A DNA stretch of 64,000 nucleotides from a virus. The stretch is from positions 25,821-89,820 of IMG/VR virus record IMGVR_UViG_3300009414_000001; one strand, written 5' to 3'. The notes beneath the pieces are model-generated. The model was not told where the DNA came from, ran no database searches, and saw nothing but the letters and a program-made list of their open reading frames with translations. A program made the translations under genes and the position numbers. Positions 1 to 64,000 of the stretch are shown here, piece by piece. Positions within the stretch are counted from its first letter, which is position 1; every line of letters begins with the position of its first letter.

Positions 1-8656: not shown

Positions 8657-8738
8657 AATTCATGACTCCTAATTGTGGGCGAATGAAAACTATGTATTAT
8701 ATGAATCACACAGCCATAAACACGATTAGAAGGAATTT

Positions 8739-8975
8739 TTGAAGATGCACACCAAGTTAATTTCACTACTGTCAGAATTAGAAAAACAAGTAAACACAGA
8801 TAAAGTAAAGGCCATCATCGAAGAGATGATCCCGTTATCGGTAAGCTATCAAATGATAGAGCTAAATATAGAAGATGCGATCTCTAATTTTGAAGAGTCT
8901 CACAAAAGAACAGCTACCGACGAAGAAAAGGAGTCTATCAGATTCGGCTTTATGTGTGGGATTAGCTGCGAATGA
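8739..8975 (+). CDS. small acidic protein (positional Coi analogue?)
   Basis: 78 aa, Glu-rich, AGGA RBS, upstream of c1; no recognisable Coi homology. Confidence 0.55.
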   Translation: MKMHTKLISLLSELEKQVNTDKVKAIIEEMIPLSVSYQMIELNIEDAISNFEESHKRTATDEEKESIRFGFMCGISCE

Positions 8976-9280
8976 CCTCATCGATTAAAGTGATATTGTC
9001 TTGCATGCTTGGGCTAATTGGTGGCCTCTGCTTGTTTGATATTATCGGAACGCCCGTAGTTAAATTTAATGAAATGGTAGCCATCATAGTCGGACTGTCT
9101 ATTGTCGGCGTTATATCCAACACTAAAGCTTTATTGTTCGTCCTTACTTGCGCTACATACTCATTCGTTACCTCTATCCATTTCTCCCTACAAGCAGGAG
9201 CAACCCCTATACTCGTTGCTGTTCTCACTTTTGTTATGCTTGTATTTCTCATCGACCAAATAGATAAAAAACTAAACTAA
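8972..9280 (+). CDS. small integral membrane protein
   Basis: About 4 hydrophobic segments; ATGA overlap with upstream gene. Confidence 0.65.
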   Translation: MTSSIKVILSCMLGLIGGLCLFDIIGTPVVKFNEMVAIIVGLSIVGVISNTKALLFVLTCATYSFVTSIHFSLQAGATPILVAVLTFVMLVFLIDQIDKKLN

Positions 9281-9285
9281 TCCCC

Positions 9286-9310
9286 AAAAAGCCGCGAAAG
9301 CGGTTTTTTT
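9286..9310 (+). terminator. intrinsic terminator
   Basis: AAAAAGCCGC-gaaa-GCGGTTTTTTT. Confidence 0.8.
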
Positions 9311-9464
9311 ATGATTAATATTCCATAACAACAACGCATTAGACCTGTCATAACTAGCATTTACCTTGCATATTTGGTAAATTTGGCAAATAATTAGATC
9401 ACTACTTCTACGTTAGTAGATGCTGTTAGTACGGAAACTAATAAAACAATAAAGGGCGATGTGA

Positions 9465-10223
9465 ATGGAGAATAAAATTTTAGATAACAATATAGCCAAA
9501 GCCTACCACGAATTCGAGGCGTTTAGAGCTGAATTCGTTACGAAGTGGTGCGCTCGCTCTAGCTTTAAAGAGAATCGTAAGGACGGAGATATTAGACCCG
9601 TTGTTTTACTACGAACTAAAGAATTAGTTAGTGAGTTAATGGCAGATATCGAAATAGATAAAAGATTACTCGCTATATTGACATCTGAGCCTGAAAGATT
9701 CTCACCCAAGGCCAGTAAATTTAAACCGATCTTAATGCCCGAAAAAGGCGTTACGAAGGTTTCTATTAGTCAGCCGCCAGCGACAAACTCTCGTAAGAAA
9801 ACAAAAACGGAAGTTTTGAGATCATTAGGTCGCTTAGTGGATAGACTTGATCACACAGTTTTAACCACTGGCACACAGCATTCAATTGATGCTTTAGCGA
9901 TTGCGACAAAGGAATATCAATCAATTAAAGATGATTCCGAAGAGGTTTATCGTGTTCGTACTTACGGATATACAGACACTTGTGTTTACCTAGCACAACA
10001 TGGCACCACTAAAGATAAGGTAAGAATTCCGATTACTGGAATGTTTATTATTGATCTGGAAGGTGCTTGCTCTGTTGCCGTTCAAGAAAAGAACGACCCA
10101 AAAGCGGCGATAAAATCATATCCTGTCACGCCAATTGCTTGCTCAGCTATCCTAAAGGGAATGCTGTACCGTCAAAGTGATATTGACGCACATAACGACA
10201 AATCAAAGAAAAAGGCCATCTAA
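9465..10223 (+). CDS. c1: P1-like primary repressor C1
   Basis: YHEFEAFRAEF, DGDIRPVVLL, YRVRTYGYTDT, IPITGMFIID, LYRQSDID match recalled P1 C1 blocks; convergent with pacB as in P1. Confidence 0.8.
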   Translation: MENKILDNNIAKAYHEFEAFRAEFVTKWCARSSFKENRKDGDIRPVVLLRTKELVSELMADIEIDKRLLAILTSEPERFSPKASKFKPILMPEKGVTKVSISQPPATNSRKKTKTEVLRSLGRLVDRLDHTVLTTGTQHSIDALAIATKEYQSIKDDSEEVYRVRTYGYTDTCVYLAQHGTTKDKVRIPITGMFIIDLEGACSVAVQEKNDPKAAIKSYPVTPIACSAILKGMLYRQSDIDAHNDKSKKKAI

Positions 10224-10259
10224 GCGCCATTGTGCCACTTTTTCGAGTGGCACCACCCT

Positions 10260-11756
10260 TTATTCATTTAACCAACTTTCTGCCTCTTCTAGCGCTCTTT
10301 TAGATGATTCTGGTACTTCTACGCTTGCTGGAACATATGGAACAAGCATTGCCATACAATAAGTATCAGATCTATCAGGCGATGATATGCCTTTTTTCTT
10401 CATCTCAGGCTTGGGCATCATAGCGTAAACGCCTTTGTCACTTAATGTGTAAGGCAGCTTAGATGCTTGCTCTTTGGTTTTATCGCTAGCATCAAGCCTA
10501 CAGCGACCTTGCTGAATAGCATACTTGAATCTAAAGTGGCCTTGCGTGCGTTTGTGGTTAAAACGCTTCTTGTCGCTGGTGTTATGGCAGGAATCACCCC
10601 ACTTCATCGCAATAACATCAACCTTAAACTCTTCCTCTAATCGCTGGGCAACCGTGCTACCTACACCATTAGCATCGACAGCAACCGTTATGTTTGGATA
10701 GATATCGCTATAACACTCTGAATAGATTATTTTAGCCATTGCATTAGATTTTATGCTGACTGGGTACTCTGTTAACTTAACGGGCACTAAACGCCTGTTA
10801 AAATCATCTCCTGATATCTTTGCGATGAGAATAACTGACTTATCTCGACCATCACCGATATCAACCAGCGCAACATAACCCCAATCATTAGCAAGCTGTG
10901 GGTTTGCTCTCTGCGCTTTGGTACATTCTTGTATTGATAATAAATCGCCAGCGACTTGATCAGGAAATAAACCTAACACCCTTATTCGGTATTCTTCTGA
11001 ATCTCGACCGCCAAACTCTCGCGCTTTTTCTAGTAAAAATTGCTTTGTGACAAAGCGACTCAGTTCACTGTTAAAAACTAATGGCGTAAAGCCTGTGCTG
11101 TCGCCAGCTCTTTTCGTGTAGGTTGTTTGTGACTTGTAAAACACACCACTTAAGCGCGTAGGCTGAGACAATAAGAGCATCCTATTGTCATCCTCTGTCA
11201 TTGCGCCCGTCATAACATTAAAGGCTTTATCTGATACGCCAGAAGCCTCGTCGACAATATAGATGAAATGAGCATTATGCTCACCAGCAAGCGCCTCTTC
11301 TTGGCCTTGTTTACAGCTTTTTATGCGGCAATTCCATACGCCTTTATGTCCACGTATGAATAATTCCGTTTCAGTAAGTATTATGTGATGGGCGAGCCAT
11401 GGGTGACGTTTTTTGACTTCTGATATAACTATTCTTATGTTCTTCCAAACAGCCGCCCTAACCTGATCAACACTGTTAGCGACTAAATAGATCTGTGAGT
11501 TGGGATAACACAGCATGAATATCAGCACTATCATCGCTGAACTAAATGACTTACCCGTACCGTGACCCGAAGAGATGGAAACTCGACTACCTGTTTGCGA
11601 CACCTCATTAAGCATTATCATTTGCTGGGCGCTTGGGTGAAATTTAGGGGGTACTAAATAAAGCCACGCTTTCAGCCAATCAAACCTAAAGCGCCTTACA
11701 AACTTTAAATACTGAGGTAATTTCGTTATAAGCTGCTTTTTCTTTCGCTTACTCAA
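10260..11756 (-). CDS. pacB: terminase large subunit (pacase B)
   Basis: SGHGTGKS Walker A, YIVDEASG Walker B, nuclease VDIG..D / VDANGVG / SPDRSD. Confidence 0.92.
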   Translation of the reverse strand: MSKRKKKQLITKLPQYLKFVRRFRFDWLKAWLYLVPPKFHPSAQQMIMLNEVSQTGSRVSISSGHGTGKSFSSAMIVLIFMLCYPNSQIYLVANSVDQVRAAVWKNIRIVISEVKKRHPWLAHHIILTETELFIRGHKGVWNCRIKSCKQGQEEALAGEHNAHFIYIVDEASGVSDKAFNVMTGAMTEDDNRMLLLSQPTRLSGVFYKSQTTYTKRAGDSTGFTPLVFNSELSRFVTKQFLLEKAREFGGRDSEEYRIRVLGLFPDQVAGDLLSIQECTKAQRANPQLANDWGYVALVDIGDGRDKSVILIAKISGDDFNRRLVPVKLTEYPVSIKSNAMAKIIYSECYSDIYPNITVAVDANGVGSTVAQRLEEEFKVDVIAMKWGDSCHNTSDKKRFNHKRTQGHFRFKYAIQQGRCRLDASDKTKEQASKLPYTLSDKGVYAMMPKPEMKKKGISSPDRSDTYCMAMLVPYVPASVEVPESSKRALEEAESWLNE

Positions 11757-12756
11757 AATCTTTCTCGCTTAGTTCTTCATCGCCATTATCATGCCCTACA
11801 CTGATGCCGCCATTAAACGCACTCTCTAGTGAAGTAATTTTCGCCAGCTCTGCACCTAATGACTTCTCGAACTCTATAACCTCTAAGCTAAATTCTTCAT
11901 CTGTCATGCCTTCTTCTGGCGTCTCTTCTGGTGGTTCAAGGAAGGTTATTTCTTTTTCCATTTCTTTAGTTAAGGAAATAGGAGGCTCTACCCCGAAAGC
12001 TTCAATAAGCCTTACCGTGTCTGTAGCATTCAGATTATCTCTAAAGCGCTCTTCATAGGCGTTATTGATAATTTGAAGTTCTTCTAGGCGTGTATAGTTA
12101 CTCAGCTCACGCCTTTTCACTTCTATTTCGACTTGTCGCTTCTGAACTTGCGAGATTGTTTCAGCCAACCCTGTCAGTGAAGGAGTTATTGCAGCATCAC
12201 AACGATAACGCTTAAGCACATGAGACTCGCCCTCATTCCACTCAGTCTTGTCGGGTATTTCCTCACTTTCATACAAGTGATCAATAGCGCTGTGCATATT
12301 CGATTGATTTTGCAGTACGAATTCAAGTTGAGCATAAAGAACCGTTAGCACTCGCTCCAATGGAACAGCTGAATCACTGGTATCTCGATCCATGTTGATA
12401 ACCGCCCGTTTAACAATAGGCGCTGGTATATTTTCAATAGGAGTAATAACGCCTGTTTTCTTGGCGTTTGAGTTATTAGCGCGAGCACCTGTTTTTTTGG
12501 GTGCTTTTTTAACGATCGTTGTCGATCTGTTTTTTTTGGCTTTGGAATTGGTTTTTTTTTGAGAGTTGCCCTTTTTAGCGCCATTACTTAGGAATTCTCT
12601 CGCCTTTTTTGTGCTGATATGGCGCTTAGCTGAGCCGAAAGGGATGCCTTTTTTCTCGCAATATGCTTGTACTGAAATTTGCTCAGTATCTAGTAACTTA
12701 GCGTATTCTGCTAAGTGTTCAGCCCAATTTATTCGCTCTGCCAACCCAAACTCCAA
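11749..12756 (-). CDS. pacA: terminase small subunit (pacase A)
   Basis: N-terminal HTH, Lys-rich linker, N.NAKKTG motif, overlaps pacB. Confidence 0.8.
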   Translation of the reverse strand: MEFGLAERINWAEHLAEYAKLLDTEQISVQAYCEKKGIPFGSAKRHISTKKAREFLSNGAKKGNSQKKTNSKAKKNRSTTIVKKAPKKTGARANNSNAKKTGVITPIENIPAPIVKRAVINMDRDTSDSAVPLERVLTVLYAQLEFVLQNQSNMHSAIDHLYESEEIPDKTEWNEGESHVLKRYRCDAAITPSLTGLAETISQVQKRQVEIEVKRRELSNYTRLEELQIINNAYEERFRDNLNATDTVRLIEAFGVEPPISLTKEMEKEITFLEPPEETPEEGMTDEEFSLEVIEFEKSLGAELAKITSLESAFNGGISVGHDNGDEELSEKDFE

Positions 12757-12828
12757 GCCGTGTTACTGGCTCTAAAACCTTTAATGGGCTACATCCTAAC
12801 AAATAAACTAGTTCGCTAAAATTAAAAA

Positions 12829-12916
12829 GTGCGAAAACTGCGAAAAAAGGATCGAATGAGAGTGCGAAAAGTGCGAATTTCGCATAAAAAAAAGTGCGAA
12901 AATTCGCACTTTTTTT
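12829..12916. repeat. TGCGAA repeat cluster with terminator hairpin (candidate pac site or centromere)
   Basis: Seven TGCGAA/TTCGCA copies; AAAAAAAGTGCGAA-aa-TTCGCACTTTTTTT. Confidence 0.6.
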
Positions 12917-12954
12917 GAGGTAACTTAAATTTTTTAAACTTTGCTTATATTGCG

Positions 12955-13272
12955 CTACATATTGTCCTTGATAGCAGATATAAGCTGGTCTTCGTCGATT
13001 TCTTCACGCATAGAAAGCAGGCCACGGATAATCATGCTACGAGTAATACCACGACCTCTTCTGCCTGTTGTTTCGGTTAATTCATCAGCCCACTGCCCAA
13101 ACTCTTCATACTCACCATCAGAACAGCGGTATGAGTGCTGCTCTAATGAGTTGCTATCAGACGTTTTACTGGTCTTTTTTAATTTCTTTTTTTCTTTTTT
13201 TTCAGCATTAAGACGAGCGTTGAAAGCAGACGTCTTACTTGCTGGTATTTCTTTATTTTTTTGTGTTGCCAT
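12955..13272 (-). CDS. small partition partner (type Ib, ParG/RHH-like)
   Basis: Coupled to parA; basic flexible N-terminus; HSYRCS..ITRSMIIRGLL. Confidence 0.6.
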   Translation of the reverse strand: MATQKNKEIPASKTSAFNARLNAEKKEKKKLKKTSKTSDSNSLEQHSYRCSDGEYEEFGQWADELTETTGRRGRGITRSMIIRGLLSMREEIDEDQLISAIKDNM

Positions 13273-14048
13273 TATTCAAGCACCTCTACTATTTCCTTTG
13301 TTAATTCTTTGTATTTCATGGCGACAACAGAGCCTTTCTTATAGGCACACACCGCTTGGTTAGCTACTATCGACTTGCTGACGTTTGCGCATCGATTAAT
13401 TTCAGCTTCAAATCTAGGTATTAGATTCTCTGCAATGTCATGGTCTATCAAATCATTCTCGATAGATGCCCTGCCATCCTTCATCGTGCGGAACATATAG
13501 CACAGCGGCATATCATCTTCTCGCAAGTCCAAAACCTTACTATATAGAGAGGCTGTCGCTTCAACTGACACAACATCACCGATAGGGCTTACAATCAAAT
13601 CAGCTATGTTTATTGCATTAAGTGCAGACAAATCTAAAGAAGGCGCACAATCAATTACTATGTAGTCAAAATCATCGACAACACCCTTTAGTGCTTTTTC
13701 TAATATTTGCTCTCTACGTGTTCTTTGGTGAGCTGCTATCACTGCCTCACCAAATAACGGCGAGGCTGGCGCTATAAATAAATTATCAATTTCTTCCTCT
13801 GTCTTTCCGTCAACAGCAGGAACAATAGCCTTAATCACCTCCACACCTTTAGTTGCAAACACATCGGTCATGGTTACATCAAACGAATACGAGCCACCTG
13901 TCATCACCCTAGACCCGTTTCCTTGATGGTCTAAATCTACCATAAGCACCATACTGCCTTGCTTAGCCAGACAGTAACTTACATTCTTAGCGGTATCGGT
14001 TTTGCCAACACCGCCCTTACCATTTGCTACAACAATAATCTTAGCCAT
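13272..14048 (-). CDS. parA: ParA ATPase (type Ib)
   Basis: KGGVGKT, DLDHQGN, VIDCAP; no N-terminal HTH; GGAG RBS before MAKII. Confidence 0.92.
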   Translation of the reverse strand: MAKIIVVANGKGGVGKTDTAKNVSYCLAKQGSMVLMVDLDHQGNGSRVMTGGSYSFDVTMTDVFATKGVEVIKAIVPAVDGKTEEEIDNLFIAPASPLFGEAVIAAHQRTRREQILEKALKGVVDDFDYIVIDCAPSLDLSALNAINIADLIVSPIGDVVSVEATASLYSKVLDLREDDMPLCYMFRTMKDGRASIENDLIDHDIAENLIPRFEAEINRCANVSKSIVANQAVCAYKKGSVVAMKYKELTKEIVEVLE

Positions 14049-14170
14049 TACGACTCCTTTTTTTGTACCATTGCAATGATGATAGCTCATTACAAACACA
14101 ATTAACACACAAATAAATAACTTTTAACATACATACGAAATACATATAAAACACAATATACTTTCAACAC

Positions 14171-14195
14171 AAAAAAAGAGCACCTAAGCACTCTT
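14171..14195 (-). terminator. intrinsic terminator
   Basis: AAGAGTGC-ttag-GTGCTCTT plus T tract on minus strand. Confidence 0.65.
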
Positions 14196-14214
14196 ACATT
14201 TAGCTATTTGTAAG

Positions 14215-14718
14215 CTATAAAGATTTTATATATTTATATAAATGCTCTTCCCATTCCGTGATACTCATATCGCTAAGTCTGTCGATTCTTATTGAAGTCT
14301 CAACAACCGCATCACCGTCTTTAGTGAACATAGCAATACCTACAACACGCTGAAATTCGAAGTTGTAACCGTACTTAGCAGCCATCTTACAAATACCATC
14401 CTCGGTTACTCTTGGCTTACCATTCGCTGTATAATCTTTGAGATCTTCTTTGTTGATACTGCTAGCAGAATCAGTTAAAACATGATTACCTTGTTTATCC
14501 AGCTTAAGTAAGCTCTTTTCAACCATATCGTTAACCACACGACCATGCACAGCCATAGGAACTTGCTTTTTACTGCTCTCGCTTGTGACCAGTAGCGGCA
14601 CTCCGCTTTTACTATCAAAAACGACCCTACTGCCTATGTTCTTTTTTCTACCTAATACTAGGCCGCTATCAGAAAGTAGCGCACCAATCACATCAGCTTG
14701 TTGTTTTGTTAAAATCAT
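14215..14718 (-). CDS. hypothetical protein
   Basis: 167-aa ORF overlapping the upstream gene. Confidence 0.6.
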   Translation of the reverse strand: MILTKQQADVIGALLSDSGLVLGRKKNIGSRVVFDSKSGVPLLVTSESSKKQVPMAVHGRVVNDMVEKSLLKLDKQGNHVLTDSASSINKEDLKDYTANGKPRVTEDGICKMAAKYGYNFEFQRVVGIAMFTKDGDAVVETSIRIDRLSDMSITEWEEHLYKYIKSL

Positions 14719-15286
14719 TGTTTATTACCATTGGATTAAATTTCGTATTGGGTAACATCATATAAAGCTCTATAGCTCGTATAGCTTCCTCGCAACCCCA
14801 TGCCTTAACTGAATAATACCCGTTATCGTGTAGCAATTCTAATCTTGCTTGTTGAGCTTCCGACACTCTGCCTTTTTTCTTGTCTTTTTGCTTTAATTCT
14901 AGCCTTAAACCGAAATAACCACCCTTAGCGATATCTAGCTGCATATCAGGATAGCCCTTCTTTAGACCTTCTGCATTCAAGTCTATCGCTGTTTTAGTGT
15001 GCCTTTGACCTCCGTTCGGAACAGAAACCAACGACTCATAGATGATTTGGTTATTAATTGAAAAATGATAGAACACTCGAACCTGATCATAATGCTCATG
15101 CTTGCCTTTTATTAACTCAGGCTTTCTAGCAAGCTTTTCAAGTGCGATTTTGTGTGGGCATTTACTCACCTCAAACGTTGCCAAGCCCTTTTTGCTAACG
15201 GATAAAGGACACTTTTTCGCAGTTTTCTTCTTTTTTCGCTTAGCCTGAAATTCATTAAGATCAAACTCTGACATTCTTAAAGTCAT
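14693..15286 (-). CDS. VRR-NUC domain nuclease
   Basis: VPNGG.R, GLKKGYPD, LELK, SEAQ motifs. Confidence 0.85.
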   Translation of the reverse strand: MTLRMSEFDLNEFQAKRKKKKTAKKCPLSVSKKGLATFEVSKCPHKIALEKLARKPELIKGKHEHYDQVRVFYHFSINNQIIYESLVSVPNGGQRHTKTAIDLNAEGLKKGYPDMQLDIAKGGYFGLRLELKQKDKKKGRVSEAQQARLELLHDNGYYSVKAWGCEEAIRAIELYMMLPNTKFNPMVINNDFNKTTS

Positions 15287-15471
15287 TACTCATTTTCTCG
15301 TAAATTGTGCGCTGTTATTTTATCTTTGCTAATCAAAACGATCCTTTAACATTCGGACTTAACGGACGTACAAATCGTGCAAAAAGTAACCTGCAAAACC
15401 AAGTGTCTTAATTCGCTTTTAAAATCAACAGCTTGCTCTTAACTTCGGCTTTAAGTGCTAGACTGTCCGAA

Positions 15472-16074
15472 TTAACCGAATAAAGCCTTGTCACCAGCAA
15501 CATATGTATCAACCAAATCCTCTTCATCATTATCAAGATAGTTTATTGTTGTTTCTGGCTTACTGTGATTTAAAAGCTGCTGTATTTCTTCAAGTGTGCA
15601 ACCATTTTGCTCTCTCAAGCGTGAACCAGACTTTCTTAACGAATGCGTACCTAAATTTACATTGCCTAACCGACCTATTGAGCGCCTATATCTCATTACA
15701 TCGATTTCAACTTCACACATCCACTCCCACACCCTGCCTCTGCTGATAGGGTTTCGACCACCACCGTAGCGACTTTCAAATAAATACTTGTCATTAGGAA
15801 ACTTAAGGCGCATTTCAGTTAATATTTTTATTGCATGTGGTGTTAACGTGATCAGCTTCTTTTTCTTTGTTTTACCTTCAATTATTTTGAATTGACCTAC
15901 ATCAAGAGCAGCATCTATTTGCTTTGTAGTTAATCTTAATAAATCACTAATCCTTAGCGCCCACAAAGCTGTTAACTCTGCTATCCAGCGAGCTTTTATA
16001 CCTCGTTTTTTCTCTAACGAGTCTAAAATCACATGGAACTCATCTTTATTTCTAGCGCTATGAACTTTACTCAT
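15472..16074 (-). CDS. tyrosine recombinase, catalytic domain only
   Basis: LRISDL, EGKTKK, HSLRK, LNH, TINYL. Confidence 0.88.
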   Translation of the reverse strand: MSKVHSARNKDEFHVILDSLEKKRGIKARWIAELTALWALRISDLLRLTTKQIDAALDVGQFKIIEGKTKKKKLITLTPHAIKILTEMRLKFPNDKYLFESRYGGGRNPISRGRVWEWMCEVEIDVMRYRRSIGRLGNVNLGTHSLRKSGSRLREQNGCTLEEIQQLLNHSKPETTINYLDNDEEDLVDTYVAGDKALFG

Positions 16075-16205
16075 GATGAAATATTTACAGTCCCTTTTCG
16101 TCTTGATGAATGAGCTGAATGACTGCTTTTATTTTCAGTCGCTATATTTTTTTTGCTGATTAAGAACTCAAAAGCTCTTCTGCGTTTTGATACTGACTTT
16201 TTCAT
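16071..16205 (-). CDS. small basic hypothetical protein
   Basis: MKKSVSKRRR..., ATGA overlap with recombinase. Confidence 0.35.
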   Translation of the reverse strand: MKKSVSKRRRAFEFLISKKNIATENKSSHSAHSSRRKGTVNISS

Positions 16206-16206
16206 G

Positions 16207-17472
16207 TTATTTTTTCTTTTTCCGTTTAGCTCTGTTTTTAGCTCGCTTAGATTCACTCATCTTTGAACTAATACGCTTAATCTTATCGACCTTCTCATCA
16301 CGACTTAATGAATCATGCTCAGCAAGCACAGCAGCCCCCGTCACAACGTTTGCAGTTTCAGGGCTTATATCTCCGCCTGCTCTTAATTCTTTTAATGCTT
16401 TTCTAGCTTTGGCTTTTGACATTACATTTGAATTATTAACTTGCTTAGCCTTCTTAGCGACATACGTTGTCCTAGAAGCAAGCTCAGCTTGTTTTTTATC
16501 AAAATGCTCTTGCACCTGTTCGAAGTTAACATCAGCAATCAATTCTGAAATTTCTTTCCTCTCAAAAGCGGTAGGCATAGAGACAGCTGTGTTAGCAGCA
16601 AAGATAACTGCATTTTCTTCATCAGTTCCGCACAACACCATCCGTGAAATTCCGTTAGGATGATGAAAGGAGAAAACTGGCTTATTCATATCAAGCTCAG
16701 TGCCATCTACTGCACTAGGCCGCTCTTCACCTACAGGCTGAACGCCAAGGTAAGTCAACCAAGTACCACGGCGTTTATTTTCCCAAAGTACTTGTTTACC
16801 AGAAATTGCCACCAACTCTCGCGCATCTTTCAATTCAGCAAGAGCCTCTTTAAGTTTGTCATTCAGCATTTTGGTACTGCTGTTGTACTGGGCACGCTCT
16901 GATCTAAGTTTCGTTAATTCTTGTTGAAATGACTTTTCAGCTTTTATAAATTTTCCTGCTGACTCATTCTCACGCTTAACAGCAGAAGACACTTTATCTT
17001 TTGATTTGCTTAGCTTAACCATTAACTGTCTATTTGCTTCGTGAGATTGCTCAAGAGCAGGCTTTAGATCAGATAACTCATTTACCAGTGATTTGTTTGT
17101 TTCAGTTAGTTCAGCATTTAATACGCCATTATCTTTTAATGTCTTTACAGAGTTTTCTGACTCTTTTAATTTTTTAGCAAGGTTTAGTCTTATACGGTCA
17201 TGCTCTTTAAGAGATATATACCCAGTACTAACTTTTTCTACTCGATACTCTATTTTTGGTGGTTTAATTCTTTCTTGCTCTAACTGCCAATTTAATGATG
17301 AGACTGTTGCACTAGATCTAGCTAGCTCATCTTTTGTCTTTTGATGGTCAACTGTTTTTTGTAAAAGCAATAATTGAAGAGAGCTGCTAATTTCATCTTC
17401 TAGCTCTCTTGGTATTTCATAGCTGAAACTTTGCACTGCTTTTTGTATTTCTTCATTAAACTGCGTCGACAT
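16207..17472 (-). CDS. coiled-coil protein (possible P1 PmgS analogue)
   Basis: Long heptad-rich N-terminal half, 421 aa. Confidence 0.65.
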   Translation of the reverse strand: MSTQFNEEIQKAVQSFSYEIPRELEDEISSSLQLLLLQKTVDHQKTKDELARSSATVSSLNWQLEQERIKPPKIEYRVEKVSTGYISLKEHDRIRLNLAKKLKESENSVKTLKDNGVLNAELTETNKSLVNELSDLKPALEQSHEANRQLMVKLSKSKDKVSSAVKRENESAGKFIKAEKSFQQELTKLRSERAQYNSSTKMLNDKLKEALAELKDARELVAISGKQVLWENKRRGTWLTYLGVQPVGEERPSAVDGTELDMNKPVFSFHHPNGISRMVLCGTDEENAVIFAANTAVSMPTAFERKEISELIADVNFEQVQEHFDKKQAELASRTTYVAKKAKQVNNSNVMSKAKARKALKELRAGGDISPETANVVTGAAVLAEHDSLSRDEKVDKIKRISSKMSESKRAKNRAKRKKKK

Positions 17473-17983
17473 TTTATAAATCTCATTTCATTAAGTTTTA
17501 GCAACCCCCTTTCTATTAAAGGGTTAATCTAATGCAATACTATAATTTTTTAAATTTTGGTTCAAGTTGTTAGTACATTTAATTAAAAAATAGGCAATCA
17601 GAAAGGTATAGCTTCTTTTTTATACAAAAAGTGATGACCGTTCACCAATACAGTTAAATTCACTTAAGATCCTTTGATTGGATCTACTCACTACGTTATG
17701 AATTCATCTTTTAATGGGGCAAACGAATAAAATAAGCTTATTAACACAAACTAACACCCAAGTTAGCGATCTAATAAAATAAGCCGCTTAATTGCCTTGT
17801 AGACGTTCTTTATCTTTCAAGATGATCAAATAAAAATTTATTGTTTACTCTTGGAGCGCCAGCGACTTAATAAGATATAAATATATATTTAGATATAGTA
17901 GATAATAATAGATAGCGTATATTTCGTGTACAGCAACAAACCCAGTGGTAGCAGTAGTTACAAGGTTTTTTTTCATATATGAG

Positions 17984-18093
17984 GTTATGCGATAGTACTG
18001 TTAAAGTTATGTGATAGTACTCTTTTGGTTATCCGATAGTACGCAAATAGTTATGTGATAGTACTCTTTTGGTTATCCGATAGTACTGTTAAA
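17984..18093. repeat. iteron array B, 5 x 22 bp
   Basis: Core GTTAT(G/C)(C/T)GATAGTAC at 17984, 18006, 18028, 18050, 18072; AT-rich tract about 17870-17915. Confidence 0.85.
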
Positions 18094-18554
18094 AATGGCT
18101 ATAAAAGCCTTAAAACACAGCTTATACAGGGTTAGTAACAACATACTAACAGATTTACTAACAAGTCTATTTTAGCTTTTAACGCCTTGATAGCTTTAAA
18201 ATCACTTAAAAGCGGTAGTTGATGAATGCAAAAAAGTAAAGGATCGTTTGGTATTGTTAATAGCTCTACACGTTAATATTTGCTATCAAATAACGGTTAT
18301 TGCATTCATTGCGATAGCTAACTTGCCTTATAGCCCTAAGCCACTCAAATTGACTCACAGGAGCTAACGGCTGTTTTTTCTATTCTTGTTTGTTTTAACT
18401 GTCAGGATCCCACTGTAGGAATGATTGCACTTAACTAAACAATTAAATACAACATGAGGTAACGCTTGCGTTAGATCTTACATTCTTTCTTCTTTCCCTT
18501 TCTTCTTTCTCTTTAGTGGGCTTTAACGAATTGATTTTAAAGAGGTAATAAGGC

Positions 18555-18664
18555 CACTTAACGACAGTTTAGAGCCTATCTAACGATACTTTAGAGACTA
18601 ACTAACGACATTTTAGAGCCTAATAGACGACAATTTAGAGACTAACTAACGACAAAAATGATGT
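18555..18664. repeat. iteron array A (origin), 5 x 22 bp
   Basis: Consensus TAACTAACGACAATTTAGAGAC. Confidence 0.9.
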
Positions 18665-18670
18665 GGATAA
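18662..18670 (-). promoter_or_regulatory. DnaA box
   Basis: TGTGGATAA = TTATCCACA abutting iterons. Confidence 0.8.
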
Positions 18671-18730
18671 GATCCTTTGTAGCGGAATAGCCAATAAAAA
18701 GCTTTATTTATGGATCGCATTACTGTTAAC

Positions 18731-18758
18731 CTACGACAAAACAATAATATGTCGTTAG
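18731..18758. promoter_or_regulatory. Rep autorepression operator
   Basis: Inverted iteron half-sites ACGACA...TGTCGT just before rep start. Confidence 0.6.
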
Positions 18759-18765
18759 TAGTAAT

Positions 18766-19770
18766 ATGGATCATAAACCTAACTTAACCGTTGTACATAG
18801 CAATGACCTTTCTGAATTTAGTTACTCTTTGTCCCTTGATGAATTGAGAATATTAAACTTAGCGCTAACAAAGGTTGACAGCAGAAAGTCCAAAACTGGC
18901 GTCATATCCATACATGCATCTGAGTTTGCAGAGATGTATGACCTAGACAGGCATAATGTTTATAGAAACATGCGCAATGCCTTGAAGGAGATTAACAGAA
19001 AACCGATCAAAGTGCCCTACCTTGATGACAACAACAAACCAAGAGTAAGAGAGAAAACTTGGCTAACAGATCTCGACTACTCTACCTTAGATGACTCTGA
19101 TGAAGTTTTTATTGAGTTCAACCCTTCTATTCATGAGTATCTATTCGAATTAAAATCAAACTTTACTTCACTTAATTTTCAGTATGTTAGCCAGTTAAAC
19201 ACTCCCTTTTCATTTAGATTATACCAATGGCTAAATAAGGCTAGGAATTTAAATAAACACCAAAAAGGCTCTACTGTGGAAGTTGAGTTAAATGTTGACT
19301 GGATGAAAACAGTGTCAGGCTTAGATGATAAGTACAATAGGTGGGGAGACTTTAAAGACAGAGTTATTCACCCTGCGGTAAATCAGATAAATTCTAAAAG
19401 CGACTTGTCGGTAATGTATGAACCGCTAAAACGCTCAAGGTCAATTTATGCAGTTAGATTTGTTTATATAGTTGAAGCAAGCACGCCAGAGTTTTCACCT
19501 CCAACAAGGCCACGACTCTCAAGGCGTCCAAAAGTAAAATCAGGAACTCACCTTGAGGGGGAGTGGATGCGAACAAACTTAGCTCTCTTACTTAAATATG
19601 AAAAGGATTTAAAAACTTATGATCCTTCTGCAAAACTAACCATGGCTGACCTAAAAAAAATAGCGCAATACTCATCAATATGTAGCCATCTTACCCATGA
19701 AAGGATCACCCAAGAGATAAAGCAAAGGCAAAATAAAAGGTTATCTAACGACAAAATAGAGATGAACTAA
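18766..19770 (+). CDS. repA: Rep_3 family plasmid replication initiator
   Basis: SNDL..SYSLSLDELRIL, YLFELK.NFT, FRLYQWL, DFKDRVI.PAV.QIN; flanking iterons. Confidence 0.92.
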   Translation: MDHKPNLTVVHSNDLSEFSYSLSLDELRILNLALTKVDSRKSKTGVISIHASEFAEMYDLDRHNVYRNMRNALKEINRKPIKVPYLDDNNKPRVREKTWLTDLDYSTLDDSDEVFIEFNPSIHEYLFELKSNFTSLNFQYVSQLNTPFSFRLYQWLNKARNLNKHQKGSTVEVELNVDWMKTVSGLDDKYNRWGDFKDRVIHPAVNQINSKSDLSVMYEPLKRSRSIYAVRFVYIVEASTPEFSPPTRPRLSRRPKVKSGTHLEGEWMRTNLALLLKYEKDLKTYDPSAKLTMADLKKIAQYSSICSHLTHERITQEIKQRQNKRLSNDKIEMN

Positions 19771-19936
19771 CGACAAAATAGAGATGAACTAACGACAATT
19801 TAGAGAACTTACCGCTAACAAAGCAGTTAAAACAGGATTACTAGCCACTTTTTTGGACAATAACCGCTCTTTGCAGGTCTATTCGTGCCTCTATATCCCT
19901 TTAGGTGTAAAACTCTCTCTAAATTGTCGTTAGTTG
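19742..19936. repeat. downstream copy-control (incA-like) iterons
   Basis: Three direct A-type iterons 19742-19807 and one inverted copy 19915-19936. Confidence 0.85.
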
Positions 19937-20101
19937 GGGTAATTCCCATAGCAACACACTTGGGCTGCCAATAAAAACACTATAGATTACAATGCACTAA
20001 TAATAACCCCTTCCGCTCTTATTTCGTGACAGTCACGTTTAAATTATTAAATTAGCGTGACTGTCACACCAACAACCCCAGTAAAAACACCTCGATTATC
20101 A

Positions 20102-20157
20102 TTATTGCGCTTCGCGCACTAAAAACTTATTGCGTATTGCGCACTAAGCTGTATACT
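20102..20157 (+). promoter_or_regulatory. promoter with tandem operators
   Basis: Two TTATTGCG-N4-GCGCACTAA repeats; TTGCGT-N16-TATACT. Confidence 0.55.
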
Positions 20158-20209
20158 GTACTTATCCCTTGCGCTAGGGTGGACTAATAAGTAAGAAAAG
20201 GAAGTTTAT

Positions 20210-20476
20210 ATGCTAATTTTAGATATTAATGACCTAGCTGGCGCAATTGATAAGTTATCAGAAACCGCAAAAGGTGATGTAGTTGATTTTATCGAAACTC
20301 TTATGAGTGTAGATAAGATAAGTGACCTAAGCTCAATGTACGATGATTTATCAATTAGTGGTAATGCTTTTAATTACGTTATTAAGGAAAACTATCAGCA
20401 TGTTGTATTTGCTGTTTCAGGTGAAATTAATAACGATAATGAAATAGAAGTACTAACACTGAAAAGCTATGACTAG
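20210..20476 (+). CDS. small acidic hypothetical protein
   Basis: AAGGA RBS, upstream promoter, downstream hairpin. Confidence 0.65.
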   Translation: MLILDINDLAGAIDKLSETAKGDVVDFIETLMSVDKISDLSSMYDDLSISGNAFNYVIKENYQHVVFAVSGEINNDNEIEVLTLKSYD

Positions 20477-20621
20477 GTTAAAGGTAGGTGTTATTTTAGC
20501 GCCTACCTTATTTAATTCCTAATCTGCTTAAAACCCGAATAACATTATAAAAAAATAATACTAATAAGCTTAAAAAGCGAAACATAAAACTATAAACATA
20601 GAGTAAAAAACAGGAGTAGCT

Positions 20622-20924
20622 ATGAATCGGTCAAATAGCGAATCAATGGCAGCACTAAGCAAAATAGGTTTAGTAATTACACCTAAAGGTGCAGGACATC
20701 ACGTTAGCAAATTTCTTAAAAGAAAAGGTATTTCAGCAAATAAAGCAGGGGAAACAATGGGCGTATCTGCCTCTACTGTTACCCGTCTTATCGGTGGTGG
20801 CTCTCTAACTGAGTCAATGGCAGCTAAATTAGCAGCGCACTATGATCTACCTATTACTATGCTTTTTAATTTAGAAGCAAGTTTTCACGCACACAATGCG
20901 GAAAGTCTATTAGCTACGGCTTAA
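20622..20924 (+). CDS. XRE/HigA-like HTH protein
   Basis: ISANKAGETMGVSASTVTRLIGG..LTESMAAKLA; AGGAG RBS. Confidence 0.75.
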   Translation: MNRSNSESMAALSKIGLVITPKGAGHHVSKFLKRKGISANKAGETMGVSASTVTRLIGGGSLTESMAAKLAAHYDLPITMLFNLEASFHAHNAESLLATA

Positions 20925-20989
20925 TTAAATAGACTTAAAACAAGCCTCTTTATTCACAAGATTAAAGGGGCTTTTTAATGTCTGAGAAT

Positions 20990-21079
20990 TTACTTTTTTG
21001 TTGTGCATCTGTAGCAATCACACCAAAGCGCATGACCATTTTTCTTTTTACGCTTCTTGGGTTTTTCTGGCTTTGGCAT
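20990..21079 (-). CDS. 29-aa basic Cys-containing peptide (not in ORF track)
   Basis: MPKPEKPKKRKKKNGHALWCDCYRCTTKK with GAGG RBS. Confidence 0.4.
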   Translation of the reverse strand: MPKPEKPKKRKKKNGHALWCDCYRCTTKK

Positions 21080-21095
21080 AGAAGCTCTACCTCAT

Positions 21096-21356
21096 TTAAT
21101 TAATACTACCTACAAACTCAAAACCGCACTTTACTTCGAATGAACCCCATTCAACCGTTTGATGCTCATGTGGTGGTGTTATCCTGATACAACTAACTGG
21201 TATTCCAGCCGCCAGCACTGCCAATAAACACTCTTCTAAAAACTCCTGAGAATCACGAAAAGCCGCTAACAGGTAGTTTTCAGGCGGACTAATAAACTCT
21301 GCACTTTCAAGCATCTCTTTACTTACGTTTTTCGATAAATATGGAGATATAGCCAT
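21096..21356 (-). CDS. hypothetical protein
   Basis: Packed ORF in array. Confidence 0.55.
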   Translation of the reverse strand: MAISPYLSKNVSKEMLESAEFISPPENYLLAAFRDSQEFLEECLLAVLAAGIPVSCIRITPPHEHQTVEWGSFEVKCGFEFVGSIN

Positions 21357-21365
21357 AAATCAGCC

Positions 21366-21728
21366 CTACTTAAAATAACGATTAAATACGGCGCTGTTAA
21401 TACCGTAAAATTTAGCAACATCATCGAGATGATAAAGATCAGGAAGCAGCTCACCTTTTTCAATTGCAAAATATGCTTCTTTGGTGATATTCATCGCCTT
21501 GGCAACATCTTCTAATTTTGCTCTTTTCTTAGCTCGTAGATTCCTTAGCAATACAACCAAAGTCATTAAATCATCTTTCGGCACCATGACTACTTTAACA
21601 GTGCTCTTGCATGGTGGTACGCAAGAAAAAGCGCTAATGATCATTTTCTTTTGCGCCTCTATAAACGCAAGAGTGTTCAATTCTTGTTTTGACGGATTTA
21701 TCGACTGAAATTGTAATGTTTTAGACAC
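21366..21728 (-). CDS. XRE-family HTH protein
   Basis: LRNLR..LEDVAKAMNITKEAYFAIEKG..PD. Confidence 0.75.
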   Translation of the reverse strand: MSKTLQFQSINPSKQELNTLAFIEAQKKMIISAFSCVPPCKSTVKVVMVPKDDLMTLVVLLRNLRAKKRAKLEDVAKAMNITKEAYFAIEKGELLPDLYHLDDVAKFYGINSAVFNRYFK

Positions 21729-21742
21729 TTCATATTTCCTAT

Positions 21743-21889
21743 TTAGATTTTTGCTAAACGCTTAGAACGATTTTTCTGCTCTCTTTGCTCTCGTTTTAGC
21801 TTTTTACTTGCAACATACTCGTCGTGTTCCTCAGAGTGTTTTTTGCCTTTTAACTTCGACATTAATCTGCCGTTTAGTTTCTTAGCCAT
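21743..21889 (-). CDS. small basic hypothetical protein
   Basis: Start at MAKKLN with AGGA RBS. Confidence 0.5.
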   Translation of the reverse strand: MAKKLNGRLMSKLKGKKHSEEHDEYVASKKLKREQREQKNRSKRLAKI

Positions 21890-21890
21890 T

Positions 21891-22055
21891 TCAACTTCCT
21901 TTTTTGTCGTATTTGCGTTTTTCATACCACTCATAGCCACAACCGTGGCATTTATAACCAATACATGTCATGCCGCTATAACGCTCGACAGGGAAATGTT
22001 CTTTGTTATTTTTCTTATGAATAAACACACCTTTCAACCAGTTAATTATTGTCAT
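21891..22055 (-). CDS. 54-aa zinc-ribbon-like protein (not in ORF track)
   Basis: MTIINW...YKCHGCGYEW; preceded by TAGGAATGGC leader. Confidence 0.55.
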   Translation of the reverse strand: MTIINWLKGVFIHKKNNKEHFPVERYSGMTCIGYKCHGCGYEWYEKRKYDKKGS

Positions 22056-22077
22056 TTGCCATTCCTATATTAAAAAT

Positions 22078-22326
22078 TTAACGTGCGCCAGTTTCATCTT
22101 TAAATTTTAACTGCCCCGTAACCCGTCTTTTAGACGCATTTATTTCATCTTGAGAATAACGACCAAAACACCACCTTTTAAATTCTGACCATTGCCTAGC
22201 AGCTTGAGAATTATCACTAAACTCTGACTCTTGATAATACTGCTTCAACCTACCATCAAGAGCCAATATTGCCTCATCAACTTTGAATGTTTGTAGGTAT
22301 TGGCTTTCAAAGCTTTCCTTATTCAT
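22078..22326 (-). CDS. hypothetical protein
   Basis: TAGGAAACGGC leader. Confidence 0.6.
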   Translation of the reverse strand: MNKESFESQYLQTFKVDEAILALDGRLKQYYQESEFSDNSQAARQWSEFKRWCFGRYSQDEINASKRRVTGQLKFKDETGAR

Positions 22327-22341
22327 AAGTGCCGTTTCCTA

Positions 22342-22641
22342 TTACTCGTCCCACTCGCTACGGGGTGGAATATTTATATTTTCTAAATCTTCAATATGCA
22401 TACCTAGCTCTGACGCATCTTCACGACTTAGACCTATTTCATTTAGATATTTAACATCAATATCAATACAGTCATTACACAACAATGAGCGCAATAACGA
22501 CCGAAACCTAGCAGAGCGATCAAACTCGTCACCAATGCCTACGCTTATCACTTTGTGAGTTTTACCTTCGTGCTGAATTTCTCTAGCAAAAGTATCAAGA
22601 CCAACGACTGAAAGAGTCATTAAATTTGTATCTTCGGACAT
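22342..22641 (-). CDS. hypothetical protein
   Basis: TAGGAAAC leader. Confidence 0.6.
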   Translation of the reverse strand: MSEDTNLMTLSVVGLDTFAREIQHEGKTHKVISVGIGDEFDRSARFRSLLRSLLCNDCIDIDVKYLNEIGLSREDASELGMHIEDLENINIPPRSEWDE

Positions 22642-22656
22642 AAAAAAAGTTTCCTA

Positions 22657-22947
22657 TTAAGATAAAAAGCGCTTAACGCACTCTTTGGTTGTTAAAAATC
22701 TTTCATTTTCGCCTGCTCGATTACAGCAAAGGAAAGGCTCTAGCTCTTCACTAGGTAAAGCACTAGTTCCATACAGCTGCGCCCTCTTTAACCTTTCGTC
22801 TAATCGCTCCAAACCATTAGAGCCTTGTTCTTCTTTTATCAATGAAGTTAGTTGCTCCAAAGTTATCGAAGACACAAACCTAAAGCCGTCACTAATAGTG
22901 CAGTAGAAGTTGTATTTACCTTTGTGGTGACAAATAATCTGAGCCAT
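22657..22947 (-). CDS. conserved-looking phage hypothetical protein
   Basis: RL.RA..YGTS, CNRAGENE..L motifs; TAGGAAG leader. Confidence 0.65.
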   Translation of the reverse strand: MAQIICHHKGKYNFYCTISDGFRFVSSITLEQLTSLIKEEQGSNGLERLDERLKRAQLYGTSALPSEELEPFLCCNRAGENERFLTTKECVKRFLS

Positions 22948-22962
22948 TTCGCTTCCTATACG

Positions 22963-23118
22963 TTATTGATGATCACAATCTTGGCAAGGCTCACCAAATA
23001 CAACATCTGAGTACTTACAAATATTGCAAGGGAATGAGAAGCTATGCGGTGACTGCTTTTCGTGCTCAAAATTACTTTTCTCAACCTTTAATACTTCTAT
23101 TAAATCCATGTTATCCAT
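22963..23118 (-). CDS. 51-aa CxxC..CxxC protein (not in ORF track)
   Basis: PCNICKY..PCQDCDH; TAGGAAG leader. Confidence 0.55.
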   Translation of the reverse strand: MDNMDLIEVLKVEKSNFEHEKQSPHSFSFPCNICKYSDVVFGEPCQDCDHQ

Positions 23119-23130
23119 TTTACTTCCTAC

Positions 23131-23220
23131 TTAACCTTCGTTTGTTGGTGTCGCTGCTTTAGGGTGAAATAAAGCTCTGTTAACTGCTATCGAAATTAGT
23201 GATTTCTTAAAAAAATACAT
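23131..23220 (-). CDS. 29-aa peptide (not in ORF track)
   Basis: TAGGAAAC leader; fills gap between two leaders exactly. Confidence 0.35.
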   Translation of the reverse strand: MYFFKKSLISIAVNRALFHPKAATPTNEG

Positions 23221-23232
23221 ATGTGCTGTTTC

Positions 23233-23727
23233 CTACACTAAGTTAGTTAGTGAATTAAGTTTTAATTTAACCCTATGCGCAGCATGATTTGATAACCCTG
23301 CATAAGCATCTGTATGTATGAAATGCTCAGCTTGTTCAAGTAACATATCTGAGCTGTCATCAATGATCACATACTGCTTAAAATTGAATGAATCAGCACC
23401 TAGAACCTCTTTATTTTCATAAAGCCATGCTTTGATCTCGTTCCCACGAACAGAATGCTGGCCTAGATGTGGCGTTTGACCAACTACCTCACCCGTAACA
23501 CCGAATACTTTAAGCATTTTTTTGTTTTCGCCTAACCCTGAACATCTCCAAGCTGAACTAATAACAATTTTTGCACCCGTTTCGTCAGTGATTTTATTAA
23601 GATTTTCAACTAGTGATTTATTCATCCAACCATAAGGCAGAACTTTTAAAACGTCAGAACTTTCGCTATTTGAAGCTACTAGCGCCTTATTCAAAACGCC
23701 GTCAATATCTAAGAAAATAATACGCAT
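23233..23727 (-). CDS. HAD-domain protein (Swiss Army Knife RNA-repair type)
   Basis: IFLDIDGVLN, IVISSAWR, RGNEI..WL, YVIIDD. Confidence 0.85.
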   Translation of the reverse strand: MRIIFLDIDGVLNKALVASNSESSDVLKVLPYGWMNKSLVENLNKITDETGAKIVISSAWRCSGLGENKKMLKVFGVTGEVVGQTPHLGQHSVRGNEIKAWLYENKEVLGADSFNFKQYVIIDDSSDMLLEQAEHFIHTDAYAGLSNHAAHRVKLKLNSLTNLV

Positions 23728-23730
23728 AAT

Positions 23731-23937
23731 TTACCCTGTAATTTTGAGGTTATATTTTTTCTCAAAAGCTTTAATCAAACCCTCTTCATGGGTTTTACGT
23801 TGAAAAGAGTAATCAACACAATCAGTACACTTAATTCTACTAAAACCTTGCTCCCTGCTTGATTCGATAGATAAAGCCATGAAGTCAGCGCCACAATCAG
23901 GGCAAGGAATGTCGGATAATTGTTCATACTTGAGCAT
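23731..23937 (-). CDS. zinc-ribbon protein
   Basis: CPDCG...CTDC. Confidence 0.6.
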   Translation of the reverse strand: MLKYEQLSDIPCPDCGADFMALSIESSREQGFSRIKCTDCVDYSFQRKTHEEGLIKAFEKKYNLKITG

Positions 23938-23955
23938 GGAACGGCTTCCTTTTTT

Positions 23956-24078
23956 TTAAAAATCAACACTCACATGAGTAAAGAACCAGTACAGCAGCTC
24001 GCACGCTTTCCATACACCAAGCGATAAAAGAATGATAACTATCCATATCGCTTTAGGTGAAATATCAAAATTAACCAC
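23956..24078 (-). CDS. 40-aa membrane peptide (not in ORF track)
   Basis: GTG start, one TM segment, fills intergenic gap. Confidence 0.45.
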   Translation of the reverse strand: MVNFDISPKAIWIVIILLSLGVWKACELLYWFFTHVSVDF

Positions 24079-24345
24079 TTAAATATCCTTACTGATCAAC
24101 TGACCGTCTAGCTGAGCATTGGCCTTCAATGAAGCTAGGCGCTCTTTTGCGTCATTTACTGATGTAGCCCAAAGCGTGAAACTCATTTTTCGCTGTCTCT
24201 CGTCTTTGTAGCTGTAGGTGTATTCAAACCAAGTGATGTTATCGTCATCGATAAAGGTACACTGTGGATCGGGTGCGTTTTTCTTTGCTGAAAAATCACT
24301 AATGCTAGTTACGTTATTTTTACTCATTTTGGCTTTATTGCTCAT
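24079..24345 (-). CDS. hypothetical protein
   Basis: FTLWATS..DAKERL.SLK.NA.LDGQL motif. Confidence 0.6.
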   Translation of the reverse strand: MSNKAKMSKNNVTSISDFSAKKNAPDPQCTFIDDDNITWFEYTYSYKDERQRKMSFTLWATSVNDAKERLASLKANAQLDGQLISKDI

Positions 24346-24538
24346 TTATCATATTTGGGGTTTCCATTTGGCTGTTTTGAATGGCTATCGTGATAATAGA
24401 ACCCCAACCAAGTAGAGCAATTGTAAATGTAGCGAGCAGGAATTTTTTTGCATTTGCGTTAAGTGTTGACCAGTTAACAAAGTCCAATACAACGGATGTC
24501 GTGAGGAAGAAGTTGAGCACACCAAAAAATAAAAACAT
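24335..24538 (-). CDS. small membrane protein
   Basis: Two hydrophobic segments; AAGGA RBS. Confidence 0.5.
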   Translation of the reverse strand: MFLFFGVLNFFLTTSVVLDFVNWSTLNANAKKFLLATFTIALLGWGSIITIAIQNSQMETPNMINEQ

Positions 24539-24552
24539 AACAATCCTTTTAA

Positions 24553-25386
24553 TTAGTAATTTTCAGAGCGAAGCATCATTGCTAATCGCCCAGTAACCTT
24601 ATTCATACAAACCTCATAGCTGATGTTTGCATCATTAATGCAGTCGATAGCCTTTTGAAGCTCTTGGGCTTTAAAGTCTTTTACCTTTTTACGTGTAGAG
24701 CCTGAGAGTTCGTGCAGCTGCTTGGCGTTAGGGGTAAATCGACCGTCATATTTATTACTGGCAATAAAGGCGTGAATGAATTTAGCTAATGAATTGCCGC
24801 TTAAGGCTTTTCTTTCATAGCTATCTATTCTCGCAAAGCCACCACCACCAAATAACTCATTTAAGCCGTGAGGCAGCACAATCGACCAATCTCTTGATAC
24901 TCGTCTTGTGCCTTTTCCGTCTTCGTCGGTGATGTAAATACTGTATTCAGAAATGAGGTTGAAGCTAAACTGGCGGTTAGTTGTTTCGTTATTACCGATG
25001 TAGCGAATAACATTGCCACTCACTGCGGTATTACGAAGATGGTCTAAGCAATCAATTATCTTTTTTCGGTATCTAGTCTGTAAAGGCCAACCAAGTGAGT
25101 GCAATAATTCAGAACGAGTAAATGAAATAACTTCGCCAGTGTTAACTTTTTTACTTAAATGCAGCAGCTCTAAATAGACATCCAAATCATCTTGATTTAA
25201 GCCAAAGCCATGGTAATTAACTGTGGTTACACCTTGCTTATTGCTATCAGAGAATATCGTTGACGGCTTGATGCAGCCCTCTCTTTTTCTATTGCCACGA
25301 ACTGCAAATAATCCACATTTTATAAATTCTCTTGGTATGGCTCTTTCACCATTTTTCCAGAAAACAATATTAGGTTGCGCTGACAT
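24553..25386 (-). CDS. TrfA-like replication initiator
   Basis: IP..F.KCGLF, Y.G..LNQDDLDVYLELL, SELLHSLGW, LAKFIHAFI.S; start at MSAQPN. Confidence 0.75.
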   Translation of the reverse strand: MSAQPNIVFWKNGERAIPREFIKCGLFAVRGNRKREGCIKPSTIFSDSNKQGVTTVNYHGFGLNQDDLDVYLELLHLSKKVNTGEVISFTRSELLHSLGWPLQTRYRKKIIDCLDHLRNTAVSGNVIRYIGNNETTNRQFSFNLISEYSIYITDEDGKGTRRVSRDWSIVLPHGLNELFGGGGFARIDSYERKALSGNSLAKFIHAFIASNKYDGRFTPNAKQLHELSGSTRKKVKDFKAQELQKAIDCINDANISYEVCMNKVTGRLAMMLRSENY

Positions 25387-25434
25387 ATACCGCTCATTTT
25401 TTTTATTTTGATATCTATTTATAACACAGGATAC

Positions 25435-25479
25435 CCTAACAAATAAAATATTTTTATTAATTTGCTTTATTTTGTTAGG
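25435..25479. promoter_or_regulatory. paired, inverted C1-type operators in divergent promoter region
   Basis: CCTAACAAATAAA (25435) and TTTATTTTGTTAGG (ending 25479). Confidence 0.6.
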
Positions 25480-25547
25480 ATGTTGTGAGATTATCAAAAT
25501 CGCAAAAAGGCACGAATGCCGATTAATAGCTATAGAAGGGCTTACTC

Positions 25548-25742
25548 ATGACTACAAAGCAAATACCACTAAATACCGTAATAACCTTTAAGAATCTTTC
25601 TGAAATTAAAGAGGAGTACGGTAGTGATGCCGTAGCTGAGTTTTATGCAGATAAGAAAAAAATGTTAGTACAGCAAGGTATGGTTTCCAATGGTGGTTTT
25701 GCGGCGAGTCCGTTAACTACAAAAAAAGGAAATGCTCACTAA
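25548..25742 (+). CDS. hypothetical protein
   Basis: First gene of operon; TAATG coupling. Confidence 0.55.
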   Translation: MTTKQIPLNTVITFKNLSEIKEEYGSDAVAEFYADKKKMLVQQGMVSNGGFAASPLTTKKGNAH

Positions 25743-25945
25743 TGCTCGTACTAAGCAGAAAAATAGGCAATGCCGACCAGTCAAAAATTACCGTCTTCAC
25801 GCCAACAGGTGACAAAATTGTTTTTTGCGCCTTAAGCATGAAAGGAAATTCCGTACAGGTGGGCATTGAAGCCCCTAAACCTTATACGGTAATACGAAAT
25901 GAATTGCTTGACAAAAATGGAGATCCTAAAAGACCTCTCAGATAA
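25742..25945 (+). CDS. csrA: CsrA/RsmA-like RNA-binding protein
   Basis: MLVLSRKIG...VQVGIEAPK...VIRNEL. Confidence 0.85.
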   Translation: MLVLSRKIGNADQSKITVFTPTGDKIVFCALSMKGNSVQVGIEAPKPYTVIRNELLDKNGDPKRPLR

Positions 25946-26456
25946 AACGGGCGTCAATGGTGGCATCAGCGTGAACAAATCGGGTTCGCGCTATCTCACT
26001 TATTATGTGAATACCACTGATAAATCAATCAGCGACAAACCCTCTAAAGGTTTCTGTGTTGGCGTTGAAATCAAAGTAACCGAAGAAAGAGCACAGCATG
26101 CATTAAAATCAGCATACGCTTATCGGGAAGTTTACGAAACAGCAAGAAAAAACAACACAAAATTTGACAGTAATATATTTAAAGACTGGCGAAAGCGTTT
26201 TGTTTATGCGCCAGAGCTAGACGGAAAGATAACGCCTTTCGGTGAAAAAATAACAGTAGTGAAGGCTTACCCTTTAACGCTTTTGATCACAGGGAGTACG
26301 TCTATTTCTGAGTCACTGGGTAACTGCTTGGCTGACTCATTAAGAGGCTCGAAAATAAAATGCACAGCCCCTCACAAAAACAAGGGGGCTAAGGCGATGA
26401 CATTAGGCGACAAACCCTTAACCTTTTATATCGGTGACGGTTGCGAGGTTGCGTAG
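25917..26456 (+). CDS. hypothetical protein, possible AP2-like DNA-binding domain
   Basis: KTGVNG.IS..., KGFCVG..A...AYAYR. Confidence 0.5.
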   Translation: MEILKDLSDKTGVNGGISVNKSGSRYLTYYVNTTDKSISDKPSKGFCVGVEIKVTEERAQHALKSAYAYREVYETARKNNTKFDSNIFKDWRKRFVYAPELDGKITPFGEKITVVKAYPLTLLITGSTSISESLGNCLADSLRGSKIKCTAPHKNKGAKAMTLGDKPLTFYIGDGCEVA

Positions 26457-26792
26457 ATGTCGAAAAAGCCCCTTAGCAAGCAAGCAAAAACACGAAACGC
26501 TGTTATCAAGTATTTGATTAGTCATGGCGAGTATAAAACGCCAAAGGAAATCGAAAAGGCCATAGGGATTAGTAGAGAAAAAATAACACGCTCTATTTCC
26601 GATATCAGGCAATGCGAAGATTATATAACGCTTAGCCTGATCAAGCCTTTTCGAGTTCGACTAAAAAGCGTAGCTAAGCAGGATGAATTGTGGCGAACCG
26701 CTCTAAATATTAGAGCGCCAGCGAAGGCAGGAAAAACTAAAAATGAATCATGTACAAAAAACACCTCTAAAGTACGTAGGCGGAAAAGCTAG
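26457..26792 (+). CDS. winged-HTH protein
   Basis: TPKEIEKAIGISREKITRSISDI. Confidence 0.65.
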   Translation: MSKKPLSKQAKTRNAVIKYLISHGEYKTPKEIEKAIGISREKITRSISDIRQCEDYITLSLIKPFRVRLKSVAKQDELWRTALNIRAPAKAGKTKNESCTKNTSKVRRRKS

Positions 26793-27570
26793 GCTCTACG
26801 ATAAAATAAAGCCTTATTTTCTGAGTTCTAAAAAACAAGCCATTGCAGAGCCGTTTGCTGGCGCTGCTGCAACCTTCTTTTTATTATCAAAAGAAGGTTT
26901 ACTGACTGAGCCATCATTGCTTAACGACTTAAGCTCTCCTTTAATTGATTTTTACGAAGAGCTAAAAACCAACCCTCTTGAGCTTAGTAGTGCCTTAACA
27001 CAATTCTCTGACTACCATAGTGAGCGCTTCTACTATCACGTTAGGGAATGGGATAGATATGATCAATGCACAAGCCAGCAGCTAGCCGCTCGTTATTATT
27101 ACATCAATAGAATTGGCTACAATGGATTGTACAGAGTCAACGGCGACAACCAATGTAATACACCATGGGGGCAGCGAAAGTCTTTTAATGTAAATCAGCA
27201 AAATTTAAACTGGGCTTCTAAGACACTACAGGGTGCTGTACTAGATAGCGCGCAGTATGATAGCTTGCCGATTACTAACGATAAATTCTACCTTATCGAT
27301 CCGCCTTATTATGACACTTTTGACGGCTATACAAACACAAGGGCAGACAAAGCCTTCTATGAACGGTTAAAAGCCTTTATTGACGCACTCAACGCCATCG
27401 GCGCGCCTTTTTTACTAACAAACTCAAACAATACCTTCATTCAAGAGTTGTTTTCAGAATACAGGCAGCAAGTCGTTAATATCACTTATAGTGTTTCTGG
27501 CAAAGTGTCAGGTCGAAAACCTACTACTGAATTATTCATTTCAAACATTGAGATCAACCATGACAACTAA
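26743..27570 (+). CDS. dam: Dam-family DNA adenine methyltransferase
   Basis: PLKYVGGK, EPFAG, YNGLYRVN, DPPY. Confidence 0.9.
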   Translation: MNHVQKTPLKYVGGKARLYDKIKPYFLSSKKQAIAEPFAGAAATFFLLSKEGLLTEPSLLNDLSSPLIDFYEELKTNPLELSSALTQFSDYHSERFYYHVREWDRYDQCTSQQLAARYYYINRIGYNGLYRVNGDNQCNTPWGQRKSFNVNQQNLNWASKTLQGAVLDSAQYDSLPITNDKFYLIDPPYYDTFDGYTNTRADKAFYERLKAFIDALNAIGAPFLLTNSNNTFIQELFSEYRQQVVNITYSVSGKVSGRKPTTELFISNIEINHDN

Positions 27571-27793
27571 AAAAAAGAAAAGTAACAAAGAAATAAACGA
27601 CAGCAAAGGTTACATTTTTAGTGTCGAGGGCGGAAAAAGAAAATGCGCAAGAGAGTCAGGTGAGGAAAGAAAAAAGAGCAGACCTAACGAGGAAACTATT
27701 AAAGCAAGGGAGCGCAGAGAGAAGCTTGATAGCATTGCGAGGAAAAAGGAACTCTTGTCGCTTGAGCAAGAGTTCGACTATCTTGATTATTAA
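27560..27793 (+). CDS. small basic hypothetical protein
   Basis: Start at MTTKKK, overlaps dam stop. Confidence 0.5.
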   Translation: MTTKKKKSNKEINDSKGYIFSVEGGKRKCARESGEERKKSRPNEETIKARERREKLDSIARKKELLSLEQEFDYLDY

Positions 27794-28764
27794 GCTTTGT
27801 TATTAAAGTTAGGCTCTTCCTCGTAACTTTCAAAGCTTTTACCTTCATTAGCTGTAGCGGTGTCCTGTGAAGCCGTTACATTGTTAGCGCTGGCTAACAT
27901 CAACTTATCTTGCTCTGACATATTGCCAACACTCGCCAAAATCATTGTTAATGCTTCGTTTGGCTCACCAGTGCTTTGCAATGCAAGCGCCTTTGTTTCC
28001 TCAGTCACAAAAACAGGTAACCTTTCAATACATGCCAGCATAAGCGCTTGGCTGTCAGCGCGGGCTTTTTCAGACGCTTGCTCGATGTCAGAAATCTTCT
28101 GATCTTCTTTGTTATCGTTAGCTAAGTGCATTAATTCAAGCTCTTCGACAACGCTGTTGTGCTCAACACGACTTACAGAGTCATCAGCATCCAAGGCTTC
28201 ATACTTTTCGTTAGCTTCTGACTCACTTAAGCCGCTTTTGACTAAAGATGCGATGATATCTTCTCTTGATGGCGCAGTACTCGCCAGCATCATATTTTCA
28301 GTGCTGATATAGTTAGGGCGCTTAACATAATCAATACCAGCAAAATCAGTCATAATGCGATGACCGTTTGCTGAGTTCGTCGCCCAAGACCAGCCACCTA
28401 CATTAGAGTCAATCATTACAGACATTGCCTTGCCGCCATCGGTATCATAGATTTCTTGAGTAAAATCCACAGTCCCATCGTCAGAAACAGACAGGTGAGT
28501 CGTGCGACAATCTGGTACAACATTAACCTTAGTGCCTTCAATGAACTCAACGTCACTAGGGCGCAATTTACCCGTTTTAGCACGCACTTCATGACCAAAA
28601 TAGCCATAATGCTCGCCAAGCTCAAAGCCCTGCTTTACAAGCGGTGCATCAAGTGTTTTTCTTATACTGGCAATAGCAGGCATAAAATTTTGACTGTCAA
28701 TTCTGCCGCTATTGAATAAATTAAATTTATCGCTAACCGTTCTTAATACGCTAGGTTTTTTCAT
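27790..28764 (-). CDS. pro: P1-like head-processing protein
   Basis: LGEHYGYFGHEVR..TGKL, VGGWSWAT, FAGIDYV..PNYIS; follows portal. Confidence 0.82.
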   Translation of the reverse strand: MKKPSVLRTVSDKFNLFNSGRIDSQNFMPAIASIRKTLDAPLVKQGFELGEHYGYFGHEVRAKTGKLRPSDVEFIEGTKVNVVPDCRTTHLSVSDDGTVDFTQEIYDTDGGKAMSVMIDSNVGGWSWATNSANGHRIMTDFAGIDYVKRPNYISTENMMLASTAPSREDIIASLVKSGLSESEANEKYEALDADDSVSRVEHNSVVEELELMHLANDNKEDQKISDIEQASEKARADSQALMLACIERLPVFVTEETKALALQSTGEPNEALTMILASVGNMSEQDKLMLASANNVTASQDTATANEGKSFESYEEEPNFNNKA

Positions 28765-30395
28765 TAGTTACTTTCCTCTATTTCATTAATTACATCGAGC
28801 ATTAAGCTCTTAACGTACTCTGCATCGCCTTTTCGATTACCTATACCAGCACTCGCCAGCATTTGATCATCATTTGAGACAGTTTTTGAAATGTCTTCCA
28901 ACATCACATTGACTTTATCTTCGTCAACATTGAGGTGATCAGTAAACACCCAGTTTTTAACAGAGTTTGGTAGTTGTGCATCACCCATCATCGCCAACAA
29001 GTTAACCACTTGCAGAGCGAAATCAGCGTTAGCCGTGCGACTAGCTGCTTCTTTAAGCTCTATAGCAGTATTCATTGAGTTGAACATCAAGCGATAAGGC
29101 TTATCAGAGTTAGTGATTATTTTTCCGTGCTTGTAGTAAATATGCGTTTTAATGATGTCTTCATAGCCGCTTGATATGCCATTACGAAGCCAATTTGCTT
29201 TCGTTAATGCTTGGATAGATGTTTGTAAAAATCCGCCCTCGCCTAACCCACCAGCCATCAAATCGCCAAAACCTAATAATGACAAATCAAGCGATAAGCT
29301 TGATGCCAAGCGCTTTGCATTGAACATAATGTCTTCAATGTCTTTTATGTTTGGATTGCCTGTTGTCGTATCTATATCCCACGCGCCTTTTTTGGGGATC
29401 ACAGTATTTATGTATGACTGAAAATAAGCGCTACTTGCTGCTGTTGAATTACGTAACTTAGTATCATTTTTAAGCTGGCGTTGAATGAATTGAATGTATT
29501 CAGCGCCCGACAGCTGATCTAGCCCGTTAGTATCAATGCCTATTAATCGCTCCTGCCTTGCCGTATTACGGCGCGCAGCTTGCAGGGCTAATAAACCCTC
29601 GCCTAGTGCAATATAGGGATCGTGGCAAGTAGCCAGTAAGCTAGTGCCATAGTTTTGTGTTTCTATAGGCTTTCTGTCTCTAGGTAGCGTATTAAGAGAA
29701 AACTTACCATTCGAATCAGCATGCAGAGGGCGTTGAGCTGGATTAGGCTCCCAGTGTGGCGTCTTGAAGCAGGCTACTTGCCATGGTTCCACCAGTTGAA
29801 TTAAATTCCCTTTCTTGGGGTTTCCTAGATGTTCAGAAGTATAACCAGCGACTTCACCACCACGAACATAGCGCTTAAACGTGTGAGGTAACGTGTGATA
29901 GTCATGCTCAAGAGATATAAGCCCCTTAGCCCCCCAATGAGGCTTTGCATAATTACAACCGTAAACAGCCATTATATTTGCTATTTCGATGGTTTTCTCA
30001 TTAAAGATATCTTGTAAATCTTCTCGCAATTCTTTTGCGAAGTCTTTATCTTTATCTGTCGTTGATTCAATTGTTAGTATCTCGCCTGTTACTGGCTTTT
30101 GACTAAATGCGTGAGAAACATGGATACCTAATCCTGAGCTAATGGTCGAATCGCATGCCATTGCTTCATATATACCATAGCGAGATCGACGGTCTATGGG
30201 GGCTGTATTAATTGGTGTAACATCAGCCTCGCCAGCCTCGCCACTGCCAGCAGAGTTACCGACAAGATGAGAGCCGCTCGTTGCACCAGCTTCCATTTCA
30301 TAGGTGGCACTAGGATCATTAGCATCGCTAGCTTTAAAGCCTTTCCATAATTCGGTGATTCTGGCTTTTACGCCTCTTTTCTCTGTCATTGCCAC
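28764..30395 (-). CDS. prt: P1-like portal protein
   Basis: ETQNYGTSLL, IEDIMF..KRLA, GGLGEGGFL.T. Confidence 0.85.
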   Translation of the reverse strand: MAMTEKRGVKARITELWKGFKASDANDPSATYEMEAGATSGSHLVGNSAGSGEAGEADVTPINTAPIDRRSRYGIYEAMACDSTISSGLGIHVSHAFSQKPVTGEILTIESTTDKDKDFAKELREDLQDIFNEKTIEIANIMAVYGCNYAKPHWGAKGLISLEHDYHTLPHTFKRYVRGGEVAGYTSEHLGNPKKGNLIQLVEPWQVACFKTPHWEPNPAQRPLHADSNGKFSLNTLPRDRKPIETQNYGTSLLATCHDPYIALGEGLLALQAARRNTARQERLIGIDTNGLDQLSGAEYIQFIQRQLKNDTKLRNSTAASSAYFQSYINTVIPKKGAWDIDTTTGNPNIKDIEDIMFNAKRLASSLSLDLSLLGFGDLMAGGLGEGGFLQTSIQALTKANWLRNGISSGYEDIIKTHIYYKHGKIITNSDKPYRLMFNSMNTAIELKEAASRTANADFALQVVNLLAMMGDAQLPNSVKNWVFTDHLNVDEDKVNVMLEDISKTVSNDDQMLASAGIGNRKGDAEYVKSLMLDVINEIEESN

Positions 30396-30410
30396 TCACT
30401 CATATAAATT

Positions 30411-30469
30411 AATTTTAGGGCGTTTCATTAATTTGTTAGCATATCATGGCAATAATTTATCCTAAAATT
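30411..30469. promoter_or_regulatory. overlapping late promoters for prt and darB
   Basis: TTTAGG-N17-TAGCAT (+) and TTTAGG-N17-TATGCT (-). Confidence 0.55.
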
Positions 30470-30483
30470 TTAAAAGGCATAAT

Positions 30484-33400
30484 ATGAGTGACAATATCCC
30501 CAGCGATAAACTCTCTAATAATGAAGCTGTAGCAAAAGTAAAGGAATCTACTAGCGCCAGCGAAGTTTTTGAGGTGTTTGAGCAATACTACCAAATAGGC
30601 GAGCACGCTAAATCAACGAAAGGTTTTGGCGTAGAAAAGATAAAAGGCGTAGCTATCGCCACTAGTCGAAAAGCAGCTAACCAAGCTGCCATGGATATAG
30701 TGGAAAAGTATCGCAAAGGTGAAACATTAACAAGTGACGATTTAGATGCACTCAAGGGTTATACAGGCTTGGGTGGTATTGGTGCAACCATCAGTGAATA
30801 CTATACGCCTGAGTATGTCGCAGAAGGCACATGGGATGCGCTTAAAGCTAACGGCTTTGAAAACGGCAATGTTTGCGAACCTAGCTGCGGCGCTGGCGTA
30901 TTTAACGGCACTAAACCTGATGGCGTTGTTATTACTGGCTCTGAAATTGATAGTACTTCAAGCACGATAAACACTATCCTACACCCCGAAGATGAAATAA
31001 CTAACCAATCATTTGAAGAGCTGGCGATGTCAGTGCCAGACGGTCATTTTGATTCGTTTATTGGCAATGTTCCTTTTGGCGATCAGCGTGGTAAATATGC
31101 CCAGCTCGATCCGCAGTATTCAAAAGTTAAACATATGGAGCAGTATTTCGTTACTCGCGCCATCGACAAAACAAAAGCAGGCGGCTTGATTGCGCTTGTT
31201 GTTCCGACACAAATCATTGATAGAAAAACATTCAGCAAGTTTCGAGAAGAGATCAGTTTAAAAGCTGAATTCTTAGGCGCGCATCGTATGCCTAGCGGTG
31301 TTTTTTCAAATAACGGCACCGATGTAGTAACTGATGTTCTTCTTATGCAGAAACATAGTGAAGACCTTTTCTTCAAAATTGCAGACCTTGAAAAAAGCAC
31401 ACTGAAAAGTGCAAATGTATTATTTGATAGCTTCATATCTGGTAAATGGTTCGAAAAAGAAGGTAAACGCTTTGTGATGGGCGAAACATCAAGAAGTGAC
31501 TTTCAAAATCGATTACAAGTCGCTCGCGGTGAATTAACCAATGATGCCATTAAAAATAAATTAGCGCACAAATTTGATAGTCGCATTGATTTTGAATTGA
31601 TTGAAGCAACAGCCCCTACTGTGATTGTTAATTATAACAAGGGTGATACTCGCCTGATCAATGGTGGATGGTTTGAATTTGATGGCGAACAATGGGAGCC
31701 AAGCGGATTCACTATCCCAAATAGCGGCAAGATTGACAAGGCCATCTTTGGCACCGAATCATATCAAGAGTTAAGCGCTAGCTTAGAAACAGCTGAGCAA
31801 GCACTCGCATTAAAACTTAACTCAGAAAATATCAAAAACGTTGCCAAGCTCACACCTAGAGCATTATCACCCATCACTAAGCATGCACTCGATACAATGC
31901 AAAAAGCCGATAAATCAAACCATGACTTGATTTATCGCGGCACATTAATCGGGCAAATGATTAACGAATACATGGAAGCCCCAAGCGAAGATCAGCGCCT
32001 AAAAATTATTGCCATGATCAAAGATGAGCAATTTAAGACAGGCATAGCCAAAAACAACAAAGCGATTGCTGGCCTATCACGCAGTTTAGACCGCTTTATC
32101 AATGCAACTGATAGCGATGGCAACCTATCTGATTTAATGAGCGGAAAAGCACAAGGCGTAGCAGCACAATACGACTTTAGCGACCCTGTTGATGTCGTTA
32201 ATTACCTTTTCTTAGATAAAGACTTAATGCCCGTTAACTTGACTGAATTTAACGACTTATATACGGGCGATGATTTAACTATTGAGCAGCTGGCGAAGTT
32301 TCCTGAAATAGCTTTCTCAGCAAGTGGTGATTCTCTTTACCCGTTTGACCGTTATTGCTCTGGTGATATTAAACAAAAGCTTAATGATTTATCTTCGGCA
32401 ATCATGCGCGAGCAAGACCCTGCTGTTAAAGCGAAGTTTATCGCACAGCAAGAGCGCATCAACGAACGAAGAAAGAAAACGTCGATTGATGACATCAAGT
32501 TCGAGTTAAACGCAAAATGGATGCAAAGCAACTACGTTACTGAATTCTTGGCCTCGCGTGATATTGATATGCGACTCAATGAACAAACAGGGCGATTTGT
32601 TACTTACAGTGAAAGCAATACCTTTGCTGGTCAGTTAGAGCAGTACTTGAATAACGAAGCTTTCAGTAAGCGAAAAGAAGATCGCGCCGACAACCTAGCT
32701 CGTATTCATACACTGCAAAGTGAATTTGATTTTTGGATAAGACAGCATGCTGATGCTGACTACATCACAAATCAATACAACATGACTTTTAACGCCAACC
32801 TACCTTTTGAGCATGGCGAGCACGATTTAGGGCTTGATCAGGTTTCAGGCAAAGTTAAAAACATGCCATTCCAAAACAAAGAGATCCGCAGAATGTCCGA
32901 AGACGGGCGCGGTATTTTAGCGTTCGGCACTGGCTTAGGTAAATCTCATACAGCTAATGGCCTTGTCGCTTTAGACTTGGAAAAAGGACGTTGTACAAAA
33001 GTTTGTTATGCGGTGCCTAAATCACTCATCACAAATTGGTATCACGAAACTAAGCATTTCTTTGGTGATAAACGGAGAATTTTATTTGTCGGGCTTGAAC
33101 CTGTTAAAAACAAAAAAGGCGTTATTCAGCAAGATAAGTGGCTTGATAAAGATGGCGAGCACAAGATTAATGACGTTACGGGCGAACTAGAATACCGCGA
33201 TCAGGTAAAAGAGCTTGGCAGCAAAGAAATATTAGCCCGTATGGCTACCATCCCTCATACAAATTACGACATCGTGGTGATGACCAAAGAGCAATTGGCT
33301 GCTATCCCTATGCGCCCTAGCTCCATGGAAAAGTATGTAGACAACATGGTCAACAAAGAGCTTATGAGTGGCGCTGATGCTATTCGAAAACTTGGTGGTC

Positions 33401-36400
33401 AAGGAGCCAGCATTGGCAAAGATGGCTACAAGCAAGCTAAACAAAAAGAAGGCTTTCAATCTAAATACCATGCCAATCAAACTACCAAGTCTGGTGAGTA
33501 TCCATTCTGGGAAGATATGCGCTTCGATAAGCTTATTATCGATGAAGCTCATAACTACCGAAATGCATTTAAAGCTGGTCGTAGAGCAAATGAAATCGCT
33601 TACTTACCAACAGGCGGCGTAGCTAAATCAGCAGCAGACCTAGCCATCAAGTCGAGTTACTTACGTGAACAAAATGGCGGCAAAGGTATTCATATGCTGA
33701 CAGCCACGCCAACAGTAAACAGCCCTACTGATATTTTTAATATGCTATCGCATGTTATGACGCCAGCGGAATGGGAAGAGTACGGGATTTACACGGTAGA
33801 TGATTTTATCAAGGTCTTTGGTCGCATTGAGACTATGGACGTTCAAAAGCTCTCAGGTGAAGTCGAATCAAAAGAAGGCTTAGCAGGCTTTAAGAATTTA
33901 GACGCACTTAGAAGTATTTACCATCGCTGGGTTATAGCCAAAGAAGTTCAAGACGTTGCAACTGACGTTAAAATGCCAGATAAAAAAGTTGTTGATAATA
34001 AAACAACACTCAATCAAGAGCAGCTTGACATATATGAAGAGCTACAAGATAGAGCGTTAAACATTCTTGACGCAGAAGACGAAGACGGCGAACCGACCGA
34101 CTTTATCTTTAGTATTATTCGAGATATGGATCGTGTTGCAACTGACATTGATTTGTACCACAAAAGAATTACCTTTGTGTTACCAAAGAAACACAAAGAA
34201 GTGTTAAGTGACATTGTTATACCTAGCGTTATCACTGAGAAAAAAGAAATCGTTAAGAAAGCTGGTGAAAAACTAACGGTAGTACATGAGCTTAATGCAA
34301 GTGTTGATAGCAGCGGAAAAAACACCATCGTTGTAATTAATGAAAACTTTGAAGATGAATTCATCAAGGCACTTGTTAAAGCTGGTATTGATCAAAAAGA
34401 CATTAACCACCCTATTACACCTAAATATGCAAAGTTAATTGAGCGCTTGCGTGATGATTACAAAAATGGTGGTAAACAGGTTATTTTCACCGAAGAAAAA
34501 AGCCAACACCAAAAGCTTAAGCGGATCATTGCTAATAACTTAGGTGTACCACTAGACCAAATAGGCATAATCAATGCTGATACGGTTAGCAAAGGCAAGA
34601 AATCAACCGACTTAGATAAAGAGGCTGGCGCTCTTGAAGATTTAGCCGACCGATTTAATACAGGTGCTTACAAGTTCCTTATCTGCAATAAAAAGGCAGA
34701 AGTAGGTATAAACTTGCAGCACGGCTCTACTAAGCTGCATCACTTAACAATACCATGGACACCAGCGAGCTTGATCCAGCGATTCGGGAGGATCTGGCGC
34801 ATAGGTGGTACTCAAGAGTTTGTTACAGAGGAAAACTATCTAGCCGAAGGCTCTTTTGATGAATTCCGTTTACGGGCGTTAAGCAAAAAAGCCAGCTGGC
34901 AAGCCTCGTTATTAAAAGGCGATGCAAACAGCGTGGATTTTGAAGAGGTTAACGATCTGGCAGAAGCTCGGTTATTACTTGCTAAAAACCCCGAAGAACT
35001 TAAAGCCCAATTAGAAGCACAAGCACAAGCATCTAAAGATAAAGCAGCCTTAAGAGCCAAGCAGCGTATATCTACAGCGCTTGGTAAGTACAATCGCCTA
35101 CGAAACAAAAAGGAGCTTTGGGGTAAAGAGGAAACTGACCTTAAAGAACTTAAAGCAACAATTAAAGCAGCTGTGCAACAAGGTGTTATCGATACAGATC
35201 CAACCGACTTACCAGCTGATCAATTCGTCATTGAACCTATCAGTGGTCAGACGGTTAAAGCTGGCGATATTTACACCAGCAAAGAGCGTTACAGCTCAGG
35301 TGATATTTATGAAGTTGTCAAAATTAACCATGTTAAAAACAAAGTTAGCCTAAAAATGATTTTTGGTACTTACGGCTTGGGTAAGGTGTCAGAAACATTA
35401 CTAACTAACATCACTCAAAACTACGAGTTATCAACCTACAGCGCCAGCGAGTCAATAGTTAAGGCTGAGTTCGCTAAAGGCGGTAAGATGAGTATTAGCC
35501 TACTATCAAGCAAGCTAAGCACTATTAGCAAAGAAATGTTTTTCAAGTATGCAACAGCGGAAAACTATGAAGGCTTTGAAGGTGAAAGCGCATGGCAAGG
35601 AAACCAAATTGCCAATATTGCGGTAACTTCTGAAAACGTTATTTACCCAAGCAAGCATGATCAAGTGTTGGTGACAGCTTTCGCTAACTACGGGCTTGAG
35701 TTAATACGAGCCAATAAAGAAGCGGAAATTGATGAATCTATGGGGCGCGCCTTGTTTGGCTGGTCTTATCTGCAATCAATACGAAGTTATGGCACCAAGC
35801 CCACTACCCATCAATTAGTTGAATGGGAAGTTGCGATCAAAGCCAGCACTATTGACGCTCTAAAAGAGTCAGCGAGTGAAAACTTAGATGATGGTTTATG
35901 GTCAGTGTATAGCGAGCAAGGCGGCAAGATCAAATCAATGGTAGCTGACTCAATACCAGACGGTTATGATGACAGCAGCCCGTTTGCTGATGAAGTCAGA
36001 AACATCACACGCACTATTGTTGAGGGATTAAACGACATTAGAAAGTCGCTGATCAATGAAGCCAACCGAATCAAGGAGGAAGCAGAGGCCGCTAGAAAAG
36101 AAGAGGCACTTGCAAAGCAAACAGCAGCGCTTAGGGAGCGATACCCTGAGACTCAACAAGCTGAGCCTGAGTCTGTAGAAATACCTAGCGGCACTTTGAC
36201 GGATCAGCAACTCCTTGATAATGTTAATGCTGATAATCAATGGAGTACGTTAATAAGCGATTTTGGTGAAAAAACCTTGTGGTTTAAGACTAACCGCAAA
36301 ACAAAACAAGTCGCTAAAGGTGCTACTGGTCGCTTATACTTAAATCTTAAGGATGGTGGGCGCTGGGACAAGGCGATGTTTATTGATGTCGGCAGTCGAG

Positions 36401-36558
36401 AGCTTAAGCAACCTAATGCTAGAGTCATTATTGCAGAGCAACATAAAACCAGCGAAGAGCACACCAAGATCCGCTCTATAGTTCGCTTATGTGAAGAGCT
36501 TGGTGTTACCGTTAGTGATCATAGTGAGTTCTATAACACTGACCTAATCGAAGGATAA
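30484..36558 (+). CDS. darB: DarB antirestriction protein (adenine MTase + SF2/SNF2 helicase)
   Basis: YTGLGG, EYYTP, EPSCGAG, GNVPF; GTGLGKS, IIDEAH, LTATP, QRFGRIWRIG. Confidence 0.92.
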   Translation: MSDNIPSDKLSNNEAVAKVKESTSASEVFEVFEQYYQIGEHAKSTKGFGVEKIKGVAIATSRKAANQAAMDIVEKYRKGETLTSDDLDALKGYTGLGGIGATISEYYTPEYVAEGTWDALKANGFENGNVCEPSCGAGVFNGTKPDGVVITGSEIDSTSSTINTILHPEDEITNQSFEELAMSVPDGHFDSFIGNVPFGDQRGKYAQLDPQYSKVKHMEQYFVTRAIDKTKAGGLIALVVPTQIIDRKTFSKFREEISLKAEFLGAHRMPSGVFSNNGTDVVTDVLLMQKHSEDLFFKIADLEKSTLKSANVLFDSFISGKWFEKEGKRFVMGETSRSDFQNRLQVARGELTNDAIKNKLAHKFDSRIDFELIEATAPTVIVNYNKGDTRLINGGWFEFDGEQWEPSGFTIPNSGKIDKAIFGTESYQELSASLETAEQALALKLNSENIKNVAKLTPRALSPITKHALDTMQKADKSNHDLIYRGTLIGQMINEYMEAPSEDQRLKIIAMIKDEQFKTGIAKNNKAIAGLSRSLDRFINATDSDGNLSDLMSGKAQGVAAQYDFSDPVDVVNYLFLDKDLMPVNLTEFNDLYTGDDLTIEQLAKFPEIAFSASGDSLYPFDRYCSGDIKQKLNDLSSAIMREQDPAVKAKFIAQQERINERRKKTSIDDIKFELNAKWMQSNYVTEFLASRDIDMRLNEQTGRFVTYSESNTFAGQLEQYLNNEAFSKRKEDRADNLARIHTLQSEFDFWIRQHADADYITNQYNMTFNANLPFEHGEHDLGLDQVSGKVKNMPFQNKEIRRMSEDGRGILAFGTGLGKSHTANGLVALDLEKGRCTKVCYAVPKSLITNWYHETKHFFGDKRRILFVGLEPVKNKKGVIQQDKWLDKDGEHKINDVTGELEYRDQVKELGSKEILARMATIPHTNYDIVVMTKEQLAAIPMRPSSMEKYVDNMVNKELMSGADAIRKLGGQGASIGKDGYKQAKQKEGFQSKYHANQTTKSGEYPFWEDMRFDKLIIDEAHNYRNAFKAGRRANEIAYLPTGGVAKSAADLAIKSSYLREQNGGKGIHMLTATPTVNSPTDIFNMLSHVMTPAEWEEYGIYTVDDFIKVFGRIETMDVQKLSGEVESKEGLAGFKNLDALRSIYHRWVIAKEVQDVATDVKMPDKKVVDNKTTLNQEQLDIYEELQDRALNILDAEDEDGEPTDFIFSIIRDMDRVATDIDLYHKRITFVLPKKHKEVLSDIVIPSVITEKKEIVKKAGEKLTVVHELNASVDSSGKNTIVVINENFEDEFIKALVKAGIDQKDINHPITPKYAKLIERLRDDYKNGGKQVIFTEEKSQHQKLKRIIANNLGVPLDQIGIINADTVSKGKKSTDLDKEAGALEDLADRFNTGAYKFLICNKKAEVGINLQHGSTKLHHLTIPWTPASLIQRFGRIWRIGGTQEFVTEENYLAEGSFDEFRLRALSKKASWQASLLKGDANSVDFEEVNDLAEARLLLAKNPEELKAQLEAQAQASKDKAALRAKQRISTALGKYNRLRNKKELWGKEETDLKELKATIKAAVQQGVIDTDPTDLPADQFVIEPISGQTVKAGDIYTSKERYSSGDIYEVVKINHVKNKVSLKMIFGTYGLGKVSETLLTNITQNYELSTYSASESIVKAEFAKGGKMSISLLSSKLSTISKEMFFKYATAENYEGFEGESAWQGNQIANIAVTSENVIYPSKHDQVLVTAFANYGLELIRANKEAEIDESMGRALFGWSYLQSIRSYGTKPTTHQLVEWEVAIKASTIDALKESASENLDDGLWSVYSEQGGKIKSMVADSIPDGYDDSSPFADEVRNITRTIVEGLNDIRKSLINEANRIKEEAEAARKEEALAKQTAALRERYPETQQAEPESVEIPSGTLTDQQLLDNVNADNQWSTLISDFGEKTLWFKTNRKTKQVAKGATGRLYLNLKDGGRWDKAMFIDVGSRELKQPNARVIIAEQHKTSEEHTKIRSIVRLCEELGVTVSDHSEFYNTDLIEG

Positions 36559-36562
36559 GAAA

Positions 36563-36949
36563 TTGACTATTTTAACGAAAGAAGAAGTAAAAGAAGTTAT
36601 TGAGGTGGAAGGAGCCACAGAAAGCCAGATAACAGGCGATCTGCTCAAGTCCTTTGCAAAGTCCATAAAAAAACAACCAATACGCTATCGCGCGTTTGGG
36701 GCTTATTGGTGGCTCATTAAACGCCAGCTGATAGAGATAGATTTAGCGCTTGATGAAGTTATCGACTTGCAAACCTATAAATCACTCTCTTATGGGGAGC
36801 CAGTATTAGATATAACAGCTGCTTGGATTTATTACACTCAGCAACTTGATTTACACGGCTTAATGCTTAGCAACGAACATCAACCACTTAACGAAAGTAA
36901 TTTAGGTGCATTTGTTCAAGATGAAGAAATGGAAAAGCTTATCGCGTAA
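36563..36949 (+). CDS. ulx: Ulx homologue
   Basis: P.RYRAFGAYW..IKR.L and AA.IY match recalled P1 Ulx; follows darB. Confidence 0.75.
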   Translation: MTILTKEEVKEVIEVEGATESQITGDLLKSFAKSIKKQPIRYRAFGAYWWLIKRQLIEIDLALDEVIDLQTYKSLSYGEPVLDITAAWIYYTQQLDLHGLMLSNEHQPLNESNLGAFVQDEEMEKLIA

Positions 36950-36969
36950 CTAGCGATTCTTAGGTAGAG

Positions 36970-36995
36970 AAAAGGCGCTTTATAGCGCCTTTTTT
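36970..36995. terminator. bidirectional terminator
   Basis: AAAAGGCGCT-ttat-AGCGCCTTTT. Confidence 0.8.
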
Positions 36996-37368
36996 AATGT
37001 GTGTTTTTGTCGTGACGATAGAACGTTATATTTTCCGTAAAGCCTGCGATATTTCGAGGCTTAACAACTAAAACATCCTCATCCAATTTAATGACTTTAG
37101 CGTAGTATCTAACGCCTTTTTTAATCGCTTTGTATTCTTTTGGCATCTTAATGCCTCGCTTATCAATTGAGACTATTTCTTCAATCAATAAGCCATCAGC
37201 AATACGCCACTTGTATTTAATGGATATCTGTTTTTTATTTCCCTGCGCATCAGCAATGAATAGCTCACCAGTTTTTGTACCATCATCAAAGTAAGTATCG
37301 ATTGCAGCACCAAGCTGCTCATCTTTCTCTTGCAATTGCGACCACTGGCCTACTATTAAGCTTCTCAT
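36994..37368 (-). CDS. hypothetical protein (lipocalin-like beta fold?)
   Basis: IVGQW...F.DDGT...YKWRI.DG.L. Confidence 0.55.
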   Translation of the reverse strand: MRSLIVGQWSQLQEKDEQLGAAIDTYFDDGTKTGELFIADAQGNKKQISIKYKWRIADGLLIEEIVSIDKRGIKMPKEYKAIKKGVRYYAKVIKLDEDVLVVKPRNIAGFTENITFYRHDKNTH

Positions 37369-37396
37369 TTCTTCACTCTCAACTCTTTAACTAAAA

Positions 37397-37561
37397 CTAA
37401 TCACTGATGCTTTTTTCGTACAATTCTATTTGAGCGTCAACTTCACTGATTTGCTTATCTAAACTATCAGCGCTTGCCGTTCCCAAAAAAGAATAAGCCT
37501 CAAGTAGATCAGCGCGATGCTTTACCGCTTCTTGATAATCACTTTCTGTTTTAAGTTTCAT
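37397..37561 (-). CDS. small protein resembling HigA N-terminal domain
   Basis: MKLKTESDYQEAV...IELYEK. Confidence 0.5.
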   Translation of the reverse strand: MKLKTESDYQEAVKHRADLLEAYSFLGTASADSLDKQISEVDAQIELYEKSISD

Positions 37562-37582
37562 AATATTCCTTATTAACATCTC

Positions 37583-37855
37583 TTATTCAATATTCCAATC
37601 TATGCCAGCTACAACCTCAACTATAGGTTTTTCGTACTCGCGCTCAATCTCAGCTATTTTTTCTTTGAAGTCTTTAACGAATACCTCAATGCTTGCTTTC
37701 GGACTATTTAGCGCTGAAACATAAACACACCGATCACAAAACAACGAAGCTTCCTTACCAAGCCAATAATAACTGCCCTCGTATTTTTCAAGGTCAGGCT
37801 TTATGCCTGTCGCCTGCTCGACGGACTTTATTATATTTGCTTTAGTCACTTTCAC
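37583..37855 (-). CDS. hypothetical protein
   Basis: Packed ORF. Confidence 0.55.
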   Translation of the reverse strand: MKVTKANIIKSVEQATGIKPDLEKYEGSYYWLGKEASLFCDRCVYVSALNSPKASIEVFVKDFKEKIAEIEREYEKPIVEVVAGIDWNIE

Positions 37856-38069
37856 TTAAAACTTCCTTTTTTCTCTTAAAGTTAATTAATTTCTTACGAT
37901 AACTTGCGCCACTAATAGGAATATTTAGGCTTCCTATAATGCCCTGCTTACCAATATTTAACGAGAAAAAGCCTCTAAATCCTATCGATACAGAAAAACC
38001 ATTCTTGCTCGCATTAAGCCAAACAACGCGCCCAATAACGGGCACTCGCTTTTGAAATCTTAAGCCCAT
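37842..38069 (-). CDS. DUF4236-domain protein
   Basis: MGLRFQKRV....V.LN.SK.G.SVSIG. Confidence 0.75.
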   Translation of the reverse strand: MGLRFQKRVPVIGRVVWLNASKNGFSVSIGFRGFFSLNIGKQGIIGSLNIPISGASYRKKLINFKRKKEVLSESD

Positions 38070-38085
38070 ACATAAATCCTTTTTG

Positions 38086-38457
38086 TTACTGAGCTGCCTC
38101 ATAATCGTCTAGCATTTCATGAAAGTTACTATACATCTCGTAATCACTACAAGCATCCTCGACAGCTATTATATCAACATGCCCCATCATCGCCATAAGC
38201 CTAACGTTAATGTTTTGATAGCCCTGTACGGCAACATAGCCAGCACAAGCAAACTCATTACCTACTTTGCTATCGTGACAGGCAAAAATCTTATACATGC
38301 CATCTTGATTAGAATCTCTTGGCGGCACAGTACTCGACAAGCCGCGCATTAAATCAATATCAAACCGTGGAATATTGGCACCACCAACGAGAGATGATTT
38401 TTTCCAAGGGCAGTTTTTACAAGGCTTTTCAGCGCACTTCTTAGTCATACTATCCAT
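38086..38457 (-). CDS. DUF6283-like protein
   Basis: PCKNCPW, FACH, CAGY. Confidence 0.7.
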   Translation of the reverse strand: MDSMTKKCAEKPCKNCPWKKSSLVGGANIPRFDIDLMRGLSSTVPPRDSNQDGMYKIFACHDSKVGNEFACAGYVAVQGYQNINVRLMAMMGHVDIIAVEDACSDYEMYSNFHEMLDDYEAAQ

Positions 38458-38516
38458 AATGATCAAACTATACTACTGACAAAGCCCCAGTAAAGGGGCT
38501 TGTCACTTAAGAGTTG

Positions 38517-38738
38517 TTATGCGGCGTTATTGGCCTCAACTAACTTTTGAGCCTCGATTCGTTCTAACAATCTAGCCTTTCGCCTTGTGTTTTCAATAAA
38601 GCTTGCATTTCCTGCCTTATTCGCAAAACGACTACGCCCGTAACGTGGCCTATTCTTCACTTGAGTTGTTGCTTTATCAAGATTTAGTTGAACACTGTGC
38701 AATTGCCACTCTAGTTGCTTAACTGTCATTTCTGTCAT
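38517..38738 (-). CDS. hypothetical protein
   Basis: AAGG RBS; C1-type operator upstream (38750-38765). Confidence 0.55.
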   Translation of the reverse strand: MTEMTVKQLEWQLHSVQLNLDKATTQVKNRPRYGRSRFANKAGNASFIENTRRKARLLERIEAQKLVEANNAA

Positions 38739-38809
38739 TATTAACACCTTAGTTTATTTGTTAGGATTTATAAATTAAATAAAAATAGCCTTTTGGGAAT
38801 TAAAGGCTA

Positions 38810-39610
38810 TTAATCATGAACCTTTACGCGCTGTATTTTTGTTTGATGTTCCCCTTCATAAGTCTCATGCAACTTGATACCAAAGCTTATTACTAACTCA
38901 TCACCTTTACGGCAATCAATGCAAGCTGAACCCATGTACATCAACAATTCACCAGACTCAGTGAGAAATTTTTCAATATAGGTGTAACCGTAAAAACCAT
39001 CAAAACCATAACTCGCTACATTAGTTACTTTTATTTTCTTTTGGCGAACACCAATCTTGCCAAAGTACTTACCGTTACCTGAGTCGCTTAAAAAAGTTAT
39101 TCTGGCTATTTCAGGGTAAAGGCTTTCAAGTACCTTACCCATAAACTGAACTGTCGCATTAGCACTTTCTTGCCTGCCGTAATTCATCCAGTAACCAGCC
39201 CAGTCATCCCCTTTATCGCTAATCATCCACTCAAAGGTGCGACCTTCATTTCGACCAAAAGGAAAGCAATGATCTTTAACTAGCTGCAACTCATGATCTA
39301 ATTTCATTTTTTGCGTAGTCAAAAAACGCTCTTCTGCTGCTTCTCGCGCCGCCTGCACAGTCTCACTGTCTCTTCGAATAATTTCCTCAAGTGTAAACTT
39401 AGGTTTTTGCACCTTAAAGCCTAACTCGCCAGCTCGCTTAATCGCTTGTTCGCTGTTATTTGATAGGTTTTGAATGTGCCAATCACGCATAACAACAGCG
39501 CTCTCAGCCACGCCGCCCTCACCCAAGAAAGATACTTTTTCTTCGAATTGATGACGTAACGTGTACATTTTGGTTTGGTCGCCTGTAGAAATATAGTGCC
39601 TTGAGTACAT
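38810..39610 (-). CDS. hypothetical protein with C-terminal OB-fold-like region
   Basis: Start MYSRHY with AAGGA; C-terminal K.H.TYEGEHQT.IQRVK; promoter TTGCAA-N17-TATATT. Confidence 0.65.
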   Translation of the reverse strand: MYSRHYISTGDQTKMYTLRHQFEEKVSFLGEGGVAESAVVMRDWHIQNLSNNSEQAIKRAGELGFKVQKPKFTLEEIIRRDSETVQAAREAAEERFLTTQKMKLDHELQLVKDHCFPFGRNEGRTFEWMISDKGDDWAGYWMNYGRQESANATVQFMGKVLESLYPEIARITFLSDSGNGKYFGKIGVRQKKIKVTNVASYGFDGFYGYTYIEKFLTESGELLMYMGSACIDCRKGDELVISFGIKLHETYEGEHQTKIQRVKVHD

Positions 39611-39811
39611 TGTAATATCCTTAAAGAATGCGTAGAGAAACGACTGGCTTAAGCACAATATATACAAGTACATTTTTACTTGCAAGTTATTTGTGTGTCA
39701 ATCGTGTTTTATTTGTCATTGTGTTGTGTTTCGACGCCTGTTGAGTTATCCACAAAATCAGTGGACAGTTGATGTATAATTATTGTTATTACCAATAAAG
39801 AGGCGTTACCT

Positions 39812-40351
39812 ATGCGCGCAATTGCTGCCGTTACTCTATTACTATTAAGTAGCGCCACCATAAGTAAAGACTACGACAGAAACCTATACGGGCGCTGGAT
39901 AGACTTCGATAAAGATTGCCAGAATACAAGGCAAGAGGTTTTGATTGCTGAGTCGTTAGCACCTGTAACGCTAGACACCAAAAAGTGCAAAGTACTTACT
40001 GGACTTTGGTACGATCCATTCACAGGAAAAGAATTCACCTCACCTACAAAACTAGATATAGATCACTTCGTACCACTAAAGGAGGTTCATTTGTCTGGTG
40101 GTGGCAATTGGTCATCAGATAAGCGAAAGGAATACGCTAACGATATAGACTACCCTTACACACTAATTGCTGTGAGCCTTAGCGCGAACCGAAGCAAAGG
40201 AGCGAGAGATCCTGCTAACTGGATGCCGCCAAACAAGTCATTTCATTGTGATTACATAAGGACTTGGGTAGCAATAAAAGCAAGATGGGATTTATCTATA
40301 GACAAGAAAGAGCAAGCCAAAATAGACGAAGTATTAAACACCTGTAATTAA
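39812..40351 (+). CDS. secreted HNH (DUF1524) nuclease
   Basis: Signal peptide; DIDHFVPL, ANRSKG.RDP..W.P. Confidence 0.85.
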   Translation: MRAIAAVTLLLLSSATISKDYDRNLYGRWIDFDKDCQNTRQEVLIAESLAPVTLDTKKCKVLTGLWYDPFTGKEFTSPTKLDIDHFVPLKEVHLSGGGNWSSDKRKEYANDIDYPYTLIAVSLSANRSKGARDPANWMPPNKSFHCDYIRTWVAIKARWDLSIDKKEQAKIDEVLNTCN

Positions 40352-40423
40352 TAAAAAACCCCATACAATAACGACCAGCTGCGTTAAAACATGAGGCTTT
40401 CAGTCTTACACGTTAGTTAAAGC

Positions 40424-41212
40424 CTACTCGAAAAGTGTAGCCCACTCCATATCAGGCAAATGGTAGCCTTTGAATTCAACTTTAGCCATTGCCACTAATC
40501 TTGACTCATTTCTACGTGCTTCTTTTTCCCAAGGTAGCGCTTGATAAGCTTTAAAATCAAAGTCCTTAGCCCCTATCACGGCTGATGAATCAATCGTAAG
40601 CTCAGATCCGCGCCATTCAACGGTTGATGGTGTCTTAAATACCAACTCACCTTTGGCTACTTGCGCTATATGCGTTAGCTCATGTGCCAAGCCTATAAGC
40701 ATCATATCGAATGAAACATTATCCGATAATTGCAAGTTAAACTTCTTCTTCTCGCCTACCTGAAAAACGGTATTACCATAATGGCCTCTAGGTAGTTTTT
40801 CAAAACTAAGCTTAATGGCAACTGCACTAGAGCTACCCATAAGTTCATCTAAGAAAAACTCCATCACCCTAGTCAGTATTGGAATGAAACTTTTCTGTTT
40901 TTTTTTACCCTTTCCAATGGTAATGATATTACTCTCATTCAAGTTAGCACCGATATACTCAACAGTAGCACGTTTTAATTTGGATAAGGATAAATCTAAG
41001 CCATTTACAGCGGCTTTAAACTTATCAGGGGATAGTTTGTTTAAATCGCCCTGATTTCCTAGCCTACCCATGCCCAGCGAAGCCCTAACAGACTTAATTG
41101 TTTTTTGTATTGAGCGTTTGTCAGAAAACGTCAAGCCGCCAGCCTTGAGAGCTTTTTGGCTCTCGACTAGCTGTTTTTGAAGTTTTCGTTTTTCACTAAA
41201 ACTTAAATTCAT
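40424..41212 (-). CDS. DdrA-like N-terminus fused to HExxH metallopeptidase domain
   Basis: Follows darA; LAHELTH...PWEKEA. Confidence 0.65.
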   Translation of the reverse strand: MNLSFSEKRKLQKQLVESQKALKAGGLTFSDKRSIQKTIKSVRASLGMGRLGNQGDLNKLSPDKFKAAVNGLDLSLSKLKRATVEYIGANLNESNIITIGKGKKKQKSFIPILTRVMEFFLDELMGSSSAVAIKLSFEKLPRGHYGNTVFQVGEKKKFNLQLSDNVSFDMMLIGLAHELTHIAQVAKGELVFKTPSTVEWRGSELTIDSSAVIGAKDFDFKAYQALPWEKEARRNESRLVAMAKVEFKGYHLPDMEWATLFE

Positions 41213-41214
41213 GC

Positions 41215-44200
41215 TTATTCTGCCTCAAGCTCAAGCAACTCAGACAATAGATCAGCTGCTTCATTAAGTTTCGGCTCTAATGACTCCATTAAGCCAGCAT
41301 CTTCAATATCACTAGCCAAAGTATCAAGCACCTGATCAAAGCTATCACTATCAGCTGGCGGATTATCTATTAATGCCTGAGCACGATTAGTTAATACAGA
41401 AGCTTGCTCAGAGTCGCCACCAGCAATAGCAGTGTCATTGCTAGGTTGCTGCTCTAAGCTCTCAGCTACAACGCTCAACTCTTCCCATGTGGTGTTTTCA
41501 AGTACATCTTCAAGCACCAAGTAATCAGGATGATCGTCTTCTTCATCGAACTCAGGGAAGTGGCGTAATATTTTACCTAAAGCATTTTTAATATTATTAC
41601 TTGACTGAGATTCAATATAATCAACAATAGTTAAGCCATCACTTTCAGCATCGGCCTTCATATTATCTATAACACGCTCAATTATCTCTTCTCGATTAAC
41701 GCCAGCCTCTTCGCGCTGCTCTGACTTAGACTCGAAGTTAAGCTCTACAAGTTCAAATGACTTAATATCAGCGCCACTTAATTTTTCAGCGTAACCAACG
41801 GCACCATGACGAATAGAGCGCTTATCTTGAACAGCATCAAATATCAATCTGGCCTCTTCATTGTCTAACATAATTGTAGTGTTAGCTTTAGGAATAGCGC
41901 CTAGCGATGGTGGGCGCATCATAAAGCCGTACCAATAGTTAGCGCCACCCATTTGCTCGGCTAAATCGAATTTCTTGTCTAATGCGCTTTTAGGGGCTTC
42001 TTCTTGCACTGGCACCTCTTCTGCTTCTGGCTCATCAAAAGAGCGTAGTTTCCATACACCATTACGAGTAGTAATGGCTGGCTTGTTCATGCGCTCGCTT
42101 TGGAATGCTTCAATATAATCTAATGCAGCATCAACAACAGTTTGATTGCCTTGTCTGTGTTGAGTTTTGATTTTACCCGTAATCGAATTGACGAATAAAG
42201 AACGTTCATACCCTTGCGCGGTGCCATCATCAATACCTTTGATAGTGCTTAAGCTGCTAGCCATATCTCTAACCAAGCCACGGTTTAATTGCTCAAGCTT
42301 TCTATAGGCATCATTAGTCGGGCTTGCTTCTGGCTTAGCTGGCGTTGCCGCCTCTTCTGGCGAAGCCCAAAGCGAGAAAGCTTCCATACGCTCGCGTCTT
42401 GTGTCGGGATCTTCACTGTATAATTCAAAGAATGCGTTATTTCCGAATTGCCCTGCACGATTACCATTAATAAACATAGCTGCTTTAGCATTACCACCCA
42501 TTATTTGCATGGTCGCTTTTTTGTCATTCTTGGCTAGGTCAACCATAAGAACATCATAGCCGCCATCTTCGAGATCTTTACCAATGTGAGCATTAACATC
42601 TATATCAAATTCTTTCGCCAGCTTGAGAACATCATCATAAGCCGCTTGAGCGTTATATTCACCTTCGCCACCACCATCGAGATATTCTTCAATGGTTTGT
42701 GGGGTAGGCTCTCTATCCTGCAAGTCTTTTAGGTTTACATCTAAAGGAATAAAGCCACCGTTTTGCAACTCATTTAATGCAGTATCTAAGAATAGAGATT
42801 GAGCAGCATAACCAACAAATAAAGAACGTTCTTTATCCACCGTATTGAAAGGAATATCACTTACTGACTTACTGTAGTCGTAAAGCTGGCGCTTAAAATC
42901 ATCAGATAACTTTAATCGGCTCGCTGGGATTGACTCTGTTAGTTCATCAAGCATAGAGTTAATTAACGGCTCTAAATCACCCTCAAGGTCTGCTATAGCT
43001 TTAGCGCTAACCTTTTCATCAATCAAATCATCAGCAACCGACTTAGCAAAATCATTTAGCTTGCTGGCTATTTCTTCGGTAGTCAGCGTTAAGTCATCTT
43101 TCACACCACCAAAATTTTCATAGGTAGCATTAGTTTCACGGCTAGCTAAATCATAAGCAACAGCTGATACATTAGCGCCAGCACCAATATTGCGAAGCTC
43201 TTTAGTTAGGACTGTATCGCCTTTAATGTAATCATCACCAGACTTATTCCAGCCGCTATCACGTAGATGATTAACCACTTCATACAATCGTCTAGTAAAA
43301 AGAGAGTCCAGCGTATCTTGCAATGCCAGCTCTAATTCTTCATTCGCCTGAATTATCTTATAATCTTCCGCACTGATAGTGCCTTTATCGGTAATTTCCT
43401 TAGCTTGCTCGCTTACACTCAACTCGCTGGCTGGCGCTTCTTCCGCTGGGATATCTTCACCACCATCAGGTTCAGGATCAATACCATCATCATTAAGACC
43501 TTTTACGACAATACCGTAATCAGGCGTTAAGCTATCAGCATTAGTAACCCAAGTCATATAGCCGCCTTGGGTTATTTCTGCTTGCTGTGCATCGAGATCA
43601 ACCATAGTTATCTCAAAGTCTACGCCGCCTTGATAGAAAACATCACCTTCAACTTTAACGCCTTTCTTTGACTCTTTTTCTTGAGCTAGATGAAGATCAT
43701 TAGCAGCCTGACCTTTTTCGTTTAACTTGCGTAATTTCTTAACGCTTGTTCCTGTTATTTTTTGGCTGTCAATTTTAGCATCGCGTTCATTTTCAAGCGT
43801 TAATAAAACAGTGTCCATAGTCTTGGTCGGCTTACGAACAACAGCGCCAACCTTGCGCCCTAGGTGGCTATAAACAACATCGCCTTTTTTCATGCTGTCC
43901 CATAAGTCAATTTGACCTTGTGAGGTAGTAACATCATCAAAGCGCACACCTTCTTTAATATTTGCTGCTTCTTCTGGTGTTATGCCTGCTCTATAAGCAT
44001 TACTGGCTCTTTTAGAAAAATCCGCAGCAGCTTCTTTATTCGTTTTTATATGAGCTTTCAGCTGAACATCTATGCGCTTAAACTCTTTGTCAGCAGCTTT
44101 AAATTCAGGATCATCTTTACCTTCATCACTAATAAGGTCGCTACCTTGCTTGTATTTCTTGGCTATATCATTAACCTTTTTACTGGCTGTTTCGGACTCA

Positions 44201-46326
44201 GCACCAAGAGTCGCAAGTTTTTTCTCAAAATCAGTTTTAGCCATCGCCAATCTAATTTGAGTTGGTTTTCTAAGGTCATCATTACTTGCTGTCATCTCTT
44301 CTGAAAACTTATAAAATTTTGATGATAGATCTTTAAAGATTACCTCATAGTCAGCCCCAAAACGACCCATTGTACTGCTTATTTTTTTGATGTTTTTATC
44401 TTTTCTAACTTCATTCCATTCATCACCAGTAACAAGGGTAACTTCTGGCATTTCTTCTGCAACCGCTGACTCTTCTGTGACACCAGAAATAGGGCGGTAT
44501 GGTTTAACAGTCTCACCTTTTATCCACTTTTTCAAATCTTCCATAGCAATCTCGGTAATATTACCTAAACCTTGCCAATCTTTATCGTAGTTAACCAAGT
44601 AGCCTTTCTTAGCTTTTTCTTTACTGTCAAAACCAAGCATGATCTTATGTTCATCAAAAGAGCCGTCTTGATTTGTTTGGTCGACAATATAAGCGTTTTC
44701 AGCTTCATGGTTTTCACCGACAAATATATCCAGTTTATCGCCATCAGCACCTTTAGTGCCTACAATGTCACCGTAATGGCTTTTCATTGTGGTAGACCAT
44801 TTTTCGCCATCAGCACCAACACCAGAGCGAGTTGAGCCTTTAGGGTTTTCAATGACAACATCTAACCCTTGAAACTTAGCTTTACCTTTTTTGTAGTTGC
44901 CAGCTAGCTTCTGTGCTTCGGTAGGTTCGGTCAAATCATTTTCAGTGCTAGTAGCTGCATCATTGGCCTTGGCTTCAAAATCGGCTTTAACACTAGGGTA
45001 TTTATCTGATTTATAACCACCCTCGATCGCATCATAAGCCGCCAAAAACTCTTTAGCGTCTACTTGGTCGCTTTTAACGATAGTGCTCGTTATAGTATCA
45101 GTAACGTACTTATCCCAAGCTTGCTGCCTGCTTAAGCCAGAAAAACGATAATGACTAGCTAAGTCTTTGTAGTTAATAAAAGGCGCTTCTAGCGACTTTT
45201 CAACGCTCTTTTCTGGCTCTTTTTTGGCTGGCTTATCGCCTACTTCATTGTCTACCAACTTGTCTATAGAGGTTATATCTCTCGACTTAACTCTAAGTGA
45301 GGCAGCAGCCATATCGTCAACATTGACGTTTAACAACTTACCACCGTTAACGATATCAATAACCTTACCTGTGAAGCTTTCACCGCCCCTCGTTGTAAAA
45401 GATATCTGACTGCCAGAATAGCGACCCTCACTATCATCGTTAGTTACGTCAAAAGGATTTTCAGGGTTTAGTTTGCTTTCTGGCTCTTTTTTGGCTGGCG
45501 TAGCTAGCTTAATTTCAGCGTTAAGGCTTGTTATAGTGCCTTCTTGCTTAGCTGCCATACCTTTGCGAGTTTTAAGTTTTTCGGTCAAATCGGCTTTTTG
45601 AGTTTCCAGCCCTGTCGCTTCTTCTGCAAGCTTAGCGCCTTCAACTTTCAACTCTTCAAGCTCAAGCTCTAGCTTTTCCGCTTCTAGCTTCTTTTCAGCT
45701 TGCGCAGTTTTACGTGCAACAAAAGCCCCTGAGTTCTTTTCCGCTAAATTAGATAGCACCATGGTCGCTTGACCAATAGAAATATCCATACCACCCGAAG
45801 GAGCGACAACATTAGTCACATCTTTAGTGTTAAGCCTAAACATAAAGGCGAATAACGTATCATCTTGGTTAAACTTCGCTGGATCTTCATCAGGCGCATG
45901 AAAAAGCATACTGATAGCTTGACCGTCACTAAGCTTTATTTGTGTTACTAGCGTTGCAAAGCCGCCAGCTACGCGAGGTTTACCGATAGTAATACCGTCA
46001 GTTTCTAAACCTGTACCTGTTAAAGAGGTATTTAATTTTTTAGCGAATGCTTTTACTGTGCGCTCTAAACGGGCAGGCGAGAACTTAGTGGAGATAGCCG
46101 CCAGCATAAGGCCGCTTTCTTCCTGTTCTGCATTATGGCCTTCCACCGTCTGACAGCCTGCGAGCATTATATTTTCAGCGTCATCAAATGACATAGGCTC
46201 ATGTAGCAAATGATTATCTTTACCAATAGCGAGCTTCGCATAAACGCTATCGCATGGCGCTAAAGCAGGAGAGTCTTTATCGATAATAGCTATAGCTGAT
46301 TGTTTACTGAATTTTATATCTGACAT
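41215..46326 (-). CDS. darA: DarA-related polyvalent protein (DarA N-domain, pyrophosphatase-like domain, DarA C-domain)
   Basis: LSDGQAISMLFHAP; PTEAQK.AGNYKKG..GADGD.LDIFVG..FDEHKIMLGF; YG...RP.SLGAIPK..RHG.V.Y. Confidence 0.82.
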   Translation of the reverse strand: MSDIKFSKQSAIAIIDKDSPALAPCDSVYAKLAIGKDNHLLHEPMSFDDAENIMLAGCQTVEGHNAEQEESGLMLAAISTKFSPARLERTVKAFAKKLNTSLTGTGLETDGITIGKPRVAGGFATLVTQIKLSDGQAISMLFHAPDEDPAKFNQDDTLFAFMFRLNTKDVTNVVAPSGGMDISIGQATMVLSNLAEKNSGAFVARKTAQAEKKLEAEKLELELEELKVEGAKLAEEATGLETQKADLTEKLKTRKGMAAKQEGTITSLNAEIKLATPAKKEPESKLNPENPFDVTNDDSEGRYSGSQISFTTRGGESFTGKVIDIVNGGKLLNVNVDDMAAASLRVKSRDITSIDKLVDNEVGDKPAKKEPEKSVEKSLEAPFINYKDLASHYRFSGLSRQQAWDKYVTDTITSTIVKSDQVDAKEFLAAYDAIEGGYKSDKYPSVKADFEAKANDAATSTENDLTEPTEAQKLAGNYKKGKAKFQGLDVVIENPKGSTRSGVGADGEKWSTTMKSHYGDIVGTKGADGDKLDIFVGENHEAENAYIVDQTNQDGSFDEHKIMLGFDSKEKAKKGYLVNYDKDWQGLGNITEIAMEDLKKWIKGETVKPYRPISGVTEESAVAEEMPEVTLVTGDEWNEVRKDKNIKKISSTMGRFGADYEVIFKDLSSKFYKFSEEMTASNDDLRKPTQIRLAMAKTDFEKKLATLGAESETASKKVNDIAKKYKQGSDLISDEGKDDPEFKAADKEFKRIDVQLKAHIKTNKEAAADFSKRASNAYRAGITPEEAANIKEGVRFDDVTTSQGQIDLWDSMKKGDVVYSHLGRKVGAVVRKPTKTMDTVLLTLENERDAKIDSQKITGTSVKKLRKLNEKGQAANDLHLAQEKESKKGVKVEGDVFYQGGVDFEITMVDLDAQQAEITQGGYMTWVTNADSLTPDYGIVVKGLNDDGIDPEPDGGEDIPAEEAPASELSVSEQAKEITDKGTISAEDYKIIQANEELELALQDTLDSLFTRRLYEVVNHLRDSGWNKSGDDYIKGDTVLTKELRNIGAGANVSAVAYDLASRETNATYENFGGVKDDLTLTTEEIASKLNDFAKSVADDLIDEKVSAKAIADLEGDLEPLINSMLDELTESIPASRLKLSDDFKRQLYDYSKSVSDIPFNTVDKERSLFVGYAAQSLFLDTALNELQNGGFIPLDVNLKDLQDREPTPQTIEEYLDGGGEGEYNAQAAYDDVLKLAKEFDIDVNAHIGKDLEDGGYDVLMVDLAKNDKKATMQIMGGNAKAAMFINGNRAGQFGNNAFFELYSEDPDTRRERMEAFSLWASPEEAATPAKPEASPTNDAYRKLEQLNRGLVRDMASSLSTIKGIDDGTAQGYERSLFVNSITGKIKTQHRQGNQTVVDAALDYIEAFQSERMNKPAITTRNGVWKLRSFDEPEAEEVPVQEEAPKSALDKKFDLAEQMGGANYWYGFMMRPPSLGAIPKANTTIMLDNEEARLIFDAVQDKRSIRHGAVGYAEKLSGADIKSFELVELNFESKSEQREEAGVNREEIIERVIDNMKADAESDGLTIVDYIESQSSNNIKNALGKILRHFPEFDEEDDHPDYLVLEDVLENTTWEELSVVAESLEQQPSNDTAIAGGDSEQASVLTNRAQALIDNPPADSDSFDQVLDTLASDIEDAGLMESLEPKLNEAADLLSELLELEAE

Positions 46327-46327
46327 T

Positions 46328-46960
46328 TTAAGCGGCTACCTTATTGGTTAATTCTTCGCGTTGCTTTTTTAGCTGTGTGATAGTTTCACGGTTAACTGTT
46401 GCTTTAGTTGTTTCAGCTTCGATATCAGCCTCCAATTGACTGACGTCATCTTGCAGCGTTGAGACTAGCTTGCGTAAACCTTCTACGCGCTCTTTTAGTT
46501 GAGTTAGCAAGTCTTTTGCTTTCTCTACACGTTCGCCAGCTGTAGACGATAAACCGCTTTGTGTTTGCTTGGCTTCTTTACGGGTAGCTGCTGTTATTTT
46601 CTTTAATAGGCTTTTATCAAACGCCGACTGATTCTTTTTGACAAAGTTTGAAATGTCTTTAATCAAATAAGCTATTTTTTTATGTTCTTTGAATGGTGAT
46701 ACTTTGTTATTAAGCGCCACTTGATAAATGTCACCCGTATCATTGATGCGCAGTTCAACCACTTGACCGCCAGCGAGCACGAATACCGCTTTCTTGGTTT
46801 GCATGCCATTACGATTAATCTTGCGATTGTTCGCAGCCAAGTCGAGCACCTCTAGGCCGTTTCGCTTAAAAGCTTGAGAGACTTTCTTTAACCCGTTAGG
46901 GTGAATATCAGAAAAGTTAAGTACTTCACTCGCACCCACTTTTTTTATGCCGTTTTGCAT
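46328..46960 (-). CDS. hdf: Hdf homologue
   Basis: GQVVELRI..TGDIYQVALN.K..P plus C-terminal coiled coil; between lydB and darA. Confidence 0.72.
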   Translation of the reverse strand: MQNGIKKVGASEVLNFSDIHPNGLKKVSQAFKRNGLEVLDLAANNRKINRNGMQTKKAVFVLAGGQVVELRINDTGDIYQVALNNKVSPFKEHKKIAYLIKDISNFVKKNQSAFDKSLLKKITAATRKEAKQTQSGLSSTAGERVEKAKDLLTQLKERVEGLRKLVSTLQDDVSQLEADIEAETTKATVNRETITQLKKQREELTNKVAA

Positions 46961-46964
46961 GGGA

Positions 46965-47468
46965 CTACCTTCTTGGCTGTTTGATTGAAATATCACCACG
47001 CAAACGCGCAATAATAGGGAATATTTTATAGAAAGGGTTTACATAACAGCCAATAGTGATCACTTCTAAATGCAGTTCCCATTCTTCATCACCTGATTGC
47101 AAAAATGGCTTGATGGGAAAGTGTAAGTATTCTTGACATTGGCTTGAGCGCCTATTGATAAATCCGACTCGCCTTTCAGCGCCTTGAGGCATAAAAGCTA
47201 ACGATCTAGGCTCTAACTCTATAACCGTGGTCGGCGCAGCCTTATCAACCAAACGCCCCCTTATTTTACTGTAGGGAAGCAACGGCGCATTGGACTGGTA
47301 TTCAAAAACAATCGATACACTATCGCCCTTTTTTGTCGGAATATTTGCCAAACGATGACTAATCAGTTTGATATGCCCCCGTTTTAAAATAAAACGCTCT
47401 AACAAGAAAAGTAAAACTGCGATTACAATGCCTGTAATTAAAATTGAAGTATCATTTATTAATGTCAT
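46965..47468 (-). CDS. lydB: antiholin LydB-like
   Basis: N-terminal TM; EYL, W.L..., NPFYKIFP; synteny. Confidence 0.65.
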   Translation of the reverse strand: MTLINDTSILITGIVIAVLLFLLERFILKRGHIKLISHRLANIPTKKGDSVSIVFEYQSNAPLLPYSKIRGRLVDKAAPTTVIELEPRSLAFMPQGAERRVGFINRRSSQCQEYLHFPIKPFLQSGDEEWELHLEVITIGCYVNPFYKIFPIIARLRGDISIKQPRR

Positions 47469-47469
47469 G

Positions 47470-47769
47470 TTAATTATTCCGACCAATGCCAAGCACTGAA
47501 TGTAGTTTTTGTTTAAAAGCCCGTAGTATTTCAGCGCCGTTAAGCCCTGCCACTAAAACACAAAAAAGAGTAAGCCAAATCCCTAAGTGCTCACTTACAC
47601 AAAGAAACCAAGCGCCGAAACCAGCCAGTACACTAAGCAAAAGATCTAATAGTAGATTTGCTTTGCTTCTAGCCTTCCCCAGCACTATAACCCCTTGCAA
47701 GTAAGTAGCTAAGCCACCAATAAACGACAGCAATAACACCGCTATCGCCTGAAAATGCAATTCACCCAC
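47470..47769 (-). CDS. lydA: holin LydA-like
   Basis: LSFIGGLATYL..., three TMs, NG.EIL; synteny. Confidence 0.75.
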   Translation of the reverse strand: MGELHFQAIAVLLLSFIGGLATYLQGVIVLGKARSKANLLLDLLLSVLAGFGAWFLCVSEHLGIWLTLFCVLVAGLNGAEILRAFKQKLHSVLGIGRNN

Positions 47770-47801
47770 TTACTCTTTCCTGTAATCATTTAGTAAGTAG
47801 G

Positions 47802-47846
47802 ATAATAAAACGATTTTATAATATTCCCTATCATTTGTTAGGGCGC
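47802..47846 (-). promoter_or_regulatory. late promoter plus C1-type operator (lyd/dar operon)
   Basis: GCGCCCTAACAAA..ATAGGGAATA-N14-TATTAT; near-identical copy at 53008-53052. Confidence 0.65.
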
Positions 47847-47858
47847 AATCAAAAAATA

Positions 47859-47886
47859 AAAAAGGCAGCTCGAAAGCTGCCTTTTT
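47859..47886. terminator. intrinsic terminator
   Basis: AAAAAGGCAGCT-cgaa-AGCTGCCTTTTT. Confidence 0.8.
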
Positions 47887-47902
47887 ATATTGCAATGTTA
47901 AT

Positions 47903-48262
47903 TTACATCTCAGACTTAACTGCTTTCACTTTAAAAGCGCCTTGAGGCATATTTGGATGACAAAACAACTGCCCATTTACAGGGTGCTTATCATCCCATA
48001 CGCGCATGGACACTGAATATGTTCGGTTATGGACTAACCCAGTAACATCGGTGAGATCAATCGTTACCTTGCCGTCTTCAAATACCAGCTTACCATTTTC
48101 ACTTGAAACGGTTTGATCGTGAATATAAAGCTCCATCTTTGTAGCGTTTCTCGTTGCAAACGGTAATAAGTCACCAGCTTTAAAAGTGTCAACAGCATTA
48201 ACAAAGGTAAAACGCCTCACAATAAGGTTTCCGCTCCCCAAATAAAATGACTCGACACTCAT
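47903..48262 (-). CDS. hypothetical virion-associated protein
   Basis: Last gene of late-promoter operon. Confidence 0.6.
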   Translation of the reverse strand: MSVESFYLGSGNLIVRRFTFVNAVDTFKAGDLLPFATRNATKMELYIHDQTVSSENGKLVFEDGKVTIDLTDVTGLVHNRTYSVSMRVWDDKHPVNGQLFCHPNMPQGAFKVKAVKSEM

Positions 48263-48265
48263 GCG

Positions 48266-48880
48266 CTATGCCTTAACTTTTAGTTTAGGTAAATAAATCG
48301 TTGTCGCTGATATATTTACTTGATCAGAGCTAGCAGCAGCAATCGCTTTATCAGTTGTTTCATTTACTGCATAAACAACTTCTGATCCGCTCACGTAGAC
48401 AGTCCATAAGTCATCGCGGATATCAAAGTCACTAGTTGCATCTGGCGGCGTAGCAAATGTTGCAGCATCAAAATTAAGCACATCACCCGAAACACTCGTA
48501 ATCTTACCTGTCTGGCCTGCACCCGTACCGCCTGTAATATGCACAACCTTGTCGGTATAATCAGGCCATGCGGCGCTGGTTTTTGTAATACTAGAGCCTG
48601 TGCCCGAAGTAGCCTGCCCCGTAAAATGCAATTCACTATCACTTGTTTTTGATAGCCCTGACTTTGGATTGATCACTAGCACTTCATCTTCGCCAATCGT
48701 AGTGACTGACATATCCACTTGATCTACTGTTATGTTAGCCATCGACTGTGCGCCGACAACTGATGCATACAAGTCGGCTTCTTTGAAATTTTTTACTAAA
48801 TGTACTGTTGTTATTGCGGTTTTTACTGAGTTTAAATAGGCCGTATATGCCGAATTAAAAACAAATGGTACTTGACTCAT
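48266..48880 (-). CDS. putative virion structural protein
   Basis: GQATSGT.SSI...V.ITGGTGAGQ..KITS motif, Thr/Ser-rich. Confidence 0.65.
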   Translation of the reverse strand: MSQVPFVFNSAYTAYLNSVKTAITTVHLVKNFKEADLYASVVGAQSMANITVDQVDMSVTTIGEDEVLVINPKSGLSKTSDSELHFTGQATSGTGSSITKTSAAWPDYTDKVVHITGGTGAGQTGKITSVSGDVLNFDAATFATPPDATSDFDIRDDLWTVYVSGSEVVYAVNETTDKAIAAASSDQVNISATTIYLPKLKVKA

Positions 48881-48883
48881 GGT

Positions 48884-51800
48884 TTACCCCTTAGTTGTTG
48901 AAAATTGTGTTGTTAAAGATGTACTACTGGCTTGCTCTGTTGATTGCTCTGTTAAAGACTCACTACCGAAAGTTGGCGATAGTGACATAGACGCAATATT
49001 GCCCCAATCGAGATCGGGCATTGCGACAATGAATAAGGCGTTCTCTGTACAAAAGGACTGCTGAAAGGCGTGTAGACTAGTAAACTTACTAACTTCAAGC
49101 ACTGACGATATACCAGCAAAACTAAGCTGCTCTGCTTTTTCGCTGATAGCCCTAAAGCCAGACTCAATCTCTGTTAGCTTGGCAAGGCTAAGTTGCTCTG
49201 AATTTAATGATTGCGTTAATTGTATTTCACTTAACGTGCTACTCAGTGCGAACTGTAATTGCTCAACAGACAGGCTTTTAGTTTCACTATTACGTGAAAT
49301 AGTTACGGTTGCCACTTCGCTTTCTTGAATTGTGTCAGCGCTATTAAATAACGCATGCACTAATGCGTTAGTGAGTGAAGAAAATGACGTTTGCTCGCTG
49401 TCTAAGCTATTAAACGCTCCACCCGTAGTAATATCAACGGAACTCGCCTCAGACATCTGCTCTGAGCTTAAGCTTTGTGTATCAATGAACAAATCGATAC
49501 TCGCGCTAGTAGAAAATTGTTCTTGAAGCACAGATTGACTAAGGAGTTTTGCCAGCACTTCAATGTCAGTAGTTGATGCTAATTGCAGCTGCTCTGAATT
49601 TTGATTGACAAGGCTGTTAATCGAATCAAGACTAGTATTATCAGAAAAGCTCAGCTGCTCACTATTGACACTTAAAAACTCTGTAATCAACGCCATTGAA
49701 GCACTTGAGGAAAGCTGTAATTGCTCTGAGCTTTGGCTTGATAATTTAGCGATTGAATCAACACTACCAGTCGAAGCTAATTGCTCTTGCTCGGCGCTTT
49801 GGCTAATTAACTGAGCTAACACCTTAACACTAGTACTTTCAGTAAAATGGCCTTGCTCGACGCTTTGCACAACAAATTGCGCCAGCATTTCAACGCCTGA
49901 GATTGAAGCCAATTGCAGCTGCTCTGATTTATTACTAAAAAGCTGCGCAATGATATCAACACCAACATTGTCGGCTAGCTGCTCTTGCTCAGAATTTTGA
50001 CTCGAAGTGTTATGAATCGCAGCAGCAATAGTCGATATATCACTTGTGCTTGCATAAGCAAGCTGAACAACTGCGTTGCTGATTAAATCGATAGGTACGC
50101 CAACTACAGCAGCATGATAAGCCCAACTAACGATGTCGCTTGAATTCCAACCTTTACCAACTAAATGAGTGTCAGCGAAAGCTTGATTTATTCTGTAATC
50201 ATTTGAGGCAGAATCAACGAACGCACTTGTAAAATCAACGTTAGCTTGTGATCCACCTCCTGTAGCTGTGCTATCACCACTAATACAGTTTAGATCTGCA
50301 ACTTGTAAGAAATCACCTTTTGTAGCTCCTGTTGCTACGCAGTTTGTGAAATTTGCTCGTAATGCGTTGTAATCGCCATTATCAACAAAAACACAGTCAT
50401 TGAAGAACACATTGATTTTCAGTGTATTTAAACCAGAATAAGCACCTCTATTACAGTTGCTTATTCTGGTGTTTTTTACAATTAAAGGGTTATCTGTATA
50501 GGAAACCCCGTTAGCCGCCCCACTATTATCTATGTGACAAGAATCGATTATATTATTATTCGTCGCATCACCATTGCTACCTGAATAACTATATACATTC
50601 AAGTCCTTTAAGATGAATGTACACCTTGCCCCGTATATATGTGCTGTACCTAACTTAGCGCCTCCACCTTTAAAATCAGCTTTCTCACCAGTTGCGGCCT
50701 TTAATTGTAATACCCCTAAGTGATCTACTACTGAGATAGTACCTGACTCACCTGTATCTCCATAAACTAGACCTATTTTATGTGCATCTACGTTAACAGT
50801 CGCAGTCTCAAAGCTACTTGCGGTAGTGTAATCCTTACCTGACCCAATAGAGTAAATGTTTGTGGGCAGAGCTAGCTGATAGTTAGTATCAGTCATATTA
50901 ACAAGCGTTGCGATTGCACCGTTTATTAAGTCGGGTACTGTTTGGCCTGATACCCTATCAAATGACCAGTATCGGTTATTGCTAGGATCTACTGCATCAT
51001 AATTCCAGTATTCCTGTACCATACCTGCGTAACTAGCATTAGATTTACCACCTATACGGTCTATAGGCAGTAATGCTATGGTAGATGGATTTGTTTGACT
51101 AATTATTACACCATCTACTGTAATAATTCGGAGCTTAGTAGTTCCATCATAAGTATCACGAAGCTCATACTTATGCATTATTTCAATATCGATACCTAAA
51201 GCTGCTAAATCTATAGATACACCCCATAATGTAGAATTAGATCCTACTCTTAGTGCGTTATTTGTATTCACTCCTGCGGAATCTATAACACAAGTACCTC
51301 CTGTGGATTTTGCTATAAAACCTCGCCTGCCGTCAAGAGTGTTATTTATCAAAGCAAATTTTACAGGATCCACTGAAACTATATCATCAACACCATCAAA
51401 ATTAAGAGCGTAACGATCTAATACATCGTCATTTGTCTGCCAAGCCTGATAACTCTCGTTAGAGGTTAATGCTATAGCCTCTATGGTGGTTAATTCACTA
51501 CCCGCACAATTATCGGTAAATAAAAATTCATTTATATGCCCAGACCAACCATAATAATTATTCCAACTACCAGTTCTACCTAAGTAAAATTCACCGCTAG
51601 AAAATTGATAAGGTCTACCCGTATGAGGGGAGCCATTTACAACTATATTCGAGGTGTAATCTATGCCGTTGATTACAATCATAGGGTTGCGAGCTTCATC
51701 TAACTGCATGAATACTCTGAGGATACCCCCGTTACTTAATCCTAACGTGCTTACTGGTACATCTAATAACCATCGATGGCTTGACATTTGCTCTAACCGA

Positions 51801-52213
51801 AAGCTTAAATTATCGGTCGTTTTATCCCAATGTACTCGGATCCCCCCACCATGGCACAGGTATTGAAAATTTACGGTTAAAGGCTCGTAATAGCAGTCAA
51901 TATAATAAGCCCTAGCCGAATCAGCGTTAGCTACAGACCATGCTGACGTAAAGACGTTTTCAACTAACCCGCATGTATTAGTTTTTGCGTTGCCGTTATC
52001 TGCTGTATCGAAAATCCCGAGAGCGGTGACACTGCCCTCAGTGCCATATTGCATCACTAGAGGGGCTAATCCATCTACATCTGGCATGATGGCGGGTTGA
52101 CCGCTAGCAGCCTCGGTAAACAGCCACTTATACGAGGAATCAAACAATCTTCCTGCGGCTGTGCCTAAGTTTGCTTGGTATGGGTAGGCTAAATCAGACT
52201 TAAATGTAGTCAT
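48884..52213 (-). CDS. large fibre/adhesin: LamG/ConA-like and beta-helix regions plus 22-aa repeats
   Basis: ALNFDGVDD, W.G.INEF; about 16 repeats of xSxxSEQxxxA. Confidence 0.7.
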   Translation of the reverse strand: MTTFKSDLAYPYQANLGTAAGRLFDSSYKWLFTEAASGQPAIMPDVDGLAPLVMQYGTEGSVTALGIFDTADNGNAKTNTCGLVENVFTSAWSVANADSARAYYIDCYYEPLTVNFQYLCHGGGIRVHWDKTTDNLSFRLEQMSSHRWLLDVPVSTLGLSNGGILRVFMQLDEARNPMIVINGIDYTSNIVVNGSPHTGRPYQFSSGEFYLGRTGSWNNYYGWSGHINEFLFTDNCAGSELTTIEAIALTSNESYQAWQTNDDVLDRYALNFDGVDDIVSVDPVKFALINNTLDGRRGFIAKSTGGTCVIDSAGVNTNNALRVGSNSTLWGVSIDLAALGIDIEIMHKYELRDTYDGTTKLRIITVDGVIISQTNPSTIALLPIDRIGGKSNASYAGMVQEYWNYDAVDPSNNRYWSFDRVSGQTVPDLINGAIATLVNMTDTNYQLALPTNIYSIGSGKDYTTASSFETATVNVDAHKIGLVYGDTGESGTISVVDHLGVLQLKAATGEKADFKGGGAKLGTAHIYGARCTFILKDLNVYSYSGSNGDATNNNIIDSCHIDNSGAANGVSYTDNPLIVKNTRISNCNRGAYSGLNTLKINVFFNDCVFVDNGDYNALRANFTNCVATGATKGDFLQVADLNCISGDSTATGGGSQANVDFTSAFVDSASNDYRINQAFADTHLVGKGWNSSDIVSWAYHAAVVGVPIDLISNAVVQLAYASTSDISTIAAAIHNTSSQNSEQEQLADNVGVDIIAQLFSNKSEQLQLASISGVEMLAQFVVQSVEQGHFTESTSVKVLAQLISQSAEQEQLASTGSVDSIAKLSSQSSEQLQLSSSASMALITEFLSVNSEQLSFSDNTSLDSINSLVNQNSEQLQLASTTDIEVLAKLLSQSVLQEQFSTSASIDLFIDTQSLSSEQMSEASSVDITTGGAFNSLDSEQTSFSSLTNALVHALFNSADTIQESEVATVTISRNSETKSLSVEQLQFALSSTLSEIQLTQSLNSEQLSLAKLTEIESGFRAISEKAEQLSFAGISSVLEVSKFTSLHAFQQSFCTENALFIVAMPDLDWGNIASMSLSPTFGSESLTEQSTEQASSTSLTTQFSTTKG

Positions 52214-52216
52214 AAA

Positions 52217-52942
52217 TTAACCCACGGAATTAGTGATACTTGCTGTAAAATCTCTAGTGTATTTACTTGAGGCAAAAGCTTTAACTTTTGTCAGTAAACC
52301 CGAGTAGTTAAACTCTGTTGATAATGCTCCGACGAAATTAGCAGGAACATTAATAACGGCTCGTTGTCTATTATCTAGCGCGTAGTTGGTCGTTACAACC
52401 TCGTTGATTACCTCAGTATTGCCACTTGAGGCAATAAAAGTGATAGAGTCAGCAAAAGGTAAAGCCTCAGTAATATTTACTATGACCGAAATCTTCTCTC
52501 GATACTTGTTCAAGATGTAGTCTTGGCTTGGGTAGTTAACTTCTACTTCTGACGGCGATTGCGCCAGCCTTGCTTGATCGTAATCTGCCTGTGTCACGCT
52601 CTCATAAGGGAGCCTCGTCGCATTAGAGCCACCAACTAGAACAACTTGCAAATTAAGTAGATTTTGCTTGTGAGTTTCATCCAGCTCCCCTTGAATGATG
52701 GCGTTAAGCATTCCTTGTAATATCACACCGTCCTCAGTGGTATTGCGGAAATCATACGCTGACGATGTTTTTATTCTGTCATACAGAGCTGACTGCATTC
52801 CTCCTGCGTGATTTTTGAAATACAAATACAAATCATTAAAAGCTAAAATAATAGCCATTTCATTGCTGTTGTATGTCTTCTCAGCTGGAACTGAGTAAAG
52901 CTTTGCGGCTTCTAACGTAGGAAAAGTACCAAGCGGCGTCAT
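52217..52942 (-). CDS. hypothetical protein (fibre-associated)
   Basis: First gene after late promoter. Confidence 0.6.
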   Translation of the reverse strand: MTPLGTFPTLEAAKLYSVPAEKTYNSNEMAIILAFNDLYLYFKNHAGGMQSALYDRIKTSSAYDFRNTTEDGVILQGMLNAIIQGELDETHKQNLLNLQVVLVGGSNATRLPYESVTQADYDQARLAQSPSEVEVNYPSQDYILNKYREKISVIVNITEALPFADSITFIASSGNTEVINEVVTTNYALDNRQRAVINVPANFVGALSTEFNYSGLLTKVKAFASSKYTRDFTASITNSVG

Positions 52943-53007
52943 AGTTCGACCTTTATTGTTTATTGATAACGAAGTCGCTATTGGACTTGGTTAAATTCAT
53001 AAAGGTG

Positions 53008-53052
53008 ATGATAAAACGATTTCAACTTATTCCCTATGTTTTGTTAGGGCGC
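53008..53052 (-). promoter_or_regulatory. late promoter plus C1-type operator
   Basis: GCGCCCTAACAAA..ATAGGGAATA-N14-TATCAT. Confidence 0.65.
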
Positions 53053-53078
53053 TTTAATGTAAATAAAAAAACAATACA

Positions 53079-53666
53079 TTAATCGTTGTCTTTTATGCAG
53101 ACAAGCGAACCATTAGCTAACGCAAAGTGCTTGATAATGCTTTCTGGTGGCAATCCTAGACTCTTAACGCACTCAGTCACAAATATAACCAGCCCACCCT
53201 TTTTGGCGTGCTCTTGCGCTGCTTTCGCAATCTTAGCGCCATTTGTACCTACATCATCGATGAGGTAAGTCTTTTTGCTGCTTGTTAGCGGCTGATTGTC
53301 GCCTACAATTTCAATGTCTTGATTGCTTGCTTTGAGCGCCTTTATTAATGCTTCTCTTCCTGCGCCAGCATTACTCTCAATGTAAACAGGCACCACCTTC
53401 GAAAGAAAAAACATCGCCTTTACAGCGCCCTCGATAACATTGATTTGCTTATTTGTGCTTTCGGTCATCACTACCTCGTCGTATTTAGTTGTTGCATCAG
53501 TATTTTTAACTTCGCCAGTTGAAAGTTTTGGCTGCTTGAGAACAAAGCTGGCCTTGGCTGCTTCTTTTGTTTTGCCAAAGCCACTAAATGTTATTAAATT
53601 CATCTTATGGGTAAAGCAGCGATATTGTTCGGCTTGTTCGCAATATTCATATTGTAAGTTATCCAT
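53079..53666 (-). CDS. hypothetical protein, degenerate P-loop-like C-terminus
   Basis: SNAGAGRE, YLIDDV; leader motif. Confidence 0.55.
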   Translation of the reverse strand: MDNLQYEYCEQAEQYRCFTHKMNLITFSGFGKTKEAAKASFVLKQPKLSTGEVKNTDATTKYDEVVMTESTNKQINVIEGAVKAMFFLSKVVPVYIESNAGAGREALIKALKASNQDIEIVGDNQPLTSSKKTYLIDDVGTNGAKIAKAAQEHAKKGGLVIFVTECVKSLGLPPESIIKHFALANGSLVCIKDND

Positions 53667-53683
53667 AACAAAAGTTTCCTATA

Positions 53684-53824
53684 TTACATCTCTTCAAGAT
53701 CAGGTAGTGCAGAGCGCGCATCTTCCCATGATTCAAATTCATATTTTACACGTTGAGGGTAAATCAGTACTTCAACAGTACCGTCCTCAAATTCAACCAT
53801 TGAAACCTTGCGTTGACTACTCAT
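53684..53824 (-). CDS. 46-aa hypothetical protein (not in ORF track)
   Basis: TAGGAAACGGCTTTTATG leader. Confidence 0.55.
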   Translation of the reverse strand: MSSQRKVSMVEFEDGTVEVLIYPQRVKYEFESWEDARSALPDLEEM

Positions 53825-53839
53825 AAAAGCCGTTTCCTA

Positions 53840-54097
53840 TTAAATTAAACCAGTAAATAACACATCTTTTTGTGATGGATTATTTTCAGCATTTTCTTTG
53901 ATATTCTCGTTAGACATCCATAAATAACCAAGCTCTTTACCATCTTCGATAATCATGAATTTAGCGTGTTCTTTTCCACGACCATGACGAGTGTAATTTT
54001 TATCAATGAGGCGATATGTGATAACTGGCTCGCAATCACAATCATTAGCACCACATTGACCGCATAAAGCAAACTGTACCTCTGATTCGTTAGTCAT
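53840..54097 (-). CDS. hypothetical protein
   Basis: CGQCG..DCDC; leader motif. Confidence 0.6.
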   Translation of the reverse strand: MTNESEVQFALCGQCGANDCDCEPVITYRLIDKNYTRHGRGKEHAKFMIIEDGKELGYLWMSNENIKENAENNPSQKDVLFTGLI

Positions 54098-54127
54098 AAT
54101 TGCCATTTCCTATATAAATAATTAGTG

Positions 54128-54556
54128 TTAAACGTCACCGTCACGATGTTGTGGTGGCACTTCAAAAGGTTCTAAATCAGGGCAGTCAAAAGCAACACTT
54201 ACACAAGTAAAATCGACTTGGCTTTCAAGAACTGACTCAAGGCATTGTAATTCTTCAAGCCATTCCTGAGTGGCTTCGCCATTTTCAGTGTCATGCCAAT
54301 TGTCGCTACGGTCTGCCATGTAACAATCAATTTTGCCTGTTTGCTCGGTTACTAGTGAGTGAGTGTTTTCAAGTAGTTCATTGTGCTTGTCCGTGAACTC
54401 TTCAAGCGTTAACCCGTCCACCTTAAACTCAGCTACTTTTGCTCTCATGTACTCTTCAAGTTCATCTTTGAAGTTAGCCACTTGCTCCAAGTTACTATTA
54501 AGCTTTTCAATGCGTTCAGCTATTTCTTGATGCGCTTTATTATTGATTTTTTTCAT
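54128..54556 (-). CDS. acidic helical hypothetical protein
   Basis: YM.DRSDNW..TENGEA..EW motif; leader. Confidence 0.65.
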   Translation of the reverse strand: MKKINNKAHQEIAERIEKLNSNLEQVANFKDELEEYMRAKVAEFKVDGLTLEEFTDKHNELLENTHSLVTEQTGKIDCYMADRSDNWHDTENGEATQEWLEELQCLESVLESQVDFTCVSVAFDCPDLEPFEVPPQHRDGDV

Positions 54557-54574
54557 TAAAAGCCATTTCCTATA

Positions 54575-55063
54575 TTAAGATTCAAAGATAAACACAACAA
54601 CCACATCAAGCGATTTCACAAGGGTTTTTGCCTCTATCATTAACTTATCTTTTTCAGTTAAAACGTATTCTTCATCTTTATCTTCGGGTAACTCAATATC
54701 ATAATTACAGATACTAGCAAGAGCGCTTAAATGATGATTAAAAGAGTCATTAGCCGTTACTGCTTCCGCACTCCCGTATTCAAACGATAATGTGTCAAAA
54801 TTGTTTTCATGTTGATTTAATTCGCACTGTGAAACTCTTACGTTGATCACTGGCAAAATAATGTCACTATCAGGTTCTAACAAATATTCTAAACAGCGAT
54901 TTTTCGCAAGGGCTTTGCCGCTTGGTGTTCCGCTACCTACGGTCACGGAATTTAGTAAAGTGACCACGTTAACTTGCGCGGCTAAAGTTTTCTTACCGTT
55001 AACATCTGATTGGCTACACATGCCTTGAACCGTGATTGTTTGCTTGAAAAGCCTTCTATTCAT
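54575..55063 (-). CDS. hypothetical protein (degenerate DGQHR/DndB-like?)
   Basis: YLL....IILP.I.V...NDSFNHHLSAL; leader. Confidence 0.5.
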   Translation of the reverse strand: MNRRLFKQTITVQGMCSQSDVNGKKTLAAQVNVVTLLNSVTVGSGTPSGKALAKNRCLEYLLEPDSDIILPVINVRVSQCELNQHENNFDTLSFEYGSAEAVTANDSFNHHLSALASICNYDIELPEDKDEEYVLTEKDKLMIEAKTLVKSLDVVVVFIFES

Positions 55064-55072
55064 TGCCGTTTC

Positions 55073-55402
55073 CTACTTAAGAGAATGACTATTTTCTATG
55101 TCACTAAGCTCGTTTAGAACTATTGCAACAGCGAAGCTTTTAGCTTGTTTAGTCATTCGTGTTTCTGAATTAATTTCTTTGCCAATTTTGAACAGTGATT
55201 GCTTAACAGCTTCGTTTGAATTTCGATTATTCCAACAATTGATAGCATCTTTTTCTTTAACCCAACCACCGCCCTCTTGCTCCATATTAACTTTACAGGT
55301 AGCACATGAAACCGACCAAAGCTGCCAACCATTACAGTAAGACTGTACGAATTCATCACTACCGCAAAAGGGGCAAGGTAAAGGTATTAATCGTTTAGCC
55401 AT
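55073..55402 (-). CDS. Lar-family restriction-alleviation protein
   Basis: LPCPFCGS...V.C..C...AI..WNNR. Confidence 0.8.
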   Translation of the reverse strand: MAKRLIPLPCPFCGSDEFVQSYCNGWQLWSVSCATCKVNMEQEGGGWVKEKDAINCWNNRNSNEAVKQSLFKIGKEINSETRMTKQAKSFAVAIVLNELSDIENSHSLK

Positions 55403-55414
55403 AAAAGCCATTTC

Positions 55415-55609
55415 CTATATTAAGTTATTCAATTTATCTAGTCGTTTTTGTCTGCGACCTAGCTCTTTAATCCGTTGCTTACGCTTTCTTTTTTCACGGT
55501 GATTGACTTTGTCATCAGTCAAACATTTTGGCATGGGTAAATCATTAACAGCTTGAGCCATGGAGCTACTTGTTAAGCCAAGACCTAGACTTAAAACGAC
55601 CTTTTTCAT
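55415..55609 (-). CDS. small basic hypothetical protein
   Basis: Leader motif. Confidence 0.5.
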   Translation of the reverse strand: MKKVVLSLGLGLTSSSMAQAVNDLPMPKCLTDDKVNHREKRKRKQRIKELGRRQKRLDKLNNLI

Positions 55610-55627
55610 AAGTGTCCGTCTCCTATA

Positions 55628-55921
55628 TTAAGAATATTGTTCTTCTGCCCAAACTTTCCAATCAAAACCACACTCACATTTGTTATGTTCGTCTTGATAT
55701 TCAGCATCTAATTCACAATCATCATTTGGGCAAGTTGGCACTTCAACGGTTATCTTTGTACCAACAGGAAATCTCTTAGCATTAAAAGAGAAATCGTCCA
55801 TTTGCTCTGTTGCCATATCACCTTCACATTGCGTTTCAATGTATGGTTTATGCTCTTGACAGCTATCACCACAGTAAACATCAACTTTAACTTGACCTGT
55901 TGCTACTACGTTATATTCCAT
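55628..55921 (-). CDS. Cys-rich hypothetical protein
   Basis: CPNDDC..KCECGFDW..W.E.QYS. Confidence 0.6.
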   Translation of the reverse strand: MEYNVVATGQVKVDVYCGDSCQEHKPYIETQCEGDMATEQMDDFSFNAKRFPVGTKITVEVPTCPNDDCELDAEYQDEHNKCECGFDWKVWAEEQYS

Positions 55922-55931
55922 GTTCCATATC

Positions 55932-56120
55932 CTATACTCGTTTAATTAAATGTTTAGGTGTTTCAATAAACAAAAACCAAGCCCAACCCACAAGACCAGA
56001 TAGTAACAATTGAAAAGCAGCTTCCTTTCTATTTTTTGGCTTCGGTAGAATGTGAATTGTTACAAACGCAATAGCTGAATAGATGCACAGCCAACCCCAA
56101 ATTTGAGTTAATATTTCCAC
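55932..56120 (-). CDS. small membrane protein
   Basis: GTG start after TAGGAAAAGGC leader; two TMs. Confidence 0.55.
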   Translation of the reverse strand: MEILTQIWGWLCIYSAIAFVTIHILPKPKNRKEAAFQLLLSGLVGWAWFLFIETPKHLIKRV

Positions 56121-56130
56121 TTGCCTTTTC

Positions 56131-56259
56131 CTATTGCTGTTTTGGTTCGGGACATTCGCTTTGCTGAACATCAAAGTTAATCTGATTTGACTGCAAAAAT
56201 TCCATCAAGGATTCAATTTCTTCCTCGTTATTTTGAAAACTATCAATAACTATTTTCAT
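56131..56259 (-). CDS. 42-aa acidic peptide (not in ORF track)
   Basis: MKIVIDSFQ...; leader motif; its stop is the TAG of the next leader. Confidence 0.55.
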   Translation of the reverse strand: MKIVIDSFQNNEEEIESLMEFLQSNQINFDVQQSECPEPKQQ

Positions 56260-56281
56260 CGTTCCATTTCCTATACGTTAA

Positions 56282-56542
56282 TTAATAAAAATCATTGAGT
56301 CGCTTTAACTCTGCGATCACTTCGGTTTTTATAAAAGAAACCCAACCGCATTCAGGCTTTACACCTCCATAAAAAACCACTTCAACAATTGGATCGGGCA
56401 ATGAAAAAAAGCTAAATCCAGTGTCGTTTAAATACTTTTGAGCAACCAAATCACAATAACTTTGTATCTCAGCATGAACACGGATTGATTCATTAGCTAG
56501 CTTGACACTTCTGTCACATATTTGACCTATACTTTTAGCCAT
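56282..56542 (-). CDS. hypothetical protein
   Basis: Leader motif. Confidence 0.6.
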   Translation of the reverse strand: MAKSIGQICDRSVKLANESIRVHAEIQSYCDLVAQKYLNDTGFSFFSLPDPIVEVVFYGGVKPECGWVSFIKTEVIAELKRLNDFY

Positions 56543-56827
56543 AAAAAGCCATTTCCTATATTAAATTAGGTTGTAGTTTTACTTGATTACGCAAGGACGA
56601 TTTACATTGTCGCTTTCAATGGGTTTACTGTTACCTCAGTCCGATTTCTAGCACTTATAGAATACGGATAACGGAAGTTGCATTTATTTTTTATTAGAGT
56701 CATTAAAGCTAAATCTCTCTAGCGGTTCTCTGTTATTTGCAAAGCATTTTAGAACCTGCTGAACACCTCGTTGCTTTTGTAAATGACACTATCAAAAATG
56801 CCATTAGCAAAAGCCGTTTCCTATACG

Positions 56828-57115
56828 TTAAATATTGCCATTTCGTTCAAAAATCGCACTCACTTCATCATTTGATAAATCGAATTGACCGACAACAATA
56901 TTTCTGTCGGTATCACCAAAGCCATCACTGTAGTATTGGTCGATAAGACTTGAAAAATGCTTGTAAGCATTCGCTTTTGTCGGATTATCTAACATTGATG
57001 TTAAAACATCGTTGTTGCACCAAGCTCCACAATAATCTCTTATGTCGTGACCGCAGATTTCACGCAACCTGTAATAGTCTTTTTTTGCTCTTTCGTAATT
57101 ATCTTTAATACCCAT
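56828..57115 (-). CDS. hypothetical protein
   Basis: Start MGIKDN after leader. Confidence 0.6.
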   Translation of the reverse strand: MGIKDNYERAKKDYYRLREICGHDIRDYCGAWCNNDVLTSMLDNPTKANAYKHFSSLIDQYYSDGFGDTDRNIVVGQFDLSNDEVSAIFERNGNI

Positions 57116-57131
57116 AAAAGCCGTTTCCCAT

Positions 57132-57341
57132 TTAAGTTCGTTGTTCAATAAGAGATAAAACATACACACTTCTATTGATATTTTTATCTTTCGCTTCGTT
57201 TGTTAATTCATCACGTAGTTTTTCTGGCAACCAAATTTCTAAACGAACATTTCCTTTTTCTTTTTTAGCTTTTTGAGCTTTTCTTTGGTTAACTTTTAGT
57301 TGTTCACTTCTAGGTAATTCGTTTGTTTTTGGTCTAGCCAT
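57132..57341 (-). CDS. RHH DNA-binding protein (YbfE-like)
   Basis: RPKTNELPRSEQLKVNQR...G.VRLEIWL...NINRS. Confidence 0.75.
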   Translation of the reverse strand: MARPKTNELPRSEQLKVNQRKAQKAKKEKGNVRLEIWLPEKLRDELTNEAKDKNINRSVYVLSLIEQRT

Positions 57342-57354
57342 AAAAAGCCGTTTC

Positions 57355-57573
57355 CTATACTGGTAAAAGTTGATATTGGCACTCAGTAGACATCACTGTT
57401 CGCCCATTATCTAAGTTAATAATCATAAGCCCCGCACCTGAAACATCTTCACGGATAATTGTGCCTAAAATCGTTTTGCTAGTATCGTAATTAAAGCAAA
57501 CTTTAACCTTTCGATTTAACCAAGCACCTTGTTCGGGGAAGTTATCAAGGCTAATGTTATTTTCAATTCCCAT
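57355..57573 (-). CDS. hypothetical protein
   Basis: Leader motif. Confidence 0.6.
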   Translation of the reverse strand: MGIENNISLDNFPEQGAWLNRKVKVCFNYDTSKTILGTIIREDVSGAGLMIINLDNGRTVMSTECQYQLLPV

Positions 57574-57584
57574 CGTTCCGTTTC

Positions 57585-57839
57585 CTATCGTCTAATTTCG
57601 CTAAATTCACACTTTTTACAGTGGTAAAAATCGGGATGATCATCACTAGGCTGTTCCATATCATGATCACCGTCTTGACAGAAAACTTCATAGTGAAACA
57701 TTATCGATGTTGTGAACTTAAATTCTCTCTCACAACTAACGCAATCTTGCTCATGCTTTCGATCTTCTTCGTAACCATAACCATCATCGTGATTAATTTC
57801 GTTCTCTGCGCCACAATAAGGGCAATTGATATCTGACAT
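57585..57839 (-). CDS. zinc-ribbon protein
   Basis: CPYCG..C.SC..C..H..CKKC. Confidence 0.65.
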   Translation of the reverse strand: MSDINCPYCGAENEINHDDGYGYEEDRKHEQDCVSCEREFKFTTSIMFHYEVFCQDGDHDMEQPSDDHPDFYHCKKCEFSEIRR

Positions 57840-57904
57840 TTGCCGTTTCCTACTTAATTAATTTACGCATAAGTGATAAATAAATCACTCATGGAGTAAA
57901 TCAA

Positions 57905-58078
57905 CTAATCCAATTCAACTTTAACCCTTTCAGGCTCTAAATTTCGCTCGATGAAATACATCATACTTGCACTTTGAACAGCTAATTTTTTATCTGTAAC
58001 CAAAGTTTTATCCTTGCTTAGATAGTGCCTAACACCATCAATAACTTCATAACCTATATACTCATGAACATACGCCAT
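57905..58078 (-). CDS. hypothetical protein
   Basis: Start MAYVHE after leader variant. Confidence 0.5.
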   Translation of the reverse strand: MAYVHEYIGYEVIDGVRHYLSKDKTLVTDKKLAVQSASMMYFIERNLEPERVKVELD

Positions 58079-58127
58079 AATAATTCCCGTTTCCCATAGG
58101 GCGCTAAGCGCCCATTTAATTAATTTA

Positions 58128-59027
58128 TTAAGTGATAATGTAGCGATAATGGAAGCGCACATAATAACCCTCAACAGGTATTGCGCGTACATACATTGCT
58201 CGCCCATCAAGCTCTAACCTTACATCAAAACCTTTGCCGCCTACGCTAGTAGAGTTTACTTTAACAGCAGGCTTTTTATCTTCTCTGTGATAGTCAGCAA
58301 CCTTACTTGCAGCGTAGTTAACGCACTCCGCAAAATTTTCATCAATAAGCTTTAAAAACTTTTCATTATCGAATTTGCAAGCGATACATAACCTTAACGC
58401 GCCCATATCAGCTATTTTTTTTCTACCTGCATAAAAGAACTTTTTAACCGTTTTAAATTCACCGTCAGGATCAATCAAACTAACCATTTTATTGTAGTGA
58501 GCAATTGAATTTATTCTGATTGTCTGTGCATCTTCCTTGATAGCTTTGTTTATCGCTGAATAAATAACTTTTGCAGCGCTAGACATTTCAGGCTTGTTGT
58601 ATTTTTTAGGCAAAGGCTTGTTTAGCGTGTCGTAAACACCCTTAATGTCAGTCATAGTGATTTCACCAAGAATATAAAGGTCTTCAAGATCACCAACCAA
58701 CTCACGGCATAATCTTGGTTTTATATCAGCAGCGTAATCTTTTATTTTTGCTAGAGTGAATTTGCGTTGATTACTCAAAAGAGCGAACAGCTTAACAGTT
58801 AATAATTTAAGCTTTTTCAAGTCATCTGCGCATTCTGTATTAACACTCTGAAAACGCGAACCCTCAATAGCATCGTTTAAGTAAAACAAATCACATGAGG
58901 CTTTGATTCTTTCGTCAGCGTTGTATTCGCTAGTAAAGAAAAACTTCTTAGCTTTAAGTAGCGCTAGTATCTCACTAGATACAGCATTGACCTTTTCAAT
59001 ATTCTTTTTTGAAATAACCTTAATCAT
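58128..59027 (-). CDS. hypothetical protein
   Basis: 299 aa; C-terminal AI..EG..V.FHYRYI; first gene after strong promoter. Confidence 0.65.
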   Translation of the reverse strand: MIKVISKKNIEKVNAVSSEILALLKAKKFFFTSEYNADERIKASCDLFYLNDAIEGSRFQSVNTECADDLKKLKLLTVKLFALLSNQRKFTLAKIKDYAADIKPRLCRELVGDLEDLYILGEITMTDIKGVYDTLNKPLPKKYNKPEMSSAAKVIYSAINKAIKEDAQTIRINSIAHYNKMVSLIDPDGEFKTVKKFFYAGRKKIADMGALRLCIACKFDNEKFLKLIDENFAECVNYAASKVADYHREDKKPAVKVNSTSVGGKGFDVRLELDGRAMYVRAIPVEGYYVRFHYRYIIT

Positions 59028-59058
59028 TCTGTTGCACTCAATTAATTAACTTGAATTG

Positions 59059-59086
59059 ATTATAGTCTCATTTTGAGACTATGCAA
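59059..59086 (-). promoter_or_regulatory. sigma70 promoter with palindromic operator in spacer
   Basis: TTGCAT-N16-TATAAT containing TAGTCTCA-N3-TGAGACTA. Confidence 0.75.
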
Positions 59087-59288
59087 GCCTTTTTTGTATC
59101 AATTTGAGACTTTCTTTTTTAGATAGTAAATCAATTGTTTCAGCACCATAAGCAACAGGCTTACTAACGGGTCTATCACCACTAGCAAACTTAAAACCGT
59201 TAGCTCTTGAAGTGCCTAGCACTTTTGCCGCTTGCTCAATGGTAAGACTGTATTTTTCAGCCCATGCGTTAAACTCTTCTTTAGTCAT
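59079..59288 (-). CDS. small XRE/Cro-like HTH regulator
   Basis: MTKEEFNAW...LTIEQAAKVLGTSR...FASGDRPV. Confidence 0.75.
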   Translation of the reverse strand: MTKEEFNAWAEKYSLTIEQAAKVLGTSRANGFKFASGDRPVSKPVAYGAETIDLLSKKESLKLIQKRLA

Positions 59289-60066
59289 TTTTTGGCTTTC
59301 TGCCTCTTTTCTTTGGCTTCGGAAACATTTCTTTAGCGCATTTTCTAATGTGGTTAAAATCAACGTCTGTATAGTCGCGTTGGCTTTTAATGTCCCTATG
59401 ATGTAATAAATTTTGCACTATAGGATCAGTGTCTAATTCTTTTCTATTTAGTAGCTTCTGAGCAAGTCTAGCCATACTATGCCGCCCAGTGTGCGAACTT
59501 GAATTACTAAAGCCATAATTTTTATAAAGCTTACTAAGTAGGTTTTGCACTGCCGTAGCAACAAGGTAATTTTTGCCCTTGCTCACTTTTTTGGTTAATG
59601 AGAAATTTTGCCAAGTACCGCGCCAATTACTCAGAAATACATGGCTTTCAGGATCTAAGCCTCTGTATTGCTCGTCACCATCTTTATTTAGCTTAATACA
59701 GTGCTTAACGCGATAATCTAGCCACCTGTTAACGTATTCTCGCTGTTCATCTATGACAATAGGGGCAATGGCAGGGTATTTACCTTTTGTGGCTTCTGCT
59801 CGCAATCTGGTTAAGTGTACTAGCGAACCATCAGGATAAAGCGCCTCTTTTACTTTCCATTGGCTAACCTCGATAGCACGAAAACAACTACCGTAACTCA
59901 TCCAAAGCATTGCTTGGTTACGCGCACAAATAAGCGCATCTAAACGCTCATTATCAATACGTTCAACTAAATCAATGAATTCATCAGGGCTTAGCGTTTC
60001 AGGCTGTTTAACTGTGCGTAAATCTGGCACATTCCACACCCATTTAACTTGTAATTCTTCGCTCAT
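59281..60066 (-). CDS. tyrosine recombinase
   Basis: RNQAML, FRAIEV, TKGK, SSHTGR, LLHH, RDY. Confidence 0.85.
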   Translation of the reverse strand: MSEELQVKWVWNVPDLRTVKQPETLSPDEFIDLVERIDNERLDALICARNQAMLWMSYGSCFRAIEVSQWKVKEALYPDGSLVHLTRLRAEATKGKYPAIAPIVIDEQREYVNRWLDYRVKHCIKLNKDGDEQYRGLDPESHVFLSNWRGTWQNFSLTKKVSKGKNYLVATAVQNLLSKLYKNYGFSNSSSHTGRHSMARLAQKLLNRKELDTDPIVQNLLHHRDIKSQRDYTDVDFNHIRKCAKEMFPKPKKRGRKPKND

Positions 60067-60213
60067 AAAACCTAATTGGAAATAATCATTTCCTATACGA
60101 TAGCACAAAAAGAAAACAATACGCTATAAGTATTGTTTTTATTGGGGTGATAGGAAACGTGCAAGGGGAATTAATCAACAGACATAAAAAAGGCCGCAAT
60201 AGCGACCTTACTT

Positions 60214-60592
60214 TTAATAATTCCCTCTACCGTATTTTTTAACCGCCCAGTACATTTTTCTTGCTTTGGACTTCTTAACGCCGCATCGACGCAGATTTTT
60301 ATAAAAGAGTAGATCAGCCCATTCTTTCGTCTTGAGCGCCAAATCATAACAACGATCATGCACCCACGCCGCAATCCACCCCTTTTCTACCCGATTAACA
60401 TACCACTGCATGCCAATTGCTTGATCTTGTGGTTCGGCTAGTGCCTTCAATAGCATTGGCTAATAAAATCGCGCCTTAGGCACTGCTTAAGGCTTTATTC
60501 GTTTCATAGCAATGCACAGCAAGGGCGTTAACTTGCTTGCAAAGGTTTTCTAACTCACTGCGTTGAGCATTAAAACTTAGTGGAAATTGCAT
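60214..60592 (-). pseudogene. degraded DUF1353-like gene
   Basis: C-terminal AAWVHD..Y..ADLLF..MYWAV intact; 5' part has stops. Confidence 0.45.
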
Positions 60593-60923
60593 GTAATACA
60601 CCGTAATAAAGCTGTTTAAAACGCGCATAGTTAACAACCGCAATATACATAATCATGGCTTTGTCTTTGTTAACATTATCAATGCGTAATAAACGATAAA
60701 ACTGTATATGGGCACGAGGGTTATTTTGCTTTAAGGCAAAGTCATGCCAAATGGCAGCAGCTAACCCTTTACCAAATGGATTATGAAACCAACGCAAAAA
60801 CCAAAACAAGGTAAAGCCATCGGTTTTAAAATCTTCCGGTATTGTTCCGCATGGGGTAATTAACGGGCTTATTAATAGCGCCCAACCATTACCAATAAAT
60901 TTCAATTCAGGTTCGTTTAACAT
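60570..60923 (-). CDS. DUF1353-domain protein
   Basis: IP.DF.TDG, AAAIWHDF, MYIAV. Confidence 0.75.
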   Translation of the reverse strand: MLNEPELKFIGNGWALLISPLITPCGTIPEDFKTDGFTLFWFLRWFHNPFGKGLAAAIWHDFALKQNNPRAHIQFYRLLRIDNVNKDKAMIMYIAVVNYARFKQLYYGVLHAISTKF

Positions 60924-60931
60924 AACGGCTA

Positions 60932-61384
60932 TTACTTCAACGCTTCGGGTACTTCATTAAAAGTGGCATTTCTAAACATCACATCTAATTCATTACTGGT
61001 AAATTTTCCCGTTGCCAAAAAGTTTGGTTTTGCCGTTGGTTCATCAAGATCAAAATACTCTAGTTTATCTATACGCATTAAATCAGCCTTTAAGGCGTAA
61101 TCTCCCTGATTTGCCAAAACATCAGCCAATTGCAACAACTCAGGTAACTTTGTGCCAAGTCGTAAATACAAAGCCGCCACGGTTATTTTCCTATAAATAA
61201 CTTCTACAACAGGCACTACCACATCAAAAAAACTGTTAGTGGTTTTATTATATTTTTGACCAACAACCGCGCTGGTAAAACTCAATATTTCAATATAACC
61301 AGGCTCTATTACTTCGCTTGGGTAATCTAAAATACTTAATACAATGTTCTGCTCGTCTATTTGTGCATAATAAAAATTAGTCAT
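60932..61384 (-). CDS. tail-fibre-associated / assembly protein
   Basis: YAQIDE.NIV, VG.KY, RKIT..A...R; follows S. Confidence 0.6.
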   Translation of the reverse strand: MTNFYYAQIDEQNIVLSILDYPSEVIEPGYIEILSFTSAVVGQKYNKTTNSFFDVVVPVVEVIYRKITVAALYLRLGTKLPELLQLADVLANQGDYALKADLMRIDKLEYFDLDEPTAKPNFLATGKFTSNELDVMFRNATFNEVPEALK

Positions 61385-62249
61385 TTGTTAGTACCGTCCA
61401 GTTGACTTTAGGGTTTACTGAGTTGTGAAAACCGATCTTTTTACCGCCCTCAACTTCAACTTGTGTTGCTGAAATAAGTCGCGCAGTACCCGATATTGCA
61501 TGTGGACTACCCGAAGCAGTCAAAGAGGCCGCGCCATTTAGGTATGAGTCAATAATAAATGACTTATCCATATCAACGGCTGGAATAACAATCGTTACTT
61601 TACCCCCACCTGCAACCTCAGTAAGACCACGCGCAACTACTCTTGCAGAATTTATAAGTAACATTGCTTCATCTCCTTTGTCATAAGCCGTTTTTACTGC
61701 CGCTGAGCTTGCACTTGTTGAAGTGCTTGTTGAGGTAACACTGTTTGATATAGCCCTTACAGTATCGGTAAATTTCGCACCAAGCGGAACATTAGTTAAC
61801 ACCTGTGACGCTTTAGCAAAGCCAGCATTGAAACGGCGCGTTAAATCCATCATGCCAGCCGCAATAGTCACAGTCGCAGGCGGTATGACAAAATCAGCAA
61901 GAATTACGTGCTCAGCCGTAACGTTACCAGTAGGGATCTGCTTTACGTCAAAAGTAGTCGGTTGATTGTCAATATAAATCGCTTCAACAACAATCGTGCT
62001 ACTGCCAATCGGTAATGTTATAGTTTTAATGCCGATTGCTTGAACGGTTAATAAATATTTACCTGAACCCACTGTCGCGGTAGATTCATCACCAGCAACA
62101 CCAACATCAACCATTAAGCCGCCAGCCAATGAAACGCCGAACCCTTGTTGTATGCCTGCTGGCACAATGCCACGCAGTATACGATTAAAAGACTGGGTTA
62201 GTGCCTGAACTCGGCTAGGAACAGATACAGAAAAGTCGTCAAAATTCAT
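61377..62249 (-). CDS. short P1 gpS-like tail fibre
   Basis: NRILRGIV.AG...GF and ISNSVTST....ASS.AVK.AYD match recalled gpS constant N-terminus. Confidence 0.72.
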   Translation of the reverse strand: MNFDDFSVSVPSRVQALTQSFNRILRGIVPAGIQQGFGVSLAGGLMVDVGVAGDESTATVGSGKYLLTVQAIGIKTITLPIGSSTIVVEAIYIDNQPTTFDVKQIPTGNVTAEHVILADFVIPPATVTIAAGMMDLTRRFNAGFAKASQVLTNVPLGAKFTDTVRAISNSVTSTSTSTSASSAAVKTAYDKGDEAMLLINSARVVARGLTEVAGGGKVTIVIPAVDMDKSFIIDSYLNGAASLTASGSPHAISGTARLISATQVEVEGGKKIGFHNSVNPKVNWTVLTND

Positions 62250-62256
62250 TTATCAC

Positions 62257-62667
62257 CTATGCGCTAAGTGCATTATCGATATAGGAAGCAATTTCCAATT
62301 TGTCGACACTAGTTAAATCTAATTCGCCACCAGCAAGTATCGCTATCAACTCATCGCCTACTTTGTCGTAAAGACCAATAAGTGAGAATTTTTTTGTTTC
62401 AGAACTTCCAATTGTGCCAGCTGGCATTAAGCAATTAATTGCTGTGCGACCATTTGCATAAGCCAATACAGGCACACCTGTATGAAAGACACTAGGTAAC
62501 ACGGTTGTTGTTGATGGAATGTCAGCAATAGTGCCATCGCCATTCAAGAAGCCGTGCCCCATCCGAAAACTGCCAAATTGAAAATTCACTCCACCGTCGA
62601 GGGCGGATTTACTTCTAAGCTCGTAATACTTATCAAGTAGAATAGCTTTTGCGAATACACTAGACAT
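62257..62667 (-). CDS. P1 gpR-like tail fibre protein
   Basis: LLDKYYE.RS.SAL..G..F; synteny. Confidence 0.7.
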   Translation of the reverse strand: MSSVFAKAILLDKYYELRSKSALDGGVNFQFGSFRMGHGFLNGDGTIADIPSTTTVLPSVFHTGVPVLAYANGRTAINCLMPAGTIGSSETKKFSLIGLYDKVGDELIAILAGGELDLTSVDKLEIASYIDNALSA

Positions 62668-62735
62668 TTTTAAGCCTTTAGTTATTTTGTTAGTACAGAT
62701 TATTACACAGTACTTTTTTATTCCTAAATCAATAT

Positions 62736-63563
62736 TTAGTAAACTTCACCATATGCAGTTAATGGCGTATCCATAGGAAAAATATCAGCTGGCAAGTCAT
62801 CTAAGTGAAAGTACTCACTCTTATCCCATGTAGATGTTAGCTCTTGAAATTGGCGTGTGATCAATCTACTGGCTGTAAAAACATCTCCATCTGGCGAAGG
62901 TGGATAGTCCCTAAAAATACTCCTTACGGGTAAACCCATACTTTCAGGTACGTCAGCCATGGAATACAGCAAGTACACCTCTTCGCCATCATAAACGATA
63001 TGTATAGGCCGTAAGCCTTCGATGATTTCACGTAAAATACTGGAAAACTCAGTAAGGCTGTAACCCAGTGATAGGATATCAATCGCATTAAGCCTGACGA
63101 TACCTCTTGATGTTAAAAAGTAGTCATCTATTGACGCGCCAGCATCGTTAATTTGCAGCTCGGTTAACAGTGATGTGCCGTAAGGGTTTTGCACTAACGT
63201 AGCGTGCGCGTACAAAGGCAACCATTGCACAGAAAGCCCTTGAAATTCACGACTTAGCCTGTCCTGTATCGGTTTGAGTGTCGACTTATAATTAATATCA
63301 TCTTGACGCGCTATAATGGCGATAGCCTTATCTTTTCCGCTAAGAGTCCTATCAACATGAAAGAAAGCCCCTAAATCATCCTCTAGGAGCGCCAGATCTT
63401 CATCAGAGGCCGTGAACAATGATCGCATAGAGGTGAATTTAGTTAATACAGGCTCTAACACATTATCAACCGTCTGCTGTAATGCATTAGCCAATTGCGC
63501 CCACGACTCACTATTTTGCTTAACCGTAGATAAACGCTTTAATATCCAGTCTGTGTTACTCAT
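62736..63563 (-). CDS. P1 gp16-like baseplate/tail protein
   Basis: W...RLS..KQ.S, REF.G.SV.W.P.YA, PYGT.L, FLTSRG, P.HIV.DG. Confidence 0.8.
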   Translation of the reverse strand: MSNTDWILKRLSTVKQNSESWAQLANALQQTVDNVLEPVLTKFTSMRSLFTASDEDLALLEDDLGAFFHVDRTLSGKDKAIAIIARQDDINYKSTLKPIQDRLSREFQGLSVQWLPLYAHATLVQNPYGTSLLTELQINDAGASIDDYFLTSRGIVRLNAIDILSLGYSLTEFSSILREIIEGLRPIHIVYDGEEVYLLYSMADVPESMGLPVRSIFRDYPPSPDGDVFTASRLITRQFQELTSTWDKSEYFHLDDLPADIFPMDTPLTAYGEVY

Positions 63564-63565
63564 AA

Positions 63566-64000
63566 TTATCGCTCAATCGTTATAGTGGAAGTGGAAACAT
63601 CAATATAACGATAATCAGGTAGTTTTCTCGGCGTTGCCAGCGCAGGGATCGCTAATTCAAAATCAACCAGCAAACCCAAATCATCAACGAAGCGTGAAAA
63701 ATCCTTCGTTTTGATTTCTATCAAGTTACCACTCTCGTCGGTGCGTATTGGCGCATTCTCGCCATATTTAGCCGTGATATCAGCAGAAAGCGTAGCCTCT
63801 ATTGCTGACAAGTCCTCATGGGCAGCTACCTTGCCTGTCAGTGTGATAGGCAAAGGCACTAGGTTTACATCGATAAAGGTTAGCTTTAAATTAAAAAGCT
63901 CTTGCTCGGTAAATAAAGCTCGAATTTGCTGATGAAGTTCAGGTTGAGTAAAAACGCGAGAGTATGCACAGATAAAAACTTTATTTATATTCTCAACCAA
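63566..64000 (-). CDS. BplA-like baseplate protein, C-terminal part (truncated by window)
   Basis: INKVFI; synteny with 16-R-S. Confidence 0.6.
   Translation of the reverse strand: MVENINKVFICAYSRVFTQPELHQQIRALFTEQELFNLKLTFIDVNLVPLPITLTGKVAAHEDLSAIEATLSADITAKYGENAPIRTDESGNLIEIKTKDFSRFVDDLGLLVDFELAIPALATPRKLPDYRYIDVSTSTITIER

Follow-up and report, generated by a model that had tools for sequence, protein, structure and literature searches.

The region studied here, from a marine P1-like phage, is a hyperplastic array of gene cassettes, and the short leader that precedes its small genes very probably plays a dual role, as Shine-Dalgarno (SD) element and as the joint at which the genes are exchanged. 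We favour catalysis of this exchange by the recombinase encoded next to the array over short-homology recombination, a preference that we hold tentatively, at close to an even chance. The window, meaning the whole stretch of 64,000 nucleotides that was analysed, comes from an 89.8-kb phage genome whose P1-like gene set is consistent with its designation as a phage-plasmid in an earlier note on this DNA. That note's observation of a cassette-like array was confirmed and extended, and its reading of the array, as modular exchange at the leader or a shared translational site, is supported. On the minus strand, 16 small ORFs (42 to 195 aa) and one leader with a 23-codon remnant occupy positions 53079-58098 (Table 1). 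The earlier count of about 17 small ORFs holds for the 17 leaders, but one unit is a remnant, probably a decayed cassette (RNA fold z of -0.85), so that there are 16 ORFs.

The tyrosine recombinase said to head the array and the Lar-like cargo gene were both recovered in Pfam searches (Table 1). The Lar-like gene excepted, no array cassette was given an assignable function by the Pfam and PHROG searches. For the recombinase 52 homologues were found, and in an alignment of 20 homologues R63, K94, H192, R195, H222/223 and Y232 are invariant or nearly so; its predicted model resembles XerA/XerH/Cre. Two further tyrosine recombinases in the phage genome could have a housekeeping role. The HTH gene reported upstream of the array is present; its 69-aa product has no match in Pfam or PHROG and an 84%-identical homologue in L157, and is likely the regulator of the array promoter. 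The neighbouring gene in pKD01 of A. macleodii KD01 is likewise annotated as an HTH protein. The strong promoter claimed for this position can be read as TTGCAT-16-TATAAT, but it fails the per-hexamer rule of a consensus scan, which did not list it because the first hexamer matches at only 3 of 6 positions. Its spacer is the palindrome AGTCTCA-AAA-TGAGACT, a putative operator.

Table 1. Coordinates of the features of the array, its operon head and the second row.
Feature	Coordinates	Strand	Basis or remark
Arm c, CGTTTCCTATCACCC on the gene strand, inverted copy of the leader core	60145..60159	-	
Hairpin AAACAATAC-TTATAGC-GTATTGTTT, then T-run	60101..60138	-	
TATAGGAAAT-GATT-ATTTCC, forward leader-type copy and 6-bp remnant of inverted right arm	60078..60097	-	
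Small tyrosine recombinase, 261 aa, without N-terminal core-binding domain	59281..60066	-	PF00589 E 1.3e-9
69-aa HTH protein, start overlapping recombinase stop	59079..59288	-	
Array promoter TTGCAT-16 nt-TATAAT	59059..59086	-	Read from sequence
First operon gene, 299 aa, ordinary leader	58128..59027	-	
GC hairpin GGGCGCTTAGCGCCC, immediately 5' of first leader	58099..58113	-	
Cassette 1, 57 aa, leader TATGGGAAACGG	57905..58098	-	Sequence
Cassette 2, 84 aa, CxxC zinc-ribbon-like, leader TAGGAAACGG	57585..57852	-	
Cassette 3, 72 aa, phrog_9720; leader TAG is stop of cassette 2	57355..57587	-	
Cassette 4, 69 aa; leader TAG is stop of cassette 3	57132..57357	-	
Cassette 5, 95 aa, leader ATGGGAAACGGCTTTT	56828..57130	-	
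Cassette 6, full leader, then 23-codon ORF and ~190 nt without ORF	56560..56823	-	
Cassette 7, 86 aa	56282..56558	-	
Cassette 8, 42 aa	56131..56273	-	
Cassette 9, 62 aa, GTG start, hydrophobic; leader TAG is stop of cassette 8	55932..56133	-	
Cassette 10, 97 aa, phrog_24515; leader TAG is stop of cassette 9	55628..55934	-	
Cassette 11, 64 aa, leader TATAGGAGACGG	55415..55625	-	
Cassette 12, 109 aa, Lar-like restriction alleviation protein	55073..55417	-	PF14354 E 3.2e-7; phrog_599
Cassette 13, 162 aa	54575..55075	-	
Cassette 14, 142 aa	54128..54572	-	
Cassette 15, 85 aa	53840..54112	-	
Cassette 16, 46 aa	53684..53839	-	
Cassette 17, 195 aa	53079..53681	-	
Second row, ~7 small genes, leader type as in array	21366..23241	-	No recombinase gene beside it

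On the coding (minus) strand the leader reads (T/A)ATAGGAAAYGG(C/A), with the short form (T)ATAGGAAAYGG. Six exact copies of AAAAGCCRTTTCCTAT had been listed on the plus strand; those at 53825, 54558, 55403, 56544 and 56809 were found as given, and the sixth lies at 57343, not 57342, the register being shifted by an extra A. No exact copy was expected from 100 shuffles, and with up to three mismatches 15 matches were found against 2.2 expected. All 11 variants listed earlier, as well as two oppositely oriented copies (60090 and 60151), carry TTCC[TC]A or a near form at the positions claimed for them. T(-1), G, G and A are invariant in the 21 leaders of the genome, while A(-2) is kept in 18, AA in 19 and the GG after Y in 17-18 of them. 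TAGGAAAYGG occurs 12 times in the 89.8-kb genome, always on the array strand and 11 times within the array. A T[AG]GGAAA placed 12-16 nt 5' of a start codon is confined to the array and the second row (~21.4-23.2 kb); it precedes none of roughly 120 other genes, in line with the claimed absence from core genes. The leader TAG does double as the upstream stop, at 6 of the 16 junctions, and most of the others have a TAA 0-5 nt 5' of the motif. The motif is far more conserved than host ribosome binding sites: TAGGAAAY-N2-7-ATG stays near the control count in five host genomes, with an excess only as local clusters at elements.

From these features we infer that the cassettes are promoter-less and transcribed as one operon, whose promoter and operator would lie immediately after the recombinase-HTH gene pair. 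Within the leader, AGGA would be the SD element and the TA(A/G) in or just 5' of it would terminate the preceding ORF; since the leader would supply both signals, any ORF joined at the motif would automatically be fit for translation.

The same arrangement recurs in relatives. Orthologues of the recombinase, 55-82% identical, were found at ~45 loci in Alteromonas, Vibrio, Photobacterium, Shewanella and other marine bacteria, two complete plasmids among them, and at about half of these loci they are followed by rows of small genes with WTRGGAAAY 3-8 nt before the ATG. Downstream of the orthologues 136 strict leaders lie in sense and 2 in the antisense control (338 kb), and 21 of 40 loci have at least three. 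Gene content differs almost wholly between rows that adjoin orthologous recombinases. WTRGGAAAY heads equally variable rows beside orthologous recombinases in many phages and plasmids of marine gammaproteobacteria, the constant presence of the recombinase being partly a matter of ascertainment because the loci were found through it. Cassette 15 is the only window cassette found in another array (L161; 77% nucleotide and 75% amino acid identity), where its neighbours differ, and over its first 48 aa cassette 17 shares 52% identity with a cassette of L007 that encodes 62 aa.

Gene order in relatives is not fixed: cassettes are re-ordered, inserted and duplicated, with breakpoints inside the motif. 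Mosaic rows of close relatives run A-B-D-C, X-D-Y-C and X-B-C-Z-A-E in blocks that are 97-100% identical, and all inspected junctions fall inside (A)GGAAAYN, at many of which the two parents share only ~8 identical bases. Of the breakpoints counted, 110 in all, 44% are no more than 6 bp from the motif, where random placement gives 2.9% (at most 8%). L007 carries a perfect duplicate of 224 bp, spanning GGAAACGG to GGAAATGG and lying one cassette away from its original. The contigs of one DNA run showed neither variant nor circular forms. Junction mapping reads alike for a defined crossover and for microhomology.

It is quite possible, though less likely than not, that these junctions arose by homology-guided shuffling with no dedicated enzyme, the leader being kept for translation. 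Occasional host or phage crossovers would then fall at the leader because 9-20 nt recur between all cassettes, for which the PeSLs of T4-type phages are a precedent (PMC2839356), and the neighbouring recombinase would serve a different purpose, for instance resolving multimers or integrating at an upstream site of its own. Leaders within one genome do share up to ~20 nt, both in the window (TATAGGAAAYGGCTTTTATGGC) and in L134 (TAGATGGGAAATTTTATG), some rows lie apart from a recombinase, and in a V. chagasii plasmid the recombinase adjoins replication or partition genes, as in resolution systems. The ~130-bp repeat of Alteromonas type I rows is enough for ordinary homologous recombination and argues against the enzyme. 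However, the ~8 bases shared at many junctions are short for RecA-type recombination, the near-identity of the blocks indicates events that are frequent relative to point substitutions, and a single-cassette copy at a non-adjacent place requires two short-homology events. Homology alone also leaves unexplained three copies of the 10-mer at the recombinase promoter and the use of an inverted one as a junction.

These three copies of the 9-10-mer keep fixed spacings of 61 and 74 bp. Arm c, present in nearly all relatives 61 +/-1 bp 5' of the forward copy, forms the upstream boundary of the conserved recombinase module: the nucleotide homology of the window to all relatives begins there, and the inverted 10-mer CGTTTCCTAT that bounds the module is itself a junction. 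In close relatives arm c is also where homology breaks off, where identity steps and where a unit is inserted; identity between L150 and L151 rises from 94% to 100% at arm c, with an indel immediately before it, and L145 carries an 889-bp unit between ACGTTTCC repeats that is missing from L167. The hairpin loop is the counterpart of a family-conserved yTGTAGAC, a -35-like element of the recombinase promoter, and is retained even in relatives without the stem; about 17 of 29 relatives have a strong hairpin, with differing stem sequences. The forward copy coincides with the predicted transcription start of the recombinase gene, and relatives have CTACCATATAGGAAAC-N4-5-GTTTCCTATAT at this position.

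Two further explanations are less favoured. One, which we consider unlikely, takes the leader to serve translational control only, as a gammaproteobacterial equivalent of the start-associated sequences (SAS) found in cluster K mycobacteriophages. A host or element factor, protein or RNA, would read the leader and co-regulate the accessory genes, and junctions would fall there only because recombinants broken between genes are the ones that selection retains. The SAS-like half of the earlier reading is in keeping with an SD core at a constant distance from the start, a single orientation and a restriction to accessory genes, and conservation extends beyond the SD to positions unable to pair with 16S rRNA. 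Published SAS are asymmetric 13-bp motifs with an SD core, 3-7 bp before the starts of non-structural genes of different families, in one orientation with a rare inverted copy, and also have conserved positions that cannot pair with rRNA (PMC3203893). In its complementarity with the leader, and in the A/U-rich tract, hairpin and U-run that come after it, arm c has the layout of a putative small antisense RNA. But no conserved promoter precedes arm c, where homology itself begins, the A/G variants of the leaders do not follow the variant of arm c, and neither the role of arm c as a DNA junction nor the perfect motif-to-motif duplication is explained. Very unlikely, in our view, is an operator for the HTH protein, or for the recombinase as repressor, that silences the accessory rows in the plasmid state. 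The logic is that of P1 C1, which silences through single asymmetric operators in the plasmid state. Single asymmetric copies in both orientations and a paired copy at an autoregulated promoter, at a constant 61-bp spacing from the upstream copy, would suit this; yet an operator would not have to lie at a fixed 3-8 nt from every start codon, the palindrome at the window's array promoter is a different one, and the junctions are left unexplained.

Under the favoured explanation, the joint would be used by the adjacent small tyrosine recombinase, whose catalytic residues are intact. By analogy with FimB/E or Rci, whose sites are short or one-armed, the enzyme would recognise the 9-10-bp core, excise cassettes, re-insert them at any leader copy and act in trans on the second row. 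Several observations count against the enzyme: the pKD01 row, like the second row of the phage genome, is far from any homologous recombinase gene; the L007 recombinase homologue (20% identical) has no aligned H-x-x-R, HH or Y residues; the window's own clade has lost the inverted right arm at the recombinase promoter; and the fixed distance to the ATG makes translation a primary constraint on the leader. The leaders, moreover, lack an inverted second arm and conserve only 9-12 bp.

The array is integron-, PeSL- and SAS-like and is a member of none. As in integrons (IntI, attI, attC), a tyrosine recombinase gene stands beside a one-directional row of small unrelated, mostly promoter-less ORFs with a short conserved core at each boundary, and close relatives differ in cassette content and order. 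Unlike IntI, the array recombinase is co-directional with the row and, at 261 aa, without the N-terminal domain; hairpin attC sites are absent, the ORFs are separated by 9-30 nt, and the core, ATAGGAAAC, is unrelated to GTTRRRY and lies 5' of each ORF, doubling as its SD. PeSLs of T4-type phages are boundary repeats in ORFan-filled hyperplastic regions that carry expression signals, promoter-plus-terminator units recombined by homology (PMC2839356, PMC4122927). There too, insertions, deletions and replacements between close relatives end in the repeat, whereas in the array a translation leader of 10-12 nt recurs within a single operon, next to a recombinase gene. Nearer to PeSLs are the Alteromonas type I rows, with a terminator, an arm-c-like motif and a promoter. 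SAS resemble the array leader in SD core, orientation with a rare inverted copy and diverse gene families, but differ in consensus (GGGATAGGAGCCC) and host phylum, their genes are scattered, and no shuffling at SAS or linked recombinase is reported. FimB and FimE of the fim switch are small, single-domain-sized tyrosine recombinases that act on 9-bp repeats. Rci of the R64 shufflon is a tyrosine recombinase acting on asymmetric sfx sites with one conserved arm and a core, a precedent for one-armed sites (PMC11852207). Both systems invert DNA between inverted sites and vary one gene, whereas the array has direct repeats between unrelated genes, with gain, loss and re-ordering as the outcome.

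Every motif position listed in the earlier note was recovered when the sequence was re-checked, and its row of about 17 leader-opened small ORFs was found to comprise 16 ORFs of 42 to 195 amino acids plus one leader with a remnant. Each unit of this array is preceded by (T/A)ATAGGAAAYGG(C/A). The inter-ORF gaps, of 9 to 30 nt, are made up of this leader, all copies of which are direct repeats between unrelated ORFs, and the stop of the upstream ORF is the TAG of the motif in 6 of 16 cases, with a TAA 0 to 5 nt before the motif in most others. When the 21 leaders of the genome are anchored on GGA, T(-1), G, G and A are invariant, A(-2) is conserved in 18, the following AA in 19 and the GG after Y in 17 to 18. 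The anticipated Lar-like cargo is present; family assignments were otherwise confined to two PHROGs of unknown function, and most cassettes have none. A scan of the gene strand from 58000 to 53000 found no promoter-like or terminator-like sites, with one strong predicted promoter upstream, and the cassettes are probably transcribed as one operon. One unit, in which the full leader precedes a 23-codon ORF and approximately 190 nt without an ORF, is probably a decayed cassette; its RNA fold is not unusual (z -0.85).

The start codon lies 9 to 16 nt (mostly 13) after the first G of GGA, which is the position of a Shine-Dalgarno sequence, and we strongly infer that AGGA serves as the Shine-Dalgarno sequence of each cassette. 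Read against the standard anti-Shine-Dalgarno sequence, AGGA alone can pair with the 16S tail, so the other conserved positions of the leader require a separate explanation. An extended 16S pairing was rejected on this ground, and a T7-type promoter (TATAGG...) was rejected since conservation does not extend 5' of TATA and a phage RNA polymerase was not observed. The earlier note had also considered a translational site akin to the start-associated sequences (SAS) of cluster K mycobacteriophages, and the anatomy does agree with their description (PMC3203893), namely an asymmetric motif with a Shine-Dalgarno core, a few nucleotides before non-structural starts and in one orientation. However, the consensus is another one (GGGATAGGAGCCC in cluster K versus TATAGGAAAYGG here, ATAGGA being the sole overlap), the host differs (here Gammaproteobacteria), and for the present leader shuffling is demonstrated. 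We consider it unlikely that the leader is purely a translational or regulatory site, with selection accounting for the junctions between cassettes.

The leader is absent from core genes, since T[AG]GGAAA in leader position is restricted to the array and to a second row of approximately 7 small genes. This second row lies downstream of a TrfA-like operon with no recombinase gene alongside, and its leaders are of the same type (TAGGAAACGGCACTTATG, TAGGAAACTTTTTTTATG, TATAGGAAGCGAAATG and others). The genome has 12 copies of TAGGAAAYGG, all on the array strand and 11 of them inside the array. In five host genomes of relatives, TAGGAAAY-N2-7-ATG was found at near the control count except for clusters at elements, so the leader is not a host ribosome-binding habit.

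The gene heading the array does encode a tyrosine recombinase (PF00589, Phage_integrase, 38.5 bits against a cut-off of 27.1; phrog_216, integrase). Across 20 homologues, no variation occurs at R63, H192, R195, H222, H223 or Y232, and conservation of K94 is at least 90%. Since the first catalytic Arg is residue 63 of 261, the protein has no usual N-terminal DNA-binding (core-binding) domain. The fold of an AlphaFold model (pLDDT 71) matches XerA, XerH and Cre, with VchIntIA ranking 28th among the structure matches.

The order of elements 5' of the recombinase gene is conserved in the family: arm c (CGTTTCCTATCACCC, an inverted copy of the leader core), a hairpin, a T-run, GYACTACCATATAGGAAAC, 4 to 5 nt, GTTTCCTATAT and ATG. 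The hairpin stem varies between lineages and the loop yTGTAGAC is kept. A forward copy (left arm) lies 61 ± 1 bp from arm c and a second inverted copy (right arm) 74 ± 1 bp from it, the latter having been lost from the window's clade. The loop and CTACCAT could plausibly form a promoter (TAGAC-18-TACCAT) that starts transcription in the forward copy. As single-stranded DNA, the segment from arm c to the forward copy is computed to fold into a bulged hairpin (z -2.9), which is suggestive. The sole RNAalifold prediction for the upstream region was an invariant pairing of arm c with the left arm, showing no covariation; the inner hairpin was mis-aligned by MAFFT and was assessed by single folds instead. 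Variants of arm c (T/C) and of the leader (A/G) showed no clear pattern of covariation. An invertible promoter switch of 61 bp, from arm c to the left arm, was rejected since the segment is too short for inversion.

Coordinates of the array, the recombinase module and related features
Feature	Coordinates	Remarks
Array	58098-53079 (-)	
Probably decayed cassette	window 56543-56827	
Second row	21366-23241 (-)	
Recombinase module, in gene-strand order:		
1. Terminator of DUF1353 gene		
2. Arm c	60159-60145	CGTTTCCTATCACCC, inverted leader-core copy
3. Hairpin	60138-60101	9-bp stem, T-run
4. Copies 5' of recombinase gene	60097-60078	TATAGGAAAT-GATT-ATTTCC
5. Recombinase gene	60066-59281	
6. HTH gene		69 aa, overlaps recombinase gene
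7. TTGCAT-16-TATAAT		spacer is palindrome AGTCTCA-AAA-TGAGACT
8. 299-aa gene		
9. GC hairpin		
10. Array		
Other tyrosine recombinase genes	window 7757-8656; 15472-16074	299 aa; 200 aa
Type I rows	L125 6300-9900; L124 880-8650; L123 6500-8650	Alteromonas relatives
pKD01 leader cluster	~79.8-97.5 kb	with recombinase
pKD01 leader cluster	~234.9-238.6 kb	no homologous recombinase; ~140 kb away
(T)GTACTAACAAATAAACTAAAGG sites	window 62667, 38738; genome 12758, 18597, 23670, 24359	upstream of structural genes

A protein search yielded 52 recombinase homologues, in Shewanella, Pseudoalteromonas, Alteromonas, Moritella, Vibrio and others, the closest of which (P0004, P0016 and others) are on approximately 90-kb contigs. 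Cultured phages gave no match to the recombinase by tblastn, phage and plasmid collections gave no match or close relative for the region by megablast, and searches with single proteins of 299, 195 and 1109 amino acids found no related loci. Public records annotate the genes as hypothetical proteins and 'site-specific integrase' only. For comparison we used 13 genomic, 1 viral and 34 metagenomic loci with 10-kb flanks, together with two complete plasmids, Alteromonas macleodii pKD01 and Vibrio chagasii p1. Nucleotide homology between the window and every relative is limited to 60160-59282, from arm c to the recombinase stop. Approximately half of the loci have rows of small genes downstream of the recombinase with WTRGGAAAY 3 to 8 nt before the start codon. 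Strict leaders in the 338 kb number 136 in sense versus 2 in the antisense control, and at least three are present in 21 of 40 loci. One such locus is on pKD01 (NZ_CP147979.1, complete, 336 kb), where the recombinase is accompanied by at least 27 small hypothetical genes in a row of approximately 17 kb.

The gene content of the rows is almost wholly different from one to another, and only two window cassettes have any homologue in the set. The cassette at 53840-54097 has one in locus L161, with different neighbours there, and the first 48 amino acids of the 195-aa protein are homologous to a 62-aa cassette of L007. The latter was the one true array in a scan of viral contigs for the exact motif, the rest being chance matches. 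It was found through the motif only, and the recombinase-like gene at its head, which lies behind GCACGTTTCCCAT, is very divergent.

The 112-151 kb region of V. chagasii p1 (NZ_AP025467.1) holds a different array of approximately 39 kb, in which groups of 1 to 3 minus-strand genes are set apart by a repeat of about 550 bp, present 19 times. The genes encode, among others, several cytosine methyltransferases and a DGQHR protein. The repeat contains GGGTGGGCCTCGGAGTGCGTAGGAAATGCAATGGCC, and the 19 copies of AGGAAATGCAATG on p1 belong to it. Plasmids of Pseudomonas and Burkholderia commonly carry more distant homologues of the recombinase (plasmid matches H4-H15; 27 to 33% identity, approximately 220 to 230 amino acids, annotated 'site-specific integrase'), here too with small hypothetical genes after them, as on pSE5419-1. 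These homologues may represent a wider family of small plasmid recombinases.

The relatives bear out the earlier proposal that gene units are exchanged at the leader, as they show gain, loss and re-ordering of cassettes with junctions in the core site; the window's array itself has no close relative. Close Alteromonas-type loci (L145, L146, L147, L150, L151, L152 and L167) contain common blocks, 97 to 100% identical, in differing orders (A-B-D-C, X-D-Y-C and X-B-C-Z-A-E). At all block ends printed, homology begins or ends within (A)GGAAAYN, as in ...ttaatag/AGGAAACACGATGG versus ...gacaagt/AGGAAACACGATGG and ...ATGGGAAAC/gcgttttATG versus ...ATGGGAAAC/actATG. The 3' side of the motif carries along the spacer and ORF, and the 5' side the stop codon and TAT. 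In an automatic count of 110 unique breakpoints 3' of recombinase genes, 44% were within 6 bp of the motif, compared to 2.9% of random positions, for which the maximum in 200 trials was 8%, and several others fall at motif variants missed by the pattern, such as ATAGGAGAC and ATAGGATAAG. In L007, two perfectly identical copies of a 224-bp stretch lie on either side of another cassette; the exact limits of the stretch are GGAAACGG and the GGAAATGG of the following leader. The leader is shown to be specific to accessory rows, to be conserved across the family and to be the site where cassettes join. Neither a variant nor a joint or circle was seen in the one DNA run, available as contigs and probably from the source sample.

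Arm c likewise marks a junction in the DNA: homology between otherwise unrelated flanks begins exactly at it. Identity between L150 and L151 is 94% as far as a large indel that ends at arm c, and 100% from there onward. L145 and L167 differ by one 889-bp unit (L145 9012-9900) with ACGTTTCC repeats at both flanks. This unit encodes a 262-aa protein. A perfect palindrome, TGTCGTAATACGACA, stands on each side of the gene and looks like the gene's own operator.

Upstream of the recombinase, Alteromonas relatives carry rows of self-contained monocistronic 'type I' units, each comprising a terminator, GAACGTTTCCYAY, approximately 110 bp of promoter region similar to the one before the recombinase gene, a GAGGAAACCACTATG leader and an ORF. 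The long repeats of these units suffice for homologous exchange, and homology-guided exchange is a possible, if doubtful, account of the cassette junctions. Events are, however, frequent although the microhomology at the junctions is only approximately 8 bp, and L007 shows a copy of a single cassette placed at a distance. Both points favour catalysis by the recombinase, to which we give close to an even chance. The recombinase has intact catalytic residues and its linkage is conserved, even if some rows lie far from the gene and the loci were ascertained through it. Its own promoter bears the same 10-mer three times, the inverted copy itself acts as a junction, and FimB/E provide a precedent for a tyrosine recombinase on 9-bp sites. 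For one-armed sites there is a precedent in Rci/sfx (PMC11852207). Against catalysis by the recombinase, the right arm is lost in the window's clade and the leaders have no second arm.

The array works like an integron, one of the options in the earlier note, and the relatives show integron-like gain, loss and re-ordering at a core site, yet neither an IntI-type enzyme nor attC is present. IntI is a two-domain protein of approximately 320 amino acids with an IntI-specific insertion, whereas the recombinase here, judged on length and domain, has 261 and no core-binding domain. attC is an imperfect hairpin of 57 to 141 nt at the cassette 3' end, whereas the array has no inverted repeats between cassettes. 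The co-directional recombinase gene and the position of the core 5' of the ORF are further differences. The shuffling mediated by PeSLs in T4-type phages (PMC2839356) is alike in that close relatives differ by segments whose ends fall in the repeat, but the repeat here is a translation leader and not a promoter-terminator unit. Each PeSL repeat has a sigma-70 promoter and a terminator stem-loop; the window leaders have neither, whereas the type I units of L125 have both, and the Alteromonas type I units resemble PeSLs and share the inverted motif. The array does not fit a shufflon, in which sfx-type sites in inverted orientation border the invertible segments of a single gene. A literature search found no description of a leader-joined cassette system, and Rfam searches at gathering and E-value thresholds returned nothing relevant.

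We tentatively propose, at somewhat below an even chance, a new gene-capture platform of marine gammaproteobacterial plasmids and phage-plasmids, built on a FimB-sized tyrosine recombinase and a one-armed core of 9 to 10 bp. The recombinase would excise and insert single-gene cassettes at this core, which would simultaneously be the Shine-Dalgarno sequence of the incoming gene, and capture would be coupled to expression without attC hairpins. For units that bring a promoter with them, the inverted copy 5' of the recombinase gene would offer a second point of entry.

Genes for anti-defence and host takeover are found in the accessory-gene rows of phages and plasmids, and whether such ORFan regions turn over through Botstein's 'linkers' or through random joining plus selection is a long-standing question. 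Here the joint is a defined 10-mer that coincides with the ribosome-binding site, is mirrored at the adjacent recombinase gene and is common to several genera, on phage and plasmid backbones alike. Whether enzyme or homology joins the cassettes is directly approachable in cultured A. macleodii KD01 (pKD01) and V. chagasii LMG 21353 (p1). The leader also provides a simple search key to hundreds of unknown small genes, a Lar-like one among them, as candidate counter-defence factors, and a recombinase acting at the motif could become a compact cassette-assembly tool.

The window covers bases 25821-89820 of an IMG/VR virus record of 89,820 bp, which is rated complete and has a terminal repeat of 123 bp (GC approximately 39%). 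Because its large proteins match a DarB-like antirestriction protein, a 'released upon infection' (DarA-type) protein a P1-type portal, a tail tube and a tail fibre, the phage is, on sequence grounds, a P1-like myovirus, and probably a phage-plasmid. Its genome has two more tyrosine recombinase genes, and no serine recombinase was found in it. Immediately 5' of approximately 9 virion or late genes stands another conserved leader, (T)GTACTAACAAATAAACTAAAGG, unlike that of the array, which is a candidate for the phage's late promoter or leader.
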